NCBI RefSeq assembly: GCF_035084215.1
Contig: NC_090354.1
Span: 19,034,001-19,098,000 of the forward strand
Origin: Heptranchias perlo
Lineage: Eukaryota
Direction of reading: 5' to 3'
DNA length: 64,000 nucleotides
Shown one piece after another: positions 1 to 64,000 of this stretch. The position numbers were made by a program, and so were the translations under genes. A model generated the notes under the pieces. It did no database searches. It was not told the DNA's origin and saw nothing but the letters and a program-made list of their open reading frames with translations. How positions within the stretch are numbered: the first letter of the stretch is position 1; each line of letters opens with the position of its first letter.

Positions 1-13099: not shown

Positions 13100-14460
13100 A
13101 CACCATCGATGAATAAAGAGAAAAGGGTAAAATAGAAACTGAAGAAAAAGGTATACACTAAGTACATCGACAATAAAGGAGGGGATGACAAAAGGGAATA
13201 TGAAGAGGTTGGGAAAGAATTTAAAAAAACAATTAGGAGGGCAAAAGGGAATTACAAAATGAAATTATCAAAGACTATGAAAGAAATAGTAAAGTATTCT
13301 ATAGACACATAAATAACAAAAGGAAAATTAAGATAGGGATAGGGCCATTAACAAGAAAACTCTCAGGTAATGACAGTGAAATAGCAGAAATATTGAATAG
13401 TTACTTTGCCTCAGTTTTTACCAGGGAGACTAACAAGGTGGACATGGCATTAGAAAAAGAAAAAGGATAGCAAGGCATTTAAGATAGATAAGAGGGAGAT
13501 AATTGATAAACAAGACAAACTTTGAGAGGATAAAACCCTGGGTCTGGATGGATTGCATCTAAAAACTAAGGAAGAGATAACAGAGGCACATAAAAATTCA
13601 ATGTAGAGGGGAATAGTGCCAGAGGACTGGCAGGCAACTAATGTTATTTGTATATTCAAAAAGAGAGCCAGAACAAATCCAGGGAACTATAGACCAGTTA
13701 GCTTAATGTTAGTGATAGGAAAGATATTGGAATCTTTACTCAAAGATGTAATACAAAAACATCTAGAAACCGAAAATATAATAAAGAATAGTTAGCACCG
13801 ATTTCAAAAGGGAAGGTCATGCTTGACCAACCTTATTGAATACTTTGAAGAAGTAACAGAAAGAGTAAAAAAGGATAATGCAGTGGATGTCATATTCATA
13901 GACTTTCAAAAGGCCTTCAATAAGGTACCGTACAGTAGAATCATGACTAAGGTCAGAGAGTGTGGAGTCAGGGGGCAAATAGCAGAATGGATAGCAAACT
14001 GGCTACAAAACAGAAAATAGAGAGTAGGGGTTAAAGGTAGTTACTCAGACTGATGGAAGGTGGAAAGCGGGAAGACTGAGAGGTGACCTGATAGAGGTCT
14101 GTAAAGTTATGAAGGGGTTTGATTGAGTAGACATGGAGAAGATGTTTCCACCTGTGGGGGAGTCCAAAACTTGTAGCCATAAATATAAAATAGTCACTAA
14201 AAAATCCAATAAGGAACTCAGGAGAATTCTTTTTTTAAAACTCAGTCTGGTGAGAATGTGGAACTCGCTCCCAAATGGAGTGGTTGAGGCAATCAGCATA
14301 GATGCATTTAAGGGGAAGCTAGATAAGTACACGAGGGAGAAAGGATAGAAGGATATGTTGATAGAGTGAGATGAGGTAAAGAGGCTCATGTGGACCATGA
14401 ACACCGGCATAGACCTGTTGGGTCGAATGGCCTGTTTCTGTACTGTAAAATTCTATGTAA
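13100..14460 (+). mobile_element. Degraded CR1 ORF2 with a large internal deletion
   Basis: NYRPVSL, LTNLIEYFEEVT and DFQKAFNKVP motifs. Jumps at about 14070 straight to RLRGDLIEV and the CR1 3'UTR. Confidence 0.85.
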
Positions 14461-16024
14461 AACTAATGAGCACTCGTCTGCTCACCAATCTCATGTAAGA
14501 AGTGGGCTTCCTAGGACAGCACTGTTGTCAGAGATGAACTCCCAGATTAGGTATAGCATGGGCCGATGCAGAGTTAAATCTCTGACAGCGATGCTGTCCT
14601 AGGAAGGTGGCAGCATGAGCAGAAATCCAGTGGGACATGGATGAGACAGTTGCTCATTAATTTTCTCCAGGTGAAGCATCCTTCCCAGATGTTCAGCTTA
14701 GAACAGATGTGAGCTTTTGAAAGTCCCCACATTATACTTTATGGAGATAGGTAATTGGAGTTGTAATGAAATCAGAAAATTAGATTTGATGAATATTATT
14801 TAAAGACTTTATTTTTATATTTTTATCCAAACATTTGGTGTCAGTAAACCATCAGGCACACTGATATCAGAGCTTAATGTCCACATCACAACAATGCCAC
14901 CACAGCTTCTGTAGATGACCAAGAGCACAAATGTGGGTGTCAACAGTGTGAATGTAACAGGCATTGCACCTACTCTAAAAATCAACCGGTGGAGGGGGGG
15001 GGGGGGGTTCTCCAGGCCTCAGCTGCACTGAACATTTCTTATCATGTTTGATTGATTATATATTTCTCTGTCCCTGCAGTCTCTCCAACAACATTCCACA
15101 TTATAAATTATCAAATACCATGACTGTTTTCTTCAACATTAACATGCCACTCTCAGATATTGCAGCACAGGATAGCTATTAATACCATTAAGAATCTCAC
15201 TATTGCAGTTCCAAGTCATTTCAATAGGCAACTGGTGTGACATTAGGTTAGCAGAAAAAACATGAAACCATGTCTGACACCCAGTCGGGAATGGAAGTAG
15301 ATGGGACACTTTGAGACTACAGATCTCTGCCAAGCAAAGTGGGATACCTTAAGAATACTATCCCAATATCAACTTCCAGTGCCAGTTGACCCTTGAAGGT
15401 AGTAATGGCACAGTAATGTGTTTACATTTATGAAGAATGAAACATTACTTGACATAAGTAGCAAAACTGTTGTTTCCCACACCAAGCAGATTACCAAGTG
15501 TTATTGGGCAGCATCTCAGTTTCCACCCCTACAACATTACAACTCAACCTGGGGCACCAGTTAATAGGAATGTCAGGTACCATTCAGACCAGATGCAGCT
15601 ATCCTTCCTCTGTACTGTTTCTGATGTAATGGTTAGCAATCCACCCTGTTGGCCTCCTCATTTCACTATCAATCCTCTTCATCACACTACAAGCCTTTGC
15701 TCCTCTCATCCCCAGCTGTCTTAACTACCTCCAATCCATGCTTTCACAAATCCCTTCATGTGCAGATATTTTCACAGATAAATTGACAGTTACACTTAAA
15801 TATCACACAGTAAAATAACACTACATCTAAAATTATATTTTTACCTTGGGAGAGGTTGGTGGAAATGTAAAATAAAATTAATATAGATGCATACAATAGG
15901 CTTTTAGCCACCAAGTATACATGGAGTCGGCACAGGTTTTCATCACCACTAAAATGACTGAATTTGGTGAATGAAAACTAGAAACAAAGACAACCAATAA
16001 AGGATTACCGCAACTGGATACAGA

Positions 16025-16175
16025 AACAAAGCAACCAACGAGCCATCAAACCCTGCCACGAACCACCAAATCACCCAAGGAGCCATTCAACCACCCAATG
16101 AGCCATAAAACCAATCAATCCAACCATCCAGCTACCCAACCAACTATCCAATGAGCCATCCAATCACCCACTTCA
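16025..16175. repeat. Degenerate C/A-rich minisatellite
   Basis: Recurrent ccaa(c/t/g)gagccat and caacca units. Confidence 0.5.
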
Positions 16176-17130
16176 CCAGTGAAATTAAAAGAAGTCACAG
16201 CCACCACTGAAACATGCTAAATCCTCTGAAACTGAGTCCAAACCAGCAGCGACCACAGTCCGTGATCACAGTTCATTCCATGTTGAAAGGGCACCATCTT
16301 TAAAAATGAAAGGTTTTGGCAGACCTTTATTTTTCTCATTTATTTAGTCTCACAAACACATACACAATCTGATCTAAACCTCATCAAAACACATCAGCAT
16401 GTCATTGGTGTTTTATGTTATTATGTTGAAAATTACAGGTAGTTCTATTTGCTCTCCAAATAGAAATGGTTTGTCAAAGACTTTTTTTAATGGCAGTATC
16501 TATTGAAAGTTACTGACATTTACTTCATTCATTATTAGATCATAGTGATTTAATTCTTTATTAGAAGCACATATGTTAAACATTTATTACAAATTCCAAC
16601 ATTACATATTCTTGGCATGAGTATTTCAATTAGAATTAAAAGGGTTTCAAACTTCTTAATGTTGATGTTCCAACTATTTAACATCTTTACATTTTCTTCT
16701 AACACTTGTACAAGCTATGAACATTAGAGAGTGTAGAGAGATAATAGCGAAAAGGTCTTTGATGTTTGTCATTAATTACTGCCTTTGAAAACCAACATTG
16801 GGGCTTGTAGAAGAGCTGCTGATAACTGACTCTTTTCAGAGCTAACTTGTTTGTTGTAATTCTTTCTCCATTCTGTAGAGGTGTCCAGCCTGTAGTCCTA
16901 GTACTTTATGGCAGCCCTAGAGCCCTGGCAATTCAGACTCAAACCCCAGGCAACTCAGTCCTATCTGCACTTATACAGTCTACCCCTAATAATCCAAAGT
17001 TCTTTTTTGGCACTAAAAAAAATCTAAATTATCCAGTAACTGAAATTAAATGACTTTGAATTAACAGAGATAGACAATTACTTATTTTGTGAACCTGTAG
17101 GTTAAGAAAGTGGTGTGTTTAGTGTTTGGT

Positions 17131-17270
17131 CTTCCAGTTCTGATGAAGAGTCATCGACCTGAAACATTAACTCTGTTTCTTACTCCACAGATGCTGCCTG
17201 ACTTGCTGAGTATTTCCAGAATTTTCTGTTTTTATTTCAGATTTCCAGCATCTGCAGTATTTTGCTCTTG
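17131..17270 (+). mobile_element. Penelope-like terminal repeat fragment with a minimal hammerhead motif
   Basis: ctgatgaagagtcatcgacctgaaacattaact, then cacagatgctgcctgacttgctgagtatttccag..ttcagatttccagcatctgcagt. Confidence 0.65.
17136..17171 (+). ncRNA. Minimal type I hammerhead ribozyme motif, decayed
   Basis: agtt-CTGATGA-a-gagtc/atc/gacct-GAAA-ca-tt-aact. Stem I is agtt/aact; stem II is imperfect. Confidence 0.5.
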
Positions 17271-17993
17271 ATATGAAATGTGAGCTCATTACAGTCCAAC
17301 ACCATTGCCTCCTTGTTGCAGTATTACATTCCCTCATGTTTACAGTGGCAGTTCTAGTTTTGTCACAGTGTCCAGAATCTTGACAAGGTTGATGCTGGAG
17401 CAGTTACTTTCAAGCATGAGAAAATTAGCTTTAAACCTCCATTACTTCAGTTAGATATGATGACACTAAAGACATATTTTATTTGCTGCCTGGTTAGAAA
17501 ATGAACAAGTTAATGATCGTAAGCTGACTAACTTCCAACTTACAGACAATTCACAGGCCAATTAGGAAAGCTTCCAAACATTGGACTGATAATGTTTTTG
17601 CTTTTAATTGCTTCAGATTGGGACAGTGTAACTTGACAAGTTAGAGAAATCAATGCTTAACCTCCTTGTACACTGTTGTCATTCTTCAGAGTTTTTGACA
17701 TTAATGAGGTTTCTCATGCACATTTAATTATATTTGACAAACAGAGGCTTATTTTCATTGTAGCTCAGTCACCAGCATCTTCACTTGTATTAGATACTCA
17801 CATTGACCTTTCCTTGGCTGCCTGAGCCTTCTGTAACTACTTTTTTTGTATTCAAGAGAGTACATTTTCCTTCCCTGATGAAGACTGAACCATTTTTCAA
17901 GTCTTCCTGATAACATTAAGTCAGCCCAAAATGGAACCTGCTGCTTAAGTGGCTTCTCCCTTTGCTCCATCAGACATGTTTTTTATTTGCATG

Positions 17994-18555
17994 TGACAGA
18001 GTCGGGGCGTGTTGTGTGTGTGTTGGGACAGAGTCAGGGCGTGTTATGTGTGTGTTGGGACAGAGTCGGGGCGTGTTGTGTGTGTGTTGAGAGAGAGTCG
18101 GGGCGTGTTGTGTGTGTGTGTTGAGACAGAGTCGGGGCGTGTTGTGTGTGTGTTGAGACAGAGTCGGGGCGTGTTGTGTGTGTGTGTTGAGACAGAGTCG
18201 GGGCGTGTTGTGTGTGTGTTGGGACAGAGTCGGGGCGTGTTGTGTGTGTGTGTTGAGACAGAGTCGGGGCGTGTTGTGTGTGTGTTGAGACAGAGTCGGG
18301 GCGTGTTGTGTGTGTGTTGAGACAGAGTCGGGGCGTGTTGTGTGTGTGTGTTGAGACAGAGTCGGGGCGTGTTGTGTGTGTGTATTGAGACAGAGTCGGG
18401 GCGTGTTGTGTGTGTGTGTTGAGACAGAGTCGGGGCGTGTTGTGTGTGTGTATTGAGACAGAGTCGGGGCGTGTTGTGTGTGTGTGTTGAGACAGAGTCG
18501 GGGCGTGTTGTGTGTGTGTGTTGAGACAGAGTCGGGGCGTGTTGTGTGTGTGTTG
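17994..18555. repeat. Minisatellite of about 30-34 bp, gacagagtcggggcgtgt(tg)n.., followed by a TG-rich tail to about 18714
   Basis: About 17 near-identical units that differ mainly in TG count. Confidence 0.95.
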
Positions 18556-18809
18556 GTGTTGGTGCGTGTGTGTGTGTTTTAGTTTGTGTTGTGTGTGTGT
18601 GCTGATGTGTGGATGCATTGATGTGTGTGAGTTGGTATGTGTGTTTCAGTTTATGTTGGTGTGTGTGTATTGGTGTGTGGGTGCGTTGATGTGTGTGAGC
18701 TTGTGTGTGTGTGTATCCATTAATATTATTAATGATGAGACCATTGATAAGAAAATGCTGTGATGGGAGAATGAGATCAACTGGTGAATGAACTTTTCGA
18801 AAAGACAGA

Positions 18810-20285
18810 CAAAATGGGAAAGGAGGAGTGGCGTAGCCCTGATAATTAAGACAGTAGTGAGAATGGATCCTGACTCGGAAGATCAGGAAGTAGAATCAGT
18901 ATAGATGGAGATAAGAAATAACCAGGGACAGAAAACACTGGTGGGAGTAGTTTATAGGCTCCCTAACAGTAGCTATACCGTTGGACAGAGTATTAATCAA
19001 GAAATAAGAGGAGCTTGTAACAAAGGTAATGCAATAATCGTGGGGACTTTAATCTTCATATAGACTGGGCAAATCAAATTGGCAAAAGTATTTTGGAGGA
19101 TGAGTTCATGGAATTCATTCAAGGCTAGAACAATTCGTCGTGGAACCAACCAGGGAACAGGATATCTTAGATCTTGTCTTGTGTCATGAGACAGGGTTAA
19201 TTAGTAATCTGGAGAAGAGCGATCATAATATGATAGAATTGCACACTGAGTTTGAGAGTGACGTACTTAAGTACGAAACTAAGGTCTTAAACTTAAACAA
19301 AGCCAATTGCATGGGTATGAGGGGCAAGTTGGCTCAGGATGATTGGGAAATTAGATTCAAAGATATGGCAGTAGGTAAGCAATGGCGAACATTTAAAGAA
19401 ATATTTCGTAATTCTCAATGAATATACATTCCATTGAGGAACAAAAACTCCATGGAAAAGTGGTCCATCTGTGGCTAACTAAAGAAGTTGAGAATAGAAT
19501 TAGGCCAAGAAGAGTAGTAAGCCTGAGGATTAGGAGAGTTTTAGAAACCAGCAAAGGATGAACAAAAAATTGATAAAGAGGGAGAAAATAGAACATGAAG
19601 TAAACTAACAAGAAATATCAAAACGGATTGTAAGAGCTTCTACAAGTATGTAAAAAGGAAGAGCGTAGCAAAAGTAAACATGGGTCCCCTAGAGGCCGAG
19701 ACAGCAGAAATTATAATGGGGAATAAGGAAATGGCAGAGACGGTAAAGAAATATTTTTGTATTTGTCTTCACACTAGAAGACACAAAAAAAAACAGAAAT
19801 AGTGGGGAACCAAGGGTCTAATGGGAGTGAGGAATTAAAGTAATTAATACTAGTAAAGACAAAGTACTGGAGAAATTAATGGGACGAAAAGCCAACAAAT
19901 CCCCTGGACCCGACGGCCTACATCTGAGGATTCTAAAAGAGGTGGCTGAGATAATGGATGCATTAGTTGTGATCTTCCAAAATTCCCTAGATTCTAGACC
20001 GATCCCAGCGGATTGGAAGGTAGCAAATGTAACACTGATATTCAAGAAAGGAGGGAGAGAGAAAACAATAAATTACAGGCCAGTTAGCCTGACATCAGTC
20101 ATCGGGAAAATGCTGGAATCCATTATTAAGGACGTAGTAACAGGGCACTTAGAAAATCATAATATGATTAGGCAGAGTCAACATGGTTTTATGAAAGGTA
20201 AATCGTGTTTGACAAATCTATTAGTGTTTTTTAAGGATGTAACTAGCAGGGTAGATAGAGGGGAACCCAATGGAAGTAGTATTTT
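18810..20285 (+). mobile_element. CR1 ORF2 internal fragment (endonuclease to RT N-terminus)
   Basis: GVVYR.P, GDFN, EPTREQDILDLVL, SDHN, KSPGPDGLH and NYRPVSLTSVIGKMLE motifs, with many stops and frameshifts. Confidence 0.9.
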
Positions 20286-20500
20286 TGTGAACAGTGGTCT
20301 CAGCACTGATCCCTGTGGAACACCACTTTCCACCTTTGCCGGTCTGAGTTGCTACCCTTAACCCTTACTCTCACAGTTTTCTGTTTCGTAGCTGGAAATT
20401 TGGATCAATTTTATCAATTCCCTTAATAATCTTGAAAATGTCAATTAACTCACTTCAAAGTCTCTTTTCAAAGAACACAACTCCAACTTCTTTAACCTAT
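20286..20500 (-). mobile_element. Older opposite-strand CR1 fragment abutting the previous element
   Basis: Reverse complement agtggtgttccacagggatcagtgctgagaccactgttc encodes SGVPQGSVLRPLF. Confidence 0.6.
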
Positions 20501-21324
20501 CAACAAAAATTACTTTATCCAACTTCATGACAAAAAAAATCAGTTTATCTGGAACTGCAAGTTCAATAGTTACTCAAGTTGGTTTGAGAGCTATAATGCA
20601 GATACCACACACACAAAGCAGTTTGATTGCATTGCAGTGCTGTGCTTTATGCTTTGTATTACTGCAGCTAAGTAAATAAATTGCATACTAAATTCAAATT
20701 ATCCAAACCCCTCACTTGATGAAAATTGTCAGCTGAAAAATTACCTTGTCAGTGCTGATCAAGGTTACATCTATTTACTTCTAACTCAACTCCACGTGGA
20801 AATAAAATCAAATATTAGCTTCGGTCCAGGCACTATCGGGCTGCAGGGACCTGTCACCAGCCTTCCTTTCCCTTCCGATACTGAACAATGCACCACAGAT
20901 TGACAGCGTCTTTGACTTTAAAAAAAACAGCCCCTGGAGGTGTTTTATTAACCAATGAAATGATCATTTGTTGTAAAGTTGTTGAAGAATAGAGAGTGGG
21001 AGCAGAAGAACAAAGATAAATCAAAGACTTTCAAGTTAGAATAGGTAGGAACAAGTTTAAAATAGGTAGAATAGAGTATAGTAGGAAAGTAAAAATACAT
21101 TTAAACTAAAAAGGAGAAAGAACGGAGAAGGAAGAGAGAAGAACGGACAATACAGGAACAATGGAGCTAAAGGGCAAGGACAGATAAAGTGGTTGAATTT
21201 CCACTCCGAAGTTACAGTGTATGATTGGGAGAACCCCTGCAGAAAATCAACCCCAAACTGTTCACAATGTATTATTTTATTAAGCTTGTGTTTTAATTGT
21301 TTAATTTAGTAATTGGTTAATGGA

Positions 21325-21766
21325 GAAAGCCTTGACTCAGTGGTAGCACCCTCACCTCTGAGTCAAAGAGTTATGGGTTCAAGTCCCACTCCAGAGATAT
21401 GAGCATGTAATCCAGACTGACATTTCAGTGCAGTGCTGAGGGTGTGTTGCACTGTCGGAGGTGCTGTCTTTTGGTTGAGATGTTGAACTGAGGTCCTGTC
21501 GGCCCTCTCAGATGGACGTAAAAGATCCCATGGCACTATTCAAAATAAAGCAGGAGTGTTCTACAGGTGTCCTAACCAACATTTATCTCTCAACCAACAT
21601 CACCAAAACAGTTTAATTGGCCATTTATCTCATTGCTGTTTGTGGGACCTTGCTATGCGCAAATAGGCTGCTGAGTTTCCCTATGTTGCAACAGTGATTA
21701 CACGTCAAATAAAATATTTCAATGGCCTGAGGTTGTGACAGGTGCTAGATAAATGCAAGTTCTTTT
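21325..21766 (+). mobile_element. Full-length DeuSINE (SacSINE1-like)
   Basis: Pol III box A tgactcagtgg (about 21333) and box B ggttcaagtcc (about 21376), Deu domain, and tail gtgctagataaatgcaagttc. Confidence 0.9.
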
Positions 21767-21994
21767 GTAATATTTGAGGAGCTGTGTTCTTTTCAGTATT
21801 GCAGTGCGTGAGCTGAAAACAAACGAAGCTGGTTGTTCCAAGGAGACAGGAGTTCCCCTGAACCTGCCAGTAATCTAATGGCTAATAGAGCAGTACCCAA
21901 TACATTGAGTGGCAGGGTGACATTGCTGATGACAGACTGCCACAGAAAGGCCATCAACTGATCAAACATGAGCTGTGGAAGCTTCCCCAATTGC

Positions 21995-22325
21995 TTATTG
22001 GGTAAATGCAATGCATGGCACTGTATTGAGCCGCATAGATCACGATTCAATCCCTGAGCTATGCTGAGCTATCCAATCTCAGCTGTGGCACTGCAATTTG
22101 CCTCAGTATCCCTGGGCTAAGAAAAAGAAGAATCAGTCAAGTTTGCATTTGCAATCACTATTCATTCACCTCTGCTGGAAGCTGAACAAGCAAATGCCAG
22201 GTGAAGGCAAGTTTGGGCTCTGCTGTAATACCCCTCCCCCAGAGATAAATACCTCATTTGCATTCACTATCCACATGATGGATGATCACTTGGGATTAGC
22301 TGCTGGACTCATGAGTTATCAACTT
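21995..22325 (+). mobile_element. Old SINE-like dispersed repeat, family unassigned
   Basis: gggtaaatg..tcaatccct..aagaatcag..atcactatt..ctgctgga..ccaggtgaag is collinear with 45135-45500 (+) and about 35900-36170 (-). Confidence 0.55.
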
Positions 22326-23690
22326 CTAGAGAGGATGGGTAAAGGGGGTTGGGGGGGAAGCAAAGTTAATTTGAGCAAAAAAAATTACGTTATCTATGGC
22401 TGACAATTCACCATAACCATGGTAACCTGAACATTTTGGAAACTAGGGTGGCTCAGATGAAAATGAAGGTGAGATTGATGTGAGGATACAATGGACTCTC
22501 TCATTCAGCAGATTTTTTGGCAGATTTTCAGAAAAACTGTGGCGTCCTCCAAGACTGATGATGACCCATATGCCCAAGGAACTGCCCCTGGTGGCTTCCA
22601 ACCTCAGAAGACATGTGCCGAAATCTGCATTCCCTTTTGCTGCATTCACCAACTACAGCAGCCCTCTTCAAGCTTCAAGAAAACGAGTCAAGCATGTCGA
22701 TCACAACCTCCGTAGAGATCCTCAGTATGCTCTAACCATCATAGCTAACACATCATGTCCATACAAATATAGATGTCAAATTCGCAGGAAAAACTTGGCA
22801 ATTATCAATTTTCAATAGTGCAAAAAACAATATCAACAAATTACAAGAAAATATAATCTCTCTGTGAACCTATTTGTCTGGAGGAGCAGGAGGAATTGCA
22901 TTTAATCCAACTCTTATCTGGAAATGTTTGATGTCAATGCTTAGGATAAGCACTAAATTGAATTCTAGATCTGAAGTGTCCAAAATTTATCCACTTCAGG
23001 GTACTTAGAATTTAGTTGCACTTCCCTCTTTGAAGTAATAGAAGAGCAGACGAGCTGAGGAACAGAGTCCCTTTGGACGTGTATTCCGATACTTTTGGGG
23101 TAATTTTATGAATTTGCACGCCTAATATGGAGCCTTGCACACCGGGAATATGTATCGGAATTCGGGGCGCATGCTGCCTATGATTTTCTGACCATCGTTT
23201 TAATCACTAGGAAATTGTGGACAATGCATGCCCGAATTTATGGTGCGAGTTGCTGGGGGATGAGCCTCCCTATCAGGAGCATGGATGAATTTGCCATTGT
23301 TACACAAAAGTGAGAGGTCATTTTACTCACGCGACTCATTATCTTAACATTCAGGTTACCATGGTTATGGTGAATTCTCAGCCATAGATATCGCAACTTT
23401 CTTTTGTTCCTCAAATTAATTTTAATAACTCCTGTGTCCAGCAGCTAATCTCAAGTGATCATTCACGTTGCTTTCCATAGCTGGAGCCACAGCAAGAAAA
23501 TATACTTTTCAAATATCTGTTGAAGGCTTTCCAATTTCTTGGCAGTCGAGAACGAGATGGAGGGATGTATCCATAACCCTTGGCAGTCTTGATATTTCAT
23601 GACATTAGCTGCAATTTTGTGAACACCTGAATGTTAAATGCTTTGAATACAAATGCAGACAGTCACCCCTAACAGGCATAAAGAGATGAA

Positions 23691-24112
23691 AAAGAAAGAA
23701 AAACTTGCATTTATATAGCGCCTTTCATGACCTCTGGACTCCCGAAGCCCTTTACAGCCAATGTAGTACTTTTGAAGTTTAGTCATTGTTGTAATGTAGG
23801 AAACGAGGCAGTCAATTTGTGCACAGCAAGTTCCCACAAACAGAAATGAGATAGTGACCAGATAATCTGTTTTAATGATGTTGGTTGAGGGTAAATATTG
23901 GCCAGGAAACCAGGAAGAACTCCCCTGTTCTTCTTCAAAATAGTGTCATGGGATCTTTTACATCCATCTGAGAGGGCAGACGAGGCCTGGGTTTAACATC
24001 TCATCCGAAAGACAGCACTTCCGACAGTGCAGCCCTCCCTCAGTAATCCATGAAATGTCAGCCAAGATTTTGTGGTCAAGTCTCTGGAGTGGGACTTAAA
24101 CCCAGAATCTTG
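23691..24112 (-). mobile_element. DeuSINE copy
   Basis: acttgcatttatatagcgcc tail, Deu domain and truncated tRNA head. Confidence 0.9.
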
Positions 24113-24611
24113 ATGGAGAGAGAAGTACTTGGCAAGTACTTGGTTAGCAATTGGTGCTAGCACTAGGCATAAAGTGCAGGTATGAGAGTTAATTTTGCAG
24201 GGCTCTGCTGGTGGCATAGAGCTTCAGTGGTTGGGAGCCAAGGTTGGTCATGGAGACACACACGCCCGATGCGCTGTTTGTTATGAGGAAGACGTTTGCC
24301 CAATTTTGGGCCTGAGCATAAGCCTTATTAAAGTTATGTTGTTGACTTCCATGGTAGACCGTGTTTTTCCTGCTGGTGCCTCCGTCGTAGCACGGCTTCA
24401 TCCATATAAAATGAACATGAGTGTTTGGCTCATAAAGCTGTTTTGCCATTTAAATTTTCCATTTTTTTAAACTTTCATCTGTATTTTCCCTGATGTATTA
24501 ATTCCTGTTGCTCTATTTTGCCACATTCAGTGCATTACAAGACATTTAGTTATCACTCCTTTTCCTACCACAGTCATGCTTGCAGGCACAATTTCACTTG
24601 CAGAAAACCAC

Positions 24612-25140
24612 GGTGGAGAAATTCGACTTCCACCTGAAATGGGAACGAAGTCGGCGGTGCAGCTGCCCCAGTTGCCCGTTGGTGCCAGCGTGAGTTTGAA
24701 ACTGAATTAGGCCTCGGGCCTCATTACCAGGCTGCTGGCGAGCCGCAGGTGCCAAAGGGGTGTCCTGCCGCACTTCGTCAGCTTCGGGCGAGGCGATATC
24801 AGGCCGCCTGTAGGAAGGTGGTCTCGGGGGCGGGGGGAACCAATCGTGGGGGGAGGGAGCCTGGATTAGAGGCCTACATTATTTTTGTGAAGCCGCAAGG
24901 AGCATTCCTACTCCTCCTGAGCCCAGAAAAATATTACACTTACCTTCTTTGGGGCCTCTTCCTCTTCACCCCTGGTACAACTAGGCGGAGTGTGCATGGC
25001 GCATGTTCCGCCTATTTGTACCTGAACTTTGCAACCAGGATCCTACAACTGGCACAGAACATCTATTTGCATATTTAAGCTGCCTTATGCCTCTTTCAGG
25101 TAGGTGGGCAGCCACTCCATTTAAAGGCCCATTTGAATAG
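24612..25140. mobile_element. GC-rich MITE-like or Harbinger-terminus-like element
   Basis: Shares the core tcct(g/a)ctcctcctg..ccca..cttacct and tgcatatttaa with 34522-35075. Confidence 0.5.
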
Positions 25141-25208
25141 TGCTTTAATTACAGCTCAAGAATTATATTCACACTCATTCTTCCTCCAGGATCTGCATCT
25201 AAAAGCTA

Positions 25209-25312
25209 AGACAGACCTACCTGGGCATCGAAAAGAAGAACCATCTTCAGCACCTTAACTTCACAAGGGAGGCAGTCACAGAACTATGCATCTCCTCCAG
25301 GCTGATCTACAG
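25209..25312 (+). pseudogene. PIF/Harbinger (HARBI1-like) transposase N-terminal relic
   Basis: Manual translation gives RQTYLGIEKKNHLQHLNFTREAVTELC, a frameshift, then HLLQADLQ. This resembles the recalled YL.LS...CLRRLRF.KE.V.ELC.LL...L motif. Confidence 0.5.
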
Positions 25313-25319
25313 ATAATAC

Positions 25320-26035
25320 AAGATGCTGATGGTGGGAGACTCGGTGATGGTGGTGCCATTGAAGTTCAGGGGGAGATGGCTGAGCTTTCTCTTGTTCAAT
25401 ATGGTTGGTCATTACCTGGCACTTATGTGATGCAAATGTAATCTGCCATTTATCAGTCTGAGCCTAGATGTTATCCAGGTCCTGCTGTCGGCTGGCACGG
25501 ACTGCTTCATTCTCAAAGGAGTTGTGAATGGAGCTGAATGCTATGGAATCATCAGTGAACAGCCATGTATCATGTCTTATGATGAAAGGAAGGTCACTGA
25601 TGAAGCAGCAGTATATGGTTGGGTGCTTCCCTGAGGAAACCCTGCATCAATGTCTGGGGCTGCAATGATTGGTCTCCAGCAACCACGACCATCTTCGTTT
25701 GTGGTAGGTATGACTCCAGCCACTGGAGGGTTTTCACTTTGACCCCACACCACCCCCCCCATGACATCAGTTTTGCTAGTGCTCCTTGGTGCCATATTCA
25801 GTTGAGAGTAGCTACTGTCACATCACCTCTGATATTCAGCTCTTGGGACATCCATGTGGGCCAGTTATCATATGATGGTGGGAACCTTGGGAGGAATCCA
25901 AGTGGTGTCGTCCATTGAGGACCTTTGGCTGAAGATGCTTAAAAACATTTCCTCTTTGTCTCTTGCACTTACGTGCTGGGCTCTGCCTCATGGCTGAGGA
26001 TGGAGTTGTTCACTGAGCCTCCTCTTCCTGTTACT
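25320..26035 (-). mobile_element. Diverged LINE fragment related to the 430-1416 family
   Basis: Reverse complement contains cagcaggacctggataacatctaggctcagactgataaatggcag and ttcaatggcaccaccatcaccgagtctcccaccatc. Confidence 0.75.
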
Positions 26036-26609
26036 TATTGTAATTTAACATCATGGCTATCTTAAAGGAGCACTGGCTTGAGTTGGCATTTGTTTACAGA
26101 CAATTTTTACATGAAGTTGATGCCTCTTTAAATATTGGCTGCAGCAGATATTTGAAGTCAGGCACAGTCATGCCTTTCTGGTAGTGTGTGAATGTTGATT
26201 TACCCAAAGTCTACATTATCCTGTCCTGCAGGCGAATTCAGTACAATTGTCTCTGGCAGAACGCTGATGTAGCTGTTTGAATGATTGAAATAATTCCAAT
26301 CCCTCACAGAAAACGCAATGCACAAGACAAAACTTCCTCTCCTTCACAAACCCTCAGGAACTTACGTTGTAAGATATTGTTCAAATTAGTATGTGGGCAG
26401 CCTGGGTAATTAGATGGCCTTTTTTAAAATCGCAATAAAAAGCTGTTTTACTCTGCTGCCTTATTTCGATTGGGGCCTGTGTTGGGATTGGTCACTACCT
26501 TTTATTCAAAAATGATATATGCCAAGAAAAAATAATGGGAAGCCTTCACACCAACAATAGTCGCCATAAATTTGACAGCAAATCTACTGAAATTCTTTGC
26601 TGAGGTAAT

Positions 26610-26990
26610 TAGTATGGCTGCTGAGCACATGCTAGTGGATCTAAACTATTTGAATTTTCAGAAAGTATTTGATAAAGTTTCATATATGAGGCTTTTAAGA
26701 AGATTAATGCACAGTGAGTTAAAAGAATATTAGCTAATTGGATTGAAAGCTGGCTATTAATACAAGCAGAAGTGCCTGGGGCAGTGACTTGTACAAGTCC
26801 ACAGGGATCTGTTTCGGGTCCCTTGCTGTTAACGCTATTCATAAATGATATACATAATATTATTAAAATTGCTGATAACACAAAGATGTGCAGCCAGGTG
26901 ATGAGTGTAAGAGTGATTGATGGTGTTGAAAGGGATCTGAATAAATTAACTGGATAAGCTGAGGAATGGCATAAGTGGCAAAGGTGGAAA
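26610..26990 (+). mobile_element. Highly degraded CR1-type RT fragment
   Basis: PQGSVSGPLLLTLFINDI..IADNTK..DLNKL in ORF 26772-26957. Confidence 0.75.
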
Positions 26991-27149
26991 GAAAGGATTT
27001 GGGTACGATTACTCGTCATTCACTGAAAGTATTCAATCAATGTAAGATTGCTGTCATCTGGATGCATCTCAAGGACATTTGATTGAAAAGTAGACTGAAA
27101 TATTTCAATAGATTATTTTAATTTGCTTAACTCATTAGTGAGATTGGTT

Positions 27150-27918
27150 TATATTGGAATTTGCTGCAAAAATAACAGAGAGCCAAACAGCACTCACCAT
27201 TATGTCAGGGCAAACGGAAGAGCAACTTCCGGTGAGCGTGCATGTGCACTCAAACATACAAATCCAGAAAGTTGCTTTAAGGGATTCCCTGCTTGTTTGA
27301 AAGCTGCGCGGGAAGGACAGCTCTCTGGTTGAATGAATGGACCAGTGCGAAGTTGCTGTACTACCCAGCTGGAAACAAACTAATCTCTCTATGTAAAGGT
27401 GCGCTGGGTTTTTTGGGTCTAAACTAACTTTTAACGGCATGGTAAGTCTTAATGACTGCCAATCAACCTCTCTGGCACCAAAAATTAACTTTTAAAAATC
27501 TGGAGTCTCATTACTTTCAATTTTAATTGTTGTTGGACATTTATATTTTTAAAAATGTTGATTTTTTAAAACTTTTTCTTTGTCTCTTTTATCTCTGTCT
27601 TTTAATTCAATATTTCTTGCCCTCTCTTTATTTCACTTTCTCTAACTGATTTTACATTGAATTTACTGTTGTAGCTTTCAATTCCTGGTTCTGACTGCGC
27701 GGCGTGTCAAGCATGCTTCAAGTTGATGGGTTGAGGGGAGAGAGTGATCCTTTCCCCGCTGTCACAGCTCAGAGAAGCCCGGGAAAGGACACTGCACTTT
27801 TTGCAGCTCCCCATTGAAGCAAGTTGCCACCCAAAAGCCCACTAAAAGTTTGTGGGCAAGTTTAGAACTAATGGGTGGCGGGCGACGTTCATTTGTCGCT
27901 CAGCGCAATTTCCGGACC
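27150..27918. mobile_element. MITE-like element with GC-richer arms and an AT-rich centre
   Basis: Imperfect termini ggaatttgc / gcaatttcc. Architecture resembles 41041-41776. Confidence 0.45.
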
Positions 27919-28279
27919 AATGTGGTGTTGATTGGGTGAAAGTCGAGGAATATGAGGTTGGGAACACCTCCTCTTGCCTCATTAATATAAATATGCTGGG
28001 CCTGACCTCCTACAGTCCCAGGCTCAGTTATGCATCTTGGTGAAGTCCCAGGAAATCCTGGCGAGATGAAAAGGATAGGAGACCTGACATAATACGGTCT
28101 TCGTTTCTTTTTCCCTGTTTTGCACCTGGGGTACGGTGACTCCCCAGGGGAAAACCTCCACATGGCATTGTGTTTCAGAGTATGATTGTGAGACAGTGAG
28201 TGAGTGGTGTGAGAAGAACATGAGAAGGTGGTCTTCATCCTGAACGAGGGGAAAACTTCTACCTTTAACCTCCCCTCTA

Positions 28280-28895
28280 TACCCAATGATCTGCAGGGTT
28301 GCATCTTCAAATGCAGTCAAAGGCTTGATGTTTTGTGGCCTTTTGAAGGCCACATTTGCTGTTTTCTGTTCTGCATTGCCTTGGCCCTCATGAGTTGAAA
28401 GGTTAGAAATGTTAACAGCACATATAGTGATATCTGAGTGGTCTTGCTGCAACCCATCATGGGTGTTATTTCATGTACGTGCATCTTACAGATTGAAGGA
28501 TTTTTGCAATGAAGCCCTTTAAAGATGTGGAAATGAGAAGAGTTACAGGTATAAGTTGCTGTTGCAAATTATGCCCTGCTGCAGAACAGGCATGCATGGT
28601 AAGTATTCAGTGGACTATAAGATAGTGTGAGGAGGAGGAGGAAACTATCAATTAATTAGTATAAAGTAATGGTGTGTACTCCTACCTTAGTGCATCTGGT
28701 GACTTGTCTGGACTTTTTCCATCCTGCAGCCAAGGGTGGTTGAGACTGCATCGACATGCAATCTGTGCAACACACCTATACCTATGTAGACGGTGCCATA
28801 CAGAACAAGACAACCCTCCTGTGTTACACCTCATCAAGTAGCATCTCTAGAGGTGCATCAGTGAACCGTACTGCTGCGCAAGGCCTCTATTTCAT
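28280..28895 (-). pseudogene. Harbinger-associated Myb/SANT-like DNA-binding protein relic with an apparent intron
   Basis: Manual translation: AVRFTDAPLEMLLDEV*HRRVVLF, AQIA, WLQ..KK..VTRCTK then a gtagg donor; downstream KAMQNRKQQ and KPLTAFEDATLQIIG. This fits Myb_DNA-bind_5-type Harbinger partner proteins. Confidence 0.6.
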
Positions 28896-29823
28896 TTTCC
28901 TAATTGCACATAAATTTGTTCCTTCAAAAACTGCTCCTGCAGGTCTTAAAATCTCTGCAGCAACACTGAATTATGCCCCCAAGTAGCTCCCAATGCCAGG
29001 TGTTCGGTATAAATATTTAAAATAGGCCTGACCTCAGGATCAGGCATCCTGCATTCTGGTGGTGGCAAATCACACTTTGCTCCATTCCCTCTCACTGCAC
29101 AAACATCACTGAGAATTCACAGCATAATGAAATTTCCACAGGATGCTTGAGAATAATCTTAGAAACATTAACGTATCCTATGAGGTGACAGACTATTAAA
29201 CAAGTGTTTTTGCCCAACTAGATAAGTGACTTCCATTGAAAATATCCCCTTACACCTGGCATTGTATTGTTTCAATACTCTTCTTTGTTATTACCTGCCT
29301 CCACCAGATCTTTCCTTCCAAAACATTTTCAGGATTATATAAATATAAAAAGAATATATATATTATATATCATATAGACACACACTCCACATAACAAAGC
29401 ATTGTCTTCTGTGCTCCTACATCAGTCCTGTTCTTTCTCCTGTTATTCTTATTGTAAATATGTGTATCAATTTGTCCTCTTTTGCTCCTGTGTTTTCTGC
29501 TCTGATGCCTTATGCAGCCTGTCTGCTGCTCTTTTCCCTTTCTTTCCATTTTCTCCTTTTAATTACTTTACTTTGGATAGAAAAGTTACCCGACAGAAAG
29601 GCAGACTGAGATGGACTAAGCAGCAGAGAGATAAAGAGAGGTAGATTAATGGATGTGCAATAAGTAGAAGAATGAATGAATTATTGGAAACAACAAAGAA
29701 GATGAGGAACATTGAGGGTTGAGAAAAAAGCTAGACACCTGGGAATAAGATGTGAACGTCTCCAGACTGCGCTGAGTAGATGTTGCCTCCTAGCACTAAG
29801 ACCAATGCTAACATTTGACATAT

Positions 29824-30117
29824 CTTCAAAGATTTGAGGGCAATGTATTTGAAGCTCCTATAGGTAGGAGTTGCCCCATTCGGTGAAAAGCCAAAGTGTT
29901 CTTTTTAGACTGATATTAATTCAAATGGGGTCTGATATCTGGGATGAAAACAAGTGAATAATTCTGTTATAATACAAAAGGCTCCTGCCATTCCATCCAA
30001 GATGTCAGACCCCATTTGAATTAATGTCAGTCTCCAAAGAACACTTTGGCTATTTCACTGAATGGGGCAACTGCCACATATTGGAGCTTAAATAACATTG
30101 TCCTCAAGTCTTTGAAG
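29824..30117. repeat. Imperfect inverted repeat (arms about 125 bp, loop about 45 bp)
   Basis: gttgccccattcggtgaaaagccaaagtgttc..attaattcaaatggggtctgatatct pairs with agatgtcagaccccatttgaattaat..gaacactttggctatttcactgaatggggcaac. Confidence 0.9.
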
Positions 30118-31889
30118 GAGAAAAATAAGAAAAGAGGAGACAGCATATTAACAAAGTGATTTATTGCTATTTCTGAAGTTTGCACCCATGAGGTAGTGGT
30201 CGGTGTCAAACAGATATTCTTTGATGCTGGCTCGGAGCATAAGAGAGTCGTATCCTGTATTGTAGGCTCAGTAATTCAACCAGGCAATGTCTTTGTAGCA
30301 GATAAAGTTAAAATGCAAAGACCCCACTGGAAGGTATATATTGTAATACAGGATTCTTTTTCAAAGATTGCCGTATAAAATATTGGATAGAAATGATTTT
30401 GGAACATGATTATACCGCCTACACGTACATTCATATCCAAAGGAGAAGGATGCAAGACCAGCCACACAGGTGGGACAGTGATGTATTGCTTGTACAGGGC
30501 TGGGAAGATTACCTGAGATTTCACTGTGCAAAGAAAAATAATGAAATCAGGGCTTTGTGCTTATCACTCCAGACACATTGCCCCCCTGCAATCTCAACAG
30601 CTCAAAGGACAAATTTCAAGCCCAAACTGATGGCAAATCCATGATCATTTTTGCAAAACTAAAACTGACGATGAATCCCCTGGACACACTGAGAGATCGA
30701 CAGTTTCCAATTAAAGGATTTGATGCTGCCAAGGATACAATAACTTGCGATTCATTTTCTCTCCCCAGGTAACCATGATAACTATTAGATGGAAGAAGTA
30801 CAGGCTGTGCCGAGAAAGCCTCAGAATTCATCGCTTTTACATGTTTTGACATATACACATATTTGTTATTACATTTGTGGCATTTTCTCCATGACGAGCA
30901 TCATGCAGAAATAAATTTGTATACCCCACTGCACTTGGACCCATGATGACTCAGGAAAAATGTGCTAGGCAGCAGACAGCACTTATTAGGATTTAGCCCG
31001 ATGCAAGATGTCAGCCTTTATTGAGCTGTCTATCCTAATAAACAATATCCACCGACTCTCTTGTAAAATATTACCTTGGAGTATTAACTCCTTGCTCCCA
31101 TAAGTAAAAAGAAATCAGATTTCAGTGAAGCAAGGGGACTTTTAGAGGACAAAGTACGAGATGGAACAAAATTTGTCAAGGAATTAAGTCGAATAATTTA
31201 AAATTTCCCCAAGATTGAGACAATGGCTGTCTCTTCCTCACTGGGGCTCGGTATTTATATCCATTATGAACAGCCATGTTCACATACATCTATACAAACT
31301 CAGCCTCAGCACGGTTGATTCCTCTGGTGGTGGGTATTCTGCCCTGTATGCAAGTGCTAATATTGTTTTTCCGTAGCACACAATTTTCTCATGTCTGTTT
31401 GCTTAAAATCATTGCACATGATTGTTTTTGTGTCTTGTGGAGATTTAATGGAGTCTCTGGCCAGTCTTCCCACTTAGTGCTATTTCCCTTCTAATTTCGT
31501 ACATGCTGATAAAACCCATCTGAATCAGTTCAGAAGTGGCTGGTGTAGAGGAAGAGAGTGGAGCATAATGTGCACTCGTTGTGGTAAATGATTGAATTAG
31601 ATCACTGAGTTTTACTAATTCTATACTGAACTGACTTGACAAAAGCACTCAAGACTAAAAGGATCATTTGATGAAATGGAACTCCTCCAACTGATTACGG
31701 CTGGTAAAGAAAGCAGGGGTGACATTTTAGGGATGACGGAAGAAGAACAGTATTATTTGTGTGGTTGTTGAGATTTAAAATATGGCATTGTTTTTACGTT
31801 ATTTTACATGATGCCAAAGCCAATAATGTCAGTTGTACCTGTCTGAAGATTAAACTCAGTTGAGTAATCCTGTCAAGTTTTTTATACTT

Positions 31890-33292
31890 AACATAAGAAA
31901 TAGGAGCAGGAGTAGGCCATACGGACCCTCGATCCTGCTCCGCCATTCAATAAGATCATGGCTGACCTTCTACCTCAACTCTACTTTCCCACCCTATCCC
32001 CATATCCCTTGATTCCCTTAGTCCAAATATCCATCGATCTCAATCTTGAATATACTCAATGACTCAGCATTCACAGCCCTCTGGGGTAGAGAATTCCAAA
32101 GATTCAAAACCCCCTAAGTAAGGAAATTTTTCCTCATCTCGGTCCTAAATGGCTGACCCCTTATCTTGAGTGTATGACCTCTAGTTCTAGTCTCTCCACC
32201 CAGGGGAAACAGCCTCTCGACAACCTACCCTGTCAAGACCTCTAGGAATTTTATACATTTCAACGAGATCACCTCTCATTCTTCTAAACTCCAGAGAATA
32301 TAGGCCCATTCTATTCAATCTCTCCTCATAGGACAACCCTCTCATCCCAAGAATTAATCTAGTGAACCTTCGTTGCACCCCCTCTAAGGCAAGTATATAC
32401 TTCCTTAGGTAAGGAGGCCAAAACTGTACACAGTACACCAGGTGTGGTCTCACCAGAGCCCTATATAAATGCAGCAAGACCTCCTTACTCTTGCACTCCA
32501 ATCCCTTTGCAATAAAGGGCAATATACCACTTGCCTTCCTAATTGTTTGCTGTATCTGCATGTTAACTTTCCATGATTCATGTACAAGGACACCCAAATC
32601 CTTCTGAATACAAACATTTCTTAGTCTCTCACCTTATAAAAAAAATTTCTGCTTTTATAATCTTCCTACCAAAATGGATAATTTCACATTTCTCCACATT
32701 ATACTCCATCTGCTTCCTTTTCGCCCACTCACTTAACCCGTCGATATCCCTTTGCAGCCTCTTTGTGTTCTCCTCACAGCTTACTTTCCCACCTAGCTTT
32801 GAATTGTCAGCAAACTTGGATACATTTCACTCAGTCCCTTCATCTAAGTCATTGATATAAATTGTAAGCAGCTGAGGCCCAAGCACTGATCTTTGCGGCA
32901 CTCCACTAGTTACAACCTGCCAACCTGAAAATCACCTGTTTATTCCTACTCTCTGTTTTCTGTCCATTAACCAATCCTCAATCCCCGCTAATATATTACC
33001 CCCAATCCCATGAGTCCTAATCTTGTGTAACAACCTCTTGTGTGGCACTTTATCGAATGCCTTTTGAAAATCCAAATATGCTACATCCACTGGTTCCCCT
33101 TTATCTACCCTGCTAGTGACACCCTCAAAAAACTCTAATAGATTTGTCAAACATGATTTCCCTTTCATAAAACTGTGTTGACTCTGCCTAATCATATTAT
33201 GATTTTCTAAGTGCCCTATTACTACATTCTTAATAATAGATTCTAGCATTTTCCCTACTACTGATGTCAGGCTAACTGGCCTATAGTTTAAC
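31890..33292 (-). mobile_element. 5'-truncated CR1 LINE
   Basis: ORFs 32932-33294 and 32187-32597 encode CR1 RT (NYRPVSLTSVVGK, DFQKAFDKVPH, LYRALVRPHL). aacataag tail. Confidence 0.95.
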
Positions 33293-34521
33293 AACTTGAC
33301 CTGCTGTGGGACTGCTCACAGGAAGTTAAAGGATATGGATTTTCTTAGAAAGTGGATGTTCTGTGGCTTTGCTTACAGTGAGTTGGAGTATTTGATGAGA
33401 TGTAAAACAAATTATATTATAAGGGCACTGCTTTATGATGACTGAATAAATAAAATTGCATTTTGATCCCCTAGTGTTGTGGTAATGTTAATGGCATTTT
33501 GCAATTATTTATATGCTTACATGGAAATTGTATATTAATGACTTTGATTATGAAATGTTCCTTCATCTTTGTATTGAATTTTACATCTCTTATGTTTTTT
33601 AGAGCCCAAGAAAAACAGCAAGATAGTACGAAAGATATTTGAGGTTGCAGGTAGGTAGGAGGTGTACAGCAGCAGTGGGAAGTGGGGACATAGTTGTGAC
33701 ATCAGTGAAGGGTCCTGGGCTTAGGCCATACTGGGGAATTATGTGGATTATGGGAGAACTGGGATGGGGTGATGGAGTATGGCAATACAAGGACGCTGTA
33801 CAGAGGGCATCTGCTAGGGTTTGGGAGTATTGGGTGGAACATGTTAGGGTGTGACCAAAATGCAACACCAGGAAGTCAAGTGGTGCAGATAAGAAGCGCG
33901 CATGGACATAAGATTTTTAAGATATTCAGTAGGTCTCTCATCGCGGTGCTCATGGTGTCAGAGTATACACTAATATGTGATGTCTTGAGTTTGACAGCTA
34001 AAGTGTCACAGGAAGTATGTGATGTTTATAGAAGTGTGCACCATACACAAAAATGTAATATACTACCAATGGATCTCCTGTGGTGCTGCTTATAGTAAAT
34101 TGGAGGGAGTCACCTGTGTATTCCTTTATATCTGCTATGTGTCTGCGTCTCTGATCTATCGCTGCACTGATGTTTTTGTGATGTGTTCTGCTGCTGCCTA
34201 TCTGACATTCCTTTATCTCTCTTTTTTGAGGTGTCTCTGTTTCCTTGGTGTTTCTCTTTCCTTGAGTTGATCTGCCTCTCTCTGTCCTATCTCTTTCTCT
34301 CACTATTTCTTTCTGCCTGATCTGTTGCTGCTATTCATCTTTCCCTTGATCTTTATCGCTTATGTAATTTCATGCCCTATATTTATATTTGGATCATCTC
34401 TGGCATATTTTCCCATTTACTGGATGTGACTCTTGTAGCTCAGACTTGTCTCTCTCGTTGGTGATGTTTGTGGGGCTTTAACTGGGCAGTGTGGCTGAAC
34501 AAGAAAATAATATGAGACCCA

Positions 34522-35075
34522 GGCCTTGATTTTTTACTCCCGGGTGTGTAGGCCGCAGAGCGAGTGGCAGAAGGCAGGCTCAGCCAATTTTAATACCCGG
34601 GACTCATTTGTATGTCGCTTGCCGACTTCTTGACCAAAACTGACGGGAAGTTGGTGGGAAAGCAACCATTAAATTTGTGCCAGTCGGAGGCAGCCAATGG
34701 GGACCAGAGGAAACAGTCCCCAGCAGTAAGGTAAGTGGATAGGCAGGGGGGGGGGGGAAATGCCGGAGCATTGAAGGCCCAAGGTTTCCTTGTGGGGACT
34801 GGAGAAACACTCCTGCTCCTCCTGGCCCACAGGAAACTACAAAAAAACAACTTACCTCACTGGGCCTCTTCTGGCCCGAGCTGCTGTTTGGTATCATCAG
34901 AGCCCGATCTGCATATTTAAAGAGGACCCCGCCTGCTTGGGGCGTGTATCCTTGCTGCCTCCAATTTAAAATTGCAGTTGCCCAGATCAGTGAAGGAAAG
35001 GAGTGGGTAAGTCCCCCGCTCCATTTTAACTGCTGGATACCAGGCGGGGGGAGGGTGGATGTTAAAATCAAGGCC
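34522..35075. mobile_element. MITE with 12-bp terminal inverted repeats (Harbinger-like)
   Basis: ggccttgatttt (34522-34533) and aaaatcaaggcc (35064-35075). Non-coding, with an internal hairpin. Confidence 0.75.
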
Positions 35076-35899
35076 CCATAGCCAGTAGGGCCAATGAAGT
35101 GGGGTCAGAGGGAGTACAGTGGGTGGCAGCATTGGGTGGGTGGTGTATTTTGATAGTGGTGTGGGTAGCAGATGCCTAAAAGGCAGAGGAACAAGTGAGC
35201 GACTTTCTGAGAGCAGAGGGCAAGGCCTGAAGAGCCACAAAGTAGAGCCTGGAACAGGAGCGAGAAAGGATGAGAGAGGTGTAGACAGGGTGGGAGAGTA
35301 AAACCAGAAGAGGTTGTGCGAGCCAGGAATGGACCTCCAGGCTAGGAGAGACCAACTCCTGGCAAGAGGCTGAAATAAATCAAAATAAATATGTAAAGTT
35401 AAAAATTAAAAATTAAAAAGTTAAAAGCAAAATTTACATGCGAGAAACTGCCCAGCCAGACCTGAGCAGTTCATGCCAGAGCACCAGCAACGATGGACAG
35501 ACTGAGTAGCAGTGACACCTATTAAAAGTAATAGATGCAAGCATTGTTATCACTTCAGGCATTATCCAATGCCACAAAATGCAACTAAATCATGACAACA
35601 AGAAATAAGTGTGACAGGAAGTCTCAAGAATTTTAATATATTAGGTAAGATATAGATAGATTTGTCTTTTTAAAAAACATTAATAAAGATACACAGATAG
35701 ATTTATTGCATTGTTTCCATCGACCGGATGTAACCGATCTCACCAGAGGGCCTTAAATTAAAATGTAAAAATAAATTAGATGAAAGAATTGAAAATCATA
35801 GTGACATTTCTGAAGCATTTAATGTTTCTGCACTGCTCTTATGCTGCATATTTCCTGAAGAAATAAGTGATTTTAGAATATGATTCCATGGGTGTTGAC

Positions 35900-36170
35900 A
35901 ACTAACTGGTACCTCACGCAAATAGCCATTCTTCAGACACCAACCCAGACAGTGAATGTCAGCAGGCTATTTGATCATAGTCAGTCTGAGATCTACATGT
36001 GTGGGGATTTTAAAAAGGGGTAACTCGATAGGGTCAAGAATTATAATCCTGGCTGAGTTTTGCCTTCCCTTTCTAGTGAGACCAGATGAACGATTGCCAG
36101 ACTTTTGTCCAATTAATGCCAGGTAACTCAGGGTTGGAACCTGGAATTTCCTGAGGTATGTAGGTCAAGA
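35900..36170 (-). mobile_element. Old SINE-like repeat, same family as 21995 and 45135
   Basis: tacctca..aatagccattcttc..cccagacagtgaa and atcctggctga are complementary to parts of the 45135-45500 copy. Confidence 0.45.
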
Positions 36171-37949
36171 GAATACTGTGCAGTACTAGTCCCCTTTTGT
36201 CCACATATTAAGCTTCAACTGCCACTTTCAAAATCTTCACTATGATTAAAAACTCCCATTTCCCAAGATTCTACTTTTATTTCTATATTGGTGAGAGGGA
36301 ATATTTCTATTAAGGAAAGTGTGCTCCATTAGATACCAAATCTATAATATGCAGTTCAAATGAACCTGAATTTGGATTCTGCTCCTTTCCTCTAATGAAT
36401 AGGATTTCTCACTATATTAAAAAATATCTTACATTAAGGTAGAGAGCTAGCAGTTGAAATTGGCAACTTGCTTTGTAAGCATTCAAATTCATTTTGTGGT
36501 ATTACTAATGCATTTTCTTGTGTGAAATTATTGAGTGTTCACACAGATAATGTGAAATCTGACAGTGTATGGAATTTGCTGATGTCAATTTTTCAATGTG
36601 TGTCAGTTAATGTGCTCAATCAGAACAGATTTCCCCAAAGTCTCCTGCCCACTCCATTCCTGCGGAATGTCTGCCTGCTACCTCTAGAAGTGGCGTCTCC
36701 CAGGCACCCACTCTGCAGATGATGACACTGAGATAGTGCTGTAGGGGCTACAATTTCCAGCCCTTGCCCCAAGGCCGTGAAATGTCATTTCTATAAAATA
36801 TCAGCACCTCAGAGGGAGGGAGAAAATTCCATTCACAGAAATAGGCAATCGAGATGGGGAATTGATGGGGCTTTTTTGGGTAGTTTCATCAGCCCTGGAA
36901 AGTTGAGAGAATAAAAAAAAGCTTTCTGGGAAAAACTATATTCGGAATTTTGCAAATATTTTTTTTTTTAATTTAACTTACTAGGGATCTTTGTGAAAAG
37001 TAGGTCTTTACACTGAACCATTTCAGGGTGGAAATTAACAAGTAGAAACCCTTAAAAACAGACTAGCCAGACATCAGCTGGCTATTCCACAAGCATTGGT
37101 TTTACCTCAAAAATGGTAACAATAAGAATTGAGGGACGATTTTCTGAGGCTCCATTGGCAGCATAGAGCCTCTCTGGCTGGGACTGTAAGTCACAAAATC
37201 GGGCACACAGCTGGCAGCAAAGAAACAGTGGGTCAACTGGAGACTGGCACTGATGGGCAGCACAAGCCTCATTGCGGGTTTTAAAAGTATGGAAGTGGGT
37301 TTCTTGTAGCTTTCACCCTGGTAGTGCTGCCTGTCCATTTCAAATGGGTGCAGCAGTGGCTTGGCCTACACAAGTAGGCTTTTCAAAAGTATCACTCTTT
37401 ATGTTTTGGTTTGGAAGTAAAACGTTTTTGCTATCATACTGCTTCATTTGCAATTTTATTGGGGTGTTAATATCTGTTATTTGCTCTGATTTCCTTGTAT
37501 TGTAAGACTTTTATTTCCAAATTAATTCCTTACAAACTTCTTGCTTCCACTGTTATTTTGTTTGAAGCAATCAAAATAGCCAGGAGGGAAATTCTTTTGG
37601 GGGTTCCAGTAGCGATCTTAGATGTGGAAAAGAAAGTGCAGTTCTTGAGGGAATAGAAAGGCTGTTGTGACTGCGCCTCATGTGTTACGTATGCACCCGT
37701 CCTTACCCCAAGATGGACCCAGTCAGTCCTTTCTGGTCATGTCTTCGACACCTCCATTTTACAAGAAGTCCACATAGCTATATTATTTCTTGGAGACTGA
37801 CAAATATTTAAAATTCAGTTTGATGCTTAATGAAAGTTAAACAATAATTGCCCCCCTCCTGTGCAGCTAGTTATTTTTAAGCGTGCATGTCCCTGTGAAT
37901 TTAAACTGCTGGCCAGATGTTGCAGATCCATCATTAGGCTCCCTCAACC

Positions 37950-38313
37950 ACTGGCGCACTGTAGCTGCAGTGTGTACCATCTACAAAATGCACTGCAGCA
38001 ACTCGTCAAGGCTTCTTTGACACCGCCTCCACCACCTAGAAGGACAAGGGCAGCAGGCACATGGGAACACTACCACCTGCACAATCCCCTCCACGTCACA
38101 CAACATCCTGATTTGGAAATATATCGCCGTTCCTTCATCATCACTGGGTCAAAATCCTGGAACTCCCTACCTAACAGCACTGTGGGATATCCAACATGGA
38201 CTGCAGCGGTTCAAGAAGGCGGCTCACCACCTCCTTCTCAAGGACAATTAGGGATGGGCAATAAATGCCGGCCTTGCCAGCCACATCCACATCCCATGAA
38301 TGAATAAAAAAAA
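37950..38313 (+). mobile_element. 3' end of the 430-1416 LINE family, copy C
   Basis: ctgcagtgtgtaccatc..tcaaaatcctggaactccctacctaacagcactgtggg..cacatcccatgaatgaataaaaaaaa. Confidence 0.9.
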
Positions 38314-38530
38314 GGCTAACTGCTGGTGCAAGGCCAAAGCTGTGCTGGCAGCTTATGCTAATTATTCAAATAAGCTGGCAGCTAAATTGAGTACAGTCAC
38401 CCCAGTGCGCTGTGGACTAGCTTGGCCCAGGCAGCCAGCCATCCCAGGTATAGATTCTGTCCGTCTCACAAAACTGTGACTTTGAGACCAACTTGGACCC
38501 CTGATTATAGTGCAAATGGAGAATGGAACT

Positions 38531-39252
38531 TGAGTGAGTGAGTGAGTGAGTGGAGTGAGTGAGTGAGTGGGAGTGAGTGAGTGAGTGGGAGTGAGTGAGT
38601 GAGTGGGAGTGAGTGAGTGGGAGTGAGTGAGTGAGTGGGAGTGAGTGAGTGGGAGTGAGGTGTGTGAAGTGAGTGAGTGTGAGCATGAGTGGAGGTGAGT
38701 GAAGTGTGTGAGTGGAGGCAAGTGAGTGAGTGAGGTGAATGAGTGAGATGAGTGAGAGAGTGAGAGAGTGAGTGAGTGAGTGAGTGGAGGTGAGTAAATG
38801 AGACGAGTGAGTGAGTGAGACGAGTGAGTGAGTGAGGCGAGTGAGTGAATGGAAGTGAGTGAATGAAGTAAGTGAGTGGAGGTGAGTGAGTGAGTGAATG
38901 AGTGCGTGGAGGTGAGTGAGTGAGTGAATGAATGGAGATGAGTGAGTGGAGGTGAGTGGAAGCGAGCGAGTGAGTGAGTGGAAGCGAGTGAGTGAGTGGA
39001 AGCGAGTGAGTGAGTGGAAGCGAGTGAGTGAGTGAGCGAGGTGAGTGAGTGAGCGAGGTGAGTGAGTGAGCGAGGTGAGTGAGTGAGCGAGGTGAGTGAG
39101 TGGGTGAAGGTAGGTGAGTGAGGTGAGGTGAGTGATGAGTGGAGGTGAGTGAGTGAGCGAGGTGAGTGAGTGAGCGAGGTGAGTGAGTGAGCGAGGTGAG
39201 TGAGTGGGTGAAGGTAGGTGAGTGAGGTGAGGTGAGTGATGAGTGGAGGTGA
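38531..39252. repeat. Complex (GAGT)n microsatellite with higher-order variants
   Basis: About 720 bp of gagtgagt interspersed with gcgaggt and ggaagc variants. Confidence 0.95.
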
Positions 39253-41040
39253 TTGCTCATCCATGTTTTCTCAGCACAGGTGAACGCCCACTAAGAGGGT
39301 TATATTCTCTCTTTTACTCTACTGTTTTACTTTTTCCTGTAAGCGGAATATGTCATATTAATATCTTGCTAAGAACTGTGGACAAAATTATATAATCGGA
39401 AAGTCACAGGTTCAGATATTTCGCTAGTGGTGAGGGGCACTTAACTGGAGAAATTAGTTGCTCTTTTTAAAATGTCATGGCAACTCAGTTGGACTAAGTC
39501 AATAAAAAGAGCCTGTTCTCATTAATAGTAACTAAATCATGCAGACAGTAGTAATGTAATTATAGCACTAGGTTCAGTATGAAGTTCATTTCTCCTGTAA
39601 CGGGCAATTTTTGTTGGTGAATGCTTACCCCTTCTGGGTCCCATGCTGTCACATTATATCAAACAACTTGGTTTCTCTGCCAGTTCCATTCAGATTTTCA
39701 ACACCCTGACAAAAATCTTGTGGCAGTGTGGTTCTGAACCCTGTAGGCACCCATACCATAGCTCAGTTCAAATACCAGTTCACCAGCCCTCATCAGTTAC
39801 CATGACAATGACATGTACGTGATTTCCTCCACAGCACTGATCTCACACTGCACAGTAAAGATGACCGTGACAACAGAAAACACAAAGCCACCGATATTCT
39901 ATAATGAAGATTTTCTTAGAGAAATACAAAAGTGAGACCAACAAGTAAATGTATTTATCCATTTTGAAATTATCAAAATACCTCTTAAAAGTGAAGATCA
40001 CAAGATTTGGGTGAGGGTTCCACACTGACTGTTTGAGATGGACAACTGATGATTTATGGCACCACGAACTTGTGGACATGTCTCTATCTCTATACAGAAG
40101 ATAGATAATTGACTTTTAGCTGTAGTAGTCATAATTATCTGAATGAAGATTAGATTTTACATACTGATGAACACTATGATATGTAATTAGCAAAATCAGA
40201 GATAAATCTGCCTCTAGGAGTTTCCAGACAGGTGCCACATGATCTGTCCTTCCTAGGCCGGTAAGTTCTGCCCCTCCCTGGATTGGCATCAGAGAAGATA
40301 TCTTAGCTAAAGGTTCTGGGACTAGATCCACAATCTCCTTTATGGATTCATAATAACAATTATTAACTTATATCTAAGAAGAATTCTCAGTATAAGTTGC
40401 TGAGGAAAAAAAATCAGCAAAAATATGAATTGGTTTTCAATATGCTGAGAGGAATGGATAATGCAGATACAAGCGGGTTATTTAACTTGCACTGTGAGCG
40501 CAGAACTAGAGTACATGAGTACACACCAACGAACCTCAAGGAAGATTTGAGATAAAGTAATTCTCCCCCACCCCGTGAGAGTAGTGCCTATGTGGATTAG
40601 ACACCCAGCTAAAGCACTTAATGTTATGTTAAATACCACCTTTAAAGTAAAAGAACTGGCTGAATATCTGCTTAGGAAAGGGACTGAGGGTATAAGGATA
40701 AGTGCTGTCATGTTGTTGGGTTTTTACACTAGATATTTTCTTGGGTTCAACGTCACTCCCTACTCCTGTAAGTGGACCTTATATCCCCAACAATCTGGAG
40801 TAGATCCTTTTCTGCCCAGTATCTAGATGAATGATAGCGAGACCTAGGGAACAAAACACTGAAATCTTTACTCTGTACATCGGCTGTTGGAACATATCAA
40901 GTTCCATCACATGGATTTTCCTCTCTCTAAGAAATCAAACTGATTTATACACTCTTACCAAATTGAGATGCAGGCTTTGGACAAACAAGTGGTATTATTT
41001 TCATAAGTTAGATGAATGACAGTAACTAATATAACACAAT

Positions 41041-41776
41041 GGGCCAGATCTTGCTCCGACCGGTGTGGCAAGGGTGTCCGCACATCCTGCGGACAAAGAC
41101 TACGAGAAAACTTACCTCGTGGTCTCCGACGTCCATTTGCTCCCTTTTCAATTTTTTTCAGTTCGGCGCTATGGTTTCAGCACAACTTCCTTTCGATAGA
41201 GACTGTGGGGATGGAAGCCACGCCCACAGAATCTGTCAAGAAGCGAAGTCACGCCCACAAGCAGGCAAGTATAAATCATTCATTTAAAGTAAACTTCTGT
41301 ATGCTAGTTTAAATAAAAATTTAACATTACTTATAAAAAGCTAAGCAAATGATTTAATTTTTAATGAAGCATACAGAAGTTAAAAGTAAAAAAAAAATTA
41401 CAATTTTTAATTTTTAAAAAATGTTTTTATGATCAAAAAATTGAGTAAATTGACATTCCACATTTTTAAAATTTTAATTTTTTGATATTTTGCAGATATT
41501 AACACCGCGCTTTTAAAAAGTAGCACAGGGCTGGTATTTTCCAGGGCGTAAGTATCTTCGTTCCAGCTGGGCAGATGTGTAAGTTTAACGATTTCTATGA
41601 TTTTAGGGAACCATGTCCCTTTAATTCGGAACTGTCAAACTGGCGGTGAACCAATGGCAGCAATTTCGCGATTTCAGGGTTTTACTGCGCATTCGCAAAC
41701 TAGCACAATCGATTCGCTGGCGGAGAGATTGGACGCCATTCAGGGTCGGCGTTTGTGGGTGAGCAATTTCTTGGCC
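41041..41776. mobile_element. MITE-like element
   Basis: Imperfect terminal inverted repeats ggccagatcttgctc / gagcaatttcttggcc. CpG-rich arms and an AT-rich centre. Confidence 0.6.
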
Positions 41777-42986
41777 ATTATATATAATTTCTATACACTT
41801 CTTGAATATATAAATCAACAAAGACACCACACATTCTCTCTATAAACAAGGATCTTAAAAATAGGTTTCTTGCCATAAATGCATTCCCTGGCTAGGTTGG
41901 AACTGATTTTTAAAATACAAACAGCTCTCTGATTGTTGTCTGTGAGATTCACACAGTGACTGCTCTCTGAAGACTGACTGTGGCCTGCCAGTATCATTCT
42001 GTAGGAGGAGGCCTCTGGCCACTCATTGACCAGATCCCTCTGTGATGGACAATCAATGTGCCCTGTCCCCTTATCAAAAGGTCGAAGAAACAGCTGACAA
42101 TCAAAGTCATTGCCCCAGGCTGGGCCTATCTTTGATCTGTGACGAGGTGGCTTATGAACACCCTCACTGAGAGTGGAATAAAACAACAAATTACGTATCT
42201 CTCATTAATACATTAGAACAAGAGCCATTCTTCAATGCTGGAAAATACTCCTTGGTAATGGCAAAGATGCTGGTCATTGAATGGAAATGCTCCAGACAAT
42301 TGCCATGTGGCATTTATATTATCCTCAGTCTTAACGGTTTGCACTCATGAAGAACACTTTAGTCAACTCAGCTGGAACCAAACAGATGTTTTTCTCATTC
42401 TGCTTTAATCAGCATGATTCCAGCGATACAAAATATAACTTAACTAAAGGCACTTGTCACAAGAACAAATAGAGATGATTAAATATTGTGCGGAACATAA
42501 TGTTCCTGAACTCGAGACTTATAAATGCCATGTCTAGGAAATTAGTTAAGGAAGAATAATGCATCTTTTTGCATCTACTACATCTATATTTTACCTTCAA
42601 TACAGGTATAACCAAATAAAGGATAGCTTAGTTATTTTTCTGACCTGGAAGCCAAGACCTTCTAACAAGATCACTATTTAAATTACATTTTAGAACAGTG
42701 TTGTGGGGGGGGGTGCGGGGGCTACGCTGCCCCTTTAAAATACTCATGACTGTAAGACTTACTGTTACATTTTAAACAATGTTCCACAAGGTTATTTTTC
42801 CAATAGCTTTTGAGAATTTTACCGTGGTACAATTGGAAATATTGCGATAATGGTGAAAAAGATAATAGATGTTAAACATTTCAGTAAAAATAAGTGAAAT
42901 ATAAAATTATAGCTTTACATCATATCTGGCAGTCATTTTCCTCTCGGTTCTACAATTCTGTTTGAACAGGACGGAATAATTCTTAC

Positions 42987-43137
42987 CAGCTTCACCCCAG
43001 ACTGGCAAGTAGTCATCCTGCTGAATGTCCAACATAATCTCGAGGCCGTTGCCAGTCCCACCCTGCACGGTGGTCAGTAGAGGCTTGTCATCACTTCCTG
43101 AGTTAAACATGTAGCACTTCCCATATCTGGTAAAAAC
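42987..43137 (-). CDS. asic2: Internal coding exon (151 bp, exon 2 equivalent) of acid-sensing ion channel 2
   Basis: Acceptor ttcatgtag|GTT and donor GCTG|gtaag. Translation [57 protein letters not shown] and KPLLTTV match ASIC2 better than ASIC1 (CYTFNSG..RPRLKTM). Confidence 0.93.
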
Positions 43138-43349
43138 CTACATGAAAGATAATAGATAAATATAAATAATATCAACCAGTACATAAATTATACTTTCCAA
43201 TATTTGCCATTTATATTGTCCTCAGTCTTACCAATTTGCACTTATGAAGAACACTATCTGGAACTGAACAGATTTTTTTTTCCTTATTTCTCCAATATTT
43301 AACATTAACTGAGGTGATCGTACCCTAATCTGTTCTGTCTAATATATAT

Positions 43350-43690
43350 AACAACTTGCATTTATATAGCGCCTTTAACGTAGTAAAGCAGCTCAAGGTG
43401 CTTCACAGGAGTGTAATCGGATAAAAATTGACACTGAACCAAAGAAAGAGACATGAGGACAAGTGACCCAAAGCTTGGTCAAATAGGTAGGTTTTAAGGA
43501 GCATCTTAAAGGGGGAGAGAGGTGGAGAGGCGGAGAGGTTTAGGGAGGGAATTCCAGTGCTTAGGGCCAAGACAGCTGAAGACACATTCACCAATCCACC
43601 ATGTCGGAGATGCAGAGGGTCCAGAGTTGGAGGAATGCAAGAGTTCTCGAAAGGTTGTAGGGCTGGAGGAGGTTACAGAGATAGGGATAT
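43350..43690 (-). mobile_element. L2 LINE 3' end
   Basis: caacttgcatttatatagcgcc tail, aagcttggtcaaataggtagg and gtttagggagggaattcc are complementary to the L2 end at 10975-11187. Confidence 0.85.
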
Positions 43691-43897
43691 AAACATATCA
43701 TGTGCCGTCCTCAAGGGTTTGTTACACTTTTGTGCATTTGGATAAAGGTCTGTCAAGTTTGTCAATACCTCACTTACAGTTCATTGTTGCTTCACAAATA
43801 ATAACACACATAGCTCATTACTGCTGTTTACTTTAAACATTCAAAGTGGCAAGATCATAATGAGTCATAATACCACACATATTTTACATAAATACTA

Positions 43898-43995
43898 TAG
43901 GAACATAGGAACAGGAGTAGGCCATTTAGCCTCTCGAGGCTGTTCCGCTATACAATGAGATCATGGCTGATCTGTGACCTAACTCCATATACATC
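43898..43995 (-). mobile_element. Short CR1 3'UTR tail fragment (a similar one lies at about 44468-44545)
   Basis: aggaacataggaacaggagtaggccatttagc..gagatcatggctgatctg. Confidence 0.75.
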
Positions 43996-44602
43996 ATTCA
44001 GAAATGAAAATCTACAAAAGGCCACCACGTTCCAAACTTCTTTTTCCAGCGAATAGGACATATTCTACCCTAAAAAACACACTAGGAAAATCCCAACACG
44101 ATTAACACCGACTTCACAAATATTTGTTGAAAGATGCTGCTAATGAGGTTGATTAAGGTGAGCATTTCCAACATTCCAGAACCAACCATTCCGTTTTCTT
44201 TTGTGAAGTGCTATGACCAATTAAAAATCTTCTATTTAAGAAATAACCAGCTGAATTGTCAGCCGGCTGTACAACATTTGTATCCTTCATAAAATAAATT
44301 GTCAGTCAACAATTGTCACCCAAAACTGACAATAAACTGGATCATGTTTTCCCATCATTAGCAAGATTGCAAGAATCTTGTATATAACCATATTAGTGAA
44401 TGTATCAAGCAGCATCACAACTTACAAAATGATCCTGATGAATAGCACATTATGGAACAGGGAGCAAAAGAACATGGGAACAGGAGTGGGCCATTCAGCC
44501 CCTTGATCCTGTTCCGCCATTCGATTAGATCGGGGCTGATCTGTACCACACTGTACATAGGAAAATTCACACTGCTTGTCACAGAGATGACTAAATACTA
44601 TA

Positions 44603-44757
44603 GAGTTGAATTTCCTTCGGGTTCCCTTCGATCATCCACTGGAATTTTAGCGGAAGATCTATGGATACCCTGGAGAAACATTGTTTCTCCAAGGTTTCCA
44701 CGGATCTTTCACTAAAGCTGATGGCAGATAATCGTGAGAACCCATCCGAATTTCAAA
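44603..44757. mobile_element. Small palindromic MITE-like element
   Basis: Centre ggagaaacattgtttctcc with symmetric ttagcggaagatc / gatctttcactaa. Relatives at 48158-48304 and 21191-21254. Confidence 0.65.
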
Positions 44758-45134
44758 TAGCAAAATCAAGTCAATCTACAGCTACCTGTTTAGCAGAACC
44801 CAGACAGCCAGACTGAGCGCATACTTATCAAAGTCCAGGCAGAATGGCCTTATCATGGCCAGGCTGTTATACTGCGTATGTCTCAATCAGGGCCGAGATG
44901 CTCAGTCTCAGTACAAACCTATTAGAATCCAGAAATGTAATACACAGATACTACAGATTATAACACAACTCATTCTTCAAGTAGATACTAATGACAACCT
45001 ATTCTTAATGACTATTGATAATACCAGTACCATCTGCATGAGCCCCAATACTAACCTTACACTACAAATAATTAACATATCTACACTTGTGTGTTAATAC
45101 TGCTTATGTACCATCAGTGAGTATTAATCCCAAT

Positions 45135-45500
45135 GACTCTGGGTAAATGGACTGACCAGTTTGGTAGTGAGTCCATACATAACTGGTAGATTCCAAGATC
45201 AATCCCTGCTCTGTGTTCAGCCAGAGTTCTGAAAAGGGCACTCAGTGCCCTCAAACTAGAGTGGAAAGAAATCAGCCAGGGTTACTGCTCTTGATCACTA
45301 TTCTGCTGGAAAGTGCATGTTTGTGGCTACCAGGTGAAGATAGGATTGAGTTCAGTTGTGATGCCCCTGCAGTCAAATATCTTGCTTTTAGGCTTTTACT
45401 GTCTGGGCTCACATGAGGAATAGCCACTTTGATGAGGTATCAGAATACAGTGAGCAGCTGTGGAACTGTACCCCAGCAAGAGTCAATACCTTTGGGATAG
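45135..45500 (+). mobile_element. Old SINE-like dispersed repeat
   Basis: Collinear with 21995-22325. Confidence 0.5.
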
Positions 45501-46637
45501 AAGAGTGGAATATTTGAAAAAGAGTTAAAACTTTTATATTGCATAGAATCACATAGAAATTACAAGATAGAATTCGAAACAACTATTCAATATATTTTAC
45601 CCGAACTTTAGTACTGCTCCCAAGGATTGATCTCTATTAATTGAAAACATCTATGGATACTAGTCATAAAATATAAATTAATTCATTTATACAAACACTT
45701 TTGTATTAATACAGAACCTGTACTGTAAATGAGAACTGATACAGTGCACTCTGTATATCATGATTGATTTACATAGATTCCTCAATGATCACTATAACCA
45801 AATAGGGTGCAAAGCTACAGTGGTCTGCAGGGCAGCCTGGCATGGTCAGTACTGCACAAGTTCTAAAATACTGAAGAGGAAGATAGGCTGAGTAGCACTA
45901 AGGCTTTTACAAAGTTTATTGATCAGCTATTTAAAATATTGGTCAGTGCTGCTCAGCTGTTTAGAAATAGTGCTCCCGGCCATTTTTAACAGCTGTGCAG
46001 CGCTCGGCTGGCAGTGCTGCCCAACAGCCGAGAGCGGATCCACAGGGTGTCGTAGGGGTTGGCACTTTTTGATTTGGCATAGCGATCTTCTGGAACTTTT
46101 TGAACTGTAGGGAGTCCGGTACACCCGACAGAAAATGTGGGACATTAGGCGAAGCAGCAAATTTGCACAGCCCGATTCACTGGCACAGCCATTTCTGGAT
46201 TCTGAAAGGTTGGTTGCTTGATCGATGGCATTAGAACCAAAGTATTTGCTGTGTGTGTGTGTGTGTGTGTAATCAATTCCAAGTTTTGAAAGCAGAAACA
46301 ACGTTTAAACTGCAAATTTAAGGTTTGAAAATTGTGAACATTGTCTCGTTATGCAGTTTGTTTTGAAAATGTATTTAAATTAATTTCTTGATTTTCTGTG
46401 GCCTACGTTGTACTGACCAAATGTTGAGATTTTCAATTTCCCACAGAAGACAATGAAACATACTGATGAGCAAGTCGCTGGGGCTTTTAAGCTCTTTACT
46501 GCTTATTTGTTTACAGTGCCTGTGGGTAAAGTGCTGTTCAGCTTCTTTAAGATGTGGAGATGCCGGTGATGGACTGGGGTTGACAATTGTAAACAATTTT
46601 ACAACACCAAGTTATAGTCCAGCAATTTTATTTTAAA

Positions 46638-46676
46638 TTCACAAGCTTTCGGAGGCTTCCTCCTTCGTCAGGTGAA
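46638..46676 (-). ncRNA. Minimal type I hammerhead ribozyme motif (minus strand)
   Basis: Exact mirror copy of 46701-46739. Confidence 0.65.
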
Positions 46677-46700
46677 CGATGTGAAGCCTCCTTCACATCG

Positions 46701-46739
46701 TTCACCTGACGAAGGAGGAAGCCTCCGAAAGCTTGTGAA
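46701..46739 (+). ncRNA. Minimal type I hammerhead ribozyme motif (plus strand)
   Basis: ttcac-CTGACGA-a-ggagg/aag/cctcc-GAAA-gc-TT-gtgaa. Intact core, perfect stems I and II, and the palindrome aagctt in place of stem III. Confidence 0.7.
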
Positions 46740-47341
46740 TTTAAAATAAAATTGCTGGACTATAACTTGGTGTTGTAAAATTGTTTACAGCTTCTTTAAA
46801 GTGCTGGTAAGCACAGGGCAATGAAGTGTTTAAAAGCACCGAATAGCAGCTGATAAGGTGGGGGCTTAAACTCTAGTGGAGCCTCTGCTCTCGGCCAGCT
46901 GGCTCTCACCAACAGCAAGATGAAACCAGTTAATTTAACGACTGCAGCAAAATCCCTGTTCAATGTAGACTCTGCCAGATAGCTTAACTGCTCTATTGCT
47001 GAATTAATTCCAACTCAGTAATGAGCTCATTGTTACCTGGTTTATTCCATTTTCCTGCCTGGAAAACTGCCAAATCATTCTCTAAAAGCTCGTTAATGAG
47101 GCCTTAACACACAATAGCAGATTTTTCAAAAACAATTTTGCTGCAAATCTAATTCCCCGATTTTTGGATGGAAAATTGGGAGTAGTGCAGAAAAGGGGAG
47201 GGGGGGAACCCTGGTATTTTAACTTTTCTCAAAGATTTCAATCAGATTTAATATTTGTTGCCATCGCTGTTGGATGACAATAGAAAACATCTCCATTTAT
47301 AGCTTTGTACTGTAAATTTTTAAATATTACCCAGGTACTAT

Positions 47342-47884
47342 GGACTGATTTTGAACCATTTACCACTCCGATTTTGGTGGGACTGAAGTGATAACAAGAT
47401 CAAAATTGAAAAGATTTATCACCCCGCTGCCGCCCACATCCAGCCCACTCCCATTTTGGTCCAGGCCGGCATATAAGTGGCCAAAAGCTCCCGCCGGAAG
47501 CAGAAGCAGCTTTACCTGGGTGCTCCGAAGGCATTAACGGTAAGTTTATTTAAAAGTCAATGTTCCTCCTGGCCCCACAAAAATCGTCCCATCCACTGCT
47601 GGACCCTCCGCGCCCCCGCGCCCCCCTCCACTGCAATGGCTTCCTGCCCTTTCATCAGAAACAGCTCGACTCGGCTCCGCGGAGGAACCACCAGATTTCC
47701 GCCTCCCCCAACCCGCACCTCCACTCCAGTGAACAGCCGGTCAGTGCCCCAAACACACAAGCTACTCGCCATGAATATTAAAACGAGGCCCGGCCATGAA
47801 AATGGTTCAATTTTATCCGATGGGCGTTGGGCTCGCTCCATCAACCTCCCTTTCGATGAAAGGGATCACATGAAAATCAACTCC
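47342..47884. mobile_element. GC-rich MITE-like element
   Basis: Imperfect termini ggactgatttt / aaaatcaactcc. Contains ggtaagt and the core tcctcctggccccacaa shared with 34522-35075. Confidence 0.6.
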
Positions 47885-48157
47885 TATAAATAAATATTAA
47901 TACAGATCCTATACTAGAATTAATATTAATGTCACTCTATACTGTAAATCAGTATTAACAGTGTTACTGGTTAGTAGAAATCAAAAGCTTTTGCTGTCCA
48001 TCCTCCAGACTCTCACGTTCACAGTCAACCCGACTAAATCATGGATTGAGGATAATTAGTGGAAACTACATGTAGTTGTAATGCCAGGCCAGTAGTGTAC
48101 ATAGTGCCTTTCATTATAAATCATCCCTCTCTCCTTATACAGCTTGTGATCCAGCTA

Positions 48158-48304
48158 CTTATTTCCACGATGGTTCTTCGACCGTCTACTGTAACTTCAG
48201 CGGAAGATCTACAAAAACCCGGAGAAACGGCCTTAATGGCGTTTACGCTGTTTCTCTGGGGTTTCCGTGGATCTTTCACCAAACCCCTGCAGAAAATCGA
48301 CCCC
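48158..48304. mobile_element. Palindromic MITE-like element, relative of 44603-44757
   Basis: agcggaagatcta..ccggagaaacg..gtttctctggggtttccgtggatctttcac. Confidence 0.6.
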
Positions 48305-49650
48305 TCTCTGTCCATAACATCGTTCAGCAAACAACACTGCTTAATAATCCCTTAAACTCTCTCTGTATTGTGTGACTTACCTGATCCAAAATGTTTTGTC
48401 CGGACAAGGAGTTATTTCTTAACTGGTCATTAAGGCCAATATTCTTGGTAATTTTGGGAACAAATTCAGTGCGAGTTAAAACGTGATGTTGCTGGAAAAT
48501 ACTAACAGGCTATTTGGTCGTGTTGAGCCAAAAATTGGTTAATGATCGTTAGCAAAAAGAAAGAAAATAGCCCATTTTTGCTTGTTAGTGGCATTAATGA
48601 GGAACTAATGTAGGTTCTCTCAGCTGCAGAAGGGACTATTTTATTTCAGGTCATACCTGGCATGAGTGGGCTTGACAAATAGGATATTTTTGAAATGTCA
48701 CCACAACAGCGACAGAAAAGTACAGAGCCAATTCACGTTGACTCTTTCCCTGATCATCTAATCTCGTCAGACTCTGAGGGCTGTGTGGACAGAAATTAAA
48801 CGATTTATTATTGGTTTTTGTTTTCCATAGTAAAAAGGGAAATAAAAAACTAGATGTCTAGAGATGAAAAATTGTTTTATATAAGTAGCAGCCCTAAAGC
48901 AACCATATTTTTCTTAAACAGTACTGAAAAATGTGTTCCTACACCATATTTAATAAAGAAAAGATAAAACTCTGCCAATGAATGTGATAGGATTCAAAAA
49001 TATTTTTAATTTTTCACTCTGACAATGGAGAAAAAGAAATGGAAAATAACACCCATAAGACATATGATTACACAATTTTAAAATAACAGTTACAGGCACT
49101 GGGAGTGAGTAATGTCACAGGAAAACAAAACATCAGCAGAGCCCTGACTGGATTACAAAGAGAACACAAACAGAATAAAACTTATAAAATGTGGATCACC
49201 CTCAGCAAACATAATAGAAATACATTATTTTTGTTCTTAAATAATATTGCCAGATATTTTAAGTTAATATAGATTTTTTTTAAAAAGCAAAAGTTTTAAA
49301 TTAGAATATATCCAATATTTAATCATATTTTCCTTATGCTGAACCTGAACAAATGGAGAAGAATAAAGCATAATTTACAATTTTAGTATTGAGCAGTGTA
49401 AATAATTGCAACATGGCTCTATATTACTGTAAAATATAATTCAATAAACTAACAACAAAAGTCTGAATATTCTTTATTTAACTTGTTTTATTCAACTAAA
49501 TTACTAGTTTGTTTTATTGTATTATAAATGAATAATTAAATAAGATAAATTTCTATCCACTATTTAACAGGATCTTCCATCTCTAATGATGCAGTTATTT
49601 TGTTTTCTAATATAAAAAAATAAAAATTGTGCCACTGATTCATAATCACA

Positions 49651-49827
49651 TGGGAGTAATTTTCTTTCCTTCAGCACATGGCCGATAATCTGGATTCCCC
49701 ACGTTTTTCATTCCACTGAAATTAATGGAATGAAAATTGGGCAGGTTCTATAATGGGCAGGTTCTATAATGGGCAGGTTCTATATTTGGGCAGTTAATTC
49801 GTTTCGCCAGATAAAAAATTATCCCAT
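49651..49827. mobile_element. Short MITE-like element with an internal hairpin and a 16-bp triple tandem repeat
   Basis: Termini tgggagtaatttt / aaaattatccca. Hairpin ttttcattcca..tggaatgaaaa. gggcaggttctataat occurs about three times. Confidence 0.55.
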
Positions 49828-51159
49828 TGAATCATCTGATCCCATGTTCTCCTCTAATTTAAAATCAATTATAGGTACTGTTCTAGGAGGTGATGTGTTG
49901 ATGATGAGGAGCTGGTAATAAGGTCTATCACACAGTCATCAGGAGCATTAACTGATAATGTACAAATAGGCAAAAGTGTTAGTAATGCAGAGGAAGGACT
50001 AAACAAACTTAAATTCAGATACGTGGGACAGTACAGAGCCAAAATAGGCCAGGACAGTTCTTGAGCAGGACAGACAGAACTGCAACAATGGGCCCAAGCA
50101 CTTGCAGGGTTTTGTAGGTATAACAGGATTATCTTAATTTTAGTTAAGCCATAACAAATAGGTGTATACTCCACTGCTGGATTAAGTTACGTAGCTTGTT
50201 AGCTGCATCAGAAGTATTAAAGGATCATTGGTGGTTTGCGTTTGGAGCATTGTGGTTAATAGCTTCCTGTTATCACTAAAAAAAATCTTGTTCTCAGGAA
50301 GTGCACGTGTGCATTCCCACAAGTGTTTTGGCGAGATAGGTCCTAACTTATTTATTGTTTTTCCTCCTCCTTAGTAATTATCTAATTACAGTTAGTTTCC
50401 TGTCTTACTGATTATGTAATTATAGTTCGAGACCAAACTGATCAGTCCATTTGTAACATTTTTACTGGAGCTGTGAACATAACATTCACAAATTGGGATT
50501 TTTTTTTATATAATTATCCTAAAATCAGCAGCACTAAAATCCATACTGGCAGACTTTATGGATACCTTAAACCAAATTGAGCAAAGGTTGAAATATAGGT
50601 GGCCTTGAGTTTAATGAGTTTCCTTAATTTCTCAGCACATCATAGGCAGTAGTCAATGCATCCATTACTATTTCATTTGAGTTTTAACAGTGGATACATC
50701 CTCAGAGTATTTAATTACATACTGCTCTCATTGTATGAATAAAGTTATTGTAATAGACACTGACCATAAAAATCGCTGCAAATTATTTCTTGATAAACCT
50801 ACAGTACAGGTATCACATGTGTTAATCTCTTGGCATGAATGCTGCTCTGCATCAAAGGCAGGGAATATGCCTGCAATCAGCGTCAATGTTGACAGTTGCT
50901 GTCAATGGAAGAACGTTACCAGAACTGAATAAAACCAACCAATGAATAGAACAGTATATATTATAAAAATAACAGACACCATTGAGTGATTTCAAGACAG
51001 TTATTTACTCAGGGTTCGGATGATAGTTTTAAACCATTCAAGACGTGTGTGAATTGTAATATCATCCAAATCCCAGAATCCCTTGTAATTACAGCTATGC
51101 TGATTATTCTGTTGCACAGTGTAGCAAATACTGTAGCACTAAGGCTACTGTATACCTTC

Positions 51160-54100
51160 AGCTCCTATAGGGGATTCAATAGTTAGAGGAACAAACAGGC
51201 ATTTCTGCATCCATAGATGTGATTCCAGGATGGTATGTTGCCTTCCTGGTGCCAGGGTCAAGGATGTCGCTGAGCGGCTGCAGAACATTCTGGAGGAGAA
51301 GGGTGAACAGCCAGAGGTCGGAGTCCATATTGGTACCAACAACATAGGTAGAATGAGGGATGAGGTCCTATAGGCAGATTTTAAGGAGTTAGGAGAGAGA
51401 TTAACAAGCAGGACCTCAAAGGTAGTAATCTCCGGATTACTCCCGGTGCCACGCGCTGGCGAGTATAGAAATAGGAGGATAGAGCAGATGAATGCATGGC
51501 TGGTGAGATGATGCAGGAGGGAGGGATTTAGATTCCTGGGGCATTGGGACCAGTTCTGGGGGAGGTGGGACCTGTACGGGGATTGCACCTCAACAGAGCT
51601 GGGAACAATGTCCTCGCGGGGAGGTTCGCTAGTACTGTAGGGCGGGGGGTTAAACTAATTTGGCAGGTGGATGGACGCCAGGATGTAGCATTGGAAAGAA
51701 GAAACAAGGTGCACAAAGGATTGGGAGAGAAAGATAGCACTAGAATAAGAAATGGTACAGTATTAGGTGGGATCAGACTAAGAGAGAGTACAAGAAAGTC
51801 TAAGATTGGTTTACAGTGCGTGTGTGTAAATGCACGAAGCGTGGTAAACAAGGTTGGTGAGCTGCAGGCACAAACAGCCACATGGGACTATGACGTTGTA
51901 GCGGTAAAGGAGACCTGGCTCAAAAAAGGGCAGGATTGGGTACTAAATATCCCTGGATACAAGATGTCCAGGAAAGATAGGGAAGGAAAGAAAGTGGGGG
52001 GGGGGGGGGTTGCGGTGGCAGTATTGATTAAGGAGAATGTTGCAGTGCTGGAGAAAAAGAACATCCTGGAGGGGTAAACGACAGAATCTATTTGGTTAGA
52101 GTTAAGAAACAAAAGAGGTGTCATTACACTACTAGGTGTATTCTATAAGCCACCAACTAGTGGGAAAGATATAGAGGAGCAAATTTGCTGAGAAATTACA
52201 GAGAGGTGCAAAAGCCATCAAGCATTGATAATGGGGGACTTCAACTATCCTAATATAGACTGAGATAGTAATAATATAAGGGGCAAAGAGGGGGAAGAAT
52301 TTCTGAAGTGTGTTCAGGAGAACTTTCTTGACCAGTATGTTCCCAGCCCAACAAGGGAGGAGGCATTGCTGGATTTGGTTCTGGGGAATGGGGCGGGCCA
52401 AGTTTTGCAAGTGTCAGTTGGGGAACATTTAGGGAACAGCGATCATAGTATCAAAAGGTTTTGAATAGCTATGGAAAAGGACAAGGACCACTCTAAAGTA
52501 AAAATACTCAATTGGAGGAGGGCCAATTTCAGTGGGATGAGAACAGATCTAGCCCGGGTAAATTGGAATCAAAGATTGGCAAACAAAACTGTAAGTGAAC
52601 AATGGGCGGCCTTTAAGGAGCAGATGGTTCGGGTACAGTTTAGGTACATTCACACGAGGGAGAAAGATAAGGCAACTAAAGCCAGAGCTCCTTGGATGAC
52701 AAAAGAGATAGAGAGTAAGATGAAGCAGAAAAAAGGGGCATAAGACAGATGTCAGGTTAATAACAGAAGTGAGAACCAGGCTGAATATAGAAAGTTCAGA
52801 GGGGAAGTAAAAAAGGAAATAAGAGGGGCAAAGAAAGAGTATGAGAATAGATGGCGGCCAACATAAAAGGGAATCCAAAAGTCTTCTATAGGCATGTAAA
52901 CAGTAATCGGGTAGTAAGAGGAGGGGTGGGGCCGATTAAGGACCAAAAAGGAGATCTACTCATGGAGGCAGAGGGCATGGCTTTTGTACTAAATGAGTAC
53001 TTTGCATCTGTCTTTACCAAGGAAGAAGATGCTGCCAGAGTCTCAGTAAAGGAAGATGTAGTTGAGATACTGGATGGACTAAAAATTGATAAAGGAGGTA
53101 CTAGAAAGGCTAGCTGGACTTAAAGTAGATAAGTCACCCGTTCCGGATGGGATGCATCCTAGATTGCTGAGGGAAGTAAAGGTGGAAATTGCGGCGCTAC
53201 TGGCCATAATCTTCCAAACATCTTTAGATACCGGGGTGGTGCCAGAGGACTGGAGAATTGCAAATGTTACACCCTTGTTCAAAAAAGGGTGCAAGAATAA
53301 ACCCAGAAACTACAGGCCTGTCAGTTTAACCTGTGGTGGGGAAACTTTTACAAATGATAATCCGGGACAGAATTAGCGGTCACTTGGACAAGTGTGGATT
53401 GATTAGGGAAAGCCAGCATGGATTTGTTAAAGGCAAAATCATGTTTAACTAATTTGATAGAGTTTTTTGATGAGGTAGCAGAGAGGGTCAATGAGGGCAA
53501 TGCAGTTGATGTGGTGTATATGGACTTTCAAAAGGTGTTTGATAAAGTACCGCATAATAGGCTTGTCATAGGATTGAAGCCCATGGAATAAAAGGGGCAG
53601 TAGCAACATGGATACAGAACTGGCTAAGCAACAGGAAACAGAGAGTAGTCGTGAACAGTTGTTTTTTAGACTTGAGGGAGGTGTACAGAGGTGTTCCCCA
53701 CAATTCGGTACGAGGACCACTGCTTTTCTTGATATATATTAATGACTTGGACTTGGTTGTATAGGACACAATTTCCAAATTTGCAGATGACACAAAACTT
53801 GGTACTGTAGTGAACAGTGAGGAGGGTAGTGATAGACTTCAAGAGGATATAGACAGGCAGGTGGCATGGGGGTCACTTGGCAGATGAAATTTAACGCAGA
53901 AAAATGCGAAGTGATACATTTTGATAGGGAGAACAAGGAGAGGCAATATAAACTAAACGGCACAATTCTAAAAGGGGTACAAGAGTAGAGAGATCTGGGG
54001 GTATGTGTACACAAATCATTGAAGGTGGCAGGGCAGGTTGAGACAGTGGTTAAAAAAGCATACGGGATCCTGGGCTTCAAAAATAGAAGTATAGAGTACA

Positions 54101-56748
54101 AAAGCAAGGAAGTCATGATGAACCTTTATAAAACACTGTTTGGCCACAGCTGGAGTATTGTGTCCAGTTCTGGGCACCACAGTTTAGGAAGGATGTGAAG
54201 CCCTTAGTGAGGGTGCAGAAGAGATTTACTAGAATGATTCCAGGGATGACAGACTTCAGTTACATGGAAACACTGGAGAAGCTGGGATTGTTCCCCTTGG
54301 AACAGAGAAGGTTGAGAGGAGAGTTGATAAAGGTATTCAAAATCATGAAGGGTCTAGACAGAAGTAGATAGAGAGAAATTGTTCCCATTGGCAGAAGGGT
54401 CAAGAACCAGAGGACATAGATTTAAGGTGATTGGCAAAAGAACCAAAGGTGACATGAGGAAAAGCTTTTTTACACAACGACTGGTTAGGATCTGGAATGC
54501 ACTGCCCGAGGGAGTGGTGGATATTCAATTGGTGGACATACCATCCGTGGCTAACTAAGGAAGTTAAAGATAGTATCAAATTGAAAGAAAAAGCTTACAA
54601 TTCCGCGAAGATTAGTGGCAGGTCAGAAGATTGAACAGAATATAAAAGAACAGCAAAATATGACTAAAAGAATAATGAGGGAGAAACTAGAGTACGAGAG
54701 AAAGCCAGCTAGAAATATATAAACAGATGGTAAGAGTTTCTACAGGTATTTAAGAAGGAAAAGAGTAAGCAAAGTGAGCATTGGTCCTCTAGAGAGTGAG
54801 CCTGGGGAATTAATAATGGAGAATAAGGAAATGGCGAATGAATTGGAGAGACATTTAGCATCCAACTTCACTGTAGAAGATACAAATAACATACCAGAAA
54901 TATTGTGAATCAAGAGGTAAAAGGGAGGGAGGAACTTAAAACATTTACAATCACCAGGGAAGGTGTTTTGAAAAAAATATTAGAACTACAAGCTGACAAG
55001 TCCCCAGGTCCTGATGGACTTCATCCTGGGGTCTTAAAAGAAGTGGCTGCAGAGATAGTAGATGCTTTGGTATTAATTTTCCAAAATTCCCTAGATTCTG
55101 GAAGGGTCCCATCAGATTGGAAAATAGCGAATGTAACTCCTCTATTCAAGAAAGGCAGGAGACAGAAAGCAGGAAATTACAGGCCAGTTAGCTTAACATC
55201 TGTCATAGGGCAAATGCTAGAATCTATTATTAAGGGCACTTGGAAATCTCAATGCAATCAGGCAAAGTCAACACACCTTTGTGAAAGGGAAATCATGTTT
55301 GACTAATTTATTAGAGTTCTTTGAGGAAGTAACAAGCAACGTGGATAAAGGGGATCCTGTGGATGTGGTGTACTTGGATTTCCAGAAGGCTTTTGACAAG
55401 GTGCCACATCAAAGGCTACTACTCAAAATAAGTGCTCATGTGTAGGGGGTAACATATTAGTATGGATAAAGGATTGGTTAGCTAACAGAAAGAGAGTAGG
55501 CATAAATGGGTCATTTTCAGGTTGATAAGATGTAATGAGTGGAATGCCACAGGGATCAGTGCTTGGGCCTCAACTATTTACAATCGATATCAATGACTTG
55601 GATGAAGGGACCGAACGTATGGTTGCTAAATTTGCTGATGACACAAAGGTAGGTAGGAAAGTAAGTTGTGAAGAGGACATAAGGAATCTGCAAAAGGATA
55701 CAGATAGGTTAAGTGAGTGGGCAAAAATTTGGCAGATGGAGTATAATGTGAGAAAATGTGAACTTGTCCACTTCGGCAGGAGGAATAGAAAAGCAGTATA
55801 TTATTTAAATGGAGAGAGATTGCAGAACTCTGAGGTACAGGGGGATCTGGGCGTCCTAGTACATGAATCACAAAAAGTTAGTATGCATGTACAGCAAGTG
55901 ATTAGGAAGGCAAATGGAATGTTGTCATTTATTGCAAGGGGAATGGAACATAAAAGTAGAGATGTTTTGCTACAGTTATACAGGGCATTGGTGAGACCAC
56001 ATCTAGAATACTGTGTGTAGTTTTGGTCTCCTTATTTAAGAAAGGACATAATTACTTTGGAGGCAGTTCAGAGAAGGTTCACTCGACTGATTCCTGGGAT
56101 GAGGGGGTTATCTTAAAAGGAAAGGTTGGACAAGTTGGGCCTGTGTACAATGGAGTTTAGAAGAATGAGAGGTGATCTTATTGAAACATATAAGATCCTG
56201 AGGGGACTAGAAGGGATAGATGCTGAGAGGATGTTTCCCCTTGTGGGAGAGACTAGAACTAGGGCCACAGTTAAAAATAAGGGATCGCCCATTTAACACG
56301 GAGCCGAGGAGAAATTTTTTCTTTCAGACGGTCTTGAGTCTGTGGAACTCCCTTCCCCAGAGAGCGGTGGAGGCAGGGTCATTGAATATTTTTTAAGGCT
56401 GCGTTAGATAGATTCCTGATTATCAAGGGAGTCAAAGATTATAGTAGGTAGACGGAAAAATAGGGTTGAGGTCACAATCAGATCACGATCTTATCAAATG
56501 GCAGAGCAGGCTCGAGGGGCCGAATGGCCTACTCCTGCTCTTAATTCGTACGTTCGTATGTATGGAAGCAGATTCAATTGTGGCTTTCAAAAGGGAACTG
56601 GATAAGTACTTGAAAGGAAAAAAATTGCAAGGCTACGGGGATAGGAAGGGGGAGTGGGACTAGCTGGATTGCTCTTGCATAGAGCTGGCACGGACTCAAT
56701 GGGCCGAGTGGCCTCCTTCCACGCTGTAACCTTTCCATGATTCTATGT
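51160..56748 (+). mobile_element. Near full-length CR1 LINE (ORF1 SGNH-esterase relic plus ORF2 EN-RT), inactivated and interrupted by a second CR1
   Basis: ORF1 motifs GDSIVRG, CLPGARVKDV, HIGTNN and GLHLN (51160-51665). ORF2 motifs NARSVVNKVGEL, ETWL, GDFN, SDH, SPVPDGMHPRLL and FADDTK, with many stops. The 3' end resumes at about 56562 and ends ccatgattctatg. Confidence 0.93.
54532..56561 (+). mobile_element. 5'-truncated CR1 nested in the 3' end of the host CR1
   Basis: Second RT (ORFs 54905-55306 and 55535-56020) with its own 3'UTR ggcctactcctgctc and degenerate tail ttcgtacgttcgtatg. Confidence 0.9.
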
Positions 56749-57949
56749 TGCTCTTCTCTTAATTACCTATCACTTATCTTATTGGGAACCCAGTTCACTC
56801 GCTAACAAGATTTGTAACGGTTTACTAAAATATAGTGCTGCAATGTAATTAAAACTAACTTTGCATTCCACTAGATAAAGAATAGCATGGCTGGCAGTGA
56901 GATGACTATAATTTGATCTCAGGACTCTCGTGATTTTAATAAATGGCTCAAACTTCACTTTTGTATTTTATGAGATTATTACATCTATGTTCCTATGTTC
57001 CTAAATTACAACCAATTGACTGAGTCTTGTACCTCCCTACATTGCCAGCCATCGATTATTCCCCATATACTTCACAGTTACTCAATATCCACTATTTAAT
57101 TCACTGTCAATCTGCTGCTGTGCTCGAAATAACTCTCCTCACTGATGAGTATCTGAAATCTTTTGATTCACTGCCAGCTAGCTATTATCACCCATTAATT
57201 GATCTTGTGGGTCATTGGTCGCAGATATACATTTTAAGCAAGTATATTTAGAATATATATTTTTGTATAGTTTCTGCGATTCCATTACTCACCTGCCTTA
57301 ACTACATTTTGGTACTACATTTCTATATATCTCCTCTCCCAAGTTATATTCCATTTATTAATGATAACACATTTTTGAAGTTTAACCCAGGAAAAATCTG
57401 TTGAAACCTATCCATGATGTCATTTTATCATTATGATGCTATTCCTGGTTAAGGTCACATGGTTGCTACGGAGCAATGGAAGATGAGATTTTTTAGTAGC
57501 ATTTTCCCACCAATCAATAATACCATGCAAACCCAAAAACCAGCACATACCATGGAAACAGGTACATGGTTACCAGGGAACACAGGGCCATGACTGAACA
57601 AACGGACACCCCATCTTGTCTTGGACTGCCTTTCCCATTATTGGTCCAGAGTCCTGTCACTCAAGCACTTAGTTATCAGGCTAGTCACATGCTTAGGAGC
57701 AGTTATTAAGACTGCTGGAAAGCACCAGAAACAGAATAGTCACATGAGCATTATTGCTCAATGAGATTCCTAAAAACCATGCTCACAATTGTAAAAGTCA
57801 CATCACTATTGGCCAAGGGGATTGCTGAAAAACCACACAGACCAAATTTTTAAAATATCCTCGATGTAATCTTGCTGCTTTTTAGTCTTATGCATCCAAT
57901 AATTGACTGCTTCATATCTTCATGTTGATCCAACTCAGAAGAGTTAAGA

Positions 57950-58397
57950 AAGAAAAGAAAGAAGTTGCATTTATATAGTGCCTTTCACTACCTTTCATAA
58001 CCAAAGTGCCTCACAGCCAATGAAGTACTTTTTTTTTTGAAAAGAGTAGTCACTGTTGTAAGCAAACGCAGCAGCCAATTTGCGTACAGCAAGGTCCCAC
58101 AAACAGCAATGAAATAAATGATTCAAATCTGGTTTTTTTAGTAATGTTGGTTGAGGGATAAATGTTGGCCAGGACATTGTGAGAACTCCCTTGCTCTTCT
58201 TCATATAATGGCATGGGATCTTTTACATCCACCTGAGAGGGCAGACAGAGCCATGAATTAACGTCTCATCTGAAAGACACCACTCGGTGCTGCCCTGAAC
58301 TGTCTGCCTACATTCTTTGCCCCAAGTCTCTGGAGTAGAGCTTAATCTATGACCTTCTGACTCAGAATGCAAGTTTGCTACCATTGAGCCAAGGCTG
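57950..58397 (-). mobile_element. Full-length DeuSINE copy
   Basis: gttgcatttatatagtgcc tail, Deu domain and head ..ttctgactcaga..gctaccattgagccaaggct. Confidence 0.88.
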
Positions 58398-58479
58398 ATG
58401 CCAAAGCATTTAGATCAGTCAGACAAATTAAATTTGATAGTTAGGATGTAAAGTATTATATATTAGACAAAAATGAATG

Positions 58480-59115
58480 GCAGATAAACAATGTAATGCA
58501 CAGCATTAGCAAAGGGAGACTTAGAAAGGGATCTGGGAATAACGATAGGCTCGTCCATTTCAATGTTGAGATGCCATGGAGAATCAATTTTAAAAATGGA
58601 AGTCAATAGTACACATGGCTGGAACAGTGGAGTATATGCAGAGACCTATACTTGTCAGACCACACTTGGGAGTACGGAGTACAATTTTGCTCATGATACT
58701 TGAAAAGTGACACATATAAATTGGAGGCGGTGGAGAGACGAGCAACAAAAATGATTCCAAATGTTAAGGGGATGAGCTAGGAGGAAAAATTAGAGAGCTT
58801 AACTACTTCTCTAGAGAGAGAGTTAAGCAGGTGACATCATCAATATATCAGTATTAAATAATATAGATGAGATGTGTCCATAAAATTACTTCAAGGAATG
58901 TCAGGCTAGCAGCATCAGGGGACATACATTTAAATTGGTGAACAGTAAATTTAAAACAGATATATTACAAAAAAATCTTTGAAATATTTCTCCAGGTTAG
59001 GGAGTAGAGATTAAGGACATTCAAAATGCAGTTGAATAGGCGGCTGAATGAGTGAAAGGGAAGAGCTTAGACAGACCAAATGGACTTTTCTAGTCCTTGA
59101 CTTTTTCTTATGATG
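58480..59115 (+). mobile_element. Ancient degraded CR1 3' portion
   Basis: Remnants of LVRPHL, LEAVERRATKMIP and RGHTFKL, and a tail ttttcttatg. Confidence 0.7.
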
Positions 59116-59729
59116 TAAACTGGCATGAGTGACGGGAATCGGTTTAAACTTAACTAATTTGGCAAGTCAAAGCAAGTGACAGGCAGCCTTGGGATTACAC
59201 ACGACAAACTACGGCAAGCTAAACTGAGCAGCGAGCAGTCCTAATAAAACAAACATAAAAAAGCATGCAACAAGAAAACACCATTTGGCCCATCAAACTC
59301 ATTCATTCCACTAATATGAGCCTAGGCTTTCCATTCACCTCCTGCCAGTTTTCCAGTGGATCTGGAGCAGAGGGGCAGGAAATGTGATCTTGGACGTGCT
59401 CTGCCGTGTCCTCACCTCCCTCTCTTATCTGGAGAGCAGGCCCAATGGCATAAAGTGCACCCACCCATATATATGGATGGGGACATGCAAAATACATTAA
59501 GGTGAGAGAAACACTAGCCTGCATGTTTCTCACCATGTGCCCTGTTTGAACACTGGACACCGGGGTTGATTTTAAGGATTCAATCATTCATATCTCAACA
59601 GAGGAGACCCCAGGGTTTGTAAGAAAAACATGTTTTTCAGGCTTTTGATTGAAGATTGTTAAAAGCATCAACAAAACTATGTCTGCGTAACTGTCAACCT
59701 TCAGCTAAAGATTGCTTATTAGACACCAT

Positions 59730-60888
59730 GGGGTAAATTTTAACTTCCAGCCCAGAAGTGGGCGGGGGAGATTTCCATGTGCGAAACCTGGAAGGCAAAT
59801 GGGCAGGTCGCGATGAGGCCCATCAATTGCACTTCCGGGTTTTGCGCCCGGCAGCCAGCTTAATCGACAGGCTAGCCGGCTGTTGGACAGGAAGGCCCGC
59901 TACAGCAACCCACAGCCGGAGATCAAAGGGAGGGAAGAAGGGATCATAGGCCGGAGAGAAGATCGGGCGGGGGGGAGGAGGGGATGGGCGGGGAGTAGAT
60001 CATGGGGGAGGGGGTTCTAGGGTGAAGATCGGGGGGGGGGGCTGAGGAAGAGATGGGAGGGATTAAGGAAGAGATCGGGGGGGTAGAGGAAGAGATCGGG
60101 GGGGGTTGAGGAAGAGATCAGGGGCTGAGAAGATCAAAGGGTTGAGATGATGATCGGGGGGGCTGAGGAAGAGATCGGGGGGGGGCTGAGGAAGAGATCG
60201 GGGGGGGGCTGAGGAAGAGATCGGGGGGGGGGGCTGAGGAAGAGATCGGGGGGGGCTGAGGAAGAGATCGGGGGGGGCTGAGGAATAGATCGGGGGAGGC
60301 TGAGGAATAGATCGGGGGGGCTGAGGAAGAGATCGGGGGGGGGGGGTTGAGGAAGAGATCGGGGGCTGAGAAGAAGATCGGAGGTCGCTGGAGGTCGGGT
60401 GGAGTCAGAGGTAGGTGAGGGTCCACCATCGGGGGAGGTGGAGGGGGAGCGATCGTGCCGTCCTGTCGGCCAGGTGAGCTTGTTGGGCCTGGATGAAGCA
60501 CTCCTGCTCTTCCAGGCCCACAAGCAGTGCAATAAAGGCACTCGCCTCATGGATCCGACTCTTCCCGCCTGCTTTCACCTGACGAGATTCGGAAGCGATG
60601 GGAAATCTGAACAGGTAAGGTTAAATTAATTTTATTATTCCAATACACAAAATTTTAACTATCTCAAGTATCTCAGTGAGGTACACTGCCGTTTTAAGTA
60701 TCGACCCGCCGACCTTAAGTGGGGTCTGGACTTCCTGGTGTCTGCTCACCATATGCAGACAAATCTGCCTGGGTTAAACCCAGAAGTAGGCGTGTTGCAG
60801 CTGGGATAAAGTCCCACTCTGAAAACGGAGTATTTTTACACTCCATCCGGCCTCAACCCACCCGTTCTTGGGGGTTAAAATTTACCCC
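59730..60888. mobile_element. Non-autonomous DNA transposon with 15-bp terminal inverted repeats (Harbinger-like) and an internal minisatellite
   Basis: ggggtaaattttaac (59730-59744) and gttaaaatttacccc (60874-60888). Contains the shared core ctcctgctcttccaggcccacaag. Confidence 0.8.
60025..60381. repeat. G-rich minisatellite ctgaggaagagatc(g)n
   Basis: About 16 units with variable poly-G tracts. Confidence 0.9.
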
Positions 60889-60920
60889 GATGTCTCCATT
60901 ATTATTTAATGTTTATAGTG

Positions 60921-61392
60921 TGTCGGGGCATGATAAACCGTTAGTTGCCTGTTTCTGTATTGTTGTGGAATGAGCAGGAGTCAACAGATTGATTGATGTG
61001 CGGGCCCAAAAAGGTCCTGTGTGAACTAATGGGCGGTTGTAACCTATCAAGACTTAAAGCACACTAGTTAGAATATTTTCAGAGCGACTGGACAGCTCAA
61101 TACTGCAGGGTCATTCGGGTCTGATCAACCAGAAGCCTCGTTCTTTAGCCTGGTTGTATTGCTACATAACATTTTTACTATATTGTATTAACAACTTAGT
61201 GTGTTATAACTTTATATTGTATTTTTACCATCTTTATACTTATCTTGTATTGTAACTGTGAATAAAACCTTTATACTTTGAACAAACCACCTGCAAACCT
61301 TTTTCATTAAAGACCGAACCATAAACAGAACTTAGTGTTTTTTCCAGAGAGAGGTCTGTGCAACCGTTCTCGGAGCACAGGTTCCCATGACA
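60921..61392 (+). mobile_element. Possible solo LTR (about 470 bp)
   Basis: TG...CA ends with a short inverted repeat tgtcgggg / cccatgaca and AATAAA at 61261. No target-site duplication seen. Confidence 0.35.
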
Positions 61393-62089
61393 GCAGGTAA
61401 AACATTTTTTTTAAATGTTGAATTTTTCAGGCAGCCTCCTCCCATTGTGGCAAGCCCTTGTTCGGTGCGATTCCTTGGCAGAGTTCAGGGAGCCTGCCAT
61501 CCAGCATGCAAATGACCCTTGGGCCAGTTAGGGTGGCATCTTTGTAACGGGTAGACATGTGCCCTGATCAGGAAGCCTAGACGGTGAACCAAGTACCAAG
61601 TAAAAGTTCGACAAAGTTTCTCCTAAAGGCAGATCAAGCAAAATTACAGAATACCAATCTTATATTCTACACCATACACCCTTGACCATTTGCTTTTGTT
61701 GGCACAACACCTGCATGTTCCTGGCAGCCCAGGAACTGCCACATTCCGCACAACATTCAATCATCTCTGTAATCATCCTTATAACCCACCCTTTCATAAC
61801 CAGATCCAACTCCTTTTAGAGTATTAATCGCCAAAGTATTACATGCGCCCACTAGTATGTGGGAGAAAACCTGTTTCCATGAGCTGACTTTCTGAATGAA
61901 GCAGATAGCAGGAAATTTCAGGCACACCCCACAATTTTCCATCCATTCATTTCAATCGCACGTCTTGCTTGATGTTTCTTAATTTCGCACTCTTGTCCTG
62001 TAATTCTCAGCTCATTTATCTATAATCTGCTTGTATCTACGTACCTAAGATCAGACTTGCAAAATGGAAGCACCCAGTCTCTTACTTAC

Positions 62090-62310
62090 AAAGACAGTTG
62101 TTAGAAAATGGTGCACATTGCTACAGGGAGTAGTTAGGGCTTAGACCATTGTATCTTTTAAGAGAAAAGTGGATAAACATTCAAAACAGAGGAAACTACA
62201 AGGCTATGGGGGGAGAGCAGAGAGAGTAGGATTAATTTTGGATTGCTCTAGCAAAGAGCCAGCACAGATGGACCAAATGGCCACCTGTTATGCTGTAAAC
62301 ATCTATGATT
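62090..62310 (+). mobile_element. Degraded CR1 3' end
   Basis: gtggataaacatt..caaggctatggggg..ttggattgctctagcaaagagccagcacagatggaccaaatggcc resembles 56600-56745. Confidence 0.7.
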
Positions 62311-63395
62311 CACCCAAACGATGCAAGGTAGAGCAAACTTATGAGCGAGTGAGCTGTAAAGCACTTTATTAAAAATAAAAAGCTAATTTGTATAGAAGAG
62401 TGTATTCTGCTATATGGCATCACAGCCAAAGTGCTAAAAGAATGTGGTTAGCAAAATATTGAAACAAAATTAACAGATTTAATGGGATTTTAAGTTTTTA
62501 AGCAGCAAAGAGGCTTTATTAAATATTCCATTGTAAAAGTGGAGATATTCTTAAGAATAATGACAAGAAATTAAGCTTCCTTTTATATGGTGCTGGTTTA
62601 ATTTATCTATTGGTATTGCAGTGATGTGTATAAAGTAGCTTTCCATACATATTGAGTGTTAAATCTATTAAAAGTCAGCCTATTTTAGCAGAGTTGTTTA
62701 AGACTTTGAATAAGGATCTAAGCATTCCTGGCACAGACGTCAATGCAGATGTGTTGTTAGCCACTGGTAATTTCAATAATTACAGAGTGTGGTATTAAAA
62801 TCTCATCGTTCCTTTAAGCAGAACATCTACATATGCACAGCCAACAAACAACTGAATGCCCAGAATGCTATTACACTGTAATTACTTCATCCAGATTACC
62901 AATTACAAGATGTGTTGAGCCTCACATTTTCTCTCTTATGACGATTCTCCATCTTATCTCATGCACTATAAATCTGACTCCAACCTTGAATGATGCCTAT
63001 AGCCTTTCTTCACTTTTTTAATTTCACGCATAATGAATTGTTCTGACCTTGCAATATGTGCAATGCAGAATAGCTCCCGTGCTGTGGAATCTGACAGTTA
63101 TTGCATGTGTAGGGAGGAAAAAAACATTTAATTTTATAGTTTCAATGACAACATTCATTTCATTAACTGTCAGAAATCTTGTCCACTTAATGGACTTCTG
63201 CTCCTGTCTTAATCAAAGAGTTCGAAGTAAGATCAAGCCTGTCCTTTTAGTCACCTTGATATATCTTCTTACAGCACCTCACCCTCTCTGGCACCTCCAC
63301 TCCCAACACAGTGACATAAACCATTCTGCAAAACAGAATTGTGGCAGCTGGTGATGTTAGAGAAAGGTGTTAGAGAGAGGAATGGTGTATATATA

Positions 63396-63415
63396 AGAGA
63401 GAGAGAGAGAGAGAG
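63396..63415. repeat. (GA)n microsatellite
   Basis: About 10 AG repeats. Confidence 0.8.
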
Positions 63416-64000
63416 CTTGCAGAGATAGACCATGAGAGTATCAACATCAAAATTACTCCTGCTCCTCACCCATACTCCCTATCACTGACAAACTGTAATA
63501 AAAGTGTAATAAGGATCTGACATGTCAGTTTTTCCTTTATCCTGCCATTGAGGTTACTGTCGGGAGGGATTAAGTCTTGTTCCAAATACTGCAGATCCGC
63601 TGGTCACAACCTCTTTGATAATCAGGGATCCTGTCAGGAACCATTACATTGACATCCTTTTTCTTGGTGTCATGGTTGACATTTTCTGATTAGCTCTGCT
63701 GGTTAAAACCACACAGCGACGTAGGAATCACATGCTTTATTTCCTGCTTGCTTAGATTCTGAACGGTTATTGGTGGATGACTGGATATCTTAGCTTACTG
63801 TATCTCAGAATATGGAGTGTCCCTAATTGAATGTGAGCCAACATACTTACCACTGCAAAACTGTCCAAAGTGCCATTATAACCAAGTTATTGGGTGAGAA
63901 ATTGGACATTGTGCCCATTTATTGGTCAAAAACGAGCGTTGGGGAGACAAATTTTGGGTCGCGATCTCTTGTGCCAAATCTCCCCAAAAGTGTGCCAGCT

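Follow-up and report, generated by a model that had tools for sequence, protein, structure and literature searches.

Background

The combination of an inverted pLTR, a one-sided tail and a target duplication is an already published layout for Penelope-like elements (PLEs) (PMC3846280, PMC8557442; these papers and the others below are cited for the parts of their text that were accessible), and the inverted pLTR has been explained there by self-priming on an antisense template (PMC3846280). A PLE protein studied in vitro nicked and extended both target strands, and used an uncleaved RNA on which two internal RT starts bracket the tail (PMC11167929). For the hammerhead motifs that accompany such elements, pairs on opposite strands and 100-700 bp apart have been described in Schistosoma (PMC4209133). 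Our literature search returned no paper that treats the PLE mechanism by way of twin priming or inversion in its title or abstract, and listed no paper on shark PLEs with hammerheads; the model or the family may nevertheless be in print in journals behind a subscription, among them Arkhipova (2006) and Evgen'ev and Arkhipova (2005), or in Repbase and Dfam.

Results and discussion

A palindromic insertion within an ASIC2-like gene

The window, i.e. the whole stretch of 64 kb of Heptranchias perlo DNA that was analysed, contains a single perfect inverted repeat of at least 14 bp with a loop below 30 nt. This palindrome, from here on called the stub, consists of two arms of 99 nt (46588-46686 and 46691-46789) that are 100% complementary around a 4-nt loop, and its fold has a z-score of -28 with respect to 200 shuffles. 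It is enclosed by an exact 12-bp direct repeat (46539-46550 = 46788-46799), the right copy of which shares 2 nt with the end of the right palindrome arm. The left arm outruns the palindrome by 37 bp (46551-46587), which are element sequence and correspond to the 'tail' of PLEs, and the minus-strand reading of left arm and tail together yields a unit of 136 nt. The initial annotation had described the mismatch-free arms, the loop and the direct repeat, and had pointed to the inverted truncated copies of Penelope-like insertions; all of this was recovered, the truncated copy being the short arm and the direct repeat a target duplication. The features of the locus are the following:

42985..43137 (approximate), minus strand: exon (coding) of the ASIC2-like host gene, located 3.4 kb downstream of the stub in transcript order
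46539..46550, plus strand: left copy of the target-site duplication, 12 bp, exact repeat (12 bp is the modal length, in 25 of 43 pairs)
46551..46685, minus strand: long arm, leader 2-136 of a Penelope-like element as judged from its sequence, stopping just before the parent ATG (in L061 and L206 the parent ORF starts with the base that follows)
46551..46587, minus strand: 37-bp 'tail', leader 100-136, in the long arm only, between two putative RT start sites (from the bimodal arm 3' ends; PMC3846280, PMC11167929)
46638..46676, minus strand: minimal type-I hammerhead motif of the long arm, on the sense strand of the host gene, predicted cut after 46643
46686..46691, plus strand: 6-nt junction filler, apparently templated from hammerhead stem II by a putative joining route; its central 4 nt are the loop
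46692..46789, plus strand: short inverted arm, leader 2-99, the last 2 nt common to the target duplication
46701..46739, plus strand: minimal type-I hammerhead motif of the short arm, predicted cut after 46734
46788..46799, plus strand: right copy of the target-site duplication, 12 bp

The best PDB match of the exon at about 42985-43137 was ASIC2 (E 3e-27; ASIC1, 7e-25), and since exons of the same channel family flank the stub on both sides and on the same (minus) strand, the stub lies within a large intron of an ASIC2-like gene. The location 3.4 kb upstream of an asic2 exon that had been assigned before is therefore right in its distance to an ASIC2-like exon and is corrected to an intronic one. 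The first exons of the host lie ~180 kb and 730 kb upstream. ASIC genes have a/b isoforms, a pattern that is resembled by two first exons of the host that are candidate alternatives to each other, ~550 kb apart (G000:C33:19,256,524-19,257,039 and 19,808,474-19,808,977). Elsewhere in the window (51143-54125), fragmented endonuclease/RT-like frames were seen that, judged by eye, probably belong to a CR1-type LINE copy.

Three sequencing runs of one sample, which is probably the assembly's own and hence not independent, gave short-read contigs that reach into the stub from either flank, up to 46571 on the left and starting at 46765-46766 on the right; both flank junctions are thereby supported, and so is an opposite orientation for the two arms. 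The initial annotation had made its reading depend on raw-read support for the palindrome, and this support extends to the two junctions and the arm orientation and stops short of the centre, which none of the contigs listed for the three runs crosses. The unspanned centre is what one would see if a fold-back chimera of a long read had created the palindrome during assembly; yet both flank junctions are backed in three runs of the sample, the arms, flanked by an exact duplication of 12 bp, are unequal in length, and the same rule is obeyed by thousands of loci; we give an assembly artefact practically no chance. The contigs are unbranched at the insertion point, which suggests that the stub is homozygous in the sequenced individual; no empty-site joint occurred among the joints listed, with 157 further ones standing outside the list, and run X10 covers the repeat alone. 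At 46875, 76 bp to the right of the insertion, the contig of one run has C instead of A, possibly a heterozygous site.

Relation to an autonomous Penelope-like element

A first genome search with the 136-nt unit gave 40 scored candidates, all of them 99-100% identical, and led to tandem elements of 3.08 kb in which the base after leader position 136 is the ATG of an ORF of 902 aa. The tandem period is 3,081-3,084 bp in four loci (L061-L064) and 3,069 bp in a fifth (L206), so that tandem or partial-tandem copies form pLTRs, as they do in endonuclease-bearing (EN+) PLEs. The single ORF likewise combines an RT with a C-terminal GIY-YIG endonuclease: its translation matched RVT_1 (E 3e-10) and GIY-YIG (E 6e-4; at 20.6 bits just below the Pfam cut-off of 22.6), and the first matches in the ESM Atlas scored 0.98, with RVT_1/GIY-YIG clusters. 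It also contains the DKG motif and, between the VYL and YIG motifs, two Cys, together with two His that were judged by eye and unaligned, in line with the endonuclease features of EN+ PLEs (as far as the definitions accessible in PMC8557442 go), and the C-x4-C-x2-C linker upstream of the GIY-YIG core agrees with the CX2-5CxxC RT-EN linker that the same source defines for the Neptune clade and that is shared with Nematis. On these sequence features the parent is an endonuclease-bearing PLE, probably of Neptune type, and the stub is by its sequence the ribozyme-bearing 5' leader (pLTR) of this autonomous element. The affinity to Penelope that had been suspected from the stub was thus confirmed by the ORF with RT and GIY-YIG domains that the search for a parent brought up.

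The state of the ORF in the subfamily of the stub was judged from five loci. The leader of this subfamily fronts a stop-free ORF of 902 aa in L206, 98% identical to the first parent protein, and an open frame of 893 aa in L207, while the other three loci have one frame of 865 aa and two that are broken or partial. At least two subfamilies with near-identical proteins (98% aa) co-exist, which differ mainly around the hammerhead and the TATA region; within leader 11-49 (L069-L165) the differences concern N7, loop II and pairing-preserving stem sites. Some long frames near these elements had no match to the Penelope protein and probably belong to other repeats, namely L209:4825-6999 (-) and L210:3890-6856 (+), of 725 aa and 989 aa, and several overlapping ones in L206:3-3673 (+).

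Abundance of head-to-head stubs

Genome-wide, exact matches to a 34-mer of the leader number 46,566 and those to the hammerhead variant of the stub 11,237, and 3,846 pairs of cores stand head-to-head within 14 bp of each other. Among the first 100 leader matches, 19 head-to-head pairs (38 matches) and no tail-to-tail pairs were found within 300 bp. The stub is therefore ordinary in kind, one of thousands of similar head-to-head stubs. Identical arms, from which a very recent insertion had been deduced, are no distinguishing mark either, because they were also found over at least 90 bp in 12 of 43 sampled pairs. The centres, on the other hand, differ from locus to locus: that of the stub was not found again among the 40 scored of 152 candidates, for which the next best full-length match was 90%. 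As each palindrome has its own centre, the stub was likely made at insertion rather than copied as a unit.

These observations bear on the proposal of the initial annotation that the stub may belong to an active non-autonomous ribozyme-bearing family, considered here as a retrozyme-like or MITE-like unit that would be transcribed and copied as a palindrome. Stubs are indeed very numerous, and one locus (L065) holds an ORF-less tandem array of ten hammerhead units of 404 bp in a retrozyme-like layout. Against this, the sequence of the stub is a plain sub-sequence of the leader of autonomous elements with intact ORFs, its centre was unseen again among the 40 scored candidates and centres vary between loci, and it has neither a TATA motif nor a tandem repeat. 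The same internal structure with the same ends at many loci with different flanks, as in MITE- or SINE-like families, was not seen among the 40 scored of 152 candidates. The reading as a non-autonomous unit is largely refuted and in our estimate highly improbable. The array in L065 (G000:C2:21,272,900-21,276,700) consists of ten head-to-tail units that are nearly 100% identical, each made up of the leader with its hammerhead and the first 128 nt of the ORF; the tandem hammerheads could dimerise, as far as can be predicted.

Arm ends in the family

Arm ends were compared for loci sampled within the initial 33 Mb of a single contig, where the collection of 43 pairs mixes two anchorings. One long arm (ending at leader 130-150) was combined with one short arm (94-110) in 40 of the 43 pairs, and the others were one short+short pair and two of different make-up; when two duplicates were removed and an arm ending at 92 was taken as short, 39 of 41 pairs were long+short (p 8e-10 against 0.5). 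The 3' ends of single arms are bimodal, with 52 of 100 at 96-107, 43 at 133-147 and 5 that continue into the ORF (50, 38 and 4 of 92 after removal of duplicates). The arms of the stub end at leader 136 (long) and 99 (short). The target duplication measures at least 9 bp in 42 of 43 pairs and exactly 12 bp in 25, and the 12-bp duplications are 72% AT. Solo short arms also exist, each with its own duplication.

At the other side, 42 of 92 de-duplicated arms have their 5' end at -6..+11, and both arms of the stub end at leader position 2, which is 31-32 nt below the TATAAA motif. For arms ending between -15 and +11, the median distance from TATAAA to the 5' end is 30 in both subfamilies; 27 of 60 arms in the subfamily of the stub end at 29-31 nt, and in the other subfamily, in which the motif is placed 6-7 nt differently, the mode is also 30 (6/22). 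A Mann-Whitney test of the corresponding shift in 5' ends between the subfamilies fell short of significance (p 0.16 with all arms, 0.12 with non-palindromic joins), and the 5' ends of the other subfamily could be biased by its self-complementary letters near +6. In another 25 of the 92 arms the 5' end lies far upstream, reaching -141 or beyond, so that read-through templates are used as well. A sharp 5' end at leader 1, which had come out of the first search and had suggested a defined element of 136 nt, was dropped after a re-test on the first 100 pattern matches; it is partly an effect of ranking, given that T is the usual base of the parent at that position.

The genomic 5' ends were also considered as marks of ribozyme cleavage, which we reject for the bulk of the copies since most arms (41,749 of 46,566, ~90%) read through the cut site. 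No sharp step in the 5' ends was seen there, with 0.94, 0.55 and 0.38% lost per nt over positions 55-49, 49-44 and 44-38. The true 5' ends at 43-52, adjoining the cut site, in 7 of 100 sampled arms may reflect a minority of cleaved templates, up to ~3-8%.

A proposal for the formation of the stubs

We think it likely that the stub is a dead-end insertion of the leader, in which a long and a short copy were placed head-to-head within a 12-bp duplication by RT primed from both cut strands. In this proposal, the GIY-YIG endonuclease would cut AT-rich DNA with a stagger of ~12 nt, after which the two DNA strands would prime at different fixed positions inside a single uncleaved mRNA, close to the ATG (leader 136) for one strand and ~37 nt upstream of it (~100) for the other. 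Both cDNAs would then run off the 5' end of the RNA, ~30 nt below the TATA motif, and the two cDNA ends would be joined by microhomology. The run-off at the transcription start is deduced from the genomic arm ends and their distance to the TATA motif. At the stub, the top strand would have been extended by copying leader 31-36 and the bottom strand by copying leader 24-28 (stem II), upon which the two short extensions would have annealed via 5 complementary bases to leave the 6-nt filler; the corresponding matches are those of the top strand at 46683-46691 to leader 28-36 (the chance of such a 9-mer being ~0.001) and of the bottom strand at 46687-46694 to leader 21-28.

That the two arms come from two primings is favoured by the 13 of 43 pairs (counted by eye) in which the short arm extends at least 5 nt further 5' than the long one, an arrangement that is impossible by fold-back of the long cDNA. 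The alternative that is put at issue here is that one cDNA, or else a template of antisense RNA (PMC3846280, in the portion accessible), self-primes and is copied back as the inverted arm. Such a fold-back would readily account for the same variant in both arms in 48 of 50 pairs, self-complementary stretches of 3-5 nt within the hammerhead are used at many junctions, and the filler of the stub is itself a short extension of fold-back type. The 13 pairs nevertheless argue against it as a general route; moreover, the outer end of the short arm is fixed near 100, where solo arms also stop, and in several pairs both arms stop at an identical point with tens to hundreds of unrelated filler bases separating them. 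On balance we regard fold-back as unlikely. In a number of loci (L116, L118, L136, L083, L024), 40-200 nt of unrelated or flank-like DNA were found between the head-to-head arms, which suggests capture during end joining.

The use of one template is favoured by the arms sharing N7 in 48 of the 50 listed pairs, while 41,749 of 46,566 arms that read through the cut site favour a template that is uncleaved. It could instead be supposed that two different RNAs, dimerised via the palindromic hexamer of the hammerhead (AAGCUU), each served as template for one arm. The hexamer region is predicted to self-pair at -6.5 kcal/mol (dimer -29.7 vs 2 x -11.7 for the monomers), and N7 does differ between the arms in a minority of pairs, i.e. 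in 2 of the 50 listed pairs and in 4 of the 36 informative ones of the 43-pair sample (same in 32/36). For random partners, though, ~22 of 50 mixed pairs would be expected, an expectation that ignores both non-overlapping activity of the subfamilies and gene conversion from arm to arm, either of which makes arms alike; and no clear mix of major subfamilies occurs among the 43 pairs, with at most one among the 50 listed. We hold two partner RNAs to be improbable, where two RNAs from one locus would still look like one template. Since N7 differs in 4 of 36 pairs, some pairs need two templates or a later change.

Beyond the single insertion, we see an even chance that the stubs record the missing step of Penelope integration, in which one protein dimer would make the 12-nt cut and prime the same uncleaved mRNA twice (at the ATG and 37 nt upstream), followed by run-off and templated joining. 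If so, a single rule would explain the inverted pLTRs, the tail at one end and why tandem copies are needed, and it would require neither an antisense template nor ribozyme cleavage.

The hammerhead and its predicted state

Each strand of the stub carries one hammerhead core with its stem I, its stem II and the AAGCTT hexamer, and a motif search of the window gave no further matches of this kind. The intact minimal hammerhead with a palindromic stem III that had been noted on both strands is thereby substantiated; its cut was predicted at the same site as before, after 46734 (+), with the minus-strand counterpart after 46643. A conserved core with stems I and II paired corresponds to the minimal type-I hammerhead. 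No hammerhead family of Rfam was retrieved at E≤10 in 45500-47800, and the miRNA-hairpin matches that Rfam gave in the same interval were rejected as generic hairpin scores below the gathering thresholds. Within 81 arms, which are related copies and stand for few events rather than 81, the core is invariant except for N7 (11 C, 70 G) and one change of G12, and the stem pairs are kept in 78-81 arms, with a G-C/G-U/A-U series at pair 28-32. The near-invariant core and the pairing-preserving variation of the stems suggest selection on the hammerhead fold in the parent.

In the stub itself, the full insert is predicted to fold at -190 or -183 kcal/mol, with a pairing probability of the hammerhead stems below 1e-17 on both strands, also in transcripts that end just past the motif. 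The ribozymes are hence predicted to be locked in the 99-bp hairpin and inert, because in the head-to-head layout any read-through transcript of the host makes the antisense arm first; the silencing that the initial annotation had envisaged for such a transcript is what the folding prediction returns. The stub as a whole is probably inert, as both the TATA motif and the ORF are absent from it. Editing or dicing of its hairpin RNA is possible, and the thousands of near-perfect hairpins of 100 bp in introns form a putative genome-wide source of dsRNA. The locus itself matters little, being common, probably inert and intronic, whereas the family is a useful natural data set on the way in which inverted ends, and tails at one end only, arise in Penelope elements.

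Comparison with known systems

In LINE-1 twin priming, two primings from the two cut strands followed by microhomology joining give an inversion, and the segments are mostly non-overlapping parts of the RNA, the second site being variable. In the stub, by comparison, both arms copy the same leader from two fixed sites. Non-LTR retrozymes (bioRxiv 10.64898/2026.07.22.740005, in the part accessible) are, like the stub, ORF-less, hammerhead-bearing and derived from the pLTR of PLEs; they consist of at least two head-to-tail units that each carry a hammerhead, where the stub is a head-to-head pair without a tandem and, unlike retrozymes, has no sign of being copied as a unit. With the minimal hammerheads of metazoan PLEs (PMC4209133, from the portion at hand) the motif shares the type-I core, the extra base before stem II and the palindromic stem III region, and in contrast to these it is not scored by the Rfam models.

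The stub has all parts of an EN+ PLE insertion, i.e. an inverted 5'-truncated pLTR, a tail of 30-40 bp at one end (37 bp) and a duplication (12 bp). The head-to-head inverted pLTR with a one-end tail and a short duplication is also present in Pen2a_Av of Adineta (PMC3846280) and in the general scheme of EN+ PLEs (PMC8557442), and the available description of Pen2a_Av gives an inverted copy that is shorter by 37 bp, the same difference as in the stub (PMC3846280). A pLTR that reaches the start of the ORF, with a putative TATA/initiator, is common to EN+ PLE insertions and the family of the stub (PMC3846280, PMC8557442, as accessible), and for Penelope of Drosophila the available text gives a repeat of 34-37 bp and a start within the pLTR (PMC2377424). 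The differences from known EN+ PLE insertions, as far as these sources describe them, are that no ORF stands between the arms and that copies run into the thousands; in the family the duplication has a sharp length of 12 bp, against 8-10 bp in the Adineta examples, and the arm statistics disfavour the antisense self-priming set out for the latter (PMC3846280, in the part consulted).

A resemblance in mechanism concerns Poseidon PAc of Anolis (PMC11167929), which in the accessible text has AT-rich targets, use of both strands, starts that bracket the tail and an uncleaved main template in common with the family of the stub. It differs in that RT starts 111-118 nt inside the ORF, as opposed to putative starts at approximately -37 and 0 with respect to the ATG, and in that its hammerhead overlaps the ATG, whereas that of the family lies wholly in the leader; the CX4CxxC linker of Neptune/Nematis type in the parent protein is a further difference from PAc. 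An inverted arm is not part of the PAc model in the sections accessible, and sharp predictions for this in vitro system (PMC11167929) would come from the strict pairing of a long with a short arm, the stagger of 12 bp, the agreement of variants between arms and the TATA spacing of 30 nt.
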